64,000 nucleotides of DNA from Candidatus Latescibacterota bacterium (lineage in GTDB: Bacteria > Latescibacterota > UBA2968 > UBA8231), in contig OZ220090.1 of NCBI GenBank assembly GCA_964291625.2, forward strand, positions 320,001-384,000, written 5' to 3'. The first letter of the stretch is position 1. Each line of letters opens with the position of its first letter. Below the pieces are notes generated by a model. The model worked only from the letters and a program-made list of their open reading frames with translations. It made no database searches and had not been told where the DNA came from. This document shows, in pieces, positions 1-64,000 of this stretch. A program made the position numbers and the translations under genes.

Positions 1-198
1 CTCGGCGGGGCCGCCCTCGCGGCCGGTGCCCTCGCCGGCGTAGACCGCCTCTGCCGCGGCGATGAGTCCGGCGATCTGGGGCGGGTCCAGGATGCCGGGC
101 AGCGGCAGGTAGCCCTCCCGGTCGAGGTGCGCCTTCTCCGCCGCCGACAGGGTGTCGCGCCGCACGCCCAGGGCCTCCAGGGCTTCGGGGAGCGTCAC
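1..198 (-). CDS. Phytanoyl-CoA dioxygenase (PhyH) family protein, 5' part (runs off window start)
   Basis: Hand translation from GTG at 198: [37 protein letters not shown]..., matching the typical PhyH N-terminus (LSxxEKxxLDxxGYL). Not in the ORF track. Confidence 0.7.
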   Translation of the reverse strand, partial: MTLPEALEALGVRRDTLSAAEKAHLDREGYLPLPGILDPPQIAGLIAAAEAVYAGEGTGREGGPAE

Positions 199-276
199 CG
201 GTCCCTTGTCCCGCCTTCGGTGGGCTTCGCGCTGCCGACCCGGAGTACCTCCAGCCGCCTGGGCCCCCGCTGCCGG

Positions 277-1078
277 CCGCGGCCCTCGGCCGGGTCCGCG
301 CTGGCACACCCGCGCGCCTCCGGGGCCCGGGGCGGGGTGACGCGTGCCCCGCGGCTGGCCCGCGGCCCTCGGCCTGCTCCGGATGCGCCCGGCGCCTCTA
401 GGGCTTCGGGCAGCGTCACGACTCCGTCGATCCGCTGCCAGCAGCCTGGTCCGCCGCGGCGGCGCGCACGTCGTCCTCGGTGATCCGTCCCGTGCGGCCG
501 GTGCCGCGGACCTTCCGCCAGTCGATGCCGAGCTGCTGCGCAAGCCGCCGGGCCCGGGGGCTGATGGCCGGGGCCGAGGCCGCTCCAGCCGTCGCGGAGG
601 ACTCCTGGGCGTCTGCCGCCCCGCCGGCCGGCGTCCCCGCGCCGGCCGGGGTCTGCCGGGGCGCCGAGGGTTCCGACGCTGGCGGAACGTCCGCGGCCCT
701 CGGCCGGGTCCGCGCTGCCACACCCGCGCGCCTCCGGGGCCCGGGGCGGGGTGACGCGTGCCCCGCGGCTGGCCCGCGGCCCTCGGTCCGATCCGGATGC
801 GCCCGGCGCCTCTAGGGCTTCGGGCAGCGTCACGACTCCGTCGATCCGCTGCCAGCAGCCTGGTCCGCCGCGGCGGCGCGCACGTCGTCCTCGGTGATCC
901 GTCCGGTGCGGCCGGTGCCGCGGACCTTCCGCCAGTCGATGCCGAGCTGCTGCGCCAGCCGCCGGGCCCTGGGGCTGATCGCCGGGGCGGAGGACGGGTC
1001 CGCCGTCGCTGGGGGCGCCTGGGAGTCCGTCCCGCCGCCCGGAGCCGCCGTGCTGTCGGCCGGGGTCTGCCTGGGCGC
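277..1078. repeat. Imperfect tandem direct repeat, period 414 bp (copies start at 277 and 691)
   Basis: 277-~580 is nearly identical to 691-~994, and alignable with substitutions to about 664/1078. The unit covers the E3-binding-domain coding end, the stop codon and about 140 bp downstream. Confidence 0.95.
416..721 (-). pseudogene. Second copy of linker plus E3/peripheral-subunit-binding domain (duplication product; may be a small ORF)
   Basis: Encodes [33 protein letters not shown]...STES*, identical to the C-terminus of 830-1378. No lipoyl domain. Confidence 0.55.
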
Positions 1079-1378
1079 ACCGGCCCCCGACCCTGCCGCC
1101 GCCGGCGCCGACGCCGAAGCCGGCGGTTCCTCGCCCTCGGCCAGCAGGTACCCGATGACCGTCCCAACGGCCACCGTGGCCCCCGGGCCGGGAGCGTCCG
1201 CGGGAATGTGCAGCCGCCCGGCGTCGAAGGACTCCACCTCGTTGATCGCCTTGTCCGTCTCCACCGTGAACAGGACCTCGCCGGCCTGCACCGCCTCGCC
1301 CGGCTTCTTCAGCCACTCCACGAGGGTGCCCTCCTCCATGGTCCAGCCCAGCCGGGGCATGACGATCTCGACGGCCAC
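830..1378 (-). CDS. Lipoyl domain plus E3-binding domain protein (E2-like, no acyltransferase catalytic domain)
   Basis: GTG at 1378; MPRLGWTMEEG and lipoyl-lysine motif ETDKA; Ala/Pro linker; binding-domain motif SPRARRLA...GTGRTGRI...DV; stop after about 182 aa. Confidence 0.85.
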   Translation of the reverse strand: MAVEIVMPRLGWTMEEGTLVEWLKKPGEAVQAGEVLFTVETDKAINEVESFDAGRLHIPADAPGPGATVAVGTVIGYLLAEGEEPPASASAPAAAGSGAGAPRQTPADSTAAPGGGTDSQAPPATADPSSAPAISPRARRLAQQLGIDWRKVRGTGRTGRITEDDVRAAAADQAAGSGSTES

Positions 1379-1380
1379 GG

Positions 1381-2364
1381 CTACTCCTCGGCGAGGGCGC
1401 GCACGGCGTCGGCCACGTGATCGGCGGTCGGCGCCACCGCCGCCTCCAGGGGGGCGCTGTAGGGGGTCGGCGCGTGGGTGCCGTTGAGGCGGCGCACCGG
1501 GGCGCCCAGGTCGTCGAAGCCGTGCTCCATCACCCGGGCGGCGATCTCGGCGCCGACGCCGCAGGGGCCGAAGGACTCGTCGGCCACCAGCAGCTTCCCG
1601 GTCTTGCCCAGCGACGCCAGGATCGTCTCCAGGTCGAGGGGGGCGAGGGTGCGCGGGTCGATGACCTCCACCGAGACCCCCTCGGCGGCGAGGGCGTCGG
1701 CGGCCTGCAGGCTCCGGGGCACCATGGGGCCGATGGCGACGACGGTGACGTCCGAGCCCTCGCGGCAGAGGCGCGCCTGGCCGAAGGGGATCTCGAACTC
1801 CTGCTCGGGGACCTCGCCCCGCAGGCCGAGGAGGGACTTGTGCTCCAGGTAGATCACCGGGTCGTCGCCGCGGAGGGCGGAAGCCATCAGCCCCTTGGCG
1901 TCGTATGGCGAGGCCGGCACGGCCACCCGCAGGCCGGGAACGTTGACGAAGAGCGGGTAGTAGCTGCCCGAGTGGTGGGTGGCGTGGCCGCCGCCGATGC
2001 CGACGCAGCCGCGCAGGAGCACGGGCATCCGCAGGCGGCCGCCGGACATGTACTGGATCTTGGCGATCTGGTTGGTCAGCTCGCCGGCGGCGTCGAGCAG
2101 GAAGTCGACGAACATGAAGTCGACCACGGGGCGGGTGCCGGTCATGGCGGCGCCGGCGCACAGGCCGACGAAGCCGCGCTCGCAGATCGGCGTGTCCCGC
2201 AGGCGCCGCGGGCCGAAGCGCTCGTAGAGGCCGGTGGTGGTGTTGAAGTTGCCGCCGCGCTCGCCGATCCCCTCGCCGAGGACGAAGATCGTCGGGTCCC
2301 GCTCCATGGCCGCGGCCAGGGCCTCGCGGGCGGCCTCGGTGTAGGTGATCCGGCGGCCGGCCAT
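1381..2364 (-). CDS. 2-oxoacid (pyruvate/acetoin) dehydrogenase E1 beta subunit
   Basis: DTPICERGFVG, IYLEHK, EVIDPRTLAPLD transketolase-like motifs; ATG overlaps the E1 alpha stop (TGATG). Confidence 0.93.
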   Translation of the reverse strand: MAGRRITYTEAAREALAAAMERDPTIFVLGEGIGERGGNFNTTTGLYERFGPRRLRDTPICERGFVGLCAGAAMTGTRPVVDFMFVDFLLDAAGELTNQIAKIQYMSGGRLRMPVLLRGCVGIGGGHATHHSGSYYPLFVNVPGLRVAVPASPYDAKGLMASALRGDDPVIYLEHKSLLGLRGEVPEQEFEIPFGQARLCREGSDVTVVAIGPMVPRSLQAADALAAEGVSVEVIDPRTLAPLDLETILASLGKTGKLLVADESFGPCGVGAEIAARVMEHGFDDLGAPVRRLNGTHAPTPYSAPLEAAVAPTADHVADAVRALAEE

Positions 2365-3335
2365 CAGGATCCGCCTCCGTACACGTGGTCGCTCACGGTG
2401 GCCGGGTCCGGCCATGGGCTGCTCTCGGCGAAGGCGGCGGCCTCCTCGATCTCGGCGTCCACCTCGGCGGCGACCGCCTCCAGGTCGTCCGCCGAGGCCG
2501 CGGAACCGTCCAGCAGGGCATGCGCCAGGAGGGGGATCGGGTCCCGTTCCCTCCAGCTGTCGATCTCCTCCCGCGAGCGGTAGCCGCCGTCGCCCATGCC
2601 CTCGGCGTGGGGCCGCGTGCGGTAGGTACGGCACTCCACCAGGGAAGGGCCGCCGCCGGACCGGGCCCGCTCCACGGCCGCGCCGGCCGCCGCGTACACG
2701 GCCAGCACGTCGTTGCCGTCGACGCACTCGCCCGGCATGCCGTAGCCGGCGGCTCTTCCGGCCACGTCGGTGTTGCGCGCCGCGTAGTCGAAGGGGACCT
2801 CGGTGGCATACATGTTGTTCTCGCAGACGAAGAGCACCGGCAGGTCCCAGATGGCGGCCAGGTTCAGCCCCTCGTGGAAGGCGCCGTTGCCCACGGCCCC
2901 GTCGCCGAAGAAGGCGACCCCCACCCGGTCGGTCTCCAGCAGCTGGAAGGAGTAGCCGGCGCCGGCGGCCTGCAGGATGCAGGGTCCGACGATGCCGCTG
3001 GTGCCCATCATGCCCAGCTCCGGGGCGAAGAGGTGCATGCTGCCGCCGCGGCCCCCGGAGCAGCCCGTGGCCCGTCCGAAGAGCTCGGCCATCAGGGCCC
3101 GGGGCGGCACCCCCTTGGCCAGGGCGTGGCCGTGGCCGCGGTGGGTGCTGAAGACGGCGTCGTCGTGGCGCAGGTGGGCGCAGACCCCGGCGGCGACCGC
3201 CTCCTGGCCGACGTAGGTGTGGCAGGCGCCGGTGATCCGGCCGGCGGCGTACGACCGCGCCAGCTGCTCCTCGCAGCGGCGGATGCGCAGCATGGTGCGG
3301 TAGAGGTCCAGCTGGACGGCAGGGGAGGGGGTCAT
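2364..3335 (-). CDS. 2-oxoacid dehydrogenase E1 alpha subunit (TPP-dependent)
   Basis: GQEAVAAG, STHRGHGH, GRGGSMH, TPP motif GDGA...ENN, TYR..H. Confidence 0.93.
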   Translation of the reverse strand: MTPSPAVQLDLYRTMLRIRRCEEQLARSYAAGRITGACHTYVGQEAVAAGVCAHLRHDDAVFSTHRGHGHALAKGVPPRALMAELFGRATGCSGGRGGSMHLFAPELGMMGTSGIVGPCILQAAGAGYSFQLLETDRVGVAFFGDGAVGNGAFHEGLNLAAIWDLPVLFVCENNMYATEVPFDYAARNTDVAGRAAGYGMPGECVDGNDVLAVYAAAGAAVERARSGGGPSLVECRTYRTRPHAEGMGDGGYRSREEIDSWRERDPIPLLAHALLDGSAASADDLEAVAAEVDAEIEEAAAFAESSPWPDPATVSDHVYGGGS

Positions 3336-3337
3336 GC

Positions 3338-4153
3338 TCACCCCGTGATCCCCGGCCCGCCGGGGTAGGAGGCGCCGGCGTTCATGGCGAGGTTGCCGCC
3401 GTCCACGGGCAGCAGGACCCCGGTGACCCAGCGCGACGCGTCCGAGGCCAGGAAGACGGCCGCCCCCTTCACGTCGTCGGGCTCCCCCAGGCGGCCCCGG
3501 GCCAGGCCCCGCAGCCACTGCTCCTCCATGCGCGGTTCCCGCTCGATGCGCTCCCGCAGGTGGGGGTTGAGGATCTGCGCCAACAGGATGGCGTTGACCC
3601 GCACGCCGCGGCTGGCCCACTCGGTGCTCAGCTCGCGGGTCATCTGGGCGACGCCGCCCATGGCGGCGCTGTAGGCCATGTGGCCTCGGCCCATGGCGGT
3701 CAGGCTGGCCAGGGAGCCGATGTTGATGATGCTGCCCCCGCCGGCGGCGAGCATGCGGCGCCCCGCCTCCTGGCAGCAGCAGAACCGCCCCACCACCAGC
3801 CCCTGGAGCGACTCCTTCACGTCCTCCAGGTCCAGCTCCTCAGGCGGCCCCAGGACGATCCCGCCCCCGGCGACGTTGGCTACGGCGTCGATGCGGCCGA
3901 ACTCGCGATCCAGGCGCTCGAACATGGGCCGGATCTGCTCCGGGTCGGAGACGTCGCAGCGCACCGGCACGGCGCGCCGGCCGAGGGCCTCGACGTCGGC
4001 GGCGGTCGCTTCGGCTCCGGCCTCGTCGAGGTCGGCCAGCATCAGGTCGGCGCCGGCCTCGGCCAGACCCAGGCCGATGGCGCGGCCGACGCCCCGGGCG
4101 GCGCCCGAGACCAGGGCGGCGCGCCCGCTCAGATCGAACAGGGACTGGGTCAT
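3338..4153 (-). CDS. Short-chain dehydrogenase/reductase (atypical YxxxM active site)
   Basis: LFDLSGRAALVSGAARGVG, GSIINIGS, LPVDGG; YSAAM in place of YxxxK. Confidence 0.88.
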   Translation of the reverse strand: MTQSLFDLSGRAALVSGAARGVGRAIGLGLAEAGADLMLADLDEAGAEATAADVEALGRRAVPVRCDVSDPEQIRPMFERLDREFGRIDAVANVAGGGIVLGPPEELDLEDVKESLQGLVVGRFCCCQEAGRRMLAAGGGSIINIGSLASLTAMGRGHMAYSAAMGGVAQMTRELSTEWASRGVRVNAILLAQILNPHLRERIEREPRMEEQWLRGLARGRLGEPDDVKGAAVFLASDASRWVTGVLLPVDGGNLAMNAGASYPGGPGITG

Positions 4154-5217
4154 CCTTCCTCCAGGAGGGCGGGGTCGTGGGGCTTCAGCGGCACCCGGGG
4201 CACGACCTCGGGGTTGACGACTTGATCGGGGCGGGGCATGTGGCCGTGGAGCACGCAGGCCAGGTTCTCGACGCTGCCGGTGGCCACGTCCCGCGTCGAC
4301 TCCACCGAGAGGGCCGAGACGTGGGGCGTGGCGATGACGTTGGGGGCGGTGATGAGCGGGTGGGTGGGCACCTCCTCGGTCTCGCCGAAGATCTCGATGA
4401 TGCCGAAGGTGTCGAGGCCGGCGCCGCCGAGGCGTCCGGAGCGCAGCAGCTCGGCGAGGGAGTCCTCGTCGACGATGTCGCCCCGCGAGGCGTTGATCAG
4501 GTAGGCGCCGGGCTTCATGCGCTCTAGGCGCCCGCGGTCGATGAGCCCCCGGGTCTGCCCGGTCAGGGGCAGGTGGAGGGAGACGAAGTCCGAGCGCTCC
4601 AACAGCTCGTCGAGATCGATCATGTCGACGCCGAGCTGGTCGGCCTCGGGCGAGGGCCGGTCCATGTCGCGGCGGGTGGCGATCACCGTGAGGCCGCAGG
4701 GCAGGGCGCGGCGGGTCACGGCGATCGCCGAGGCGCCCCAGCCGACGAGGCCCAGGGTGAGACTGGACAGGCGGCGCAGGGCCAGGGACTCGGCGCGGGC
4801 CTGGCGGAAGGCGCCGTCCAGCATGTGGCTGGCCATGCGCGGGATCCGGCGGCCGAGGGAGAGGATCATGGCCATCACGTGGTCGGCCATCTCCTCGGTG
4901 CTGAAGTCGGGGACGTTGGAGACGACGATGCCGCGCTCGGTGGCGCGGACCACGTCGATGCGGTCGGTGCCGTTGCCGATGCGGGAGATGAGGGCGCACC
5001 GATCCAGGCCGTCGACGACGGCGGCGGGCAGTTTGGCCGAGACCACGCAGACCGCGTCGGCGTCGCGGACGTGGGGCAGGATCTGCTCCGGCTCGGCGGC
5101 CTCGACCTCCAGCGGGCACACCCCGAGGCTCTCGAGGAGCCGGCGCTCGGTCTCGGACATGGGGAACAGCTCCGCGTTGAGGCGGACCACCCGGGCCTCG
5201 GAAGGTGATGGCGGCAA
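4150..5217 (-). CDS. D-isomer-specific 2-hydroxyacid dehydrogenase (SerA/CtBP-like)
   Basis: SNVPDFSTEEMADH, SDFVSLHLPLT, MKPGAYLINASRG, IATPHVS. TTG start at 5217 chosen because GGAGG lies upstream. Confidence 0.88.
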   Translation of the reverse strand: MPPSPSEARVVRLNAELFPMSETERRLLESLGVCPLEVEAAEPEQILPHVRDADAVCVVSAKLPAAVVDGLDRCALISRIGNGTDRIDVVRATERGIVVSNVPDFSTEEMADHVMAMILSLGRRIPRMASHMLDGAFRQARAESLALRRLSSLTLGLVGWGASAIAVTRRALPCGLTVIATRRDMDRPSPEADQLGVDMIDLDELLERSDFVSLHLPLTGQTRGLIDRGRLERMKPGAYLINASRGDIVDEDSLAELLRSGRLGGAGLDTFGIIEIFGETEEVPTHPLITAPNVIATPHVSALSVESTRDVATGSVENLACVLHGHMPRPDQVVNPEVVPRVPLKPHDPALLEEG

Positions 5218-5330
5218 ACGGCGGATCCTCCGGAGGACAGCGATGTCCGCCGGCCGGACGCCGGCGGCGGACGCGGGCGACAAGGTAGTGAGCCGGCCGG
5301 GAGCCGGAAACGCGCCCGCAGCCCGCGGCT

Positions 5331-6542
5331 TCAGGCCCAACCGGCGATGAAGCTGTCCACGGTGAGGGACTCGGGGACCTCGTTGAAGAAGTAGCGCGAC
5401 GCCCGCCCCTGGAAGCCGGGGACGGTGTGCTCCTCCTCGCCCTGCATGCTCCGGTCGACGGGCTCGAAGCGCGCCCACAGGGCCTTCGCCTCCGCCTCCG
5501 AGAAGCGGTCGCCCAGCCGCCGGCCCCACTGCAGGGTCATGGGGTGGACCATGGCCGCGAACTTGCGGTCCTTCTGCGGCAGACTCTCGAAGTCGGGATG
5601 GTGCAGGTTGCGGATGTCCCGGGCCGACTTGCTCAGGAAGATCGTGCTCTGTCGCTTGGCCATGGGGCCCGAGCCGGGGTGCAGCTCCTCCAGGGCGCGG
5701 TGGTAGCCCGGGCCGTCGCCTTCCAGGACGGCCCTCAGGGCGGCCTCCACGTGGTCGACGGCGAGGTCGCTGCGCCGCCGCCAGCGCTCGAAGGTGGCCT
5801 GCGCCCCGGGCGAGAGATGCTCGCAGAAGCGCGGGTCAGGGTAGTGGGTGAAGTTGGAGAAGCCGCCGTGGATGACGCGCCGCAGGCGGGTGCTGTAGTC
5901 GCTGGCCCAGTGCAGGATCGGCAGGATGTAGGCGACCCCGTCGCCGGCGGCCAGGTGGGTCTGCACGCCGCTGTCGAGAGGGGCGCGGTCGTTGCGGCTG
6001 AGTTGCTCCGCCTCCTCCGGCGTGTTCGGCCGCAGGTGGCTGCCGGGCACTACCCAGAGGACGTCGTCGTCGTAGAGGGTGAGGTTCCACTGCACGTAGC
6101 GGGGGCCGTTCTCGCGGATGTCCTCGGCGTAGCCCATGACCGAGGAGCTGTGGCCGGGGGCGAAGTCCCGGTGCCAGCGCGCCGGCCCGTGATCGCGCAC
6201 CGGGCTGCACATGAGCATCATCTCCGTCACCGCGGCGTCCTCGACGCCGAGGAGCCGGCTGCTGACGCCCTGGGTGTTTTCGTGGAGCCAGATCTCGATG
6301 GCGCCGGCGGTGGAGGCGTCGATCTCCCCGGCCATACCGCTCAGGGCCAGACGCGGCTGGGCGCCGGTCTCCCAGTGGCCGCCCGGCGGGTCTTCGGGGG
6401 CGCGGTCCCGGGCCCAGATGGCGCGCTGGCGGTCGACGAGGATCTCGTAGACGCGGCGCAGCTCCTCGAGCTGGTCGGGGGGGATGACCTGGCGGAGGAT
6501 GACGTAGCCCTCCTCGAGAAAGCGCTGGCGGTCCACCTCCAT
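5331..6542 (-). CDS. PhyH-family Fe(II)/2-oxoglutarate dioxygenase with C-terminal extension
   Basis: FLEEGYVILRQVI, WHRD, LWVVPGSH, ILHWA. Confidence 0.85.
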   Translation of the reverse strand: MEVDRQRFLEEGYVILRQVIPPDQLEELRRVYEILVDRQRAIWARDRAPEDPPGGHWETGAQPRLALSGMAGEIDASTAGAIEIWLHENTQGVSSRLLGVEDAAVTEMMLMCSPVRDHGPARWHRDFAPGHSSSVMGYAEDIRENGPRYVQWNLTLYDDDVLWVVPGSHLRPNTPEEAEQLSRNDRAPLDSGVQTHLAAGDGVAYILPILHWASDYSTRLRRVIHGGFSNFTHYPDPRFCEHLSPGAQATFERWRRRSDLAVDHVEAALRAVLEGDGPGYHRALEELHPGSGPMAKRQSTIFLSKSARDIRNLHHPDFESLPQKDRKFAAMVHPMTLQWGRRLGDRFSEAEAKALWARFEPVDRSMQGEEEHTVPGFQGRASRYFFNEVPESLTVDSFIAGWA

Positions 6543-6634
6543 GATCCGGGATCCTCCTCTTTCTGGCGTGCAGGGCTGCCTGTGGCACCATAGGTTGTCG
6601 AACGACCCGAGGTCAACCTGCCGAAGGAGAGACC

Positions 6635-7003
6635 GTGACCGACCTGCCCATCGCCAAGGAACCCTTCTACAGCACCACCCGCCGCGCCGGCGACACCCTC
6701 TACCTGTCCGGCTTCGGCCCCGTCGACACGAAGATGAACGTCGTCGGCCGGGACATCGCCGAGCAGACGCGGTACACCATGCAGCTCATGGTGCAGGCCA
6801 TGAAGAAGGAGGGAGCCACCACCGCGGACCTCGTGCGGGTGAACGTCTTCCTCCTCGACATGGCCGACCGCGACGGCTTCAACCGCGCCTACATGGAGTT
6901 CTTCGACGGGCCGCCCATGCCGACGCGGCGGCTCATCGGCGCCGGCGATCTCTTCAAGGGGATCCTTGTCGAGATCGACGGCATCGCCTGGCTGGGGGAT
7001 TGA
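6635..7003 (+). CDS. RidA/YjgF/YER057c family protein
   Basis: YS...RAGDTLYLSG, VNVFL, FN..Y.EFF...P.R, LVEID; RBS AAGGAGAG upstream. Confidence 0.88.
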   Translation: MTDLPIAKEPFYSTTRRAGDTLYLSGFGPVDTKMNVVGRDIAEQTRYTMQLMVQAMKKEGATTADLVRVNVFLLDMADRDGFNRAYMEFFDGPPMPTRRLIGAGDLFKGILVEIDGIAWLGD

Positions 7004-7006
7004 CAG

Positions 7007-7948
7007 ATGACCACGAGAGTCGGATCGGGGGACCACCGCTTCGAGGAACGGCACGACTGGCCGCGGCTGCCGGAGGGCTGGAGCTTCCGCGAGGTCGTGG
7101 ACGTGGCCGTGGACGGGCAGGACCGGGTCTGCGTCTTCAGCCGGGGCCCGCAGCCGGTCATGGTCTTCGAGGCCGACGGCACCCTGACCGGGGCCTGGGG
7201 CGAGGGCATGTTCACCCGCCCCCACGGCCTCACCGCCGGACCGGACGGCGCCCTCTGGGCCGCCGATGACGACGGCCACTGCGTGCGCCGCTTCACCTGG
7301 GACGGCGAGCTGCAGCTGACCCTCGGCACCCCGGGACAGGGTTCGGCGGTGCACAGCGGAGACCCATTCAACCGCCCCACCAAGGTCGCCGTCGACCCCC
7401 GCTCCGGCGCGATCTACATCGCCGACGGCTATGGCAACGCCAGGGTCCACAAGTACTCCCCCGAAGGCGAGCACCTGCTCTCCTGGGGCGAGTTCGGCAC
7501 CGGCCCCGGGCAGTTCAACCTGGTCCACAGCGTCTGCACCGACGACGCCGGCCGCGTCTACGTCGCCGACCGCGAGAACCACCGCGTCCAGATCTTCGAC
7601 GACCAGGGCGCCTACCTCGATCAGTGGAACGACATGCACCGCCCCTGCGGCCTCCTGGTCTCCGGGGACCGGGCCTACGTCGGCCAGTTGCCCAGCCACC
7701 TCGACGTCAACGCCGCCTACCCGAACATCGGCGCCTGCGTCACCATCCACGACCTCCAGGGGAACCAGCTCGCCCGCCTCGGCGGGGCGCATCCCGGCGA
7801 GGGGCCGGGGGAGTACACGGCGCCCCACGGCTTGGCCGTGGACTCGCGGGGGGATCTCTACGTGGGGGAGGTCTCGTGGAGCGCCTGGGGCCGGCGGTTG
7901 GATCCGCCGCGGCTGGTGCGCTGCTTCCGGAAGCTGGTTCGGGTGTGA
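7007..7948 (+). CDS. NHL-repeat protein (peptidyl-alpha-hydroxyglycine lyase-like beta-propeller)
   Basis: FTRPHG, FNRPTKVAV, IADGYGNARVHKY, VYVADRENHRVQIFD repeats. Confidence 0.9.
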   Translation: MTTRVGSGDHRFEERHDWPRLPEGWSFREVVDVAVDGQDRVCVFSRGPQPVMVFEADGTLTGAWGEGMFTRPHGLTAGPDGALWAADDDGHCVRRFTWDGELQLTLGTPGQGSAVHSGDPFNRPTKVAVDPRSGAIYIADGYGNARVHKYSPEGEHLLSWGEFGTGPGQFNLVHSVCTDDAGRVYVADRENHRVQIFDDQGAYLDQWNDMHRPCGLLVSGDRAYVGQLPSHLDVNAAYPNIGACVTIHDLQGNQLARLGGAHPGEGPGEYTAPHGLAVDSRGDLYVGEVSWSAWGRRLDPPRLVRCFRKLVRV

Positions 7949-8030
7949 GGGAAGCCGGAGCGGCCGGGGCTACTCGACCAGTGCTTCTCTGTTGACGCGG
8001 CTGCTGAGCCTTTACCATGGCGGCAGCAGG

Positions 8031-9104
8031 ATGAACAGTTGGACGTTAAGGGAAGTCAAACCGGTTGATTCCCGGCGCCTACCGAACGAGCATGATCTGG
8101 CACATGCTGTCTCCTTCTTTCTTCAGGATGAGCTCTCTGGCCTCTTGCTCGAACTGGAGAGGTCAGACTCGCTGTCCGTTCCCTTCGAACTGACCGAGGG
8201 GGAAGGCGAAGAGCTCGATGGCCTTTCCGGGGAGCAACTATGGGAGTGGCTCGTTCGCTCAGATAGGGCGGACATCGTCGTTGACCTGACCTACCGCCAG
8301 CTCACTGCCGCCGTTGTGGCGGATGCTTGCCATTTCCTATGTGAGTCCCTGCTCGCCAGTGGAAAGGGAAAGCTCACCGTAGCCTATGCCCTACTCCGCA
8401 AGCCGTTCAAAGAGAACCTCCTGTTGCTCGAGTGGCTCTGCGCATCACCCGGGGATCTTCTTCAGAGATTCAACGGGGAATCCATTGGCCCATATGTGCT
8501 CAACCACCTGCCCAAGGAGAAGCGCCTGGAGATAATCCAAGCAGCGGTTACAGCCGTGGACCTTCCGGGAATCGATGCACAGATGCTCTGGTTGATCCGA
8601 TACGACAAGAGATCCCCACGAAGCCTTGAAACCCTCTGGACCAAGGGCACGCATCTGGTCACATCAGTACATGCGTCTGCTACCGAGCCTGGGCATCTGA
8701 ACTTTGTTTTCTCACAGCAAACCGCCATCGAAAGTCAGTGGAAGCATTACTACTCGATCGTGCCGGTGATCCTGCGTTACTTCCTTGCTGTAGCTGAACA
8801 GATCGCAGCTCGTTTTGTTGTGTGGGATGACGAACAACGATCCATTCAGCTCTTTCGTCGGGACCTCGCCCTCCTGCGCTTTGCATCACGGCCTGGGACC
8901 TCGGAGGAACTCCAAGACGATAGCGCTGCAATACTTGCAGATCTAGCTGCCTTCGACTTCAGGTGTGAGAGATGCCACGATGCCGTAGCCGTGGGTGCCG
9001 ATGCCATGGACCGTCTGTGGCTACGGGCAGAAGTGGTGTGCCAGACCTGTGGGCATGCAAACACCCTCTCGGGGGTTCGTGGAAGGGACGAGGAGGAACG
9101 ATGA
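8031..9104 (+). CDS. Hypothetical helical protein, possibly HEPN-like, with C-terminal zinc ribbon
   Basis: ATG at 8031; visibly lower GC than flanks; LLRKPFKENLLLLEWL and WTKGTHL segments; C-terminal CERC...CQTC. Confidence 0.7.
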   Translation: MNSWTLREVKPVDSRRLPNEHDLAHAVSFFLQDELSGLLLELERSDSLSVPFELTEGEGEELDGLSGEQLWEWLVRSDRADIVVDLTYRQLTAAVVADACHFLCESLLASGKGKLTVAYALLRKPFKENLLLLEWLCASPGDLLQRFNGESIGPYVLNHLPKEKRLEIIQAAVTAVDLPGIDAQMLWLIRYDKRSPRSLETLWTKGTHLVTSVHASATEPGHLNFVFSQQTAIESQWKHYYSIVPVILRYFLAVAEQIAARFVVWDDEQRSIQLFRRDLALLRFASRPGTSEELQDDSAAILADLAAFDFRCERCHDAVAVGADAMDRLWLRAEVVCQTCGHANTLSGVRGRDEEER

Positions 9105-9153
9105 CCTGCAGGACAGGGACTGCATGCGATAGTAAGGTCAATGGTTAGCGACG

Positions 9154-9402
9154 ATGAACTGGCCTGCTTGGTGGGATTGGGAACTGGAGTTGTCATCCCA
9201 TCTGGAAAAACGTATGCTCCAGCGTGGTTTTACCGAGATTGACTTGCGCACCATGTTGGAACATGCCATTGCCTATCGTCCCGATTTCATGGAGGGACGC
9301 TGGGTCGTCGAGACGCACCTTCGTCATCAATCGTGGGAGATTGTTGTTGAACCGGATTTGCCGGACGGGTCATTGGTAGTCATTACCGCTTATCCCCTTT
9401 GA
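9154..9402 (+). CDS. DUF4258-like (RelE-fold) putative toxin
   Basis: 82 aa; SSHLEKRMLQRGF and terminal VVITAYP motif typical of DUF4258. Confidence 0.75.
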   Translation: MNWPAWWDWELELSSHLEKRMLQRGFTEIDLRTMLEHAIAYRPDFMEGRWVVETHLRHQSWEIVVEPDLPDGSLVVITAYPL

Positions 9403-9415
9403 GGAGCCCCCATCT

Positions 9416-9685
9416 ATGCGAGAGCAATACTTGGAGATCACCTATCGCAAAGGAAAGCCCTTGGCCGCATATCTCTACTTGCCGGCTGCTTCGGGTGTGA
9501 AGAGTGTACGAACCGAGTCGAGAGATGCAGGTCTGCTGGTGGACTTTGGACCTGGTGACCAACCCATTGGCCTGGAAATCACGGCGCCGGAACAGATTAC
9601 GGTAGCCCAGATCAACGCCGTTCTGCGCAGCCTTGATCTTTCTCCAATGAAGGAGCAGGATCTGTCGCCGCTGCAACCCGTGTGA
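9416..9685 (+). CDS. DUF2283-like putative antitoxin
   Basis: 89 aa; AAYLYL...GLLVDF...PIGLEI motif; GAGGAG RBS; directly follows the DUF4258 gene. Confidence 0.75.
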   Translation: MREQYLEITYRKGKPLAAYLYLPAASGVKSVRTESRDAGLLVDFGPGDQPIGLEITAPEQITVAQINAVLRSLDLSPMKEQDLSPLQPV

Positions 9686-9815
9686 CTCTGGAACGAAGGG
9701 GCCTACGTGAGACATCCGAGAATCTGGTAATTTGTGGCCCAGCAGCTCTTGACGGTGACTCTCTCCTTCCATGCCCGGTGCAGGCAACTGAAGTGACGAT
9801 CAGAAGGAGTCTGCA

Positions 9816-11147
9816 ATGCGCTCGAACGCTCGTTGGATGGTGTTGGTCCTCATGTCCGGTATGACTCTCCAACCCGGCTCCGCCCACGGCCAGGAGTTGA
9901 GCCGCGGCAAGCGCTGGGTGCGCAGCCACCCGTTCACCACGATGGCGCTGACGATCGTGCCGAAGACGTTCGACGCCGATCACTACGCCCAGGCCAACCT
10001 GACGAAGCTCCTGGCGTGGAAAATCAAGCCCGGGCTGCTGGAGAAGGCGGCGGCCAAGGGGATGAACTGGCACCAGCACGTGTACCCGCACATGGACGGC
10101 CTGACCGACGAGCTCCAGGCCACGCTGCAGGGGCTGAACGCCGACTATCCCGGGCAGACGGGGTGGCTGGTCTGGGACGAGCCGAATCGGCCGAAGATGT
10201 TCATCGCCGCCAGGACGATCGAGTGGCTCAAGCAGACCTATCCCGAGGCCCTGGTCTACTCCTGCGCCTTCCCGATGGGCGCGACGGCTGAACGGTACTA
10301 CGGAGGGTCGGTGCCCGAGGGTGGGTACAGCTACGAAGAGTATCTGCGCGACTTCGCCACCATCATGGACCCGGACGTGGTGCTGTTCAACGCCTATCCG
10401 TTCATGGAGGACGGCGGGACGAAGAACCTCTTTCCCACCTTGATGACCGCACGCAAGACCGGCAAGGAGATGGACGCGCCGTACTGGGCCTTCGTCCAGG
10501 CATACGCCGACGACAGGCGCGGCTATCGCATGCCCAGTGAGTCGGACGTGCGCATGCAGGTGTTCATGCACCTGACCTGCGGGTACACGGGGATCGCCTA
10601 TTTCACCTACGAGGACCAGCAGGGTCCGGCCATGATCGAGGGGGGCACCGGCCGGCGGCGGCCGATCTACTACCACGTGGCCAGGCTGAACCTCGAAGTG
10701 GGCCACCTCGGCCAGGCGCTGCGCTTCCTGGAGAGCACGGCCGTGCGCTACCTGCCGCAAGGCGGCAACGAGGTCCCCGGCGGCGTTACCGCCTGGAAGC
10801 CGGGCGACGGGGGTGACACGATTATCAGGGCGATCGCCATCGAAGGCGACGAGCCCCCCCCGTCGAAAGACCTTCTGATCGGGTTCTTCAAGGACGACGA
10901 TGGCCGGGACTACTTCATGCTGACGAACCTGTGGCACGGCATGGACGCGTCGTCGGCCGAGCGGGCGGTGACGGTGACGTTGACGCTGGACCCGAGGGTG
11001 AGGGTGATCGGCCGCCTGTCACGCGAAACGGGGCAGCCCGAAGCGCTGGCCGTCGAAGGGGGTGAGTTTCGCATCACCTTGCCGGGCGGCACGGGTGAGC
11101 TGCTCCGCTTCGGCGACGCCAGGTTCCCCGGGCTGGATCAGACGTGA
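9816..11147 (+). CDS. Secreted hypothetical protein, glycoside-hydrolase-like TIM barrel
   Basis: N-terminal signal peptide ending AHG; WLVWDEP and FNAYP motifs resembling clan GH-A-like proteins; AAGGAG RBS. Confidence 0.65.
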   Translation: MRSNARWMVLVLMSGMTLQPGSAHGQELSRGKRWVRSHPFTTMALTIVPKTFDADHYAQANLTKLLAWKIKPGLLEKAAAKGMNWHQHVYPHMDGLTDELQATLQGLNADYPGQTGWLVWDEPNRPKMFIAARTIEWLKQTYPEALVYSCAFPMGATAERYYGGSVPEGGYSYEEYLRDFATIMDPDVVLFNAYPFMEDGGTKNLFPTLMTARKTGKEMDAPYWAFVQAYADDRRGYRMPSESDVRMQVFMHLTCGYTGIAYFTYEDQQGPAMIEGGTGRRRPIYYHVARLNLEVGHLGQALRFLESTAVRYLPQGGNEVPGGVTAWKPGDGGDTIIRAIAIEGDEPPPSKDLLIGFFKDDDGRDYFMLTNLWHGMDASSAERAVTVTLTLDPRVRVIGRLSRETGQPEALAVEGGEFRITLPGGTGELLRFGDARFPGLDQT

Positions 11148-11202
11148 CGTCACCGCTCACTCTCTTGGCGTCCACTCATCGACATCTCATTCGGAGCGTC
11201 CT

Positions 11203-13749
11203 ATGCCTGAGAGAAGTGCACTCTCACCCTTCTTGGGGCTCTTCCATGGAGTGCTGCTGATGGCCTCGATCCATTCGGCTGCGGACGCACAGATCGAACT
11301 GGCCCATGCGGGAGAGGCCAGGGCTGTCATCGTGGCCGACGAGTGGGTGCCGGAAACGACCGCGGCCTTCAGGCAGCTGTCCGTTTCCGCCGGGGAGGAG
11401 GGAGACCTTCTTGGTGAAACCTTCGAAGGAACGACTGGCAAGTCCATCGAGACCCGGGGATGGACGAGCGTGGAAGGTGCCTATGTCGTTTCCCATGACG
11501 GTGAGGAGGCGGGATACTCGGCCAGGGCCCGCTCCCCTGGCTCTCCGCAGTTTTCGGCGGTTTCCGACAGGAAGCTGTCCCGGCCGCACACGGTCACCGA
11601 GGACGCGCCGTTGACGTTGGAGTTCGTGCTCGTGCGGCCAGCCGACACCAGCCACGAGTCGTGGGCCCACGCTGGCGTTCATACGGAGAGTGGAGAGCGA
11701 TGGGCCCATGGAATCCACATCGCACGGGGCGGCGCCGTCTTCTTCGAGTTCGCGGCCGAAGGGGCCGATCCTGATCGCGTACCGTTGCCCGGCGAGGCGG
11801 GCCGGGTCCTGGATCTGAGAGTGGAGATGCGGCCAACCACCGTCCGGTGGTACTGGCGCAACCATGGGGCCGGCGAGCCATACGAGAGATGCCAGGAAGG
11901 GACGATCGCCGGCCCCGTAACGATTACCGGCGTTCGCATCAGCACGATGACTCATCTCGGAGACAGCAAGAGAGATCTGTCCGGCATTCGCCAGAATGCG
12001 GCAACGGGCGACCTGAAGAAGTATCTCGAGGCCGTCACCGGGGCGGAGTTCGCGATTGCGCCTGCATGGGAAGTCCCCGAGGGCATGACGCGGATTCTCG
12101 TGGGCGATTCGCGTCACGCTCGAGCGCTTGCGCGCGACGTCGATTGGGACTCGCTGGGAACAGATGACATCGTGATCAAGACAGTCGGCGGAGATCTGGT
12201 GCTGGCCGGAGGCCAACCACGGGGCACCGTGTACGCCATCTACACCTTTCTCCAGGACGCGCTCGGTTGCCGCTCGTGGGCACCCGGCGCGGAGAGCATC
12301 CCCAGCCAGTCGAACCTGACCGTGCCGGCCATGGACATTGTGTACCGACCGCCCTTCAACATGCGCGTCCATGCCGGCACGTACGGGGCAACCCACGAAG
12401 CGCGGGTCTGGCATCGGATGAGCTTCGACGTGAACTATGACTGGACCACCCACAGCTTCCCCAAACTGCTGCCCCCCAGTGAGCACTTCCTCGAGCATCC
12501 CGATTGGTACATGTACTGCAAAGAGGATGGCAGCGAGGATGAGAGGTACAGCTATCTGTACACCCTCAGCGCGTTGGAGAGAGAGAGCAAGACCGATCGA
12601 CCGGACTCCGCGTTGATCCGGCAGTATGTGGAAGTCGCCCGGCAGACCCGGCGCCTGCCGGGGCAGCCGTGCCCGAACAGCGAGGGGGGAGAGCGGGTGA
12701 TTACCGCCAACGTCCTGGCCGAGTTGGAGCGCGACTATCCGGGCTGGGTCTATCCGCAGAAGATTGCGTGGGTCCTTCAGGGTGACGGACGGAGCATGTG
12801 CACGTGTGATCGCTGTGACGCGATGCGCCGAGAGGAAGGATCCGACTCGGCCAACTGGATGCGACTGGTGAATGCCATTGCGGAGAAGGTCGAGCGCAAG
12901 TACCCCGATGTCCTCGTCGGCATGTTCGCCTACCTGCATACGGAAGCACCGCCCCGCACGATGCGTCCGCGGAAGAACGTACTGATCTACCAGGCGCTGC
13001 TCGACATGAACCGGCTGGACCCGGTGCCGAGCTACACCTTCCACCGGGAGGCGATGAAGAAGTGGGCCGACATGAGCTCGCAGGTGTTCGTCTGGGACTA
13101 CGACGGCAACTTCCGCCATCACTTCCAGCCCCATCCGAACTACTTCAACATGGGTGTCAACGCCCGATTCTTCCAGGAGATCGGGGTGGACGGCATCCTG
13201 CTCCAGGCCAGCTACGGGACCGCGGCGGACATGGGCCCCATGCGCACCTGGGTGGCCGGGCAGATGATGTGGGATCCACGGCAGGACCAGCGAGAGCTGA
13301 TGGAGGAGTTCCTCAATGGCTACTACGGGGCGGCTGGACCCTATCTGATGGAGTACATCGATGCGATGGTCGCCGCCGCCCACAGCCACGGTGACGACTT
13401 CTGGCTGTCCTGCTTCGAGACCGATACCGCCAACTGGGCGACGCTGGAGGATCTCAACGAAGCGACGCGTCTCTTCGAGGAAGCGGCGGCCGCCGTAGCC
13501 GGGGACGATCTCCTGTCGGAGCGATTGTGGCTGGCTCGATCTTCGCTCGACATGGCTTGGCTGGACCGGTATGACGAGTTGCGACAGGATGCGGAACGGA
13601 GAGGGGTGCCGTTTGGAGGGCCGGAGAGTCCAGTGGAGGTGGTGGATGGATGGGCACCCTATCGGCACGCATGGGGGCAGTTCAAGTTGCCGGGGGAGTT
13701 CTCGGAGTATTTCGACGGCATGCGAGAGAGATTCCCTTCGGCGAATTGA
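11203..13749 (+). CDS. DUF4838-domain secreted protein (GH67/GH20-like N-terminal domain)
   Basis: DLKKYLEAVTGAEF, GGQPRGTVYAIYTFL, EHPDWY, CTCDRC, MFAYLHTEAPP, VWDY, MMWDP. Confidence 0.8.
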   Translation: MPERSALSPFLGLFHGVLLMASIHSAADAQIELAHAGEARAVIVADEWVPETTAAFRQLSVSAGEEGDLLGETFEGTTGKSIETRGWTSVEGAYVVSHDGEEAGYSARARSPGSPQFSAVSDRKLSRPHTVTEDAPLTLEFVLVRPADTSHESWAHAGVHTESGERWAHGIHIARGGAVFFEFAAEGADPDRVPLPGEAGRVLDLRVEMRPTTVRWYWRNHGAGEPYERCQEGTIAGPVTITGVRISTMTHLGDSKRDLSGIRQNAATGDLKKYLEAVTGAEFAIAPAWEVPEGMTRILVGDSRHARALARDVDWDSLGTDDIVIKTVGGDLVLAGGQPRGTVYAIYTFLQDALGCRSWAPGAESIPSQSNLTVPAMDIVYRPPFNMRVHAGTYGATHEARVWHRMSFDVNYDWTTHSFPKLLPPSEHFLEHPDWYMYCKEDGSEDERYSYLYTLSALERESKTDRPDSALIRQYVEVARQTRRLPGQPCPNSEGGERVITANVLAELERDYPGWVYPQKIAWVLQGDGRSMCTCDRCDAMRREEGSDSANWMRLVNAIAEKVERKYPDVLVGMFAYLHTEAPPRTMRPRKNVLIYQALLDMNRLDPVPSYTFHREAMKKWADMSSQVFVWDYDGNFRHHFQPHPNYFNMGVNARFFQEIGVDGILLQASYGTAADMGPMRTWVAGQMMWDPRQDQRELMEEFLNGYYGAAGPYLMEYIDAMVAAAHSHGDDFWLSCFETDTANWATLEDLNEATRLFEEAAAAVAGDDLLSERLWLARSSLDMAWLDRYDELRQDAERRGVPFGGPESPVEVVDGWAPYRHAWGQFKLPGEFSEYFDGMRERFPSAN

Positions 13750-13795
13750 CGGGCAGTGGAAGAAGTGTTCCGAACTTCGTGTCGTCTGGGGACGA

Positions 13796-14190
13796 GTGTT
13801 GACTGCTCGCCTTGAGTTCGAGCAGGTGCTGCCGTCCGATGAAGACAGGTTCCGGCAGCTGGTCGATGCCTACTGGCGAAGGGGCCCCAGTTGGATTTGT
13901 CTCTCTCGATTGCTGACACCAGCGCCAAGATCAATGACTTCTACGTCGTTCCGGCGAAGCGCCGGGAGGGTGTCGGATCATTCCTTGTGGGGGCCGTAAC
14001 AGAGATCACCGACGACCTGGGTGTCGATCGGATTGATCTGAGTGTACGTCGCGACAATCCAGGCGCCCTGAAGTTCTGGGAGTCCCAGGGCTTCATGATC
14101 GGACATCACGAGTTGATTCAGTACAGAGATCCGCACAAAGGCATCGGATTTCGGGGAGCTCTCTCATCGGACCTGGACGAGGAAGTCTGA
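13796..14190 (+). pseudogene. Degenerate GNAT acetyltransferase
   Basis: GNAT C-half (INDFYVVPAKRREGVG...NPGALKFWESQGF) is in one frame; N-terminal pieces (FEQVLPSDEDRFRQLVDAYW; EGAPVGFVSL) are in other frames. Confidence 0.6.
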
Positions 14191-14370
14191 ACCCGTCTGC
14201 GGGAAGACGTCCGGACGGACGGAAGTGATCGACTACGAGGATCGGAGTAACGTGGAGCGGAGCGACTGCCAGCGGCGGGCGATTCTGCACGATGTGCGAG
14301 GGCATGAGTTGCTTCAGGGACGGCATGTTGCCACCAAGCCGCTCCGACTCCTGACGGCGTCCCCCTGAGC

Positions 14371-15264
14371 ATGATCTATCCGAGTGCAGTGGCAGGCATC
14401 CTGCGGCACCAGGGCCTCGATGATCCCATCTTCCTCGGAGCGGGCGAGGATGCCTGGGCCTTCGCGCTCTCCGACACCGAGGCGATCCGCATCTTCCCGC
14501 ACGCGTCGAGGAGCTTCGTCTCGGAGTTGGTGCACCTCTACGATCGGCTCCAGGGACACTCCTTCTCCTTCCAGATTCCGCGCATCCATGACGTGCGGAC
14601 CCACGAGGGGATCGTCTACACCATCGAGTCGAGGCTGCCCGGGCGGCCGATGGGGGAGTTCTGCCGGGGGGCCGACGGGGAAGCCCGGCGGCGGGTCCTG
14701 CGGAACTACCTGGAGGCGCTCAGGGAGGTTGGGGAGGTCGAGATCGGCGATCGCGACTTCGGGGGTCTGAGCATCTCAGCGGTCTGGCCTACGGCCGGGA
14801 CGTGGAAGGAGTTCCTCCGCCGGGGGCTGGAGACGTCGTGGGGTCAGATCGGGCCGGGGCTGACGGAAGAGTTCCCCGGCGTTCGGCGGATCATCTCGCG
14901 GCTCGAAGTCCTGATCGAAGAGCGGATGGACTGGGACAGGAAGTCGCTTGTCCATGGCGATGCCTATCCCGGCAATGTCCTGGTCGACGACGACGGAGAG
15001 GTCGCCACGATCCTGGACTTCGGGCGGTACAGCCTGGTCGGAAACCCGCGCCTGGACGTGGCCATCGCCATCGAGCTCACCGAGATCGCTGCGGATTTCA
15101 CCCCGGAGGACACGGAGTACCTGCGCGGCTTGATCGAGGAGGACCCGGCCGCGGCGGCCTACCGCGCCTGGACGGCGATCGTGCTGGCATCCGTGTATGG
15201 CGGCGACTCCCGCATCGTGCGGAAGTGCGTCAGAACCCTGCGCGAGACGGCGGGAGTGCTCTGA
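14371..15264 (+). CDS. Aminoglycoside phosphotransferase (APH)/choline kinase family protein
   Basis: GAGED P-loop, LVHGDAYPGNVLV, ILDFG. Confidence 0.85.
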   Translation: MIYPSAVAGILRHQGLDDPIFLGAGEDAWAFALSDTEAIRIFPHASRSFVSELVHLYDRLQGHSFSFQIPRIHDVRTHEGIVYTIESRLPGRPMGEFCRGADGEARRRVLRNYLEALREVGEVEIGDRDFGGLSISAVWPTAGTWKEFLRRGLETSWGQIGPGLTEEFPGVRRIISRLEVLIEERMDWDRKSLVHGDAYPGNVLVDDDGEVATILDFGRYSLVGNPRLDVAIAIELTEIAADFTPEDTEYLRGLIEEDPAAAAYRAWTAIVLASVYGGDSRIVRKCVRTLRETAGVL

Positions 15265-15267
15265 CCC

Positions 15268-15843
15268 ATGGAAGCGGGCTGGTCATCACCCCATGCTCTC
15301 CGGGTGCAGACAACCCGGGTGAGAACCTTCGAACGGGAACGTGTCCGCTGGCCGGTCTCGCTCCGCCGGGGGCACGCGACGGATGCCCGCCGAACCTGGG
15401 TCTTCCCCGATGGGGGCGGGAGCGGCAGGTTCTCGGCGGTAGTCCTCCGTCGGGGGGCCGAGGAGCACCGGATGGCCGGGCGGCGCGGAACCGCCAGCAA
15501 CAGCGTGGTGGCCGAGCTCGACGGGGTCGTGCTGGGTCTGGAGAGCTGCCGACCCCGTGAGAGGGTCACCATCGTCTCCGACTACCTCTGGACGGCCTAC
15601 TACATCAACGGGTGGCGCCGGGTGCATCACCCGTACCTGCGCGAAGGGGTGGACCGGGCGAGGTCCTGCCTCGAGAGGTTGAAGAGCGCCGTGTTCGTGC
15701 ATTACGTGCTGGAGACGGGCGGCGCATGCGCCTTCAGGCGATGGAACGCGGTCGCCCATGACCTGTGCCAGGAACACCCGAGAACGTTGCACTACTGTCA
15801 GGACGCAAGTTCAACTCCACTTCCCATGGCGAGACCACCATGA
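15268..15843 (+). CDS. Ribonuclease H-like protein (RNase HI fold)
   Basis: VFPDGG (D), AELDG (E), IVSD (D), then NAVAHDLC; start codon uncertain. Confidence 0.65.
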   Translation: MEAGWSSPHALRVQTTRVRTFERERVRWPVSLRRGHATDARRTWVFPDGGGSGRFSAVVLRRGAEEHRMAGRRGTASNSVVAELDGVVLGLESCRPRERVTIVSDYLWTAYYINGWRRVHHPYLREGVDRARSCLERLKSAVFVHYVLETGGACAFRRWNAVAHDLCQEHPRTLHYCQDASSTPLPMARPP

Positions 15844-17027
15844 CCAGCACCCTGACCGACCAACAGATCGCCGATTACCATTCGGACGGCTACCTCATCA
15901 TCCGCGATGTCGTCTCCTCCCGGGAGACCTCGGAACTGAGGCGAATCGTCCAGCGGATGGTCCGCGAAGAAGCGGACCCAGCCTCACGGAAGTACCCCGC
16001 GCCCGGCAAGTACACCATCGCCGGCAACCGGATGGCCGAACCCGGACTGGCGCCCATTGCCGAGCATCCGGCAGTCGTCGATGCCGTCGAGGCCATATTC
16101 GGGCAACCCGCTCATCTGACCGCCTACGTCGCCTACCTGCGCGCTCCAGGCGACAAGGGCGGCAGTGCTCACTGCGACTACAAGCGATGGCGCCCCGTGG
16201 GCTCTTCCATGCGCTGGCTCTTCGCCATCATCCCGTTGAACGACTTCAGCCGCGAATACGGCCCGCTGCTGGTCTCGCCCGGCTCCCACAAGCTCACGCG
16301 GGTCGTCGACCCGGAGGCGCACATCCTGGATGTGACGCCCCCCGATCGCGATCAACTGCCCGACTTCATCGATCCCGAGCTCGGGGCCGGCGACCTGCTG
16401 CTGATGGACATGCATACCTGGCACGATGCACCGGCGGGGACGACCACCGATGACCGCGTCGGGATCTTCAACAAGTACTGTGCCGTCAACGCACCGCCCG
16501 CCGCGGGCTACTATCCATACGATCCCGCCGCCCACCATGCGATGAGCGACGCCGGCAAGCGGCTAATACCCCTCCACTTCGACCGGCCGCTCACCGACAC
16601 CCGGCTGCTCCTCGAATCGACATCGGGAGCGGAGCCGCGGTATCTCCTCACCAGCGCCGACGGCAACGGGAGCCGGGAACTGCCCGGCGGCCTGGGTCGG
16701 GAAGAGGAAAGGGCGGGCTGGGACATCGGTTGTCGGATCGGCTCCCTGCAGTCCCTCGTCAAGAGCCGGCTGAACCTCGATCTCCCCTGGGCATCCTACA
16801 TCGACGACGTGGCAACCGATGGCGGCGTATCCCGCGTCTACGGGTATGCTGACGCCGAAGTCGATCGCGGGTCACTCGGCGCCCGAGACTGGTTCACCCG
16901 GGACCAGCTCCTGAACATGCTCGGTGAGTCGCACGCCATCTGCCGCTCCGTCTCGACCTGGCACCGGGGGGACCTCATCCGGGGCAAGGGCAAGGCCGTC
17001 AGCCAGAAGGAAGTGCAGTTCGAGTAG
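15840..17027 (+). CDS. PhyH-family dioxygenase fused to a degenerate Nudix-like domain
   Basis: LTDQQIADYHSDGY, AHCD, VSPGSH, TWH; C-terminal RYLL...ELPGG.GREEE. ATG overlaps the upstream stop (ATGA). Confidence 0.8.
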   Translation: MTSTLTDQQIADYHSDGYLIIRDVVSSRETSELRRIVQRMVREEADPASRKYPAPGKYTIAGNRMAEPGLAPIAEHPAVVDAVEAIFGQPAHLTAYVAYLRAPGDKGGSAHCDYKRWRPVGSSMRWLFAIIPLNDFSREYGPLLVSPGSHKLTRVVDPEAHILDVTPPDRDQLPDFIDPELGAGDLLLMDMHTWHDAPAGTTTDDRVGIFNKYCAVNAPPAAGYYPYDPAAHHAMSDAGKRLIPLHFDRPLTDTRLLLESTSGAEPRYLLTSADGNGSRELPGGLGREEERAGWDIGCRIGSLQSLVKSRLNLDLPWASYIDDVATDGGVSRVYGYADAEVDRGSLGARDWFTRDQLLNMLGESHAICRSVSTWHRGDLIRGKGKAVSQKEVQFE

Positions 17028-17037
17028 GTGATGGAAG

Positions 17038-17940
17038 GTGATGGCAGAGATCCGTCTCAAGTCGCTTCCTGACATCGATGGCTACTGGAATTATCAGTTT
17101 GGCGATATGGTGTTGCGCACGGAATCTCTGTCTAAGGCAGATCGCCAGCGAGTGATCCCTTTGGGACAGGCCAGCGGCATCCTGATGGCTTACATAGCAC
17201 GGCATCGCGATCTCCTAGAAAGGAAGAGGGTCATTGAGCCCTTCGCAGGTAGTGGTCCATTGGGGCTCCTGGCCCTTCACGTGGGTGCAGAGTCAGCTCA
17301 CTTTGTGGATCTCAATCCCAGAGTCAGCGACTTCATTCACCACAATGCGATGAGGAACGATATTCCCAGTCATCGCTATGCAGTCCACATATCTGATTTA
17401 GAGAGGTTTCACCCCCAGGAGCCATTCGATTGGCTCTTTGCCAACCCGCCTTTTGTCCCCACGCCTCCCGGAGTTCCGGGCGTCCTTCATTCAGCGGCGG
17501 GGCCAGATGGGAGTCGTCTGGCGGAAGTCCTGATAGCACGGATTCCACATTTCCTTCATGCAAGTGGCGAAGCCCTGATCTCTCTCCTGCAGTTGGAAGT
17601 ATCTGGGCGTCCTTTGGTATCCCTGGCCTGCGAGGAACTGCTGCCGGATCGGCCTGTCGAGTTCACCAAGGGCTGGCAATACCAGCTTCCCTTCGAGCGC
17701 CTGGTTGAGGCCTACCGCGACCAAGTCCCTGAGAAGGGGGATGCTATTGATGAGTGGTTTCTCTCTCTCTCGGAAGAACTGGGGGGAGAGCTGACCATGG
17801 ACTCGTATGTGATCCACATTGGGCCTGTGGGGACTCACCCCGGAGTACGCATCCGCAACTATGACGGAACAAAGTTTGGCCGTGGTTTTTTCCACCCTCG
17901 TGACTCTCTGCAGGAGGTGGTAGAGGAAAACCTGATTTGA
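17038..17940 (+). CDS. Class I SAM methyltransferase with NPPF motif (PrmC/HemK-like amino-methylase)
   Basis: EPFAGSG motif I, ANPPFVP motif IV; noticeably lower GC. Confidence 0.8.
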   Translation: MMAEIRLKSLPDIDGYWNYQFGDMVLRTESLSKADRQRVIPLGQASGILMAYIARHRDLLERKRVIEPFAGSGPLGLLALHVGAESAHFVDLNPRVSDFIHHNAMRNDIPSHRYAVHISDLERFHPQEPFDWLFANPPFVPTPPGVPGVLHSAAGPDGSRLAEVLIARIPHFLHASGEALISLLQLEVSGRPLVSLACEELLPDRPVEFTKGWQYQLPFERLVEAYRDQVPEKGDAIDEWFLSLSEELGGELTMDSYVIHIGPVGTHPGVRIRNYDGTKFGRGFFHPRDSLQEVVEENLI

Positions 17941-18021
17941 CAGACGTCGCCGGAGTTCTGTAGCTCGACACGCCATACTGCACAGACACGAGGTAGCAGT
18001 TCTCTGCATCCGGAGTCACTG

Positions 18022-19291
18022 ATGACTCGCAATACCGTTGCCCGCGATCAACCCCGCGAGCACGCCCGCTATGGAGCCGCTTCCCAGGAGGAGGCCCGGG
18101 GACCGCTGCCGCAGCCCTTCCCGCGGCAGATCGGACCGCGGGCCATGGAGTACCTCCAGGAGGTCGTCGACTCCGGGCTCACCAGCGACCTGGTGACTCG
18201 CTTCGAGCAGGCCTTCGCCGAGGCCCACGGCGCCGCCCACTGCATCGCCACGCCGGGCTGCACGCCAGCCCTGGCGGTGCTGGCCGCGGCCTTCGACTTC
18301 GAGCCGGGCGACGAGATCGTGGTCAGCTCGGTGAGCGACTACGGCACGGTGCAGGGCCTGATCAGCGCCGGCTACATCCCCGTCTTCGCCGACACCGCTC
18401 CGGGCACCGTCATCGTCAGCGCCGAGACCGTCGAGGCCTGCATCTCCGAGCGCACCCGGGCCATCCTGGTGGTGCACCTGACGGGGCTGATCTGCGACAT
18501 GGACGGGATCAACGAGGTCGCGGCGCGCCACGGGCTGGTGGTGTACGAGGACGCCTGCCAGGCCGTCTTCGGCCGCTACAAGGGCCGCTGGGCCGGCACC
18601 CTCGCCGCGGCGGGCGCCTTCTCCTTCGACTCGGAGAAGACCATGGGTTCCGACGTGGGGGGCTGCATCCTCACCGACGACGACCGGCTGGCCGAGCGGG
18701 CCCGCTTCGTCGGCCAGAGTCGCGGCGGCGAGATGGTCGAGCACTTCGGGCGGGTGCACACGGTGAACGGCTTCGCCCACCGCATGACCCAGTCCACGGC
18801 CGCCATCAGCCTCGCCCAGCTGGAAGTCATCCGCCCCCAGGTCGAGCACCGGGACCGCATGATCCGCCTGCTGGGCGCCCTCCTCGACGAGATCCCCGGC
18901 GTCTCGGCCCTGCCGATCCCGCCGGAGACCGAGGTCTACTCCTGCTGGATGGCGGGCTTCACCATCGACCCGGAGCGGTTCCGGTGCGACACCGAGGAGT
19001 TCGGCGCCCGGGTGGGCGGAGGCCGGCATCCCGGGGGCGGGGCAGGCGCGCTACTACCTGCTGCCGGCGGCGTTGCCCTACCTCGCCGAAGCGGCCGAGA
19101 AGCGCAGCTACCCCTACTCCCAGCCGCCGGCGTCACGTACCTACCGCTACGACGCGGCCACCTGTCCGAACGCGCACGAGGTGCTGGAGCGCTTCGTCCG
19201 GTGGAGCAGCTTCTGCGAGAAGTACGAGCCCCGCCACTGCGAGCAGGCAGCCGAGATCGTGCGCCGCGTCGCCGACGAGTACCGGCGATGA
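18022..19291 (+). CDS. DegT/DnrJ/EryC1/StrS PLP-dependent aminotransferase (frameshift near 19014)
   Basis: FEQAFA, VVHLTG, EDACQA, FSFDSEK. Removing one G from GGG at 19014-16 restores ...RVAEAGIPGAGQARYYLLPAALPY... to the stop at 19291. Confidence 0.85.
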
Positions 19292-20064
19292 CCGGGGCGG
19301 CTCTGCAGCTCGAGGCCCGCTACTACCGGGCCCTGCCCATCGACCGCCCGGGGTACGAGGAGGTCACCCTGTCGCTGCCGGTGGAGCGGACGGCCCTGGT
19401 GGGCATGCACTGCTGGAACATCGGCTGCCCCGACGGTCCGCCCGTGGACGTCGACTACTGCGTCGGCATGGGCTGGCCCCAGTCGACGGAGGAAGCCGGG
19501 CGCATCATGGCCGAGGTCATCCGCCCGACCATGGACGAGGCCCGCTCCATCGGCCTGGCGGTCTGCCACGTGGAGAGCGACTGGATGGATCACCAGTACC
19601 CCCACGTCGAGTCGCGGCGCTCGGGCGAGCCGGGGTCCGTGCATCCGCATCAACAGGAGATGCTCGAACGAGCTCACGGCGTCGACTACATGGAACGCTC
19701 GCCCCTGGCGCAGATGCGGCGCGCCGAGGTCGTCTCGCCGGTGGGGGACGAGCCCCTCGTGTTCTACACCGACGTGCTGGACGAGTACCTGCGCAGCTGC
19801 GGCGTGGAAACCCTCATCTACATGGGCTTCGCCGCCGACATGTGCCTCCTCGGCGCCGAGGGGGGAGCCCGGGCGATGCTGGCTCGCGGCTATCGCTGCG
19901 TGGTCATGCGCGACGCCACCGTCGGCGTGGAGACCCCCGAGAGCTTCCCGCGGCGGCTGGCCACCAACTACGCCCTTCACATCTTCGAGTGGACCCTCGG
20001 CTTCGGCTGCACCTTCGCGCAGTTCCGCGAGGCCGTCGACCAGGTGAGAGGTGAGCGATCATGA
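19288..20064 (+). CDS. Isochorismatase/cysteine hydrolase family protein
   Basis: ERTALVGMHCWN, GVETLIYMGFAADMC, VVMRDAT; ATG overlaps the DegT stop (ATGA). Confidence 0.8.
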   Translation: MTGAALQLEARYYRALPIDRPGYEEVTLSLPVERTALVGMHCWNIGCPDGPPVDVDYCVGMGWPQSTEEAGRIMAEVIRPTMDEARSIGLAVCHVESDWMDHQYPHVESRRSGEPGSVHPHQQEMLERAHGVDYMERSPLAQMRRAEVVSPVGDEPLVFYTDVLDEYLRSCGVETLIYMGFAADMCLLGAEGGARAMLARGYRCVVMRDATVGVETPESFPRRLATNYALHIFEWTLGFGCTFAQFREAVDQVRGERS

Positions 20065-21065
20065 GCCTGGGCATCTGCCCCTGGAAGTACGGCAAGCGCT
20101 GGGTCTACTCGATCACCTACGACGAGGCCCTGGCCGACCTGCACCGGTACGCCGTCCCCATGCACGAGGAGTACGGCATCCCCGGCCACGTGGAGATCCT
20201 CGTCGGCCAGATGGGCGAGATCCGCGTGGCCGGCAACTCCAGCTACAACGGCTTCCGCCACATGAACGGGGAGGAGTTGCGCGACTTGCTCGCCCGCGGC
20301 TGGGGCGTGGGCAACCACTCCTGGAGCCACGAGGTGATCACCCCGGAGATGGTGGACGAGGAGATCGGCCGCGCCAAGCGGGTGCTGGAGGAAGCGATCG
20401 GCGAGCCGATCATGCTCTACTGCTCGCCCGGAAACAACACGAACATGGCCGATCACGTCCTCCGAGCCTGCCGCCGCTACGGGTACCTGGGCGCCATGAG
20501 CCTCACCGACGCGCTCAACCTTCCCGGGGACGAGCTGTTCTGGATCAACCGCACGGCCCTGCACGACCACTACTACGAACCGTTCTACAGCGCCTACGAT
20601 CCGTACCGCAACATCCGCCAGGCCGAGGCCGTGCAGGGCTGGCTCATCGACTACTGCCACTGCCCGCTGGAGGAGCCCGTCCATCCCAACAAGGACTGCT
20701 CCGAGGCCCAGCTGCGGCAGCGGCTGGAGACGGTCCTGTCAGAGGGCGGAGACGAGGTCTGGTGCGCGGTGCCCGAGGAGGCCCTCGGCTATCACCTGAC
20801 GCGGCGCCACGCACGGATCGAGACCGTCGAGGACGGAGCCGAGGGGCAGCGCTATCGCATCGGCCTGGCGGGACTGCCGGAGCAGGTGCCGTACCGCAGC
20901 CTGACCCTGGAGGCGGACGTGCCGGCGGCCTGGTGCCGGGACCCGCGCGTTGTCGTGGACGGGCGGGAGCTGGCGGCGGAGGTGGCGCGGCCCGGGGTGC
21001 TGCGGGTGACGGCGACTGTGCGGGACGGGACCGCGGTCGAGATCAGGGTCCCGCCGCGCCCTTGA
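20061..21065 (+). CDS. Polysaccharide deacetylase (NodB/CE4-like) family protein
   Basis: SITYDE, GNHSWSH motifs. Confidence 0.8.
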   Translation: MSLGICPWKYGKRWVYSITYDEALADLHRYAVPMHEEYGIPGHVEILVGQMGEIRVAGNSSYNGFRHMNGEELRDLLARGWGVGNHSWSHEVITPEMVDEEIGRAKRVLEEAIGEPIMLYCSPGNNTNMADHVLRACRRYGYLGAMSLTDALNLPGDELFWINRTALHDHYYEPFYSAYDPYRNIRQAEAVQGWLIDYCHCPLEEPVHPNKDCSEAQLRQRLETVLSEGGDEVWCAVPEEALGYHLTRRHARIETVEDGAEGQRYRIGLAGLPEQVPYRSLTLEADVPAAWCRDPRVVVDGRELAAEVARPGVLRVTATVRDGTAVEIRVPPRP

Positions 21066-21087
21066 CCGAACCAGCGGGATCGAGGCC

Positions 21088-21849
21088 ATGAGCACCGACG
21101 GGTTGGTGGCTTCCGAGTACGACAAGGCGGCGGACTTCTACCTGAAGTGGCTGGACAGGAACGTCCCGGACAGAGACCGGCGTATCCCGCAGTCGGTGGA
21201 GGTCATGCTGGCCATGCTGGGCGATGTCCGGGGGATCCGCGTATGTGACCTGGGATGCGGTGAGGGATACTTGTCGCGCATCCTGGCGCGCCGGGGGGCC
21301 CTGGTCACGGGTGTCGACATCTCACGGAATCTGCTACGCCATGCGAGGGAGCATCCCGATGGCCGCGGCATCACCTGGCTTCTGGAGGATGCGCAGTCGC
21401 TGGATCAGCTCTCCGACGGCGGCATGGACGCCGTCTTCTGCCACATGGCGCTCATGGACATCCCCGACCTGGAGGCCACACTGTCCAGCGTCCGCCGGGT
21501 CCTAGTCGACCATGGCCGGTTCGTCTTCACGATTCTGCATCCGTGCTTCTTCTCCCCCTTCGATGCGGAGAACCCCGGGGAGGATCTCGACGAGGAGGGG
21601 AGGTTCAGGGCCGTGCGGGTTTCACGGTACGGCCTTGAAGGCAAGTGGTACTCCGGTGGAAGCGGGATGTGCGGGACCCTTGGCGGCCACCACCGGACCC
21701 TCTCTACCTACCTCAACACCCTGATCAGCAGTGGATTCCAGCTCTCCGAGATCTCGGAACCGCTTGATCCTGCAGACCCGGAGGAGAGGCGCCGGGAGAG
21801 CGTGGTGCCCACACTCCTGATCGCAAAGGCGGTCGCCCTGCCGTCATAG
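21088..21849 (+). CDS. Class I SAM-dependent methyltransferase
   Basis: VCDLGCGEG, GVDIS, HPCF, HRTLSTYLN. Confidence 0.88.
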   Translation: MSTDGLVASEYDKAADFYLKWLDRNVPDRDRRIPQSVEVMLAMLGDVRGIRVCDLGCGEGYLSRILARRGALVTGVDISRNLLRHAREHPDGRGITWLLEDAQSLDQLSDGGMDAVFCHMALMDIPDLEATLSSVRRVLVDHGRFVFTILHPCFFSPFDAENPGEDLDEEGRFRAVRVSRYGLEGKWYSGGSGMCGTLGGHHRTLSTYLNTLISSGFQLSEISEPLDPADPEERRRESVVPTLLIAKAVALPS

Positions 21850-21869
21850 GTGCTGAGCTCGTCGGCGGG

Positions 21870-22475
21870 TCAGGGCTTGCGCGCCAGCAGCTGTACCACC
21901 GCCTCCCGCCTTCCGTCTTCGAGCCTGTTCACCCTTTCCGCGAACCGCAGCAGCTCCCAGCCGGCAAAGGCCAGCCGCAGTTCCCGCGGGTCGGCGAGGT
22001 GGTCGGGGTTGCGGGGGCCCCAGCCGAGTCCCGCCTGGGCCCTGGCATAGGTCTGAAAGAGGAAGTGGCCGCCGCTCCGGAGGGCCGACCTGACAGCAGG
22101 AAAGACCGCCGGCTCGTGGAAGTAGAGGTTCGTCACCAGGTCCCAGCAGTCGACGCCGGCGTCGAAGGAGAGCACGTCGGCCGCGATCGTCTCGACCTCG
22201 ACGCCGCGCTCGGCGGCCAGCCGGCGGCACCACGCCAGCCCGGCGGGAGCGATGTCGACGGCGGTCACCTCGAAACCGACCTCCGCCAGGAAGACGGCGT
22301 TTCGGCCGGCTCCGGCGGCCAGGCACAGGGCGCGGCCCGGTCTCAGTTTCCTCGCTTCTACCGCGAGAAACGGCACCGGCCCGCGGTTCGGCTCGAAATC
22401 GCCGGCGCGGTACCGGGACTCCCACTTCTCCCTGGAGGTACTGGTTCCTGCGGACTTTCGCGCTTTGCCCGGCAA
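21870..22475 (-). CDS. Class I SAM-dependent methyltransferase (TehB-like)
   Basis: WESRY, ALCLAAGAGRNAVFLA, VTAVDI; start approximate. Confidence 0.8.
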   Translation of the reverse strand: MPGKARKSAGTSTSREKWESRYRAGDFEPNRGPVPFLAVEARKLRPGRALCLAAGAGRNAVFLAEVGFEVTAVDIAPAGLAWCRRLAAERGVEVETIAADVLSFDAGVDCWDLVTNLYFHEPAVFPAVRSALRSGGHFLFQTYARAQAGLGWGPRNPDHLADPRELRLAFAGWELLRFAERVNRLEDGRREAVVQLLARKP

Positions 22476-22489
22476 GAGACGCTCGATCC

Positions 22490-23515
22490 TCAGTTTGCGG
22501 CCCGGAAGAACACGGACTTCGGAGCGGTCATGCCATCCAGGACGCCCGGGAGACGGATCTCCTTGCGGTAGACCCGGCCCGCATTCGACAGCCGTTGCAG
22601 GGCCCCATAGACGCTGGCGTCATCCTGTCTCAAGCCATCCCCCGGCAGCTCCTTCTGCAGGCCGCGCTTGATCGCGCCGAAGTGCCGGCCCTTCTCCGAT
22701 GACAGCAACCGCAGCACGAGCTCATCCGTCGTCCCGGCGTCCGGAAGGTCGGACACGGTTCCGGGCTCGGGCTCGATCCGACGGGTCTCCACGCCGAAGG
22801 CCCCGATCGACACCGAGGCGTTCGGCTCGATCTCCCTTCGTGAGCTGCACGGCTCGGGGAGCGCCATCGATGTCGTTGCGAGACAGGCGCCGTGCCTCGC
22901 CATACCCACCACGAGAGGCTTGTTGATCCGCGAAGCGATCAGGCGATCCGGCGCGTCGACGTGGACCATGGCGCCGGCGATCTCCGCCGGGAAGCGGGAG
23001 TAGGCATGAGACAGATCCTGCGACGGGTCCCCTGTCCCCGCGTCCTCGATGAGGTTGCACATCACCTCACTCCCGTGGACGACGGATCCGTCGGGCAGCG
23101 CCATCTCGTAGTCGCCCTGGGAGCTCGGCTCTCGAGTGGTGAAGTCGACCCCCTTCCCGAAGAGCTGCAACGCAACATCCGACCCATCCCACAGGGAACG
23201 GAATGCGCCCACGTCGCCGTGGCTCATGTATGCAAGACGGCCCGAGGACGAGACGAAGGGCTGGGCCCACTCTCGCCCCCCGCCGCTCCGGGTCCTGCTG
23301 TGGAGGATCCCGACCGAGCCGGGGAAGTCGGCGGCGTCGGTACTGCGCAGGAGCACCGAGAGGTCGCCAATGACCTTTGCGCAGTGGATCGCGCCGTCCC
23401 AGATCGTCGCGATCCCCGTGTAGAAGCCGCCGGCGAATCCCTCCTGCTTCCTCGCCATCTCGATGAGAACGGGTGCGGCCCGCTCGCTGCCGACGTAGCC
23501 GGACAGATTGCACAT
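22490..23515 (-). CDS. Class II (Ntn) glutamine amidotransferase-like protein with C-terminal winged-helix-like tail
   Basis: N-terminal MCNLSGY (Cys2 nucleophile), GILHSRT, AQPF; TTG start with GGAGG upstream. Confidence 0.78.
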   Translation of the reverse strand: MCNLSGYVGSERAAPVLIEMARKQEGFAGGFYTGIATIWDGAIHCAKVIGDLSVLLRSTDAADFPGSVGILHSRTRSGGGREWAQPFVSSSGRLAYMSHGDVGAFRSLWDGSDVALQLFGKGVDFTTREPSSQGDYEMALPDGSVVHGSEVMCNLIEDAGTGDPSQDLSHAYSRFPAEIAGAMVHVDAPDRLIASRINKPLVVGMARHGACLATTSMALPEPCSSRREIEPNASVSIGAFGVETRRIEPEPGTVSDLPDAGTTDELVLRLLSSEKGRHFGAIKRGLQKELPGDGLRQDDASVYGALQRLSNAGRVYRKEIRLPGVLDGMTAPKSVFFRAAN

Positions 23516-23528
23516 CGAAGGCCTCCGT

Positions 23529-24476
23529 CTACTTCCGGTCGCCGGCGCCGTAGCCCCCGTCGAAGAACGTCTTCAGGCCGGGGTGCTCCTGGATGTAGCT
23601 CTTCAACTCCAGGACGATGTTCTCCTGGAGCTGGATGCTGTGGCCGCCGTCGACGGGCAGCACCACGCCGGTGATGAAGGCGGCTTCTTCCGAGCACAGG
23701 AAGGAGACCGCGTTGCCGATGTCTTCCGGCACCCCGGTTCGCCGCACCGGGTACTGCAGCTCGTGAAGCCGGAACCCGGCTTCGTTGGCCACCTCCGACC
23801 ACAGCTTCTCCAGGCCCTCGGTCACGATATGGCCGGGAGCGACGGAATTCACCGTGATCCCCAGGGGCCCGAAGTCGATGGCCATCTGGCGGGTGAGGCC
23901 GATGACCGCCGCCTTCCCGGACTCGTAGATCATGGCTCCCGCCGCCTGCAGCAGCCCGTGGACGGAGGAGATGTTGACGATGCGGCCCACCTCCGTGGCC
24001 GGCGGCGAGCCGTGGCGCAGGCCGCGGCCTTCCCAGGGCCCGGGATCGTATCCCTCGGGCGGTCCCGACTCGGTCATGGCCGGCACCGCGTATTTGGCGC
24101 CCAGGAAGTGGGCCATCACCAGCAGGTCCATCCCCTTGCGCCAGGATTCGACGTCGACTTCCAGGGCGCTGCCGTCCGAGTAGCCGATGACCCCGAAGGC
24201 GTTCTGAACGAGGATGTCGAGGCGGCCGTACTCGTCGACGGCGCGGGCGACCATCTCCCTGGCGACCTCTTCCTTCGACACGTCGCCGAGCATGGAGGAG
24301 GCCCGGCCACCCCCGTCCCGGATGCGCTCGGCGCTGGCCGCCGCGCCGTCCTCGTCGATGTCGACGATGAGGACCGCCGATCCGTCGGCGGCCAGCTTGC
24401 GGGCGATGCCGGCGCCGATCCCGGTGGCCCCGCCCGTCACGATGGCGACCTTGCCGTGCAGCTTCTTCCGATCCAT
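23529..24476 (-). CDS. Short-chain dehydrogenase/reductase
   Basis: GKVAIVTGGATGIG, YESGK, NSVAPG, LPVDGG; carries an insertion of about 25 aa before GRIVNISS. Confidence 0.9.
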   Translation of the reverse strand: MDRKKLHGKVAIVTGGATGIGAGIARKLAADGSAVLIVDIDEDGAAASAERIRDGGGRASSMLGDVSKEEVAREMVARAVDEYGRLDILVQNAFGVIGYSDGSALEVDVESWRKGMDLLVMAHFLGAKYAVPAMTESGPPEGYDPGPWEGRGLRHGSPPATEVGRIVNISSVHGLLQAAGAMIYESGKAAVIGLTRQMAIDFGPLGITVNSVAPGHIVTEGLEKLWSEVANEAGFRLHELQYPVRRTGVPEDIGNAVSFLCSEEAAFITGVVLPVDGGHSIQLQENIVLELKSYIQEHPGLKTFFDGGYGAGDRK

Positions 24477-24517
24477 GGGGTTGCTCCTTGCGGCGAAGAT
24501 GTTGGTGCCCACAGTGG

Positions 24518-27016
24518 TCAGGCGGAGCGGGGGCGCAGGATGGCGCCGCCCCGCCGGACGACATCGAAGGAAAGCTCCCGGCCGCCGGCGCGCAGCCGGA
24601 ACCCGTCTTCCTCCTGGACGACCCACGCCTTGGCCGAGCGGCCGCAGAAGGCGAGGACGAGGACGTCGTCGTCGGTTCCCGCCACGAGCCGCGTAGACGC
24701 CTCGGCGGCATCCGGGAGGAAGCTGACGAGGCTGCCGGCGGCCAGTCCCGAGGGCGCGAAGGGGACCTCCTCGGTCCGCAGTTGCAGGCCCTGTCCGAAA
24801 GCGGCGATCACCTCCACCACGCGGGGTCCGGCTCCGAGACGGGCGCGGTTCCTGCCCAGACCGCGCAGCTCCACCGGGTTGAGCCTGAAGGCCAGCTCGC
24901 CGCTGCCGGTCTCGGGACCCGGTCCGAGGGCCGTGTCCACCGTGAGCCGCGGGCGCCCTGGACAGCTCAAATCGACGAGGGCGAGGTCGCACGGCCCCGA
25001 TGCGCCCGGCGTCTGCAGGGCGCCGCCGAAGGCCAGGGAGGTGTGGGGCCGCAGGTAGAAGGTGCGCGGTTCCTGCCGCGAGGCGAGTCCCTGGGAGTCG
25101 CGGCCCATCTCGCCGAAGGTGGCCGGGTCGTCCTGTCGGCTCCCCTTGCGGTCCAGGACCGCCTCCATCCACGGCCGGCCCGAGCGCCGGTTGAAGCCGC
25201 CCCAGCCGATCTCGGCCTCGTGCCAGGCCCCGATCCTCACCCGGCCCGGCGCCGCCACGGTCACCTCGTGGTTGCGCTGGCTCTGCACCGTGAAGCGCAG
25301 GAGGCCGTCCTCTTCCACGACCACCGCGAAGGTGTTGACCCCGGTGCCGCCGATGCCGCCGGCGCCGTGGCCGGCGTTGAACAGGACCCGGGGACCGCCG
25401 AGCCGCCCCCGCAGCCGGAACCGCAGGCGCAGGCGTCCACCGTCGGCGCGGAACCAGGGGCCGGCGTCGTACTGCAGGGCGTCGCCCCCGCTCAGCCGGA
25501 ACACGGGGCCGCCGGAGCCCTCCAGGAGGCGCAGACCCCGAGGGCGGCGCCGCAGGGCCGCCAGCAGGACCGGGTGCTCCCCGGGCCACAGCCAGTACTC
25601 CTGCCCGGTGCGCCGGCCGGAGACGCGCAGCCGCTGCCATTGCCGGGTGGCCTCCAGGCCGCCCAAGAGGGCGACGACCTCGTTCTGGCCGCCCACGGAG
25701 GGCAGGCTGCCGCAGCCCACGGGCTGGGCCTCGGCGGCGCTGATCGTGCGCAGCACGGGGTGGCCCGCCCACTGCACGTGGAGGTTCATGAAGCCGTGGG
25801 CGACGCCGCCGTCGTAGCCGCTGATCCAGAGGACCGCCGCCTCGGGGCCGTGGCCGCTGCGCATCACCGCGGAGCGGCCGGACCGGGCCGAGAACCGGCG
25901 GGCCAGGGGCGGCGGCCGGCGGGATCTCGCGGGGCGGAAGGCGGGGTCGTAGAAGCAGTAGGCGTAAGGGGCGTAGGAGATCATGCACTCCGCCGTCGAG
26001 CCCTTGACGCCGGCGCCGAAGCAGTAGAGGCGGCCCAGGCGCGGGTCGGCGAGGGCGGCGTCGCGCATGGCCCCGTCGCCCGCCTCCTGGGCCAGGCGCA
26101 GCAGGGCGGGGGAGCAGGCGTCGAGCTGGGTGCCGAGGACGGTGGCGTTGGCGGGGTAGTAGAGCCGGTCGGGGATCCGCCGGGGCGCCGCCCGGTGGGC
26201 GCGGAACCAGGTCAGGGGCCGCCGCAGCCGCCCCGGGGCCTCGCGGGCGAGGTCGATGCCGGTGACGTTGCGCAGGGCCTCGGCGAACTGCAGCAGCCAC
26301 AGGTTCTCCCAGGGCCAGAAGGAGGGCCCGTCCACCGGCTCGCCGGCCGGTCCGCAGCCGTGGGGCAGGATGGCGTGGCGGAAACGGTCGATGACCGCCC
26401 GCACCCACTCCTCGGCGTCGGGATGCTCGCCCAGCAGGTGCAGGGCGGCCACCCCGAAGTGGCCGTTGTCGACGACGGCGTGATGCCCGCCTTCGCGCGA
26501 GCGGCGCTGGCCGTCGACGTCCGGCCACCAGCGCTCCAGGAGCCGCACGAGACAGGCCCGGGCCCGGCGCTTCTCGGCGGCGGGCAGCTCCCCGTCCAGC
26601 AGGTCGAGGGCCAGGGCGAAGGCCTGCATGTAGCGGTTGGCCGTGTAGAAGTGCTCCTCCACGGCGTCGTCGTGGTCCCAGGCCGCCGCCGCCCGCAGCC
26701 AGGCGCGGGCCCGGCCGAGCCAGCGGCGGTCGCCCGTCACCCGCCAGGCGAAGGCGTAGTTCTCGATGAGGGCGGTGGCCTGCATGCCGGTGTAGAAGGT
26801 CAGGTAGAGCTGGTGGTAGGGGTGGGGGCTTTCCGGCCGCCGCGGGATGTGGCGCCACGGCCGCCGGTTCCCGTACAGCTCGCAGTCGGCCAGCAGGTTG
26901 GCGAGGATGCGCCGGCGCACGGGGTCGGCCGGCGCCTCGAAGCGGAAGTCCGGATCGTCGGTGGGCCGCAGCAGGCGCGGCCGCTCGCGTCGGATCACCG
27001 GGAGGGCGGTGGGCAT
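24518..27016 (-). CDS. Heparinase II/III-like (DUF4962-type) lyase with LamG/ConA-like domain
   Basis: Helical-toroid N-part (AFAWRVTGDRRW, ALALD, VVDNGHF, EPVDGPSFW) followed by a beta-rich part with a WHEAEIGW LamG-like motif. Confidence 0.65.
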   Translation of the reverse strand: MPTALPVIRRERPRLLRPTDDPDFRFEAPADPVRRRILANLLADCELYGNRRPWRHIPRRPESPHPYHQLYLTFYTGMQATALIENYAFAWRVTGDRRWLGRARAWLRAAAAWDHDDAVEEHFYTANRYMQAFALALDLLDGELPAAEKRRARACLVRLLERWWPDVDGQRRSREGGHHAVVDNGHFGVAALHLLGEHPDAEEWVRAVIDRFRHAILPHGCGPAGEPVDGPSFWPWENLWLLQFAEALRNVTGIDLAREAPGRLRRPLTWFRAHRAAPRRIPDRLYYPANATVLGTQLDACSPALLRLAQEAGDGAMRDAALADPRLGRLYCFGAGVKGSTAECMISYAPYAYCFYDPAFRPARSRRPPPLARRFSARSGRSAVMRSGHGPEAAVLWISGYDGGVAHGFMNLHVQWAGHPVLRTISAAEAQPVGCGSLPSVGGQNEVVALLGGLEATRQWQRLRVSGRRTGQEYWLWPGEHPVLLAALRRRPRGLRLLEGSGGPVFRLSGGDALQYDAGPWFRADGGRLRLRFRLRGRLGGPRVLFNAGHGAGGIGGTGVNTFAVVVEEDGLLRFTVQSQRNHEVTVAAPGRVRIGAWHEAEIGWGGFNRRSGRPWMEAVLDRKGSRQDDPATFGEMGRDSQGLASRQEPRTFYLRPHTSLAFGGALQTPGASGPCDLALVDLSCPGRPRLTVDTALGPGPETGSGELAFRLNPVELRGLGRNRARLGAGPRVVEVIAAFGQGLQLRTEEVPFAPSGLAAGSLVSFLPDAAEASTRLVAGTDDDVLVLAFCGRSAKAWVVQEEDGFRLRAGGRELSFDVVRRGGAILRPRSA

Positions 27017-28107
27017 CAGAAGTGGTCGGGCTCCCAGTAGATGACCTGGCGCCGGGGGAACCACGCCTCGAGGTCGTCGACCGCCTCGGGGCCGAGGGGG
27101 ATCCCGCGTCCTCGGAGGACGGGCTCCAAGTCGCGGCCGGAAGACTCGCCGAAGAGCATCCGGCAGGTGAGGTCGTGGGGCAGCCGGCGCACCCACTCCT
27201 CCGCTTCGGGCGCGGCCCGGGCGATCAGGGCGTCCAGGTCCATGGGCAGGACCATCATCGAGGCCTCCCCGGTAAGGTGCAGGTCCGCTGCCGAGGCGCT
27301 GACCAGGGCGTCGACGAAGGGATGGGCATGGGGGATCTCGCCCTCCACCCGCTTCAGCCCGGCCGCCGCGCACTCCCCGAGCAGGTAGCCCACGAGGGCT
27401 TCGAGGGCGGCGGCGCTCTGCCAGGCGACTTCGTTCACCCAGGCGCAGCCATCGGAGTTCTCCCAGTTGATGTACCCGCCGAGGTCGCGGCCGTCGCGGA
27501 CGATGGCGGTGGGCAGCACCCCCCGCACGCGGGAAGGGGTGTAGTCCCAGTAGGGGCGGGGGCGCAGCAGGGTGCCGCTGCGGCCGGCGTTGTGGCGCTG
27601 GTAGAGGGTTGCCGTGTCGTCGAGGTCGCGGCTCTCGTCGAAGGAGCGCGCCTCGAGGCTGGACCGTCCCGGCATGGGAGCCGCCTGCCACTCGGCGCGG
27701 AAACCCATGAGGGGGACGCACGACCAGCCCATGCGCAGGTAGAACCGCGCCGGGATCCCCGCGAACAGCAGGCCGAGGTCGTAGCCGGCGTCGCGCAGGT
27801 GCCCGGCCGTGTGCCGCATGAGCCGCGTCGCCAGGCCGCGGCCCCGGTGGTCGGGATGGGTGGTGACGCCGCCGATGCCGCCCATGCGCACCGGCGTGGC
27901 GCCGAGGTGGACCGACCGGTCCCAGATGCGCAGGGCCGACACCAGGCGGCCGTCCGCCTCGATGACCTGGGTGTGCGACGGGCGCCAGGTGGGGTCGCCC
28001 TCGATGTAGCCCCGGTAGCGCTCGTGGCCCCGGGGGTTGTGGGAGGTGCAGAGCAGGTCGATGAGCTCGTCGAGTTCGGACTCGCGGACGGGGCGGATCG
28101 ATTCCAC
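27016..28107 (-). CDS. GNAT acetyltransferase, Eis-like
   Basis: MGGIGGVTTHPDHRGRGLATRLM, FYLRMGW; GTG start at 28107 (alternative ATG at 28218). Confidence 0.82.
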   Translation of the reverse strand: MESIRPVRESELDELIDLLCTSHNPRGHERYRGYIEGDPTWRPSHTQVIEADGRLVSALRIWDRSVHLGATPVRMGGIGGVTTHPDHRGRGLATRLMRHTAGHLRDAGYDLGLLFAGIPARFYLRMGWSCVPLMGFRAEWQAAPMPGRSSLEARSFDESRDLDDTATLYQRHNAGRSGTLLRPRPYWDYTPSRVRGVLPTAIVRDGRDLGGYINWENSDGCAWVNEVAWQSAAALEALVGYLLGECAAAGLKRVEGEIPHAHPFVDALVSASAADLHLTGEASMMVLPMDLDALIARAAPEAEEWVRRLPHDLTCRMLFGESSGRDLEPVLRGRGIPLGPEAVDDLEAWFPRRQVIYWEPDHF

Positions 28108-28244
28108 GGGGATCAGGAAGTCCTGGCGGGCGGGGATGTCGGGGGGAGTCCGAGGTGGTTGCCCGGGGGCGGGGGATGTATCAAGCTCATGGTGGGGGGA
28201 GACAAGATAGAGGCCCATGGGTGAAGGCGCCGGAGGGTGAGTCG

Positions 28245-29000
28245 ATGAATCTGAAGGAGACGACGGCCCTGGTGACGGGGGGCGGCCGCGGCATCGGCCG
28301 GGCGGTGGCCGGGGCGCTGGCGGAGGCGGGCGCCGCCGTGGTGGTGAACTACCTGTCCGACGAGGACGCGGCGCAGCGGACGGTGGAGGGCATCCGGGAC
28401 TCCGGGGGGCGGGCCTGGGCCGTGCAGGCCGACGTGGCCGATCCCGCCCAGGTGGAGGTCCTGTTCGCCGAGACCCGGCGTCTCCTCGGCGGCCGCCTCG
28501 ACATCCTGGTGAACAACGCCGGCGGCCCGGGTGCGCGCCGGCCGCTGGCGGAGCTGGGCCTGGAGGAGTGGCGGCGCTGCCTGGCGGTGAACCTCGACGG
28601 CGTCTTCCTGTGCACCCGGGCGGCCCTGCCGCTGCTGCCCGACGGCCGCGGCCGCGTCGTCAACGTGACCTCCATCTCGGCGCGCTCCGGCGGCGGCCCC
28701 GGGGGCGCTGCCTACGCCGCCGCCAAGGCCGGGGTCAGCAACTTCACGCGCGCCTGCGCCAAGGAGCTGGCGCCGCGGCGGATCACCGTGAACGGCGTCG
28801 CCCCCGGCGTCATCGACACCGACCTGCACCGGCGGGGCACGCCGGCAAAGGAGCTGGCGGCGGTGACCGCCCAGGTCCCCCTCGGGCGCATCGGCAGCGC
28901 CGGGGAAGCGGCGGCGGCGGTGGTCTTCCTCTGCGGCGAGGAGGCCCGATACATCACCGGAGAGATCCTCGAGGTCAACGGCGGCCTGCGCATGGACTGA
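28245..29000 (+). CDS. Short-chain dehydrogenase/reductase (FabG-like)
   Basis: TGGGRGIG, NNAG, YAAAK, VNGG; GGAGGG RBS. Confidence 0.92.
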   Translation: MNLKETTALVTGGGRGIGRAVAGALAEAGAAVVVNYLSDEDAAQRTVEGIRDSGGRAWAVQADVADPAQVEVLFAETRRLLGGRLDILVNNAGGPGARRPLAELGLEEWRRCLAVNLDGVFLCTRAALPLLPDGRGRVVNVTSISARSGGGPGGAAYAAAKAGVSNFTRACAKELAPRRITVNGVAPGVIDTDLHRRGTPAKELAAVTAQVPLGRIGSAGEAAAAVVFLCGEEARYITGEILEVNGGLRMD

Positions 29001-29001
29001 G

Positions 29002-30948
29002 ATGCTCCCTGGATCACGTCAGTCCTCGGGAGTGACGCCGCGCGCGGTGCTCACCGGCGCGGTGCTGATGGGGGTGATCTGCGCGCTCGGCCCCTGGGCG
29101 GTCCTCATGGTCAAGGGATCGCAGCTCACCGGCGGCGCCATTCCGATCATCGCCGTCCTGTTCCTCTTCGTCATGACCGCCGTGGTCGTGCCGGCTCTCC
29201 GAGCGCTCCACCCCCGGCTGGCCTTCTCCCCCTCCGAGGTGATCACCGTCTACGGGATGATGCTGGTCGGCGCGACCATCATCACCGGTTTCACCGGCCA
29301 CTTCCTGTCGGTCATCACCGGGGCCATGTACTACGCCAGCCCCGAGAACGACTGGAAGGCGCTGTTCGTGGAGCATCAGCATCCCTGGGTGTCGCCCACG
29401 GACCCCAGGGCCGTGCAGTTCCTCTACGAGGGACTTCCCGAGGGCATGCCCCTTCCCTGGTCGGCCTGGGTCCGCACGTTTGCCACGTGGATGCCCTTCA
29501 TGGCCGTTCTCTACTGGGTCGTCTTCTGCCTGGCGGTGCTGCTGCGCGGCCAGTGGATCGAGAACGAGCGGCTGCTCTTTCCGCTCACGAGCCTGCCGCT
29601 GGCCATGACCCGGGACGCGGGCCAGTCCGGGGGCTTCGTCAGCCCCCTGTTGAGAAGCCGGCTGATGTGGCTGGGGTTCGTCGTGCCCTTGTTGCTGCAC
29701 TCCTGGAACTCCCTCTCCGCCTACCACGACGGCATTCAGCGCCTGGCCGTGATCGGTTCCTTCAGCCTCCTCGAAGGAGAGGTGAGGGTGCCCTTTCGCC
29801 TCAACTTTCCGATCATCGGCGTGGGCTACCTGATGTCGCTGGGGGTCTCCTTCAGCATCTGGTTCTTCTACGTCCTGGGCGTGGTGCAGACCTGGGCCTT
29901 CGCGCGCATCGGCCTGGACATCGGCGGCGGCGACGTGTGGAACTCCGGTGGCGGCCCTGCGGCGATCATGCACCAGCAGGCCGGGGCCCTCGTCGTCCTG
30001 GTCGGATTCGTGCTGTGGACGGCGCGGAGGCATCTGGGCGGAATGCTGCGCCAGGCCCTGAACGACAAGGGGGGCCGCGAGGAGGTCGTGGCGCCGCGCA
30101 CCGCGGTCATCGGCCTGCTGGCGGGCGTGGCCGTCCTGGTGGCGTGGCTCAACCTGACCGGGCTCAGCCTCTACGTGGCCGCGCTGCTGGTGCTGGGATC
30201 CCTGATCGTCTACATCGGCGTAGCCCGCATCATCTGCGAGGCCGGCCTCCCCGCGGTGCAGACGCCCATGGTGCCCCAGGCCTTCATCACCCGCGGTTTC
30301 GGACCGGCGGTGCTGGGCCTGCGGAACATGACCGGACTGGGGATGAGCACGGTATGGGTGGGGGCCGGGGGGATCACCACCATCACCAGCGCCATGCTTC
30401 ACACCTTCAAGCTGAAGTCCATGGCGGGAGAGCGGCCCGACCGCCGTCTGCCCTGGATCTTCCTCGCGGCCATCGTCGTCGGGATGGCCGGCTCGATCTG
30501 GGTCACCATGCGCCTGTCGTATGCCTACGGCGGCATCAACATGCACGGGTGGTACTTCGAGGGAGCTCCCCGATGGCCCCTGACCTACATGGCCTCGGTC
30601 TACAACGATCCGGAATCGTCCTTCGCGCCGCGGATGCTGTTCACGGGCCTGGGGGCCAGCTTCATGGCCCTGCTCTTCTTCCTGCGCCAGCGCTTTCCCT
30701 GGTGGCCCCTCCACCCTGTCGGCTATCCCATCGCCACCACCTACCCCATCGTCTCCTACGACTGGTTTGCCCTCTTCATGGCCTGGGCCGCCAAGGGACT
30801 GGTCCTGCGCCACGGCGGTGTGCGGGCCTACCGTTCCCTTGTGCCCTTCTTCCTGGGGCTGATCCTGGGCGAGTTCTTCACCGCCTGCATGTGGGTCTTC
30901 ATCGATGGGGCCTGCGGTGTGGAAGGAAACATGATCTTCAATTCCTGA
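29002..30948 (+). CDS. Polytopic membrane protein, DUF6785/DUF6784 type (putative OPT-related transporter)
   Basis: Many transmembrane segments; YYASPENDW, QWIENERLLFPL, RIICEAG, WWPLHPVGY, PFFLGLILGE. Confidence 0.8.
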   Translation: MLPGSRQSSGVTPRAVLTGAVLMGVICALGPWAVLMVKGSQLTGGAIPIIAVLFLFVMTAVVVPALRALHPRLAFSPSEVITVYGMMLVGATIITGFTGHFLSVITGAMYYASPENDWKALFVEHQHPWVSPTDPRAVQFLYEGLPEGMPLPWSAWVRTFATWMPFMAVLYWVVFCLAVLLRGQWIENERLLFPLTSLPLAMTRDAGQSGGFVSPLLRSRLMWLGFVVPLLLHSWNSLSAYHDGIQRLAVIGSFSLLEGEVRVPFRLNFPIIGVGYLMSLGVSFSIWFFYVLGVVQTWAFARIGLDIGGGDVWNSGGGPAAIMHQQAGALVVLVGFVLWTARRHLGGMLRQALNDKGGREEVVAPRTAVIGLLAGVAVLVAWLNLTGLSLYVAALLVLGSLIVYIGVARIICEAGLPAVQTPMVPQAFITRGFGPAVLGLRNMTGLGMSTVWVGAGGITTITSAMLHTFKLKSMAGERPDRRLPWIFLAAIVVGMAGSIWVTMRLSYAYGGINMHGWYFEGAPRWPLTYMASVYNDPESSFAPRMLFTGLGASFMALLFFLRQRFPWWPLHPVGYPIATTYPIVSYDWFALFMAWAAKGLVLRHGGVRAYRSLVPFFLGLILGEFFTACMWVFIDGACGVEGNMIFNS

Positions 30949-30997
30949 GGCGGCCCCTCCGGGCCGGCGGTCCTCACGGCAACGACGGAGACGAGAG

Positions 30998-32238
30998 ATG
31001 CCCATGCGCGAACGCCCCGACCTGCTGACCGGGGACAGCCCCGAAGGCCTGCGGGTCTTCCAGCTGACCACGGAGGAGTCGCCCTCCTCCCACATCTACA
31101 TGGAGGCGCAGATCTTCACGCCCGACTCGCGGCGGTTCCTCCTCCATCACCCCGCACGGGCCCACGGCGTCGACTTCATGGATCCCGCCCACCGCTACCT
31201 GGTGTGCGATCTCGATTCCGGCGGCGAGCTGACGCCGGTCATCGAGGAGGTGGGCGCCACGGCGCCGTCGGTGTCTCCGGACGGCGGGTTCCTCTACTAC
31301 TTCGTCGACGCCACGACCCCCTGCAAGCCGGGGCGGCTGACCCTCAAGCGGGTCCGCATGGACGGCAGCGGCCGCGAGGAGATCGCCGTCCTCGACGGCG
31401 TCCCCGCCGGCTGGCCGGGGCCGTTCTCGCGGCCGTACTCGCTGTCGACGATCTCCTCCGACGGCGCCCGGCTGGCGATCTCCGGCTTCCTCGGCGACGG
31501 CCGTTCGCAGAACGCGCCCTGGGGGCTGCTGGTCTTCGACGCCGCCTCGGGCGGGGTGGAGCTGATCCTGCAGGGGCCGTCGTGGTGCAACGTCCACGCC
31601 CAGTACTGCCGGTCCACCGACCCCGAGGCCGCGCGCGACATCCTGATCCAGGAGAACCACGGCAACCTCTGCGACGCCACGGGCCGCTGCACGCAACTGG
31701 TGGGCGGCGAGGGCGCCGACGTGCACGTCATCCGCGACGACGGCACCGGGTTCCGCGACCTGCCCTGGGGGCGCGACGGCAACGAGTTCTGCCAGGGACA
31801 CCAGTGCTGGGTCGGCCGCAGCCGGCGCGCCATCACCAGCACCTCCCGGCGCGAGCCCCGCGGCGCCGAGTTGATCGAGGGGAGCGCCGCGCCCCACGCG
31901 GGCCACCTGGGGCTGCGCACGCCGGGAGGGCGGCGCAACGATCTGACCCGCCGCCTCCCGGAGCCCGACTTCTGGCACTTCGCCACCGACATCGCCGGGC
32001 GCCGGCTGATCTCGGACTCCGGCCCCAGGGACGGCGGCGGCGGCCTGTGGCTGGGCCGCCTGCCCGCCGACGGCCTGTCCCGGTCGAGGACTGGACGTGG
32101 CTGCTGAACCCGCGCTCGACGTGGCGCAAGGAGAGCCATATCCACCCCTTCCTGTCGCCGGACGGACGCGCCGGGTTCTTCAACTCCGACGAGAGCGGCG
32201 TCCACCAGTGCTACATGGTGAGGGGCTGGGAAGACTGA
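30998..32238 (+). CDS. Oligogalacturonate lyase/TolB-like beta-propeller (frameshift near 32080)
   Basis: HIYMEAQIFTPDS, HQCW, HIHPFLSPDG..FFNSD. Adding one C at 32079-81 joins 30998-32107 to the frame ending at 32238. Confidence 0.75.
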
Positions 32239-32250
32239 CCCCGGCCGAGC

Positions 32251-33336
32251 TCAGTTGCCGAAGCCCTCGCTGTCGTAGCGGGCGCGGATGCGGCCCTCGT
32301 CCTCGAGGTTGGAGTTGCCGAGGATGGCGACCTCGAGCTGCTCCTTGTTGGACTCGGGGTTGGTGATGGGGCTGGTGTAGGTGAGCAGGTAGAAGCTCCT
32401 CGACAGGTCGGTGATCTCCTTCTGGATCTCGAGGAAGGCCTGCTTCAGCTCGGAGAGGATGTCGGCCTCGAAGAAGCCCATGGTGCGGAAGGTGAGGCGC
32501 CGCAGGGGCCCCCGTTCGAGGTCTTCGGTGTTGAGGGCGGCCACGTAGATCTTCTTGAGCTCGCCGTCGGAGCCGACCATGGCGTCGATGGCGTCCTCGA
32601 CCTTCAGGCTCGGGTCGGCGTTGTGGAAGCCGTCGGTGAAGACCACCAGGCTGCCGTCGACGATCCCGGTGAGGGAGACCCGGTCCTCCCACAGGCCGGC
32701 CACGTCCATGATCGCCCCGTAGAGGTTGGTCGAGGGGATCAGGTCGTCCTCGGGGATCGAGGCCACGGCGCCGGCCAGGACCGCGGGGTCGGAGGTGAAG
32801 TCCTGGATCCGCCGCGTCTCGCTGTCGAAGACGTAGATGGCCATCTCCTGGTTCTCGCTGATGCTCTCCACCAGGAAGGTGACGGCCTCCTTGATCTGCG
32901 GCACCTGGCCGCGCACGCTGGAGCTCATGTCGAGGAGGAGCACCGTGGGGATGGTGAAGGGAATCGCCGAAGTGCTCACCGTGAGGTCGGACTCGACGCC
33001 GACCTTGCGGCCGTTCTCGGCGACGACGAAGTCCGCCTCGCTCAGGCCGGGGACGCCGCGGCCCCCGTCGTCCTTCACCTGCAGCAGGAGGCCCACCTCG
33101 CGCGCCTGCGGATCGACGGAGAGCTCGTACTCGGTGAGGTAGTAGAACCGTTCGGAGTCGTATTCGCAGCTGCCGTCGTCGCTGTTGGCGGAACGCGAGT
33201 AGTTGGTGCCGGCTATGTCGGTGCAGCCGGGAATCTCCGGCTCCTCGGGGATGTCGACGGGGTTCTTGCCGCCGCCCCCGCAGCCGATGGCAAGGGCCGC
33301 TGCCAGGCCTGTCAGGGAGAGCACTCTTCGTGTCAT
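32251..33336 (-). CDS. VWA-domain lipoprotein
   Basis: Lipobox AIGC; GCTD..NY...AN.DDGSC motif; MIDAS LLDMSSS, TNLYGA, FTDG. Confidence 0.85.
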   Translation of the reverse strand: MTRRVLSLTGLAAALAIGCGGGGKNPVDIPEEPEIPGCTDIAGTNYSRSANSDDGSCEYDSERFYYLTEYELSVDPQAREVGLLLQVKDDGGRGVPGLSEADFVVAENGRKVGVESDLTVSTSAIPFTIPTVLLLDMSSSVRGQVPQIKEAVTFLVESISENQEMAIYVFDSETRRIQDFTSDPAVLAGAVASIPEDDLIPSTNLYGAIMDVAGLWEDRVSLTGIVDGSLVVFTDGFHNADPSLKVEDAIDAMVGSDGELKKIYVAALNTEDLERGPLRRLTFRTMGFFEADILSELKQAFLEIQKEITDLSRSFYLLTYTSPITNPESNKEQLEVAILGNSNLEDEGRIRARYDSEGFGN

Positions 33337-33365
33337 CGCTCGGGTTCTTCCACTCCTTCCGCCCT

Positions 33366-33446
33366 TGGATAACCACGTTCCCGCAGAATGTCAAGCAAGG
33401 GGAGGGGGCCCCGAGTCTTGAGCAAGTGCGGGCCCCGGGATAAGAT
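33366..33446. promoter_or_regulatory. Divergent sigma70-like promoters
   Basis: Plus strand TTGAGC(33418)-17 nt-TAAGAT(33441); minus strand TTGACA(33394)-17 nt-TATCCA; lies between divergent genes. Confidence 0.5.
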
Positions 33447-33473
33447 GAAGAGCGCCATGGACAAGACCATCCG

Positions 33474-35420
33474 ATGACGGAGCACCCCCCCCCGGGCACA
33501 GGTCCGGTGCGGGCTCCGCGCACCCTGGTGGCCGGCTCGGCCATGTGCGTGCTCATCGCCGCCTGGGGGCCCTACAACCTTCTCGTGCACCGCGGGTCCT
33601 GCCTGACGATCGACTTCTCCACGGGGGCGGCGATCGCCGTCCTGTTCTTCGCCGTCTTCTTCCTCAACGGCCTGCTGCGCGCCTTCCTCCCGGGGCTGTC
33701 CCTCTCCTCCGGCGAGCTCTCCATCAGCTACCTGATGGCGGCGATCGCCTGCTCGATCTGCACCATGGGGCTGACCCTGCAGCTGGTGCCCCTGGTACCG
33801 GCCATGGACTACCTGGCCTCGCCGGAGAACGAGTGGGCCCGCGACATCCTGCCCTACGTGCCCCACTGGCTGCGGCTGCAGGGGGAAGACGTGATCCTCG
33901 GCTTCTACGAGGGCCTCTCCGAGGGCGAGTCGATCCCGTGGGGGGCCTGGGCGAAGCCGCTGCTGGCGTGGATGCCGGTGATCATCGGCCTCTACCTGGT
34001 CATGATCTCCCTGGCCGTGCTCTTCAGCCGCCAGTGGATCGAGCACGAGCGCCTCGCCTACCCCCTGGCCCAGGTGCCCCTGGTCATGACCTCCCAGGAG
34101 GAGGGCCGGGCCCTGAACGCCTTCTTCCGCAACCCGGTCATGTGGCTGGGCTTCTCCGTGCCCTTCACCAACACCGGCCTGAACGGCCTCCACTTCTACC
34201 ACCACTTCGTGCCGAATTTCTATCTGAACACCCACATCAACCTCTTCCACGACATGCCCGCCCTGTGGTTCAACCTCACCTTCCCGATGATGGGCTTCGC
34301 CTACCTGGTCCATCAGGAGGTGGCCCTGAGCGTCTGGCTGTTCTACCTGGTGGGCTACGCCGTCTCCGGCGTCTTCGCCCAGGTCGGCATCACCCGGAGC
34401 GTGACGCTGGACTACTACGCCCAGGCCGACGGCGGTCCGATCTTCTCCTACGTCCAGTTCGGCGCCCTCATGGCCCTGGTCGGCTATACCCTGTGGACGG
34501 CGCGGGGGCACCTGCGCGGCAGCTGGCGGGAAGCCTGGCGCTCGTCGACCTCCTCGGCCGGGGACGCCATGTCCATGCGCAGCGTCTACGTGCAGCTGAT
34601 CCTGGGGCTGGTGCTGATGACGGGATGGTTCGTCGCCGTGGGCGTGCCTCTCTGGGCGGGAGCGGCCTTCGTCCTGGTGATGACGGCCACCTTCCTGGGG
34701 ATCACCCGCATCCTCTGCGAGGCGGGGCTGGCCCGGACCCGGGCGCAGCTTCCCACGCCCACGGTGCTGCGCTCCATGGCCGGCACCGCCCACCTGGGCC
34801 CGGCCGGGACGATCGGCGTCCTGGGCTACGGGCAGGTCTGGATGAGCGACGTGCGCACCTTCGTCATGGCCGCCACCGCCAACGGCCTCAAGCTGACGGC
34901 CTCGATCCGGGGCAAGGCCCTGGTCCTGGGGAGCACGGTGCTGGCGGTGGTCCTCGCCCTCGTCGCGTCGATCGGGTCGACCCTCTACTTCGCCTACGAG
35001 AGCGGCGCCCACAACGCCAACAGCTGGTTCTTCATCCGCGCCCCCCGGTACATCGTCGACTTCGCCGCCGGGTACGTGCGGGAGCCGGCGGCCGTCGACG
35101 TGGCGGGCATGGGGCTGATGGGGCTGGGCGGGGCGGGCATGCTCGGCCTCTACTGGATCCGCGCCCACTTCATGGGCTTTCCCATCCACCCCCTGGGGCT
35201 CGCCGTCTCGCAGATGGCCCTCACCCGCCACCTGTGGTTCGCCATGTTCGTCGTCTGGCTGCTGAAGGCGGTCATGATCCGCTACGGCGGCCCCCGGCTG
35301 CTGCTGCGGGTGCGGCCCTTCTTCCTCGGCTTCATCCTCGGGGAGTTCGTGGCCCTCGCCACGTGGCTGATGATCGACCTGGCCACGGGGGCCCAGGGCA
35401 ACAGCCTCTACAACGTCTGA
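33474..35420 (+). CDS. Second DUF6785/DUF6784-type polytopic membrane protein
   Basis: YLASPENEW, QWIEHERLAYPL, RILCEAG, PIHPLG, PFFLGFILGE; paralog of 29002-30948 with the same ORF length. Confidence 0.8.
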   Translation: MTEHPPPGTGPVRAPRTLVAGSAMCVLIAAWGPYNLLVHRGSCLTIDFSTGAAIAVLFFAVFFLNGLLRAFLPGLSLSSGELSISYLMAAIACSICTMGLTLQLVPLVPAMDYLASPENEWARDILPYVPHWLRLQGEDVILGFYEGLSEGESIPWGAWAKPLLAWMPVIIGLYLVMISLAVLFSRQWIEHERLAYPLAQVPLVMTSQEEGRALNAFFRNPVMWLGFSVPFTNTGLNGLHFYHHFVPNFYLNTHINLFHDMPALWFNLTFPMMGFAYLVHQEVALSVWLFYLVGYAVSGVFAQVGITRSVTLDYYAQADGGPIFSYVQFGALMALVGYTLWTARGHLRGSWREAWRSSTSSAGDAMSMRSVYVQLILGLVLMTGWFVAVGVPLWAGAAFVLVMTATFLGITRILCEAGLARTRAQLPTPTVLRSMAGTAHLGPAGTIGVLGYGQVWMSDVRTFVMAATANGLKLTASIRGKALVLGSTVLAVVLALVASIGSTLYFAYESGAHNANSWFFIRAPRYIVDFAAGYVREPAAVDVAGMGLMGLGGAGMLGLYWIRAHFMGFPIHPLGLAVSQMALTRHLWFAMFVVWLLKAVMIRYGGPRLLLRVRPFFLGFILGEFVALATWLMIDLATGAQGNSLYNV

Positions 35421-35426
35421 CTCCCC

Positions 35427-36173
35427 TCAGCCCTCCCGTTCCTTCTTCCAGGCCTCGTACTCGGGACGCGCCTCCTCCGACAGGGGGTAATACTTCCTCA
35501 GGTGGCCGCCCTCGAGCAGCCGCAGGCGGCTGAACTCCTCCCACTCGGCGTGGGAGCCGGCGGCCTCCACGAGCTCGGCAGCCAGCTTCGCCGGCACCGC
35601 CACGACCCCGTCGTCGTCGGCGACGATGATGTCCCCGGGCAGGACCAGGCTGTCGTTGAGGGCGATGGGCACGTTCACCGCGTAGGGGAAGATGCTCGTC
35701 TGGGTGTGGAAGTTGGGGGTCACCCCCCGCAGCCACAGGCCCAGGTCGAGGTCCCGCTGCACGATGGGGTAGTCGCGGATGCAGCCGTCGACGACGACGC
35801 CGGCGCCACCGCGGCCCTGGAAGAAGGTGAGCATCATGTTGCCGAAGACGCCGCTCTTCATGTCGCCCCGGGCGTCGACGCAGACCACGTCGCCCGGCTG
35901 CGTGTGGTAGAGCACGTGGCGGTGGAGCTGCGACTCCGGGTCGGCGTACTCGTCCTGGTCGTACACGTCCTCGCGCTGGGGCATGAACTGCAGGGTGAGG
36001 GCCGGGCCGACGACGCTCTTTCCGGGGGTGAAGGGCACGGGCCCGAGGACGTGGGGGTCCTGGATGCCGAGGCGCTTGAGCTCACCGGCGGCGGTGGCCG
36101 AGCCGATCTCCCGGAGCCCGTCGATGATCTCCGGCGGCGGGCGCTCGATGTCGGGGGTGTGGGTGTCGGCCAT
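35427..36173 (-). CDS. RraA/HMG aldolase family protein
   Basis: VGPALTL, GVFGNMM, VVDGCIRD, PGDIIVADDDGVV; GAGGAGG RBS. Confidence 0.88.
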   Translation of the reverse strand: MADTHTPDIERPPPEIIDGLREIGSATAAGELKRLGIQDPHVLGPVPFTPGKSVVGPALTLQFMPQREDVYDQDEYADPESQLHRHVLYHTQPGDVVCVDARGDMKSGVFGNMMLTFFQGRGGAGVVVDGCIRDYPIVQRDLDLGLWLRGVTPNFHTQTSIFPYAVNVPIALNDSLVLPGDIIVADDDGVVAVPAKLAAELVEAAGSHAEWEEFSRLRLLEGGHLRKYYPLSEEARPEYEAWKKEREG

Positions 36174-36321
36174 CTCTTCCTCCTCGCGGTTTCGGTGGGC
36201 CCCTGTCTTTGCCGGCGGGAGAAGGTAGGCAAGAACCCCGGCCCCATGGTGTCCACACTGACGTCCGGTTGACGGCCCCCGCGGCATGACGTTAGCTCCC
36301 TGACCGCCGAAGGCATCCCCC

Positions 36322-38169
36322 ATGAACGAAGCCCTCCTCATCGCCGCCGCCGTCGTCGTCCTCGCCGCGCTCCTCGCCCTGCGCAGACGGCGGGGGAGCG
36401 GCGGCCACCTCGACAGCTCCTACGACGAGTCCGAGGGCGAACGCCGCCTGCACAAGTGGGGATACTCGGACACCCGCTTCGAGTTCGACGGCCCGCGCAG
36501 CGTCCGGGTCACCGGATCCCGCTACCCGCTGGCCGGGTACAGCCTGCCGTTCTTCGTGCCCTTCGCCGAGGAGGTTCTCGGCGTGCCGATCACGCCCGGG
36601 GAGATGGTGCCCGAAGTGGAGCGCGGGCCCCTGCCGCCGGGGCGCCCCTGCGAGGCCTTCCTCGACGCCTGCCGGCAGCGCCTCGGCGAGGACCGCACCG
36701 CCACCGACGACGAGACCCGCCTCACCCACAGCCACGGCCAGCTCAGCGTCGACGAGATCTACCGCCTCCTCTACATCGGCAGCCTGCCGCGGGTGGCCGA
36801 CCTCGTGGTCTTTCCCGAGAGCGAGGAGGAGGCGCGCCGACTCGTGAGCCTGGCGGCGGAGCACGGCGTCTGCCTGGTGCCCTACGGGGGCGGCACCAAC
36901 GTCAGCGGCGCCCTCTCCCTGCCGCCGTCGGAGGAGCGCCCCATCGCCTCCGTCGACATGAGCCGCATGAACCGCATCCTGTGGCTGGACGAGGACAACC
37001 TGCAGGCCTGCGTCGAGGCGGGGATCACCGGCAAGGAGCTGGAGCGCCTCCTCGGGGAGCGCGGCTACACCACGGGCCACGACCCCGACAGCGTCGAGCT
37101 CTCCACCCTGGGGGGCTGGATCGCCACCAACGCCAGCGGCATGAAGAAGAACCGCTACGGCAACATCGAGGACATCGTCGTCGAGGCGACCCTGGCGACG
37201 CCGGCGGGGGAGGTCGAGTCCCGCCGCCCCACGCCGCGCAACTCCACCGGGGTGGCGCCGCGCCTCTGGCTCTTCGGCTGCGAGGGCAACCTCGGCCTGA
37301 TCACCAAGGCGGTGATCAAGATCCACCCGCGGCCCGAAGCGCGGGAGTACGGCTCCCTGGTCTTCCCCTCCCTCGACCACGGGGTCCGCTACCTGAAAGC
37401 CCTGCGCCGCGAGGGGGGCCTGCCGGCGAGCATCCGCCTGGTGAACAACACCGAGTTCCGCTTCGGTCAGGCCCTGAAGCCGGCGCCCTCGGCCGTGACC
37501 CGCGTCAAGACGGCGGTGCAGCGCTTCGTCCTGGCGCGGGTGAAGGGCTTCGACCTGCGAAGCCTGGCGGCGTGCACCATCGTCATGGAGGGCACCCGCC
37601 GCGAGCTGGCCTGGCAGAAGCGCATCATCTTCTCCCTGGCCAAGGGCTTCGGCGGCGTCAGCGGCGGCGCCCACAACGGCCGGCGCGGCTACATGCTCAC
37701 CTTCGCCATCGCCTACATCCGCGACTTCCTCAACCAGTTCCACATCATGGGCGAGACCTTCGAGACCTCGGTGCCCTGGGACCGCATCCATGACGTGACC
37801 GGCGCCGTCGAGGAGAAGCTCGCCGAGCAGTGCCGCAGCCACGGCGTGCGGGGGACGCCCTACCTGTCCTACCGCATCACCCAGACCTATCACACCGGGG
37901 TGTGCATCTACTTCACCATGGGCTTCAGCGGCAAGGACCTGGAGGCGCCCGACCGCGTCTACCACGACGTGGAGGCGAGTCTGCGGCAGGCGATCCTCGA
38001 CCACGGCGGCTCCCTGTCCCACCACCACGGCGTCGGCAAGATCCGCGCCGCCTTCCTGCCGGAGGTGCAGACCGAGGCCAGCCTGAAGATCCTGCGCGAG
38101 ACCAAGCGGGCCATGGACCCGGACGACGTCTTCGGCATCGCCAACGGCGCCCTCGCCGCCGACCGCTGA
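36322..38169 (+). CDS. Alkyl-dihydroxyacetonephosphate synthase-like FAD oxidoreductase with N-terminal membrane anchor
   Basis: WGYSDTRF, PYGGGTNV, GHDPDSVELSTLGGWIAT.ASGMKKNRYGNIED, ETSVPW, TQTY...CIYF, SLSHHHGVGK. Confidence 0.88.
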   Translation: MNEALLIAAAVVVLAALLALRRRRGSGGHLDSSYDESEGERRLHKWGYSDTRFEFDGPRSVRVTGSRYPLAGYSLPFFVPFAEEVLGVPITPGEMVPEVERGPLPPGRPCEAFLDACRQRLGEDRTATDDETRLTHSHGQLSVDEIYRLLYIGSLPRVADLVVFPESEEEARRLVSLAAEHGVCLVPYGGGTNVSGALSLPPSEERPIASVDMSRMNRILWLDEDNLQACVEAGITGKELERLLGERGYTTGHDPDSVELSTLGGWIATNASGMKKNRYGNIEDIVVEATLATPAGEVESRRPTPRNSTGVAPRLWLFGCEGNLGLITKAVIKIHPRPEAREYGSLVFPSLDHGVRYLKALRREGGLPASIRLVNNTEFRFGQALKPAPSAVTRVKTAVQRFVLARVKGFDLRSLAACTIVMEGTRRELAWQKRIIFSLAKGFGGVSGGAHNGRRGYMLTFAIAYIRDFLNQFHIMGETFETSVPWDRIHDVTGAVEEKLAEQCRSHGVRGTPYLSYRITQTYHTGVCIYFTMGFSGKDLEAPDRVYHDVEASLRQAILDHGGSLSHHHGVGKIRAAFLPEVQTEASLKILRETKRAMDPDDVFGIANGALAADR

Positions 38170-38177
38170 GCCGCCCG

Positions 38178-39029
38178 GTGTCCGGGGAACCTTCGGTCGT
38201 CATCACCGGCGCCTCCTCCGGCCTGGGAGCGGCCCTGGCCGGCGCCTTCGCCCGCGACGGCGCCCGTCTGACGCTGATGGCCCGCCGGGCGGACCGCCTG
38301 GCGGAGGTCGCCGAGGCCTGCGGCCCCCGGGTGGAGACCGTGCCGGGGGACGTCACCGTCCCCGGTGACGGGGAACGGCTCGTGGAGGCTGCCGTCGCCG
38401 CCCACGGCGGCATCGACTGCCTCGTCGCCAACGCCGGCATGAGCATGTGGGCCCCCTTCGAGGAGGTGCGCGACCTGTCCCTGTTCCGCCGGCTCATGGA
38501 AGTCAACTATCTCGGCGCCGTGCACTGCGTCCACCCGGCGCTGCCCCATCTGAAGGAGAGCCGCGGGCAGTTCGTGGCGATCTCGTCGATCCAGGGCCGC
38601 GTGGGGGTGCCGCAGCACACGGGGTACTCGGCCTCCAAGCACGCCCTGCAGGGGTTCTGCGACGCTCTGCGCATGGAGCTGGAGGGCAGCGGCGTCGACG
38701 TCCTCACCGTGGTCCTGCACTGGCTCGGGGGCACGGAGCTGCGGGAGCAGGCCCTGGCCGCCGACGGCCGGCCCTTCGGCGAGGGCCGCCGCCGGCCGAG
38801 CCGCGACGCCATCGGCCTCGAGGAGACCTGCGGCGCCGTCCTGCGGGCGGTGAAGGAGCGCCGCCGCGAGCTGGTGATGCCCTGGAAGCTGAAGGCCCTC
38901 CTCGCCATCCGCGCCCTGAGGCCGCGGCTGTCGGAGGCGCTTGTGCGCCGGGCGGTGGACCGCCAGGGGGGCGAGGCCGTGGGGGAGGCGCCGGAGTCCG
39001 ACCCCGAGAGTGGAGAGGACCGGCCGTGA
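38178..39029 (+). CDS. SDR oxidoreductase, DHRS7/DHRS7B-like
   Basis: VVITGASSGLG, MEVNYLG, AISSIQG, YSASKHALQGF..ALRME; GTG 8 nt after the upstream stop. Confidence 0.85.
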   Translation: MSGEPSVVITGASSGLGAALAGAFARDGARLTLMARRADRLAEVAEACGPRVETVPGDVTVPGDGERLVEAAVAAHGGIDCLVANAGMSMWAPFEEVRDLSLFRRLMEVNYLGAVHCVHPALPHLKESRGQFVAISSIQGRVGVPQHTGYSASKHALQGFCDALRMELEGSGVDVLTVVLHWLGGTELREQALAADGRPFGEGRRRPSRDAIGLEETCGAVLRAVKERRRELVMPWKLKALLAIRALRPRLSEALVRRAVDRQGGEAVGEAPESDPESGEDRP

Positions 39030-39124
39030 ACCTCGGAATGATCGGGCGATTGCCCGCATCCGCAATCGTTGGCAAGTTTTCTCCCTCTCCGCCGCTCCCC
39101 TCACCCCGTCGAATCGGAAAACCC

Positions 39125-42004
39125 ATGACGCGCCGGCCATCCCTCGCCCCGACCCTTCCCCTCCTCGCCGTCGTCCTGTCCCTCGCCGGCTGCGCCGCCC
39201 GGCCCTCCGCCACCGGGACCGCCGCCGAGGCCGCCGCCGACAGCCTGGACCCGGTGCTGCCCGCCGATCCCAAGGTCACCCTCGGGACCCTCGACAACGG
39301 CCTGCGCTACGTCATTCGGGCCAACGCCAAGCCCGAGAACCGGGCCGAGCTGCGTCTCGCCCTCGACGTGGGCTCGATCCTGGAGACCGACGAGGAGCAG
39401 GGGCTGGCCCACTTCGCCGAGCACATGGCCTTCAACGGCACCACCCACTTCGAGAAGCAGGAGCTGTGGTCCTACCTGGAGTCGGTGGGGCTGCGCACGG
39501 GAGCCGACCTCAACGCCCACACCAGCTTCGACGAGACCGTGTACAAGCTCACCGTGCCCCTCGACTCGGTGCGGGTGGTGGAGCAGGCCTTCCAGATCTT
39601 CGAGGACTGGGCCCACGGAATCAGCTTCGACGGCGAGGAGATCGAGAAGGAGCGGGGCGTCGTCATCGAGGAGTGGCGCCGCGGCCAGGGCGCCGGCCTG
39701 CGCATGCTCTACAAGCAACTGCCCGTACTGTTCGCCGACTCCAGGTACGCCGACCGCATCCCCATCGGGCAGAAGGCGGTTCTCGACACCTTCCACCACG
39801 ACACGCTCCGCGAGTTCTACCGCCGCTGGTACCGGCCGGACCTGATGGGGTTCGTCGCCGTGGGCGACTTCGAGCCCGCCTACATGGAGAGCCTGATCAC
39901 CGAGTATCTGGGGAGGATCCCGGCCGCCGAAGAGGCCACGGTGCGGCCCGAGGCGCCGGTGCCCGATCACGAGGAGACCCTCTTCGCCATCGTCACCGAC
40001 CCGGAGGCCACCTCCAACGTCGTCCGCGTCATGCACAAGGAGGACCCGGGCGAGGACTCGACCCGGGGCGGCTACCGGCAGCGCCTGATCGAGAGCCTCT
40101 ACCACGGCATGCTCAACCGGCGGCTCTACGAGCTGACCACCAGGGCGGAGCCGCCCTTCCTCGGGGCCTTCTCCGGCGGCTACTACTCGGTGCGCACCAA
40201 GGAGATGATCCAACTCGCCGCCGGCGTCGAGAACAACGGTTTCGACCGCGGCCTGGAGGCCCTGCTCACCGAGGCCGAGCGCGTCCGCCAGCACGGCTTC
40301 ACGGCCACCGAGATGGCGCGCCAGAAGAAGGAGCAGCTGCGCGCCATGGAGCAGTCCTGGCGCGAGCGCGACAAGCTCCAGTCCCGGGGCTTCGCCGCCG
40401 AGTACGTGCGCCACCTGCTGGAGGGCGAGCCGATCCCCGGCATCGAGGGGGAGTACGAGCTCCACCAGGAGCTGCTCCCCACCATCACCCTGGAGGATGT
40501 GAACGAGCTGGCGGGGGAGTGGACCGGCGGCGGCAACCGCGTCATCACCGTCACCGCTCCCGACAAGGAGGGGGTCGGCGTGCCCACCGAGGAGGAGCTG
40601 CTCGCCATCCTGGAGATGGTCGCCGCCCGTCCGGTGGAAGCCTACGTCGACCAGGGCGCCGACCTGCCGCTGCTGCCCGACGAGCCCATGGGGGGGTCCG
40701 TGGCCTCCCGCGCCGAGATCCCGGAGCTCGGGGTCACCCGGTGGGAGCTGTCCAACGGGGTGCGCGTCTTCCTCAAGCCCACGGACTTCAAGAACGACCA
40801 GATCCTGTTCAGGGCGTACAGCCCCGGCGGCCACTCCCTCGTGGAGGACGAGGAGTTCGTCGCCGCCTCCACCGCCGCCACCGTGGTCACCGAGGGCGGC
40901 CTCGGGAACTTCGACAAGGTGGGCCTCATCAAGTGGCTCAGCGGCAAGGTGGTGAGCGTCTCGCCATACGTCTCGGAGCTGGAGGAGGGGCTGTCGGGCT
41001 CGGCCTCGCCCCAGGACGCGGAGACGATGTTCCAGATGATCCACGCCTACTTCACCGCCACGCGCTCGGACAGCGCCGCCTTCACCTCCCTCCACACCCG
41101 CCTGCGGGCGTGGCTGGAGAACCGCAGCGCCGACCCCGAGACCGCCTTCGCCGATACGGTCTCGGTGACCATGTCCCAGTACCACCACCGGGCCCGCCCC
41201 TGGTCGCTGGCCATGCTCGACGAGCTCGACCTGGAGGCCTCGGTGCGGATCTTCCGAGACCGCTTCGCCGACGCCTCGGACTTCACCTTCATCTTCGTCG
41301 GCAACTTCAGCGCCGAGGCGATGGAACCCCTGGTCAACCGCTACCTGGCGAGCCTGCCGGCGCCGGGACGCGGGGAGAGCTGGCGCGACGTGGACATCGA
41401 CCCGCCCGCGGGGGTGGTGACGAAGGTCGTCCGCGCCGGCATGGAGCCGAAGAGCCAGACCCGCATCCTCTTCACCGGCCCCTTCGACTTCGACGTGCGC
41501 GCCGACCGGATCCACCTGAGCCTGATGGCCCAGGCCTTCCAGATCAAGCTGCGCGAGGTCCTGCGCGAGGACCTGGGCGGCACCTACAGCGTCGGCGTGC
41601 GCGCCTCCCTCTCCCACTGGCCCGAGGAGCGCTACCAGCTGCGGGTGAGCTTCGGCAGCGACCCGGAGCGGGCCGAGGAGCTGAGCGCCGTGGTCTTCGA
41701 TCAGATCGACAGCCTGCGCTCCTCCGGCCTCGACTCGACGTACGTGGAGAGGGTCAGGGAGATCCGCCGCCGCGAGCACGAGGTCGCCCTGAAGGAGAAC
41801 AACTGGTGGCTCGGCAGCCTGCGCTATGCCGACACCCACGGGATCGACCCGCTGCTGATCCTCGACCGGTCCCTGGTGGAGGGGCTGACGGCGGCCGACG
41901 TGCACCGCATGGCGCAGCGCTTCGACACCGGCAACTACGCCCGGTTCGTCATGCTGCCGGCGCCGGTGGACAGCACCGCGGCCGAGGTGGAACCCGGGCC
42001 GTGA
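39125..42004 (+). CDS. M16 (insulinase) zinc protease lipoprotein, PqqL-like
   Basis: Lipobox LAGC; inverted zinc motif HFAEH; LDNGLRY, NAHTSFDETVY, LSNGVRV, LREDLGGTYS. Confidence 0.92.
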   Translation: MTRRPSLAPTLPLLAVVLSLAGCAARPSATGTAAEAAADSLDPVLPADPKVTLGTLDNGLRYVIRANAKPENRAELRLALDVGSILETDEEQGLAHFAEHMAFNGTTHFEKQELWSYLESVGLRTGADLNAHTSFDETVYKLTVPLDSVRVVEQAFQIFEDWAHGISFDGEEIEKERGVVIEEWRRGQGAGLRMLYKQLPVLFADSRYADRIPIGQKAVLDTFHHDTLREFYRRWYRPDLMGFVAVGDFEPAYMESLITEYLGRIPAAEEATVRPEAPVPDHEETLFAIVTDPEATSNVVRVMHKEDPGEDSTRGGYRQRLIESLYHGMLNRRLYELTTRAEPPFLGAFSGGYYSVRTKEMIQLAAGVENNGFDRGLEALLTEAERVRQHGFTATEMARQKKEQLRAMEQSWRERDKLQSRGFAAEYVRHLLEGEPIPGIEGEYELHQELLPTITLEDVNELAGEWTGGGNRVITVTAPDKEGVGVPTEEELLAILEMVAARPVEAYVDQGADLPLLPDEPMGGSVASRAEIPELGVTRWELSNGVRVFLKPTDFKNDQILFRAYSPGGHSLVEDEEFVAASTAATVVTEGGLGNFDKVGLIKWLSGKVVSVSPYVSELEEGLSGSASPQDAETMFQMIHAYFTATRSDSAAFTSLHTRLRAWLENRSADPETAFADTVSVTMSQYHHRARPWSLAMLDELDLEASVRIFRDRFADASDFTFIFVGNFSAEAMEPLVNRYLASLPAPGRGESWRDVDIDPPAGVVTKVVRAGMEPKSQTRILFTGPFDFDVRADRIHLSLMAQAFQIKLREVLREDLGGTYSVGVRASLSHWPEERYQLRVSFGSDPERAEELSAVVFDQIDSLRSSGLDSTYVERVREIRRREHEVALKENNWWLGSLRYADTHGIDPLLILDRSLVEGLTAADVHRMAQRFDTGNYARFVMLPAPVDSTAAEVEPGP

Positions 42005-43044
42005 AGGTCGCCTCCCTGGAGCAGGAGGAGCTCTTCGTCAGCGGCGAGGGCGGCTGCCACACCTACCGCATACCCGCCCTGGCGGTCACCGCCGGGGGCG
42101 CGGTCCTGGCCTTCTGCGAGGGCCGCCGCGACAGCCGCTCGGACAGCGGCCAGATCGACCTGCTCCTGCGCCGAAGCACCGACGGCGGCCGCACCTGGAA
42201 CCCTCCCCGGGTGGTGGTCACCGAGCCGGGCATGACCTGCGGCAACCCCTGTCCCGTGGTCGACGCCCTCAGCGGCCGGGTGTGGCTGCCGTTCTGCAAG
42301 AACCTGGCCGACGGCCCGGAGAGCCTGATCATCGAGGGTAAAGCGCCGCGCACGGTGTGGGTCACCCACTCCGATGACGACGGCGAGAGCTGGTCCGAGC
42401 CCCGGGAGATCACGGCGCAGGTGAAGGCGCCGGAGTGGACCTGGTACGCCACCGGCCCCTGTCACGGGATTCAGCTCGGCAGCGGCCGGCTGGTGGTCCC
42501 CTGCGACCACATCGTGGGTCTGCACCACGATGCCCGGCGCGATCCCTACCACTCGCACGTGATCCTGTCCGACGATGGCGGGCAGAGCTGGCGCATCGGC
42601 GGCATCGTCGACGAGGGCACCAACGAGTGCTGCGTGGTGGAGACGGCGGACGGCTCCCTCTACCTCAACGCCCGCAGCTACCATGGGCGCAAGCTCCGGT
42701 CCAGCGCCCGCAGCGGCGACGGCGGCAACAGCTTCGAGCCTCGGGTCTGCGAGGAGAGCCTGCCGGAGCCGGTCTGCCAGGGGAGCCTGGTGAGCCTGGG
42801 GTCTCCGCCCAGCGATCCGGCCCTGTTCGCCAATCCCGCCAGCCCCGAGGCGCGGGAGAACCTCACCTTGCGGGCTACCGCCGACGGCGGCCGAACCTGG
42901 ACCGTCGTGCGCAGCCTCTACGAGGGGCCTTCGGCCTACTCCGACCTGGCGGTCACCGCCGCGGGCGAGGTCCTCTGCCTCTACGAGCGTGGCGCCGACC
43001 ACCCTTACGAAACCCTCACCCTGGCGCGCTTCACCCTCGGCTGA
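42001..43044 (+). CDS. Exo-alpha-sialidase (GH33, BNR/Asp-box)
   Basis: YRIP motif, Asp boxes STDGGRTW, SDDDGESW, SDDGGQSW, and SAYSDL; GTG overlaps the upstream stop. Confidence 0.92.
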   Translation: MKVASLEQEELFVSGEGGCHTYRIPALAVTAGGAVLAFCEGRRDSRSDSGQIDLLLRRSTDGGRTWNPPRVVVTEPGMTCGNPCPVVDALSGRVWLPFCKNLADGPESLIIEGKAPRTVWVTHSDDDGESWSEPREITAQVKAPEWTWYATGPCHGIQLGSGRLVVPCDHIVGLHHDARRDPYHSHVILSDDGGQSWRIGGIVDEGTNECCVVETADGSLYLNARSYHGRKLRSSARSGDGGNSFEPRVCEESLPEPVCQGSLVSLGSPPSDPALFANPASPEARENLTLRATADGGRTWTVVRSLYEGPSAYSDLAVTAAGEVLCLYERGADHPYETLTLARFTLG

Positions 43045-43085
43045 GCCGCCGCGGCGGTCCTGCGCCGATGCCGGCGCCGCCGGCT

Positions 43086-43113
43086 TTGACCGGCAGACGG
43101 GCGCGCCTAGGTT
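43086..43113 (+). promoter_or_regulatory. Possible sigma70 promoter for the cyclase/amidohydrolase operon
   Basis: TTGACC-16 nt-TAGGTT upstream of AAGGAGG and ATG 43155. Confidence 0.35.
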
Positions 43114-43154
43114 TTGCCCCCCTCGCGCGGGAAGCTCTCCAAGGAGGCACGACC

Positions 43155-44148
43155 ATGCCACGGTCCATCACCCTCGCACTCGCACTCGGCGCCATCCTGC
43201 TCGCCGGCGGTCGGGCCGACGGACAGACCCGGGAGCAGGGCCCCTGGTGGCCCCACCCGGTGTGGGGGCCCGACGACCAGGCCGGCGGCTCGAACTGGAT
43301 CACCCCGGAGGTCGTGCTGCGCGCCGCCCGCCTGGTGGAGACCGGCCAGGTCTACGAGCTCGGCCAGGTCTACGAGTTCGGCATGCCCCTCTTCGGGCAG
43401 CGCACCTACGCCATGAGCATCCCGGGCTCGCCCACGGGCGGACCCTTCGGCGAGGAACAATCAGCTCGTCTACTTCGACGACTTCCTGTGCGGCGAGATC
43501 GGCCAGATCGGCACCCAGTTCGACGGCCCCGGCCACATCGGCACGCGCATGACCATGGGCGACGGCTCCAGGGCCGACGTGTTCTACAACGGCTTCACGC
43601 GGCAGGAGATCGAGGGATCGTACGGTCTGAAGGAGCTGGGCGTCGAGAACATCAAGCCCTTCTTCACCCGGGGGGTGCTCATCGACATCGCCGGCCTCAA
43701 GGGGGTCGACGCCCTCGACCACAGCTACGAGGTCACCGTGGCCGACGTGCGCGGCGCCCTCGAGCGCCAGGGGATGTCGGAAGGGGACCTGCAGCCCGGC
43801 GACGCCCTGCTCTTCCGCTACGGCTGGTCGAAGCACTGGAGGAACCCGCTGAAGTACAACACCGACCCGCCCGGCATCGGCATGGAGGTGGCGGCCTGGC
43901 TCGTGGAGCGCCAGCCGTCGATGATCGGCTCCGACCAGTGGACCACGGAGGTCGTGCCGAACCCCGACCCGGAGCTGCAGTTCCCCGTGCACCAGGAGCT
44001 GATCACCAAGGCCGGCATCTGGAACCTGGAGAACATGGTCTACGAGACTCTCGTCGAGGACGGGGTCCACGAGTTCCTCTTCGTCTTCACCCCGGTCCGC
44101 TTCAGGGGCGGCACGGGATCCCCCGGCCGGCCGATCGCGATCCGATGA
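43155..44148 (+). CDS. Secreted cyclase-family (kynurenine formamidase-like) metal hydrolase (frameshift near 43455)
   Basis: Signal peptide, WGPDDQAG; after a one-base correction GQIGTQFDGPGH, TRGVLID, GSD, ENM, GGTGSPGRPIA. Confidence 0.82.
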
Positions 44149-46815
44149 CGGTACCGACACCCGTCACCCTGCGCCGCCTCTGCCGCGGCGCCCTGCCGGC
44201 CATCCTCGGCGCCAGCGACGGCAAGGGGATGATGAAGATGGTGGAGGAGGTCGTCCGCCACGACCGCTGGAACTCCTTCGACCGCTTCCACGATACCACC
44301 GGGGTCCTCGTCGACATGTACGAGAAGGCGGGGGCCGGCGCCGAGGTGACCCCGGTGCAGACCGGGGGCCGCATCGGCACCGGGCGCTGGATCATCCAGG
44401 AGGCCCAGGACGTCAGCTCGGCCACCCTCGACGTGGTGCGGCCCTTCCGCGAGCGCGTCGCCGACTACCGCGACAACCCCTGGCACGCGGTCCAGTGGAC
44501 GGCGGCCACCCCCAGGGGCGGGCTGCGCTGCGAGCTGGTCGTGGTCGACGACGAGGCCGCCCTCGACCGCATGGGGCCCGACAGCCTCGAGCGGGCGGGC
44601 GGTGCTCACCCGCCTCGACATCCGCGGCCGCATGGAGCGGTTCGCCCAGAAGGGAGCGGCGGCGGTGATCATGGAGAAGGAGGTGCCCAACAACCCCGGC
44701 GCCGTGGCCTGGATCAAGTTCGGCTGGGGCGCCGTGCCCATGGCTCACGCCACGGCCAGGCTGGTGGGGCTGGTCGTGTCCCGGCGCCAGGGGGACCGCC
44801 TCCGGGGGCAGCTTCGGCAGCATGGGCGCCTCGTGGTGCAGGTCCGCGTCGACGCCCGGCGCTACGTGGGCAGCCACGACGTCGTCTGCGGGGTGGTCCC
44901 CGGCGGCGGCGATCCTCAGGACGAGGTCTGGGCCATCGCCCACTCCGCCGAGCCGGGGGCCGTGGACAACGCCTCGGGCTGCGCCGTCACCGTCGAGATC
45001 GCCCGGGTCCTCGAGGGGCTCATCGCCTCCGGCGCGCTGCCGCGCCCGAGGCGGACGATCCGCCTGATCAACGGCTACGAGTGCTACGGCTTCTTCGCCT
45101 ACCTGGAGAGGGTCAAGCGGCTGCAGCCGCCCCTGGCCGGGGTCTGCATCGACACCCTCGGCTCCCGGCCGGGGATCTGCGACGGCCGCCTCGAGTGGCG
45201 GTCCACGGTGCCGGGCTCCGCGGGCTTCGTCGACTGGATCGGGGAGAAGATCCTGCGCTCCACCCTGCGGCAGTACCGGGCCGCCGGTTACCACCTCGCC
45301 CTCGGTCCCTTCATGGCCACCAGCGACACCCTCATAGGCGATCCCCAGTACGGCTACCCCTGTCCTTGGATCACCAACCACCACAAGCGCGACGGCAGCT
45401 CCTGGGACGCCTACCACACCTCCGCGGACCAGCTCGAGCTGCTGAGCCCGGCGGGCCTCAAGACCTGCGCCGCGGCCATGGCCGCCTACCTCTACTACCT
45501 GGCCGACGCCGCCACGCCGGAAGTCCTGCAGATCGCCCGCTCCGAGACCGAGCGCCTGACCGGGGAGCTGCGCGCCCACCGCCGCCGCCTCGACCGCGAC
45601 GGCGCCGAGTTCCTGCGCCGCGCTCACGAGACCAGCCTGACGCGGCTGCAGCGCTGGCTCTGGGGGGGTGACCGCCGCGAGGTGATGGCCGAGCTGGGCG
45701 AGATGAGTCGCCAGATGGGACAGGCCGCCTCCAGCGTCCGCCGCCGCGGACCGGCTGTCCGCTCCACCGCGGCCCTGCGCCGCATCCCGCGCCGCAAGGC
45801 CCTGCTGACGCCGACTACCGAGAACCTGCCCACGCCGGTGGCCCGCAGGATCTCCGGCGCCCGCCAGAGTCCATGGGCTTTGTACTGGGCCGACGGCCGC
45901 CTCACCCTCGCCGAGATCACCGCCGCCCTCGCCTGGGAGCGGGGGGGCCTGCTGGCGCCCGGGGCGACCCCGAGGCGGGGAGAGGTCAGGAGCGAAGACG
46001 TGGTCCGGTTCTTCGAGGCCCACGCCGAGATCGACTACGTCGACCTGCCCGAGCGCCATGAGATGGTCGACAAGGCGAAGATCGTCGCCGACCTGCGCCG
46101 CCTCGGCGTCGAGCGCGGCATGGACCTCATGGTCCACAGCTCCCTGTCGAAGATCGGACACGTGGAGGGCGGCGCCGAAACGGTCGTCTCGGCCCTGCTG
46201 CAGGCGGTGGGATCATCGGGGACGCTGCTCATGCCCTCCTTCAACCACCGCGCCGCCCAGGTCTACAACCGCATGGCGACGCCGACCACCAACGGCGCCA
46301 TCCCCGACGCCTTCTGGCGCCGTCCCGGGGCGGTGCGCAGCGAGCACCCCACCCACGCGGTGGCCGCCATCGGGCCGCGCGCCGAGCGCTACTGCGCCTC
46401 CCACCTGGAGGCGGGGATCTGGGAGCCGGAGAGCCCCATCGGCCAGCTGGTCCACGGCGGCGGCTGGATCCTGGCCCTCGGCACCACCCACTGGACCTCC
46501 ACGGCCTACCACGTGGCCGAGATGTCCGTGCCCTGCGGCTGCATCGACCCCTTCGGCAACATCGACCGCGTCGTCGGCGGCGACGGCCGCGTCGAGGAGG
46601 TCTGGGGACTGGCCTTCCGCCGGGGGGAGTGCCCGGTGGAGATCTCCCCCAAGCTCGACGACGCCCTCGACCGCCGCGGACTGCAGCGGCGCGGCAGGGT
46701 GGGGGAGGCGGAGTGCGAGCTGGTCCGGGCCGAGGACCTGTGGCGGGTTCGCCGCGAGCACCTGCGGACGGTCTGCCCGACCTGCCGCATCGCCCCCAGC
46801 TACCGGGACGGGTGA
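44145..46815 (+). CDS. M28/DUF4910-like peptidase fused to AAC(3)-family N-acetyltransferase (frameshift near 44590)
   Basis: PA-like region, AHSAEPGAVDNASG, YHTSAD, winged-helix LYWADGRLTLAEI; from about 46063 LGVERGMDLMVHSSLSKIG, GTLLMPSF, RSEHPTHAV, TAYHVAE in the same frame. Confidence 0.8.
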
Positions 46816-47585
46816 AGGCTTCCTTCTTGAGCGAGCTCTCCTTCCGCGCCGACAGGGAAGTGATCGACGCCAACGTCGGCGTCGGCCACCGCCACGACCG
46901 GCCCGCCCCCTTCGAGGACGCCGCCGGTCTGCTGGCGGAGATGGACCGCCACGGCGTCGACGCCGCCGTCGTCTACCACGTGCAGGGCGAGTCGGTGAGC
47001 GCCCTCGACGGCAATGACCTGCTCCGCGGGTGGGTCGAGGGCCAGCCGCGGCTGATTCCCCAGTGGGTGGCGGGCTCCGACCCGGCCACCCACCGGCAGC
47101 TGGAGGGGCTGCACGCCGAGGGCCGGTTGGGCAGCGTGCGCCTCCACGACACCGCGTCCTGCCGCGCCCCCTTGACCGACTGGATCTACGGCGACCTGCT
47201 GGCGTGGCTGGAGGCAGAGGGGATCCCCTTGTGGATCTCCTTGGCGGACAACGACCTCGCGCAGCTGGCCGACACTCTCGGCCGCTATCCGGAACTGGTG
47301 AGCGTGCTCCTGGGCGCCCACTACACGCACGCCGCCCTCGTGCGTCCGCTGATGCGGAAGCTGCCCCGGTCGGTGCTGGAGCTGAGCCGCCACGAGACCC
47401 CCGGCGACGTCGAGGCCCTGGGGCGCGACGTGGGCGCCCGCCGCCTGGTCTACGGCTCCTTCTACCCCCGGTATGCCATGGGCCCCATCCTCTACTACCT
47501 GCACCGGTGCGACCTTGCCGCACCGCAGCTCGACCTGATCTGCGCCGGCAACGTACGCCGCCTCCTCGGGGAGAAGGTCGGATGA
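46812..47585 (+). CDS. Amidohydrolase_2-like protein with degenerate metal site
   Basis: IDANVGVG in place of DxHxH, EMDRHGVD, RLVYGSFYP; GTGA overlap with the upstream gene. Confidence 0.75.
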   Translation: MKASFLSELSFRADREVIDANVGVGHRHDRPAPFEDAAGLLAEMDRHGVDAAVVYHVQGESVSALDGNDLLRGWVEGQPRLIPQWVAGSDPATHRQLEGLHAEGRLGSVRLHDTASCRAPLTDWIYGDLLAWLEAEGIPLWISLADNDLAQLADTLGRYPELVSVLLGAHYTHAALVRPLMRKLPRSVLELSRHETPGDVEALGRDVGARRLVYGSFYPRYAMGPILYYLHRCDLAAPQLDLICAGNVRRLLGEKVG

Positions 47586-48331
47586 TCTCCGGCACCCGCG
47601 TCATCGACGCCCACGGCCACGTGGGCAACTGGGAGGTACTCGGCATGCGCGACGACGCCGGGGAGGTCCTGCGGACCATGGACCGCGCCGGCATCGACGT
47701 GGCCGTCGTCTTCGGCATCTTCCACCCCGAGGGCCGGAGGTCCAACGACGCCGCGGCCGCCTTCGTGGCCGCCCACCCGGACCGCTTCGCCGCCCTGGCC
47801 TACGCCTCACCGCTGATGCCGGAGGGCATGGTCTCCGAGCTGCGCCGGGCGATCGACGACCTCGGCTTCCTGGGCGTGAAGATCTATCCGCCGTACACGC
47901 CCTGGCCCCTGGACCACGAGGCCTGGGACCCGGTCTACGCCTTCGTCGAGGAGCGCGGCCTGCCGCTGCTGTCCCACACCGACGCCGGCGACGTCTCCCG
48001 GCCGGCCCAGCTGGCGGCGGCGGCCCGGCGCTTCCCCGGGGCCTCCTTCATCGCCGGCCACTCCGGCAACGTCGAGCCCGCGCGTTCGGAGGCGATCCGG
48101 GCGGCGCAGGAGCTGCCCAACTACTACCTCGAGACCTGCTCCACCTACCGCACGCCCGGAGTCATCGAGGAACTGGTGGCCGGAGCCGGCTCCGAGCGCG
48201 TGCTCTTCGGGTCCGATCAGCCGCTGATGGACCCGCGCCCCCAGTTGGGCAAGATCGTCACCGCGGACCTGACCGACGAGGACAAACGGCTGGTCCTCGG
48301 CGGCAACGCCGCCCGCCTGCTGGGGCTGTAG
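47582..48331 (+). CDS. Amidohydrolase_2 family metal-dependent hydrolase
   Basis: IDAHGH, GVKIYP, LSHT, AGHSG, VLFGSDQP. Confidence 0.88.
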   Translation: MISGTRVIDAHGHVGNWEVLGMRDDAGEVLRTMDRAGIDVAVVFGIFHPEGRRSNDAAAAFVAAHPDRFAALAYASPLMPEGMVSELRRAIDDLGFLGVKIYPPYTPWPLDHEAWDPVYAFVEERGLPLLSHTDAGDVSRPAQLAAAARRFPGASFIAGHSGNVEPARSEAIRAAQELPNYYLETCSTYRTPGVIEELVAGAGSERVLFGSDQPLMDPRPQLGKIVTADLTDEDKRLVLGGNAARLLGL

Positions 48332-48333
48332 CC

Positions 48334-49233
48334 GTGGCCGGCCCCCTGACCCTGCTCAGCATCGGCGCCCACCCGGCCGATATCTTCGACCAGTCGGGCG
48401 GCACCATGGCCCACCACGTGGAGCGCGGCGACCGCGTCGCCTGCGCCGTCCTCACCCACGGGGCCCGGGTCCACGACGCCGAGGTGAGCGACGCCATGTT
48501 CCACCGGGATCGGGTGCCGGAGGCCGGGGAGTTGAGGGACCTCATGGCCGAGCGCGCCGAGGTCAAGGCCGGGGAGGTCCGCCGCGCCTGCGCCCTCCTC
48601 GGCGTGGAGGAGATCCACTTCCTCGGCTTCGACGACGCCGTGCTGCAGGCGACCGAGGAGATCGTGCGCCGCCTGGCGAGCCTGCTGCGCCAAGTGCGCC
48701 CCCACGTGGTCCTCACCCACTTCCCGTACGAGGGCGACGCCGTCAACGCCCACGCCGTCACCGGCCGCATCTGCCTGCAAGCCCTGGGGCTGGCCGGCAG
48801 CGTCGACCCCGGCGACCGGAACCCGCCGCACAAGACGGCGCAGGTCTTCTTCTTCGGCACCGGCGCCGCGCCCCTGCCGCGGAACGTGTGGGGCGCCCGG
48901 GGCGGCTTCTACAACGACATCTTCATCGACATCGGCGACGTGGTGGAGAAGAAGCTCGCCGCCCTCGATGCCCTGGTGAGCCAGGGCTACGGGGGCGCCT
49001 ACGCCCGCAAGCGCATCGAGACCTCGGACGGCGCCTTCGGCAACGCCGCCCACTGCAGCTACGCCGAGGGCTTCATCAAGATGAACGCCGAGTGCCACCA
49101 CCACCTGCCGGTGACCGACCGGGCCCTCGAGCTGGCGGGACTGAGCGACCACGAGGTGATCCCCCGGGCCTCGGTCCGGCACGATCCGGGTCCACGCGAG
49201 GCCGGCTCCGGGGGGCCGGATCGTACGGCTTGA
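48334..49233 (+). CDS. PIG-L/LmbE family deacetylase
   Basis: IGAHPAD, LTHG, RPHVVLTH, KKLAAL...SQ, YAEGF. Confidence 0.82.
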   Translation: MAGPLTLLSIGAHPADIFDQSGGTMAHHVERGDRVACAVLTHGARVHDAEVSDAMFHRDRVPEAGELRDLMAERAEVKAGEVRRACALLGVEEIHFLGFDDAVLQATEEIVRRLASLLRQVRPHVVLTHFPYEGDAVNAHAVTGRICLQALGLAGSVDPGDRNPPHKTAQVFFFGTGAAPLPRNVWGARGGFYNDIFIDIGDVVEKKLAALDALVSQGYGGAYARKRIETSDGAFGNAAHCSYAEGFIKMNAECHHHLPVTDRALELAGLSDHEVIPRASVRHDPGPREAGSGGPDRTA

Positions 49234-49258
49234 CATGGAACGCCCCCCGGCGTAAGGT
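49230..49258 (+). promoter_or_regulatory. Near-consensus sigma70 promoter
   Basis: TTGACA(49230-35)-17 nt-TAAGGT(49253-58). Confidence 0.7.
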
Positions 49259-49264
49259 ACTGAC

Positions 49265-49426
49265 ATCCCCACGGCCGGCTCCTCCGGGAACCGGCCAGAA
49301 CCGGATCGACGGTAGGCCGCCTCGTACCGCCGTTCCGGAAAAGTCGAGCGGTCCTCTGCTTTCTCCTACGCTCGACTCTGTTTCTCCATAGACAGGGGGC
49401 CCTCGGGCCTCCTGTCTATTTTTCTT
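49265..49426 (+). ncRNA. Candidate structured small RNA (~160 nt) or cis-regulatory leader
   Basis: Lies between the promoter and an intrinsic terminator; three stem-loops (49273-96, 49301-38, 49342-77) plus the terminator; repeated CUG(C)UUUCUCC motif. Confidence 0.55.
49388..49426 (+). terminator. Rho-independent terminator
   Basis: ATAGACAGGGGGCC...GGCCTCCTGTCTAT stem followed by a T-rich tract. Confidence 0.8.
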
Positions 49427-49466
49427 GCGCCCCTTACGGACTCCCTCCTCCTCGACCCCCCGGCCC

Positions 49467-50765
49467 ATGCTCCTCGCCCCCGAAGCCGCCGCCCTCGACC
49501 GGCGGCTGGATCTGGTCGACGCCTCCGAGCCCCGGATCCGGGCCCTGGTCCCGGAGGCGGACCGTCGCCGCCGCCTGGTCACCGAGATGGGGGCCGCGCC
49601 CGAGGGCTCCCTGCGGCACCTGCTGGTGGGTGTGAAGGACATCTTTCACGCCCGGGGCCTGCCCACCCGGGCAGGTACCGCCTTGCCGGGCGGCCTCTTC
49701 GCCGCGGAGGGCGTGGAGGAGGCCGACGCCGACTGCGTCGCCGCCCTGCGGGCGGCGGGAGCCGTGGTTCTGGGCAAGGCGGTGACCACCGAGTTCGCCT
49801 ACTTCGAGCCGGGGCCGACGCGCAACCCGCGAGAGCTCGCCCACACCCCGGGCGGTTCCTCCAGCGGCTCGGCGGCGGCGGTGGCGGCCAGGTACTGCGA
49901 GCTGGCACTGGGGTCCCAGACCGTGGGCTCCGTCATGCGGCCAGCCGCCTACTGCGGCGTCGTCGGCTTCAAGCCGACCTTCGGGCGCGTCTCCCGGGGC
50001 GGCCTGCTGGCTTGCTCGCCCTCGGTGGACACGGTGGGGCTCTTCGCCCCGGACACGGCTACCGCGGCCCGGGGGGCGGCGGTGATCCTCGATGCCTGGG
50101 ACCCCGCCGCCGCCGAGGGCCACCGGGAGGCGCCCCGGCCCGTCCTCGGGGTTCCGGAAGGGCCGTACCTGCGGCAGGCTACGCCCGAGGGACTCGCGGG
50201 GTTCGAGGAGCAGGCGGCGCGCCTGGAATCCGCCGGCTTCCGGGTGGAGCGGCTGGAGATCCTGACCGACATCGACGAGGTCAACCAGCGCCACCGCGAC
50301 CTGCACGGGGCGGAGATGGCCCTCGAGCACGCCCCGTGGATGGAGGAGCACCTCCATCTCTACAAGCCGCTGACCCGCCAGTTCCTGCTGCGCGGACGGG
50401 AGATCCCCGAGGCACGGCTCCTGGCTGGCAGGGAAGGGCGAGGCCGCCTGCGGCAACAGTTGGAGCAGATCATGGCGGCGGAAGGCGTCGACCTCTGGAT
50501 CTGTCCGTCGGCGCCGGGGCCCGCCCCCCGGGGGCTGCAGGCCACGGGGGACCCGGTCATGAACCTGCCCTGGACCCACGCCGGCCTGCCGGCCCTGAGC
50601 CTGCCGGCGGGCCTCGTGGGCCAGCTGCCCCTGGGGCTGCAGTGCGTCGCCGCCCACGGCCGCGACGAGGCCCTCCTGGCATGGGGCGCCGCCCTCGAGG
50701 CGGCCCTCGGTCCCGGCGGCGGCCGAGCTTCGACCCACGCGAGCGCCGGTCCTATATTTCACTGA
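49467..50765 (+). CDS. Amidase signature family protein
   Basis: GVKDIF, GKAVTTEFA, PGGSSSGSAAAVA, GSQTVGSVMRPAAYCG; start approximate. Confidence 0.9.
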   Translation: MLLAPEAAALDRRLDLVDASEPRIRALVPEADRRRRLVTEMGAAPEGSLRHLLVGVKDIFHARGLPTRAGTALPGGLFAAEGVEEADADCVAALRAAGAVVLGKAVTTEFAYFEPGPTRNPRELAHTPGGSSSGSAAAVAARYCELALGSQTVGSVMRPAAYCGVVGFKPTFGRVSRGGLLACSPSVDTVGLFAPDTATAARGAAVILDAWDPAAAEGHREAPRPVLGVPEGPYLRQATPEGLAGFEEQAARLESAGFRVERLEILTDIDEVNQRHRDLHGAEMALEHAPWMEEHLHLYKPLTRQFLLRGREIPEARLLAGREGRGRLRQQLEQIMAAEGVDLWICPSAPGPAPRGLQATGDPVMNLPWTHAGLPALSLPAGLVGQLPLGLQCVAAHGRDEALLAWGAALEAALGPGGGRASTHASAGPIFH

Positions 50766-50791
50766 TTCATCAGATTTCGCGGAGAGGACGG

Positions 50792-51658
50792 ATGCAGCTG
50801 ACAGTGGACCAGATCGAGTTCTATCGCGAGAAGGGTTACCTCGGTGTGGAGGGCGTGTTCTCCGCGGCCGAGGTCGGAGAGTTGCAGCGGGTGACCGACG
50901 AGTTCGTGGAGAAGTCGCGCAGCGTCACCGATCACGACGATGTCTTCGACCTCGAGCCCGACCACACTCCCGAGTTTCCCAAGCTGCGGCGCTTGAAGAA
51001 CCCGGCCAGGCAGCACGAGGCCTACGGCCGCGCCCTGCGCAACGACCGCGTCCTCGACATCGTCAGCCAGCTCGTAGGCACCGAGGCCGTGCGCGGCCAC
51101 GGCAACAAGCTCAACATCAAGGCCGCCGACTTCGGCAGCCCCGTGGAGTGGCACCAGGACTGGGCCTTCTACCCCCACACCAACGACGACATGCTGGCCG
51201 TCGGCGTCTGCATCGACGAGATGAGCGAGGCGAACGGCTGCCTCCTCATCATCCCCGGCTCCCACAAGGGGCCCGTCCTCGACCACCACCTGGATGGCCG
51301 CTTCGCCGGAGCCGTCACCGAGCCCGACTTCGACGACTCCACGGCCGAGAAGGTGGAGCTGCCCGCCGGCGGCATCTCCCTGCACCATGTGCGGGTCCTC
51401 CACGGCTCGCTGCCCAACCGCTCGCCGAACCCGCGGCGCCTGCTGCTGTTCGAGTACGGCGCCGGCGACGCCTGGCCCCTCAGGGGCTCGGACTGGGACG
51501 CCTTCTGCGACTCCTTCGTCCGCGGCGAGCCCTCCAACGAGCCCCGCCTGGAGCCGGTCCCGGTGCGGCTGGCCCTGCCGGTGGCGCTCCGGGCCGGCTC
51601 GATCTACGAGAACCAGAGCGTCCTCAGGGGCTCGACCTTCAAGTCCCCCGGGGGCTGA
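50792..51658 (+). CDS. PhyH-family dioxygenase
   Basis: LTVDQIEFYREKGY, WHQDWAFYPH, NGCL.IIPGSH, LHGS.PNRS..RR. Confidence 0.92.
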   Translation: MQLTVDQIEFYREKGYLGVEGVFSAAEVGELQRVTDEFVEKSRSVTDHDDVFDLEPDHTPEFPKLRRLKNPARQHEAYGRALRNDRVLDIVSQLVGTEAVRGHGNKLNIKAADFGSPVEWHQDWAFYPHTNDDMLAVGVCIDEMSEANGCLLIIPGSHKGPVLDHHLDGRFAGAVTEPDFDDSTAEKVELPAGGISLHHVRVLHGSLPNRSPNPRRLLLFEYGAGDAWPLRGSDWDAFCDSFVRGEPSNEPRLEPVPVRLALPVALRAGSIYENQSVLRGSTFKSPGG

Positions 51659-51665
51659 GCCTCCC

Positions 51666-52691
51666 ATGGCCGGCCACCCCATCGACCGGATCGAGCCGGG
51701 CCTGAAGATCGCCGCCCAGGTGACGCCCGAGCCGACCCGGGAGGACCTGGACTTCGTGCGCCGCATGGGCGTGGAGCACGTCGTCTGCTGGACCGACGCC
51801 GCCCACTCGAGCTACGACTACTACGCCAGCCGCCGCGACCTCTTCGGCGAGGCCGGGATCCAGGTCTACGGCTTCGGCAACGGCGACGTCCACAACCAGG
51901 ACGCCATCGTCCTCGGGCTGGCCGGCCGCGACGCCAAGATCGACCAGTACAAGCGGCACATCACCGACCTGGGCCGCGCCGGCATCCCCTACACGACCTA
52001 TGCCCACATGGGCAACGGCATCTGGAGCACGGAGCGCGAGACGACCCGCGGCGGCGCTTCGGCCCGCGGCTTCGACCTGGAGCGCGCCGAGGCCGGCCAC
52101 TGGGGCGGCCGCAGCTACCGGCTGCCCCTGACCCACGGCCGCGCGTTCTCCGAGAAGGAGATGTGGTCCCACTTCGAGCACTGGGCGCAGGAGGTCCGGC
52201 CCGTGGCCGAGGGGGCGGGCGTGCTCATCGGCATCCACCCCGACGACCCGCCGGTGCCCGATCTCGGCGGCGTGCCGCGGTGCATCTTCTCGAGCTTCGA
52301 CGGCTACCAGAAGGCGATGGAGATCGCCGACAGCCCCAACATCGGCATCTGCTTCTGCGTCGGCTGCTGGCTGGAGGGGGGCGACCTGATGGGGCGGGAC
52401 GTGCTCTCCGCCATCGAGCACTTCGGCGGGCGGCAGATCTTCAAGGTCCACTTCCGCAACGTCGACCGGCCCCTGCCGCACTTCGTGGAGACCTTCGTCG
52501 ACGACGGCTGTCAGGACATGTACCTGGTGATGAAGAGCCTGGAGCGCGTCGGCTTCCGCGGCGTCCTGATCCCCGACCACATCCCGGAGATGGCCGACGA
52601 CCCGCGGGTGGGGACGGCCTGGACGATCGCCTACATGAAGGCGCTGAAGGAGCGCGCCGAGTCGGAGGTCGCCCTGGAGAGGGCGAACTGA
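51666..52691 (+). CDS. Mannonate dehydratase (UxuA) family protein
   Basis: GIHPDDPP, ICFCVG, VHFRN, LIPDHIP. Confidence 0.85.
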   Translation: MAGHPIDRIEPGLKIAAQVTPEPTREDLDFVRRMGVEHVVCWTDAAHSSYDYYASRRDLFGEAGIQVYGFGNGDVHNQDAIVLGLAGRDAKIDQYKRHITDLGRAGIPYTTYAHMGNGIWSTERETTRGGASARGFDLERAEAGHWGGRSYRLPLTHGRAFSEKEMWSHFEHWAQEVRPVAEGAGVLIGIHPDDPPVPDLGGVPRCIFSSFDGYQKAMEIADSPNIGICFCVGCWLEGGDLMGRDVLSAIEHFGGRQIFKVHFRNVDRPLPHFVETFVDDGCQDMYLVMKSLERVGFRGVLIPDHIPEMADDPRVGTAWTIAYMKALKERAESEVALERAN

Positions 52692-53512
52692 TGGGCTCCG
52701 TCGACTCCCTCCAGGACCAGGTCCTCGATAAGGGATTCTGCATCATCGAGGACGTCATCCCCGCCGGCCGCGTCGGCCCGGTGCGCGACGACGTGCTGCG
52801 GGCGGCGGCCTCCCACAACCGGGCGGACGCGCCGGCCAACCGCGGCGCCGTCTCGGGGCTGATCAACCATACCCAGGAGTTCGCCCCCTACCTGGCCGAC
52901 CCGCGGCTGAAGGGCCTGACCGAGGCCCTGCTGGGCCGGCCTGTGCGCGTCTCCTTCACCTCCACCATCATCAGCTATCCCCAGGCCGAGCGCCTGCAGT
53001 GGCACGCCGACTGGCCCTTCAACCAGAACAACGCCGGCCACATCCCGGCGCCCTACCTCGACGCCGTCGTCCACCTCACCTCGATCTGGATGCTCAGCGA
53101 CTTCACCGTCGCCAACGGCGCCACCCTCATCGTGCCGGGCAGCCACCGCGAGGCGAACAACCCCACCGGCGGCAACGGCGTGCCCATGTTCGAGCCTCAC
53201 GCGGACGAGATTCACGTCGAGGGCAAGGCGGGGACGGTGATGGTCATGGACAGCCGCATGTGGCACGCCACTCCGGCCAACGACAGCGACGAGATCCGCG
53301 TTGGACTGGCGATCCGCTGGGCCCCGTGGTGGCTGAACCTCGACGTGCTGATGCCGGCCTCCGACGACCGCGCCCGCCAGCTGGAGGAGACGGGGGGCAA
53401 GGAGAACCAAGTGCCCCTGGTGGAGCCGGAGGTCTTCGCGGCCCTGCCCGCGGACGTGCAGCCCCTCTTCCGGCACTGGCTCCGCGGCGGCGGCAACTGG
53501 CCCGGGGCCTGA
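52691..53512 (+). CDS. PhyH-family dioxygenase
   Basis: DKGFCIIEDVI, WHADWP, NGATLIVPGSH, MWHA. Confidence 0.9.
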   Translation: MGSVDSLQDQVLDKGFCIIEDVIPAGRVGPVRDDVLRAAASHNRADAPANRGAVSGLINHTQEFAPYLADPRLKGLTEALLGRPVRVSFTSTIISYPQAERLQWHADWPFNQNNAGHIPAPYLDAVVHLTSIWMLSDFTVANGATLIVPGSHREANNPTGGNGVPMFEPHADEIHVEGKAGTVMVMDSRMWHATPANDSDEIRVGLAIRWAPWWLNLDVLMPASDDRARQLEETGGKENQVPLVEPEVFAALPADVQPLFRHWLRGGGNWPGA

Positions 53513-53680
53513 GCCCGGCCGAAGCCGCCTTCCCTGCCGGTCATCCGCTCACCCCCTTCTCAGCGGGTGGCGGCCTTGCGGGCCGGTCCCGACCGGCCCT
53601 GCGCGCAGGGGCATCGACGATTCCGAAGGCAGTACGCCAGTCCCTTCCTGACAGTCCGGACCGCCTCGCGGGCCGTCCGC

Positions 53681-54133
53681 TCACTCCGCTGCTGACTCGT
53701 CCCGCCTGGCCTGGGCGGCGGCGAGGTGCTCCTCGATCTTTCCGACGATCTCGGCGGCGGTGTTCTTCTTCGTCACCGTCTCCAGCAGGCTCCTGTCCCC
53801 GGGGTCGATGAGCAGGACCAGGCCGGTCTTGTTGTTGGCCTTGAGGTGATCCTCCACCCCCAGGGCCGCGGCCAGGAGGCGGGCCTGGGCCGTCCGGGTC
53901 GAGTCGGTGACGTCCAGCTGCACGAAGAGGACGGGCTCGTCGGCAACCGCGGCCCGGACTTCCTCGAGGATGGGCACCAGGGTCTGGCAGGAGCCGCACC
54001 AGTCGGCGTGGACCTTGGCCACGTACAGCTCCGGGCCGCCTTCGCCTTCCACGGGTACCGCGGCGGCGAGGGTGGGGGCGGGGGCCACCAGGAAGGCCAG
54101 GGCGGCGAGGGCGGAGGCGCATCGGGTCAACAT
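53681..54133 (-). CDS. Exported thioredoxin-like protein
   Basis: Signal peptide; HADWCGSC. Confidence 0.85.
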   Translation of the reverse strand: MLTRCASALAALAFLVAPAPTLAAAVPVEGEGGPELYVAKVHADWCGSCQTLVPILEEVRAAVADEPVLFVQLDVTDSTRTAQARLLAAALGVEDHLKANNKTGLVLLIDPGDRSLLETVTKKNTAAEIVGKIEEHLAAAQARRDESAAE

Positions 54134-54231
54134 GCAGATGTCCCTTCCATTGAGGGTTGGTGGTGGGAGTCGGGTGGATCGCAGATCCGTTGAAGGACGT
54201 CCTGCCTCGCCGGGGAGTTCCTCGCCCGTGC

Positions 54232-55230
54232 CTATCGCTTGACGACGGGGGCCATGGCCGCGATGTGCTCCGGCCCCGAGGCGCAGCAGCCGCCGATGAT
54301 CTGCGCCCCCATCTCCTTCCATTGGCCGGCGAACTCGGCCATGCGCGAGGGGTAGTACTCGGCGTTCTGCAGGATGTCCGCGCCGGCGCTCGGCTTCTGG
54401 TTTGTCAGCATCAGCCGGTTGGCGAGAGGCCCGGTGGGGTTGTACCCGAGGTTGGGGTAGGCCCCCACGGGGCCGGCGAAGGCCTCCCGCAGGATCGGCA
54501 GGCCGGCGGAGACGCTCTCGGGGTTGCTGCACATGAGCAGGACGGCGTCGACGGGACGGCCCTCGAGGGTGGCGGCCAGATCGCGCAGGCTCTCGTCGTA
54601 CTGCATGGCCCCGTTCTCCTGGATGTGACGGACCCCGAGGAAGACGGGCAGGCCGGCCTCGGCGCAGGCGTCGACCGCGGCCTCGCAGTCCTCGATGAAG
54701 CCCACGTACTCCGCCAGGATCAGGTCCGCCCCCTCGTCGGCCAGGAGCCTGGCGTGGTCGGCCCACTCGCGGCGGTACGCCTCGAGGCCCATGACGCGGA
54801 TGTCCGAGACGGGGACGTCCGCCGGCATCGGCCACTGGAGGCAGGGCGCGGCGATCCCGCCGGCCACGCAGGCCGAGCTGCCCATGGAGTCGCGGGCCTC
54901 GACGGCGTTGCGGATGGCCGCCGTGGCGTAGGTCCTCCAGGTCCGGCTTTCCCCGATGGTGTCGAGGCGCGACGGCGTCGTCCAGAAGTTGTTGCTGGTG
55001 ATGATGTCGGCGCCCACCCGCAGGTAGTCGGAGTGCACCTGACGGACCAGGTCAGCACACTCCACGTTGGCCGTCGCCGACCACGCCTTGAGTCGGTCCT
55101 CGGCCTCCTTGAGCACGTCGGCGCCGCGGCGCTGCAGCTCCGAGCCGGTGCCGCCGTCGAGCAGCAGCATCTCGCGCCGGCCCAGTCTCTCGGTGATTCC
55201 CTGAGGAGCCATCGGGTCTGCCTCCGGCAT
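54232..55230 (-). CDS. Homocysteine S-methyltransferase family protein
   Basis: LLDGGTGSEL, GADIITSN, GAYPN, IIGGCC..GPEHI. Confidence 0.9.
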   Translation of the reverse strand: MPEADPMAPQGITERLGRREMLLLDGGTGSELQRRGADVLKEAEDRLKAWSATANVECADLVRQVHSDYLRVGADIITSNNFWTTPSRLDTIGESRTWRTYATAAIRNAVEARDSMGSSACVAGGIAAPCLQWPMPADVPVSDIRVMGLEAYRREWADHARLLADEGADLILAEYVGFIEDCEAAVDACAEAGLPVFLGVRHIQENGAMQYDESLRDLAATLEGRPVDAVLLMCSNPESVSAGLPILREAFAGPVGAYPNLGYNPTGPLANRLMLTNQKPSAGADILQNAEYYPSRMAEFAGQWKEMGAQIIGGCCASGPEHIAAMAPVVKR

Positions 55231-56117
55231 CTACTCGAGGAACACAAGGCGCCGTGTCTGCCGCCCACCAGGGTAGCGCAGGGCGCCGAGATAGACCCCG
55301 GCCGCCAGCGCCCGGCCCCGTTCGTCCCGGGCATCCCAGTGGACGCGGTGCCAACCGGCGCTCTGGACCTGGTCGACCAGGGTGCGCACGACCTGGCCCA
55401 GGATGTTGTAGACATCGAGGCGCACCGGACCTGCCTCTGTCAGGCGGTAGGGGATCAGGGTGCCGGCGTTGAAAGGGTTGGGGAAGGAGGGGTCCAGGCC
55501 GCTGGCCGCGGGCACCGCCGGTACCGCGGCCGGTTTGGCCGCGGCGAGGGATTCGACGGTATCCAGGCGGACGCCGCCGTCGAGGATGAGTTGCAGGAAG
55601 TGGCGCCGGTGCGGGTTGATGGGGATGCTGTACCACCGGCCCGCGATCTGTCCGTCAGGAGTGCGGGCGCGGGCCTGGTACAAGCCGGTGACGCCCGGTG
55701 GAGCAAGGGAGCTCATGGCAAATGCCAGGCTCCCGTCCTCGTCGGTGCGGCCGCCCCAGACGTAGTCGGGCCGGCGGCCGGAGATGGCGCGAGAGAACTC
55801 GAGGGTGAGGCCGGGGTTCCTCTCCATCTGGAAATGGGCCTCTCCGGCGACCAGTTCAGGAAAGCGTCTCCGGCCAGCTCGTCGCGAAGCCCGAGGAGCA
55901 CCGCGCAGTCCGCCACCAGCAAGGGGTGGTCTTCCGGCTCGGGCACGACAATGCCGTTGGTGCACGGGTTCGGGAGCGGGTCTTCCTGGGCCACCATCCG
56001 TCCTGGCCATCCGGCCGCGCAAGCGATGAGAAGCGCCGCGGCAGGCCGGACGAAGCGAGCCCGGGGACGGATGTGAGGCTCGCGGTCCGTCCCGGCCGGG
56101 AGAGTACTGCATTGCAT
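55231..56117 (-). pseudogene. Internally deleted or frameshifted secreted protein: LRR N-cap plus FlgD-Ig/T9SS-like C-terminal domain
   Basis: Frame 55713-56117: signal peptide plus CTNGIVVP...DCAVLL.LRD.LAG...LNWS...ISRWRG. Other frame from about 55815: ...PNPFN...LDVYNILGQ.VRTLV...WD.RD..G..AAGVY. Confidence 0.65.
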
Positions 56118-56202
56118 GATCTGTTCCAGTATGGCCGCCAGGATGGTAGTCCGCTTAGATTCGGCCCATGTCAGCCTCGACCGTCAAGGGAGATCCTAGT
56201 CC

Positions 56203-58491
56203 ATGCGCGACTACGAAGCCAACGCCGTCCTGTCGACGAAGGAGTACCGCGTCGTCGGGCGCCGTCCGGTGCGCCACGACGGTGCCGACAAGGTGACGGG
56301 CAAGGCTCGCTACGGCGCCGACATGGTTCTGCCGCGAATGCTCTACGGCAGGATTCTGCGCTCGCCTCACGCCCACGCCCGCATCGAGTCCCTCGACACC
56401 AGCCGCGCCGAGGCCGCCCCCGGGGTGAAGGCCGTGGTCACGGCCCGGGATTTCCCGGAACCGGGTGGGCCGCCCGGCTGCTTCCAGCTGCTCAACCTGA
56501 TGGCCCGCGGCAAGGTGTTCTACAAGGGTCACGCCGTGGCCGCCGTCGCCGCCGCCAGTCCCCACGAGGCCGAGGAGGCCCTCGACCTGATCGACGTGCG
56601 CTACACGCCGCTCCCGGCGGTCTTCGACGCGCCGCAGGCCATGGCCGACGGCGCACCCCTGCTGCACGAGGACCTGCAGGAGGCGATCGATCCGGACAGC
56701 CTCGACCTGGAGACCTGGCCCCCGAACGTGGCCAATCACCTCGAGAGCGAGCTCGGCGACGTGGACGAGGGCTTCCGCCGGGCCGAGGTGATCGTGGAGA
56801 AGAGCACCACCACCAAGGCCGTGCACCAGGGATACATCGAGCCCCACGCGGGCACCGCCATGTGGCACGAGGACGGGCGGCTGACGATCTGGAGCAGCAG
56901 CCAGGGCCACTTCTCGGTGCGCGAGCAGACGGCCCGGGTCTGCGGCGTGCCGGTCTCCCGGGTGCGCGCCGTGCCGCTGGAGATCGGCGGCGGCTTCGGC
57001 GCCAAGCTGCGTGTCTACGTGGAACCGGTGGCGGCCCTGCTGGCGCGCAAGGCGTGGGTGCCGGTGAAGGTCGCCATGACCCGGTCCGAGGTCTTCGAGG
57101 CCACCGGCCCCGCCTCGGGCACGCAGATCCAGGTGCGCATCGGGGCCACCCGGGAGGGCCGCATCACCGCCGCCTCGGCCCGCCTGGTCTACGAGGCCGG
57201 CTGCTTCCCCGGCTCCTCCGTGGGCGCCGGCCTGCGCTGCATGTTCTCCCCCTACGACATCCCCCACGCCGCCATCGAGGGCTTCGACGTGGTCGTCAAT
57301 CGCCCGAAGACCGCCGCCTACCGGGCGCCGGGCACGCCGGCGGCGGCCTACGCCGTGGAGACCGCCCTCGACGAGCTGGCCGAGCGCCTGGGCATGGACC
57401 CCCTCGAGCTGCGCCTGAAGAACTGCGCCGCCGAGGGCACGCGCACCATCGCCGGCACGGCCCTGCCAAGGGTCGGGTTCGCCGAGGTTCTGGAGGCGGC
57501 GCGCGGCCACCACCACTACCGCACGCCTCTCGAGGGAGCGTGGAGGGGGCGGGGCGTGGCCAGCGGCTACTGGGGCAACGGCTCCGGGCCTTCGAGCGCC
57601 GTGGCGGTGGTCAACGCCGACGGCACCGTGCACCTGGCCGAGGGCTCGCCCGACATCGGCGGCACCCGCACCTCGGTGGCCCAGCAGTTCGCCGAGACCC
57701 TGGGCCTGGACGTGGAGGACGTGCGCCCCGAGGTGGCCGACACCGACTCGGTGGGCCAGACCTCCAACACCGGCGGCAGCGGCGTCACCTTCAAGACCGG
57801 CCACGCGGCGATCGCCGCGGCCGAGGACGTGAGGCGCCAGCTCGTCGAGCGCGCCGCCCGCATCTGGGAGTGCGATCCCGGGCAGGTGAGCTATGCCGAC
57901 GGGGTGCTGGCCCAAGAGGGCGATCCGGAGCTGCGCCTCACCCTGAGGGAGATCGCCGCCGGCGCCGCCGCCACCGGCGGCCCCATCGTCGGCCGGGCCG
58001 GGGTCAGCCCCTCCGGCGCCGGACCCGCCCTGGCGACCCACATCGTCGACGTCGAGGTCGACCCCGAGACCGGCAAGGTGGAGATCCTGCGCTACACCGC
58101 CGTGCAGGACGCGGGCAAGGCGATCCACCCCGGCTACGTGGAGGGCCAGATCCAGGGCGCCGTCGCCCAAGGGGTGGGCTGGGCCCTGAACGAGGAGTAC
58201 TTCACCAACGCCGAGGGCGTCATGGAGAACTCCACCTTCCTCGACTACCGCATGCCCACCAGCCTCGACCTGCCCATGGTCGACACGGTGATCGTCGAGG
58301 TCCACAACCCCGGCCACCCCTTCGGCGTCCGCGGCGTCGGCGAGGTGCCGATCGTGCCGCCCCTGGCGGCCGTGGCCAACGCCGTGTACGCCGCCACCGG
58401 CGCCCGCATCGACGACCTGCCCATGAACCCGCCGGCGGTGGCGGCGGCGATCGCCCGGGGCCGGGAGGAGCGGGTGGCGGCCGGGGGCTGA
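56203..58491 (+). CDS. Xanthine dehydrogenase family molybdopterin-binding (large) subunit
   Basis: KVTGKARY, LRSPHAHARI, IGGGFGAK, AYRAPG, EVDPETG, EGQIQGA, GVGE. Confidence 0.92.
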   Translation: MRDYEANAVLSTKEYRVVGRRPVRHDGADKVTGKARYGADMVLPRMLYGRILRSPHAHARIESLDTSRAEAAPGVKAVVTARDFPEPGGPPGCFQLLNLMARGKVFYKGHAVAAVAAASPHEAEEALDLIDVRYTPLPAVFDAPQAMADGAPLLHEDLQEAIDPDSLDLETWPPNVANHLESELGDVDEGFRRAEVIVEKSTTTKAVHQGYIEPHAGTAMWHEDGRLTIWSSSQGHFSVREQTARVCGVPVSRVRAVPLEIGGGFGAKLRVYVEPVAALLARKAWVPVKVAMTRSEVFEATGPASGTQIQVRIGATREGRITAASARLVYEAGCFPGSSVGAGLRCMFSPYDIPHAAIEGFDVVVNRPKTAAYRAPGTPAAAYAVETALDELAERLGMDPLELRLKNCAAEGTRTIAGTALPRVGFAEVLEAARGHHHYRTPLEGAWRGRGVASGYWGNGSGPSSAVAVVNADGTVHLAEGSPDIGGTRTSVAQQFAETLGLDVEDVRPEVADTDSVGQTSNTGGSGVTFKTGHAAIAAAEDVRRQLVERAARIWECDPGQVSYADGVLAQEGDPELRLTLREIAAGAAATGGPIVGRAGVSPSGAGPALATHIVDVEVDPETGKVEILRYTAVQDAGKAIHPGYVEGQIQGAVAQGVGWALNEEYFTNAEGVMENSTFLDYRMPTSLDLPMVDTVIVEVHNPGHPFGVRGVGEVPIVPPLAAVANAVYAATGARIDDLPMNPPAVAAAIARGREERVAAGG

Positions 58492-58494
58492 GCC

Positions 58495-60893
58495 GTGAGG
58501 GCCTACCCGCAGCCGGCGGCGGTCTTCGGGGAGGCGCGGTGGATCACCGTGCCGGGGCCGCACCCGCAGAATTGCACCTTCCTCGCCCGCCGCGGCTTCG
58601 AGGTCTCCCGGGTCTCGCGGCCGGCCACCCTGCTCATCGCCGCGGAGGCGCGCTACGCGGTCTGGTTCAACGGCCGCTACCTCGGCTCGGGGCCCGCTCG
58701 GGGCACCCACTACCGCTACTTCTACGACAGCTACGACGTGGGCGGCCTGCTGGCGGCCGGCCGCAACACCCTCGCCGTGCGCGTCCACTGCCCGCTGGGC
58801 GGCACCACCGGCACGGTGCCGCCGCCCCTGCCGGCGCTGATCGCGCGCCTCGATCCCCTGGTCGCCAGCGACGCCTCCTGGCAGGTCTGCGCCGACCCCG
58901 CCCATCGCGCCGACGCGCTCCTCTACAACCTCCACATCGGCTACTCCGAGTACCGCGACCTGCGCCGCGATCCCGAGGGCTGGGAGGTCGGCGAGGACCG
59001 GTTCGCCGGCTGGCGGGAGGCATGCGAGGTGGGCGCCGCCGGGGAAGCTCTCGAAGGCCGGCTGCTCTCCCCGAGAGACATTCCTCTCCTCACCGAACGC
59101 CACTACCGGCCTGCGCGCATCGTCGACACCGGCGCCGTGCCGCTCCACCGACCGGGGGTCGAGGACGATCTGGACTACGCCGGGCTCATGCAGGTGGAGA
59201 TGCATCTGGGCCTCTCGCACGAGCTCTTCGCCGACGTCGAGGCGCTCACCCGGGGAGGGGCGGCGACGATCCGGCCCTCCCCGCGGCTCACCACCCTGGC
59301 GGCGGCCGAGGGCGCCTACCTGATCGCCGACTTCGAGCGCGCCGTCTGCGGGCACCTGGTGCTCGACATCGAGGCCCCCGCCGGCACCATCGTCGACGTC
59401 GGCTACGACGAGGCCCTCGGCAACGGGCGCCTGGACCCGAAGCGGTTCAACCCCCTCGGGCCGATCTACCGGTTCGCCGACCGCTTCATCCTGCGGGCCG
59501 GGCGGCAGCGGGTGGCCAGCCGGCTCCACGACCGGGGCGCCCGCATCGTGCAGCTCACCCTGCGCCGGTTCTCCGAGCCGGTCCGCGTCCACGGACTGGA
59601 GCTGGTGGACCGTGTCTACCCGCTGCCCCTGCAGGCATCCTTCGAATGCGATCAGCCTTCCTCAACCGGCTCTGGGAGAAGTCGTGCGCCACCGTGGCCG
59701 CCTGCAGCACCGACCTCTTCATCGACTGCCCGTGGCGCGAGCAGACCTTCTGGCTCGACGACTACTACGAGGAGAACCTCTACTATCTCTGCCTGACCGC
59801 CGAGCGCACCTTCCTGGAGCGCAACCTGCGGGTGAGCGCCGAGGCGGCGTTTGCCGACGGCCAGATGCCCGGCCGCTACCCGTCGGCCCGCGACGCTCGG
59901 CTGCCGGTGACCACCGCCAACTGGATCATGGTCCTGGCCGACTACTACCGGTACACCGGCGACCTGGCCCTGGTGCGCGAGCTGCTGCCCGTGGCCGACG
60001 CGGCCCTGGGGTGGTTCGACTCGCTGCGCGACGCGGATCTGCTGGTGCCGGACCAGGCCGACCAGTGGAACTTCATCGACTGGGGGTACGACACGGCCGG
60101 CATCCAGCTCGGGGGCAAGACGGCGGTCCTCAACATGCTGGTGGCCGCGGTCTGCAGGGAGGCGGCGCGGCTCCACGAGGCGGCCGGCGACCCGGCCCGG
60201 GCCCGCCACCTGGAGGCGCGCTCCGCGGATACGGTCGCCGCCCTGCTGAAGGCCCTGTGGAGTTCCGGGGAAGGCCGCCTCCTCGACTGCACCGAGCCCG
60301 GGGACGGCCGGCGCACCTTCAGCCAGATCCCCCACGCTCTCGGCCTCTACTACGATCTGCTGGCGGGTGAGCACCGGCAGGGGGCGCTGGAGGCCCTCCT
60401 CGATCCGGAGGTCGTGCGCGCCGAGCTCGGCTACCAGTACTTCGTGCTCGCCTCCCTGGCGCGCGCCGGCCGCGGCGGGCGGGCCCTGGCCGTGCTGCGC
60501 GAGGTGTGGGGCGGGATGGCCGCCGCCGACACGCCGACCCTGTGGGAGGTCGTCGACGGCCGTTCCTCCATGAGCGGCTGCGGCAGCCTCTGCCACGCCT
60601 ACGCCTGCGCGCCCCTGCCGATCCTGCAGGGCACGGTCCTCGGGGTCAGCCCGCTGCGGCCGGGTTTCTCCGAGTTCCGCTTCGCTCCTCGGGGCCTGGG
60701 GATCCACTGGGCCGAAGGACGGGTGCCGACACCCTGCGGCGCCGTGGAGGTCTCCTGGTCGCAGCGGGAGGCGGACGGGCCCCTGGCGGCCACCATCGCG
60801 GTGCCGGAGGGGACGGCGGCGGTCTGCGCCGATGGACGGCGCCTGGAGCCGGGGTCCCACTCCCTGCAGATCGCCCCGGAACCGTCCGCCTGA
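58495..60893 (+). CDS. Alpha-L-rhamnosidase-like glycoside hydrolase (GH78) (frameshift near 59656)
   Basis: N-terminal FLARR.F, Y..WFNG; after one missing base DCPWREQ..WLDD, FIDWG, TLWE, SLCHAY, VPTPCG. Confidence 0.85.
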
Positions 60894-60969
60894 GCGGCGC
60901 CCGGACCGGGAGCGCCACGGCCCTGCGCGCCCGTCGGCCGGTCGGCCCGCCGGAGAGACGAGATCCCCC

Positions 60970-63735
60970 ATGAGAGCTGAAATGGTCCTGCACTACGCCT
61001 TCGGCGCCGCCGACGATCCCGTGGAACGCGACCTGAGCGGAGCCGGCCATGACGGCCGGATCGTCGGAGGGGCCCGGCGCGTGGAGGGGGAGTTCGGCAG
61101 CGCCCTGGAGCTCGACGGGACCGATGGCCACGTCGATTGCGGGGCCGGTCCGGGCCTGGACCTCGGCGAGGCCGGGACGATCATGCTCTGGCTGAAGCCC
61201 GCGTCCCCGCGGCAGGGAGGGATCGTCAGCTGGTCGGCGGGCCCGGAGGAGGCGGACCAGCGCCTGGTCGTCTCGCTGAACACCTGGAGGGAGAGCGGCT
61301 TCGCCGGGGAGCAGGTCCACGAAGCCCTGGGCACCTACTTCGCCAACGGCGAGCACTTCGCGGAGCAGTTCCGCACGCCGGAGCACAAGCCGTGGTTCCC
61401 GCCGGCCGGGGAGTGGGTCTTCTGGGCGGTCACCTTCGACGGCCGCGCGGTGGACTACTACCGCGACGGGGTGGCCGTGGAGACGCGGTTCCAGACGCTG
61501 CGCCCCGACACCGGGGACGCTGCCCTGTGGCTCGGCCGGTGCGTCGGACTCGGCGGAGCGGGCGACTACTACAGGGGACTGCTCGCCGACGTGCGCGTCT
61601 ACCGGGGCGCCCTGAGCGCCAGGGAGATCTACCTGCGCTACATGGAGTCGGCCGCGGGCCGGGGCAAGAAGACCTCCCACTTCGGCTCCCTCGCCATCGA
61701 GACGGCGGTCAATCCCGAGGCGGGCACGATCTTCGCCGACCTGGACTACCGCGGGCTGGCGCCGATGGCCGGCCGGCCCGCGCTCGCGGCGACGCTTGTC
61801 GACGGCAGGGGAGAGGTCGCGGCCGCGGCGAAGGTGCGCACGGCGCCTTCCTGGGGACATGCCGAGGCGGTGGTGGACGTCTCGGAGCTCCCGGCCGGCA
61901 GTTACACCTTGCGGGTCGAGCCCGACAGGGGCCGGCCGGCCAGCGAGCCTGTCGAGTGGCCCGGAAGGGCGAGGGGCTGGGAGTCGGTGCGGGTGCTGAA
62001 CAACTTCTGCTGGGAGCTTCTGGACGAGCGGCCGGCCACCCGGCGGTCCGAGTACTCCTTCACCAACCCGCGGCGCGGCTGGGTCTGGTTCCGCACCGAG
62101 AGCGAAGGCGGCCTGACCCTTCGGGTGCCGGGGGCTGCGCCGCAGGTGATCAACGATCCGGGGAGGGCCGGCGGGCAGGAGGCGATGCGCTGGATGGAGG
62201 CCGGCCGGCACCGCGTCGTACTCAGCGGCCCGGGCACGCTCCACCGCCTGACCGTCCGCTCCGTGCCCATCCTCCTGTTTTGGCACTACCCTCACATCGG
62301 CCCGGGAACCGGCGACGACGGCGAGTACCTGGACCGGCACGTCCTCGGTCCGTGCAACCTGATCCACACCCACCGCCCGGAACCCGGCTCCGACACGGCC
62401 AAGTTCCTGGAGGAGTGGGTGGAGCGGCGAGGACTCTTCGCACTCGAAGGCCTCTACCTGCTGCAGGACGTCCACGACACGTTCGAGGACGACACGGCAG
62501 AGCAGCGGATCACGGAGTTCCTGACCGGGAACGCGGGCCTGGGGGAGACCCGGTACCGGGGGGTGATCATCGACGAGTTCTCACCCGGCGACGACGTGCA
62601 GATGTTCAACAGGAGCTACTACGACGAGTGGACGCGGGCCTGCGCCGCCGTGCTCGACGATCCCCGGTACGCCGGCCGCTTCATCATGCCCGCCATGGGC
62701 TACAACATGTACGACTTCGACAAGAGCGCCGCCTTCCTCACCCGGCTGATCGAGCACGGTTCCTACGTCATCGAGGAACACTACCTGAGCGAGTGCGACA
62801 CCGAGGATCAGGCCTGGCGGTCGATCCACGAGATCGGCGCCGCCCTCGAGCCGAGGCGGCAGGAGGCGAGTCCCGGGTACACCCGGGGCGCGATCAAGCT
62901 GCTCAGCTACCTGCAGCGCGAGATCTGGAATCCGGCCTGCAACTTCCGGGTCTTCCTGGACATGCAGTTCGAGCACCACGCCACGCGGCCCGAGTTCTTC
63001 GGCGTCGGCGGCATCGGCGCCTACTCCAGCTACAACTGCAACAACGAGGAGTACGTCCGCTGGGTCTCGGCTCTGATGCGGCACTATGCCATCGAAGGCG
63101 GCACCGGCCGCTTGAGCTCCGAGCCGTACGAAGTGGAACAGATCCGGAATCCCGACTTTCTCGAGGGGACCGAAGGCTGGACGCTGCAGCCGGCGGAGGA
63201 GGGGAGCATGGAGGTGAGGAGCCGCGAGGGCTACGGCCTCACCCAGGAACGGCGCCCCCACCGGAGCCACACGGAGATGCCCTTCCTCTGGACCCGCCGT
63301 TCGGCGTCGAGGCCGAACCGCTTCTCCCAGGAGATCCGCAACCTGGAAGCGGGGGAGCTCTATCTCGCGCGCCTGTGGGTGGGGGACTACACCGAGCTGC
63401 TGGCCGGGGAGTCGAGAGACGAGCCGCGGGCGGTCGGTCTTCGAGTGGAGGGGGCCGAGACATGGGATGACTGGTACCGCAGCCAGGCCTGGGAGGGGGG
63501 CCAGTTCACCTTCGCCAGCTACCTGCCGCCCTTCAGCGCCGACAACCGATACCACTTCAGGATCCACCAGCTCGTCTTCCGCGCCGGCGGACCCACGGCT
63601 CGACTGGTCGTCGAAGACTGGAAGAGCGGTTCGCGGCCGGGGGGGCCGGTCGGCCAGGAGCTGATGTTCAACATGATCGACGTGCACCCCTACTTCGAAG
63701 CGGAAGGGGGTGCCGCCAGCCGTCACTCCCCGTAG
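60970..63735 (+). CDS. LamG-domain protein with putative glycoside-hydrolase-like barrel and CBM-like C-terminus
   Basis: DLSG.GHDG, GSALELDG, TIMLW.KP, YRGLLADVRVY LamG motifs; GVIIDEF; IRNPDFLEG. Confidence 0.75.
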   Translation: MRAEMVLHYAFGAADDPVERDLSGAGHDGRIVGGARRVEGEFGSALELDGTDGHVDCGAGPGLDLGEAGTIMLWLKPASPRQGGIVSWSAGPEEADQRLVVSLNTWRESGFAGEQVHEALGTYFANGEHFAEQFRTPEHKPWFPPAGEWVFWAVTFDGRAVDYYRDGVAVETRFQTLRPDTGDAALWLGRCVGLGGAGDYYRGLLADVRVYRGALSAREIYLRYMESAAGRGKKTSHFGSLAIETAVNPEAGTIFADLDYRGLAPMAGRPALAATLVDGRGEVAAAAKVRTAPSWGHAEAVVDVSELPAGSYTLRVEPDRGRPASEPVEWPGRARGWESVRVLNNFCWELLDERPATRRSEYSFTNPRRGWVWFRTESEGGLTLRVPGAAPQVINDPGRAGGQEAMRWMEAGRHRVVLSGPGTLHRLTVRSVPILLFWHYPHIGPGTGDDGEYLDRHVLGPCNLIHTHRPEPGSDTAKFLEEWVERRGLFALEGLYLLQDVHDTFEDDTAEQRITEFLTGNAGLGETRYRGVIIDEFSPGDDVQMFNRSYYDEWTRACAAVLDDPRYAGRFIMPAMGYNMYDFDKSAAFLTRLIEHGSYVIEEHYLSECDTEDQAWRSIHEIGAALEPRRQEASPGYTRGAIKLLSYLQREIWNPACNFRVFLDMQFEHHATRPEFFGVGGIGAYSSYNCNNEEYVRWVSALMRHYAIEGGTGRLSSEPYEVEQIRNPDFLEGTEGWTLQPAEEGSMEVRSREGYGLTQERRPHRSHTEMPFLWTRRSASRPNRFSQEIRNLEAGELYLARLWVGDYTELLAGESRDEPRAVGLRVEGAETWDDWYRSQAWEGGQFTFASYLPPFSADNRYHFRIHQLVFRAGGPTARLVVEDWKSGSRPGGPVGQELMFNMIDVHPYFEAEGGAASRHSP

Positions 63736-64000
63736 AACCAGTCCAGCCCGACCCGGGCCAGCCGTATCCCGTCGAGGGCGTGGTAGTTCACCAGGGCGAC
63801 GCGGTCGCCGTCGATCCAGGTGAGGCCCGGATAGCCGTAGTCCCCGTGGCCGCCCTGCGGATCCGGCGCGATGCGGCGGAACCGCCCCCAGCTCCGGCCT
63901 CCATCCGTCGAGACCGCCGAGGTCAGGGGCGAGCGCACCTTGCCGAGGGGGATCTCCAGCTCGCCGACGCGGACCGCCGGCTGCTGCTCGCCGCGGTAGA
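63723..64000 (-). CDS. Sialidase/BNR-repeat protein, 3' end (runs off window)
   Basis: RSPLTSAVSTDGGRSW Asp-box and DYGYP motif. Confidence 0.75.
   Translation of the reverse strand, partial: YRGEQQPAVRVGELEIPLGKVRSPLTSAVSTDGGRSWGRFRRIAPDPQGGHGDYGYPGLTWIDGDRVALVNYHALDGIRLARVGLDWFYGE

Follow-up and report, generated by a model that had tools for sequence, protein, structure and literature searches.

What does the short interval between the PIG-L and amidase genes on contig OZ220090.1 of Candidatus Latescibacterota bacterium (GCA_964291625.2) encode, and does its product act on the neighbouring genes or elsewhere? Almost nothing is known so far about the RNA regulators of Latescibacterota-type bacteria, and a full-text literature search for Latescibacter* together with sRNA found no related work. 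The stretch of DNA analysed here, called the window, comprises 64,000 nt (positions 320,001-384,000 of the forward strand of the contig). Within it, positions 49230-49426 (+ strand) are a stand-alone, self-contained gene for a structured non-coding RNA of about 162 nt.

Promoter, terminator and fold of the RNA gene

The following elements were located by motif and by predicted structure (window coordinates):

49230-49235, + strand: -35 box TTGACA (CTTGACA in relatives)
49253-49258, + strand: -10 box TAAGGT, after a 17-nt spacer
49265-49272, + strand: single-stranded 5' tail AUCCCCAC, candidate seed (unpaired probability 0.99)
49273-49296, + strand: hairpin 1, GGCCGG (49273-78) with CCGGCC (49291-96); covariation at 5/9 pairs in 12 sequences and 9/9 in 18
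49301-49338, + strand: hairpin 2, apical loop GGCCGCCUCG (49315-49324) with the core CGCCUCG (49318-49324)
49342-49377, + strand: hairpin 3, 18-nt loop (49351-49368) with CCUC and UUUCUCC (49360-49366)
49378-49387, + strand: single-stranded linker CUGUUUCUCC with a second copy of UUUCUCC (unpaired probability 0.92)
49388-49426, + strand: intrinsic terminator, 14-pair stem (49388-49419) followed by the U-tract TTTTCTT

The promoter TTGACA-17-TAAGGT had been proposed in the initial annotation, and it is indeed present at that place and conserved in 12 of 12 homologs. The -35 box is identical in all 12 aligned sequences and recurs in 5 further metagenome copies; the -10 box reads TAAGGT, TAACGT or TAAAGT in all 12 at constant spacing, and the spacer itself is variable in sequence. 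Distant homologs have CTTGACT or CTTGACA with boxes of the TAGGAT/TAGGGT type. A simple promoter scan missed it, as TAAGGT shares only 3 of 6 positions with TATAAT; since the boxes are conserved among the homologs, we take the promoter as real, and its predicted type is sigma-70. From the position of the -10 box, the transcript would start at about 49264-49266. The CAUCCCCA of the 5' tail is invariant in 12/12 homologs, and in g22 and G010 CCAUCCCCA(C/G) likewise follows the -10 box. On the upstream side, the PIG-L gene (48334-49233) ends within the -35 box, which contains its TGA stop codon. On the downstream side, the previously described terminator was found again with its 14-pair stem and TTTTCTT; it is the sole terminator-like site found in 47000-52000, and the amidohydrolase/PIG-L transcript from upstream probably stops there as well. 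The alignable region of the 12 homologs (73-98% identity) extends from CTTGACA to the T-tract, and the flanks are unalignable.

The minimum free energy fold of 49262-49426 has exactly four hairpins (-81.1 kcal/mol, z = -6.3), and none of 200 shuffled controls folded as well. It reproduces the three hairpins (49273-96, 49301-38 and 49342-77) that had been drawn by the initial annotation, which had also suggested collecting homologs and testing them for covariation. Homologs were found, and in an alignment of 12 of them, with 43 pairs in four helices, 99.0% of 506 cells are paired and 16/43 pairs covary. These values were reached in 0/500 shuffles, and slid controls were paired at 35-51%. In an alignment of 18 homologs, fitted to the model, 97.2% of 761 cells are paired and 34/43 pairs covary. 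The number of covarying pairs rose from 3/8 (12 sequences) to 7/8 (18 sequences) in hairpin 3 and from 5/12 to 9/12 in the terminator. Thus, all four helices of the predicted structure are supported by covariation as one fold. G-U cells outnumber A-C cells by 49 to 1 in the 12-sequence and by 65 to 2 in the 18-sequence alignment; therefore, the RNA is on the + strand.

Across the 18 sequences the unpaired motifs are kept while the stems drift. Four unpaired parts are conserved: AUCCCCAC at the 5' end, CGCCUCG in the hairpin-2 loop, and UUUCUCC in both the hairpin-3 loop and the linker. The hairpin-3 loop contains CUGCUUUCUCC and is predicted to be open (unpaired probability 0.99); hairpin 3 is deleted in the G009 homolog. 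The linker keeps UCUCC in the 12 close homologs, and distant homologs show UUYYCCC variants of it. Conservation is highest in the hairpin-2 loop (mean top-residue frequency 0.96, 6 invariant columns in 18 sequences; unpaired probability of the loop region, 0.68), which had been missed before. A small protein-coding gene was also considered and rejected: the longest ATG reading frame (22 codons, starting inside the hairpin-2 stem) is not conserved, and 9/18 homologs, those of the window's clade included, are without a comparable frame.

Distribution, neighbourhood and expression

Homologs are present in 19/76 genomes of the window's family, about a quarter; this family makes up its whole order, with the same 76 genomes. 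No homologs were detected in 56 genomes from the other three families of the same class or in 87 genomes outside the window's family (phylum sample). The family consists of uncultured marine bacteria. Each carrier genome has a single copy: the covariance model finds one match in the window's genome, and a BLAST search there for paralogs returned short chance matches only. The homolog set consists of 19 species genomes and 5 further metagenome copies. A pattern scan of genome contigs gave, among the matches listed (80 of at least 119 stretches), 11 model-confirmed copies, all in genomes already found, and two matches of about 20 bits that we judged to be chance. The corresponding scan of metagenome contigs gave 61 stretches, 8 of them confirmed at E <= 1e-6. 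Among the matches listed from public records (n = 11), 7 homolog-bearing records are labelled Candidatus Latescibacterota and 4 Gemmatimonadaceae/Gemmatimonadetes. Model matches of about 25-34 bits (L038, L159-L167) were discarded as tRNA 3' ends followed by a terminator or as terminators alone. Phage, plasmid and viral collections contained no match, and a mobile or phage origin was dismissed on these grounds.

The flanking genes vary between genomes. Downstream of the sRNA lies an amidase gene in the G000 clade, a sulfatase gene in G001 and G003, a GFO/IDH/MocA oxidoreductase gene in G005 and G008 and a Zn-dehydrogenase (Zn-ADH) gene in g22 and G020; the genes upstream likewise vary. In 3 of the 15 loci examined (G016, G009 and G010) the downstream gene is on the opposite strand, that is, convergent. 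Therefore, the sRNA is not a dedicated leader; among the 15 loci we did not find the constant downstream gene family on the same strand that would mark a riboswitch or attenuator. Instead, the locus has what is expected of a stand-alone sRNA gene: its own promoter and terminator, conservation confined to the unit, variable flanks, a covariation-supported structure and no coding capacity. The proposal of an independent structured sRNA gene, made on first inspection, is therefore borne out by a conserved, covarying unit on the + strand between variable flanks.

Two contigs from RNA libraries of two studies match the sRNA with 95-97% identity. One (X3; 167 nt, depth 11.9) covers 49282-49444 and the other (X5; 162 nt, depth 2.8) covers 49246-49407; being contigs, they show neither strand nor ends, and carry-over of DNA is possible, so that they are a weak hint of expression. 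One starts 19 nt before the presumed transcript start and one extends 18 nt past the U-tract. In the same two runs nothing was found on 48800-49243 or 49466-49760, and two other RNA runs (X1 and X2) cover parts of the flanking genes and leave the sRNA uncovered, a gap from which we draw no conclusion. Neither of the two contigs fits the predicted ends; expression as a discrete RNA is a presumption.

Shine-Dalgarno complementarity and a tandem partner

The 16S rRNA of the window's organism ends in ...CACCUCCUUUCU. Among 3104 long reading frames, GGAG shows a peak ahead of the first start codon (-12 to -9) that is lacking ahead of internal ATG or GTG codons. The organism uses GGAG-type Shine-Dalgarno sites. 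Three anti-Shine-Dalgarno motifs had been assigned to the sRNA at the outset. Those of the hairpin-3 loop and the linker are conserved and predicted to be unpaired and thus stand, but the CUCCUCC of hairpin 1 (49279-49285) does not: it is partly paired (mean unpaired probability 0.58), it is replaced by a UUCG-like tetraloop in relatives, and because it is not conserved we do not regard it as a functional motif. Hairpin 1 is a structural hairpin. The RNA offers conserved, accessible C/U-rich motifs complementary to the Shine-Dalgarno sequence of its host. Its most likely role, which we consider probable, is to mask Shine-Dalgarno sites in trans, as an sRNA that needs no chaperone. The fold would keep four C/U-rich stretches open, namely the AUCCCCAC tail, the GGCCGCCUCG loop, the CCUCUGCUUUCUCC loop of hairpin 3 and the CUGUUUCUCC linker. 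These could pair with G-rich Shine-Dalgarno regions of mRNAs (GGAG, GAGG, GGAGAAA, GAGGCG), which would block ribosome binding and silence the target genes, and the C-G-rich pairing may stand in for a chaperone such as Hfq. No match to the Hfq, CsrA or ProQ families was found in the 95%-complete genome.

Searches for a conserved mRNA target by duplex energies, a scan for 8-mer complements, a follow-up of LytB and counts of GAGGCG found none. No candidate stood out by duplex energy among 3035 start regions; at 70% G+C, this genome allows strong duplexes at all of its translation starts (mean about -17 kcal/mol for the two loops). GAGGCG occurs 52 times in Shine-Dalgarno windows, rank 7 of the 16 GAGGNN hexamers, and is not over-represented. 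The 8-mer scan gave 445 matches, mostly within coding sequence; perfect matches of 9-11 nt precede LytB, DUF6088, MerR-family, carbamoyltransferase and enolase-superfamily genes. The LytB/IspH leader was dropped as a candidate, as its 10-nt perfect match is not kept in G007, and with the query used no LytB gene was found in G001, G014 and G010.

All relatives outside the window's high-GC clade have a second small RNA in tandem, upstream of the first. This partner is a unit of about 90 nt on the same strand, located 31-109 nt upstream of the matched sRNA start; all 12 species-genome pairs show it, as do 5 metagenome contigs. It has a promoter of its own (CTTGAC-N17/18-TAGTAT), preceded by the palindromes TCTAG-N6-CTAGA and ATCTAGAGCTAGAT, and its own terminator, whose stem covaries around a loop, GAGGCGA, that is invariant in 16/16 sequences. 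The partner loop (CGAGGCG/GAGGCGA) is complementary to the hairpin-2 loop CGCCUCG, and 6-7 contiguous Watson-Crick pairs are possible in 12/12 genome pairs. A model of the partner (R3) matched only in genomes with the sRNA, apart from a match in G066 that turned out to be an ordinary terminator after a coding gene. In the window's genome the partner was not found (nhmmer, best E = 17; model R3, 0 matches), and it is also absent from G002, G004, G006 and G007, where the sRNA and its hairpin-2 loop persist.

The first alternative to Shine-Dalgarno masking is that the hairpin-2 loop serves mainly for a kissing contact with the partner loop, one RNA sponging the other as the G-rich RosA does with the C-rich RoxS (PMC8216469); in the window's clade, from which the partner would have been lost, the sRNA would then be orphaned, and either go unchecked or have a smaller role. 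The tandem arrangement, the partner's independent promoter and terminator with the palindromes upstream, its invariant loop on a drifting stem, its restriction to sRNA carriers and the complementarity of the loops all point in this direction. Against it stand the five partnerless genomes, which keep the loop all the same, and the lack of covariation between the two loops, which is due to the invariance of both. Moreover, the complementarity was noticed after the fact, and a 7-nt match of a 9-nt loop against about 60 unpaired bases would arise by chance at about 1-5% by a rough estimate. We regard this alternative as unlikely, although pairing with the partner instead of with mRNAs could explain the conservation of the hairpin-2 loop in the relatives. 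Both functions may also be combined: the sRNA would act as the regulator in a two-RNA circuit ancestral to this family, as a C/U-rich Shine-Dalgarno masker switched off via the kissing GAGGCGA loop of a tandem partner that lies behind operator-like palindromes, and the high-GC clade of the window would have lost this antagonist by a deletion that also removed a GNAT gene. We put this forward tentatively, as a doubtful but conceivable history. If true, a genetically linked counterpart of RoxS/RosA would have evolved independently here, with the regulator left unchecked in the high-GC clade.

A second alternative, quite unlikely in our estimation, is a protein-acting RNA whose C/U-rich single strands on a rigid scaffold titrate or recruit an RNA-binding protein, as decoy or guide. 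Several similar pyrimidine-rich motifs on one scaffold are reminiscent of protein-titrating RNAs, and the failure to find a conserved mRNA target would fit, but the genome yielded no member of the three RNA-binding protein families searched, no candidate protein is consistently encoded beside the sRNA, and the motifs mirror the Shine-Dalgarno sequence of the host, for which base pairing is the simpler explanation. The last, an attenuator for the amidase-PhyH-UxuA-PhyH genes, had been offered initially as the other possibility. As a cis-acting leader or attenuator, the unit would use its terminator to gate the read-through of transcripts into these genes, whether they began in the upstream operon or at its own promoter. 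This is very unlikely: the amidase ATG (49467) follows the terminator by 41 nt in the window's clade with no promoter-like hexamers between them by eye, transcripts from upstream must run into the element because its -35 box overlaps the PIG-L stop codon, and one RNA-library contig starts before the predicted transcript start, but the family of the downstream gene varies and the gene is convergent in 3 of the 15 loci examined, the four helices covary as a single fold with the terminator included, no conserved antiterminator pairing was found, and the element has its own conserved promoter. Given the nearby ATG and the lack of an evident promoter between, the terminator may act locally in cis on the downstream genes in the window's clade.

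Relation to known RNA families

The locus defines a new, well-supported RNA family of an uncultured lineage, whose promoter, terminator and covarying four-helix structure are defined. It is a further indication that sRNAs which are rich in pyrimidines and mask Shine-Dalgarno sites arise repeatedly in unrelated phyla, in some without detected Hfq, and as a further family of a familiar kind it will hold little surprise for the specialist. The tandem partner with its complementary invariant loop offers a simple, testable candidate for a genetically linked sRNA/anti-sRNA pair, and the clade of the window is a natural partner deletion.

As the first inspection had suggested, the sRNA belongs to no recognised family: Rfam at gathering thresholds gave no match in the whole 64-kb window. 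In E-value mode there were sub-threshold matches only, to ar14, Scr3202 and microRNA models and, for the G001 homolog, to BjrC80 (RF02354, Bradyrhizobiaceae). The latter is a weak full-length match with C-rich loops and a terminator, but it scores 31.9 bits against a gathering threshold of 80, and for the window copy the list of 9 matches does not include BjrC80. Membership was rejected; the likeness is one of composition and layout only.

The best near-match is cuckoo/ar14 (RF02344), with 19.3 bits against a gathering threshold of 58.8 (E = 0.2). These RNAs of Alphaproteobacteria (CcsR1-4, NfeR1) are often present as several copies. All of their hairpin loops have the motif CCUCCUCCC (PMC4615179). 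The sRNA described here resembles them in having 2-4 adjacent hairpins followed by a terminator, pyrimidine motifs of anti-Shine-Dalgarno type and stems that drift by compensatory changes. In contrast to the same motif in each loop, its exposed motifs differ and hairpin 1 has none, and it occurs as one copy per genome in non-alphaproteobacterial hosts. With a score below threshold and loops that are UCCG/UUCG-like, GGCCGCCUCG and CCUCUGCUUUCUCC instead of CCUCCUCCC throughout, it was not assigned to this family.

The other comparison is with RoxS/RsaE of Firmicutes, where C-rich single strands pair with G-rich ribosome-binding sites, and RosA, a stand-alone G-rich RNA controlled by a transcription factor, neutralises RoxS (PMC8216469, PMC6158497). 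There is no sequence or Rfam relationship to these RNAs, and the phylum is another. Unlike RoxS and RosA, the present pair stands in tandem, its proposed contact is a single loop-loop site predicted from sequence, and the genome of the window lacks the partner. What the present sRNA has in common with RoxS/RosA is the proposed pairing with a G-rich RNA, which in the relatives is its tandem partner.

Layout, structure and strand of the RNA gene

The region 49230-49426 had been described in the initial annotation as a promoter followed by hairpins and a terminator, and this layout was borne out when the sequence was re-read:

49230-35 (+): -35 box TTGACA (sequence)
49253-58 (+): -10 box TAAGGT, 17-nt spacer after TTGACA
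49273-96 (+): hairpin 1 (sequence, MFE fold)
49301-38 (+): hairpin 2 (sequence, MFE fold)
49342-77 (+): hairpin 3 (sequence, MFE fold)
49378-87 (+): linker CUGUUUCUCC (sequence)
49388-49419 (+): terminator stem of 14 pairs, then TTTTCTT (sequence, terminator search)

The terminator search found no second terminator-like site within 47000-52000. The promoter was absent from the output of a simple sigma-70 scan because TAAGGT agrees with TATAAT at just 3 of 6 positions; the only pass of that scan within 47000-52000 was TCGACC-17-TATATT at 50730-50758 (+), within the end of the amidase gene.

Minimum-free-energy folding of 49262-49426 gave these same four hairpins, with -81.1 kcal/mol (z = -6.3 against 200 shuffles). 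Since the reverse strand also folded well (z = -5.0), the strand is not settled by folding alone. All four helices were recovered when covariation was checked across relatives: RNAalifold of 12 copies returned them with 43 pairs, 16 of which had changed on both sides. On this structure, 99.0% of 506 cells were paired, and none of 500 column shuffles did as well in pairing, in covarying pairs or in covariation score; when the 3' partner was slid by 1 to 3 columns, 35 to 51% were paired. With 18 homologs, 97.2% of 761 cells were paired and 34 of the 43 pairs covaried, in an alignment that leans to the covariance model by construction. G-U wobbles far outnumbered A-C cells (49 versus 1 in the 12-sequence set, 65 versus 2 in the 18-sequence set), and therefore the RNA is read from the plus strand. 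Some relatives have a 22-codon ATG frame that begins within the stem of hairpin 2; 9 of the 18 copies, those of the window's clade (the high-GC genomes G000, G002, G004, G006 and G007, with G000 the window's own) among them, lack any such frame, and thus the RNA is non-coding. On its plus strand, the region almost certainly holds a genuine gene for a structured non-coding RNA that is transcribed independently.

Conservation, distribution and expression

When the 206-nt stretch was compared by BLAST with 40 relatives, full or near-full matches at 73 to 98% identity came from each of the nine remaining genomes of the genus and from two further genera; the remaining matches were short and by chance, and the window's own genome contained a single copy. 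When 12 copies were aligned with their flanks, conservation set in exactly at CTTGACA and stopped at the T-tract, the -10 box was kept at fixed spacing behind a spacer of variable sequence, and the flanks beyond both borders were unalignable. Among 18 copies, no part was better conserved than the apical loop of hairpin 2 (top-residue frequency averaging 0.96, six invariant columns, core CGCCUC(G)); the corresponding means were 0.67 for the stem and 0.58 for the loop of hairpin 1. Three further motifs were kept: UUUCUCC within the loop of hairpin 3, U(U/C)CUCC within the linker, and CCAUCCCCA at the 5' end. Thus, the anti-Shine-Dalgarno-type motifs that the initial annotation had placed in hairpin 3 and the linker are conserved, whereas the CUCCUCC of hairpin 1 is restricted to the window's clade. 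In the window copy, the 5' tail and the loop of hairpin 3 both had an unpaired probability of 0.99; the value was 0.92 in the linker and 0.68 in the region of the hairpin-2 loop. Two natural variants were seen:

Loci L033-L037 (genus g22, G010, G020): extra hairpin between CCAUCCCCA and hairpin 1; in g22 and G010, CCAUCCCCA follows the -10 box
L032:1501-1632 (-) (G009): hairpin 3 missing

A first model of the RNA (R1) had true matches in 18 of the family's 76 genomes, which are its entire order, and a second model built from these 18 copies (R2) added G023 (45 bits), giving 19 carriers in 7 of 18 genera: g1 (10/10, including the window's genome), g6 (2/2), g8 (1/1), g22 (3/3), g12 (1/1), g2 (1/1) and g15 (1/1). 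No match was found in the 31 genomes of the largest genus, g14, in 56 genomes from the class's other three families or in 87 genomes sampled from the phylum outside the family, where absence means not found in the genomes searched, many of them incomplete, with Infernal's stricter filters. Matches scoring 25 to 34 bits turned out to be terminators, either bare or joined to a tRNA end, and were rejected. Within genus g1, G+C content diverges strongly, with approximately 73% in loci of the window's clade (L025/L028) versus 59 to 63% in the other five species (L020-L023, L032).

When one genome per species was scanned for the pattern, 11 copies were confirmed among the 80 loci listed, all in known carriers, and JGI metagenome contigs gave 61 pattern matches with 8 confirmed copies; phage, plasmid and viral collections had no match. 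Eleven public records held a homolog, seven titled Candidatus Latescibacterota bacterium and four Gemmatimonadaceae or Gemmatimonadetes bacterium.

An RNA-library index was searched with a 1101-nt query, which returned runs with small query shares; four were examined, and two had contigs over the RNA:

49282-49444: run X3 (study P2), marine, contig of 167 nt, 6 differences and 1 gap, depth 11.9
49246-49407: run X5 (study P3), sponge, contig of 162 nt, 5 differences, depth 2.8

The variant letters are those of G004/G006-type copies, and therefore the contigs derive from close relatives. Neither run covered the adjoining 48800-49243 or 49466-49760, a weak sign that the RNA far exceeds its neighbours in abundance. 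The contigs carry no strand or end information and may include DNA carry-over, and their ends do not match the predicted RNA ends, with one starting 19 nt early and one stopping 18 nt late.

Proposed mode of action, tandem partner in relatives and neighbouring genes

The 16S rRNA of the window's organism ends in ...CACCUCCUUUCU, and across 3104 long ORFs the frequency of GGAG, AGGAG and GGAGG has its maximum at -12 to -9 before the first start codon, with no such peak at internal start codons; therefore, classic ribosome-binding sites are in use. GGAG-type Shine-Dalgarno sites are complementary to the CCUC/CUCC motifs that the RNA leaves exposed. No member of the Hfq, CsrA or ProQ families was found in the window's genome (95% complete). 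The RNA would act as a chaperone-independent base-pairing sRNA that covers Shine-Dalgarno regions of mRNAs in trans, and we infer, with fair confidence, that masking of ribosome-binding sites is its main mode of action. In this 70% G+C genome, duplex energies against translation starts were strong throughout and singled out no target. Perfect matches of 9 to 11 nt lay over the Shine-Dalgarno sites of LytB, DUF6088, MerR-family, carbamoyltransferase and enolase-superfamily genes; the LytB site was not retained in G007. Among the Shine-Dalgarno variants, GAGGCG showed no enrichment. By chance, the complement of the hairpin-2 loop also matched a 47-letter stretch repeated four times at 81-nt spacing within one long ORF (contig C1 of G000, minus strand, reverse-strand offsets 757010-757253; three identical, one with two letters changed), which probably reflects a tandem protein repeat of 27 residues.

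A rival or additional role would be loop-loop pairing with a second conserved unit of approximately 90 nt, which ends 31 to 109 nt before the matched start of the RNA on the same strand in every carrier outside the high-GC clade:

L023:1691-1829 (-): partner unit, relatives
L034:1308-1446 (+): partner unit, relatives
L030:1305-1458 (+): partner unit, relatives

Fourteen further loci carry it, none in the window. Its model (R3) found it in 14 carriers (in G003 at a contig start, in G008 at the end of another contig) and in none of the five high-GC genomes; nhmmer was likewise negative in the window's genome (best E = 17), the one other notable match of R3, in G066, was an ordinary terminator, and Rfam had no match. 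The partner promoter, CTTGAC-N17/18-TAGTAT, is preceded by two conserved palindromes, TCTAG-N6-CTAGA and ATCTAGAGCTAGAT, together with the block CAACCG...AAAAAACA, in a region approximately 60 to 130 nt upstream of the transcript (e.g., in oriented L023 and L034); these operator-like palindromes suggest control by a DNA-binding regulator. The 5' hairpin of the partner is variable. Its terminator stem covaries around a loop, GAGGCGA, that is invariant in 16 of 16 copies and exactly complementary to the loop of hairpin 2, itself invariant; in all 12 genome pairs the two loops could form 6 to 7 contiguous Watson-Crick pairs. This arrangement is reminiscent of RoxS and RosA, its G-rich sponge under transcription-factor control (PMC8216469). 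However, the complementarity was spotted after the fact, covariation between two invariant loops is impossible, and the window's clade retains the RNA without the partner; for these reasons, partner pairing ranks below masking of ribosome-binding sites as the explanation for the window.

A dedicated leader or attenuator for the amidase-PhyH-UxuA genes, the other option of the initial annotation, is disfavoured by the downstream gene, which varies with the genome: amidase (G000 clade), sulfatase (G001, G003), GFO/IDH/MocA oxidoreductase (G005, G008) or Zn-dehydrogenase (g22, G020); in G016, G009 and G010, the gene at this place is encoded on the opposite strand (calls by crude ORFs, a codon-position G+C filter and Pfam, with no annotation used). 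The upstream gene also varies (PIG-L, GNAT, DsbA-like, beta-lactamase-family or xylose-isomerase-like barrel). In the window, the RNA lies between a PIG-L family gene (48334-49233), whose TGA stop falls within the -35 box, and the amidase gene (ATG 49467). Since the amidase ATG in the window's clade is just 41 nt past the terminator and no promoter was seen between them by eye, the terminator may additionally curb read-through into the amidase/PhyH/UxuA genes there. This gap (49427-49466) has an extra run of pyrimidines, CUCCCUCCUCCUC; by eye, neither a Shine-Dalgarno site nor promoter hexamers stand out there, and GGACUCCUCCUCGA within it is retained among the close clade. Elsewhere in the window, 44602-46815 (+) encodes a 737-aa ORF with a peptidase M28/DUF4910-like N-terminal part and an aminoglycoside 3-N-acetyltransferase (Antibiotic_NAT) domain (residues 510-721).

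Comparison with known small RNAs

The initial annotation had recognised no family, and indeed, Rfam gave none at threshold anywhere in the 64-kb window. The top match in E-value mode, ar14 (cuckoo RNAs), reached 19.3 bits (threshold, 58.8), and BjrC80 reached 31.9 bits (threshold, 80) with the G001 copy; both were rejected. The RNA resembles the cuckoo RNAs in its proposed action, but its hairpins do not each bear CCUCCUCCC in the loop, whereas cuckoo RNAs are defined by two to four hairpins with CCUCCUCCC in every loop (PMC4615179). Its proposed action is also like that of the C-rich RoxS/RsaE (PMC8216469, PMC6158497). It represents a real, hitherto uncatalogued family of small RNAs, of a kind already familiar.
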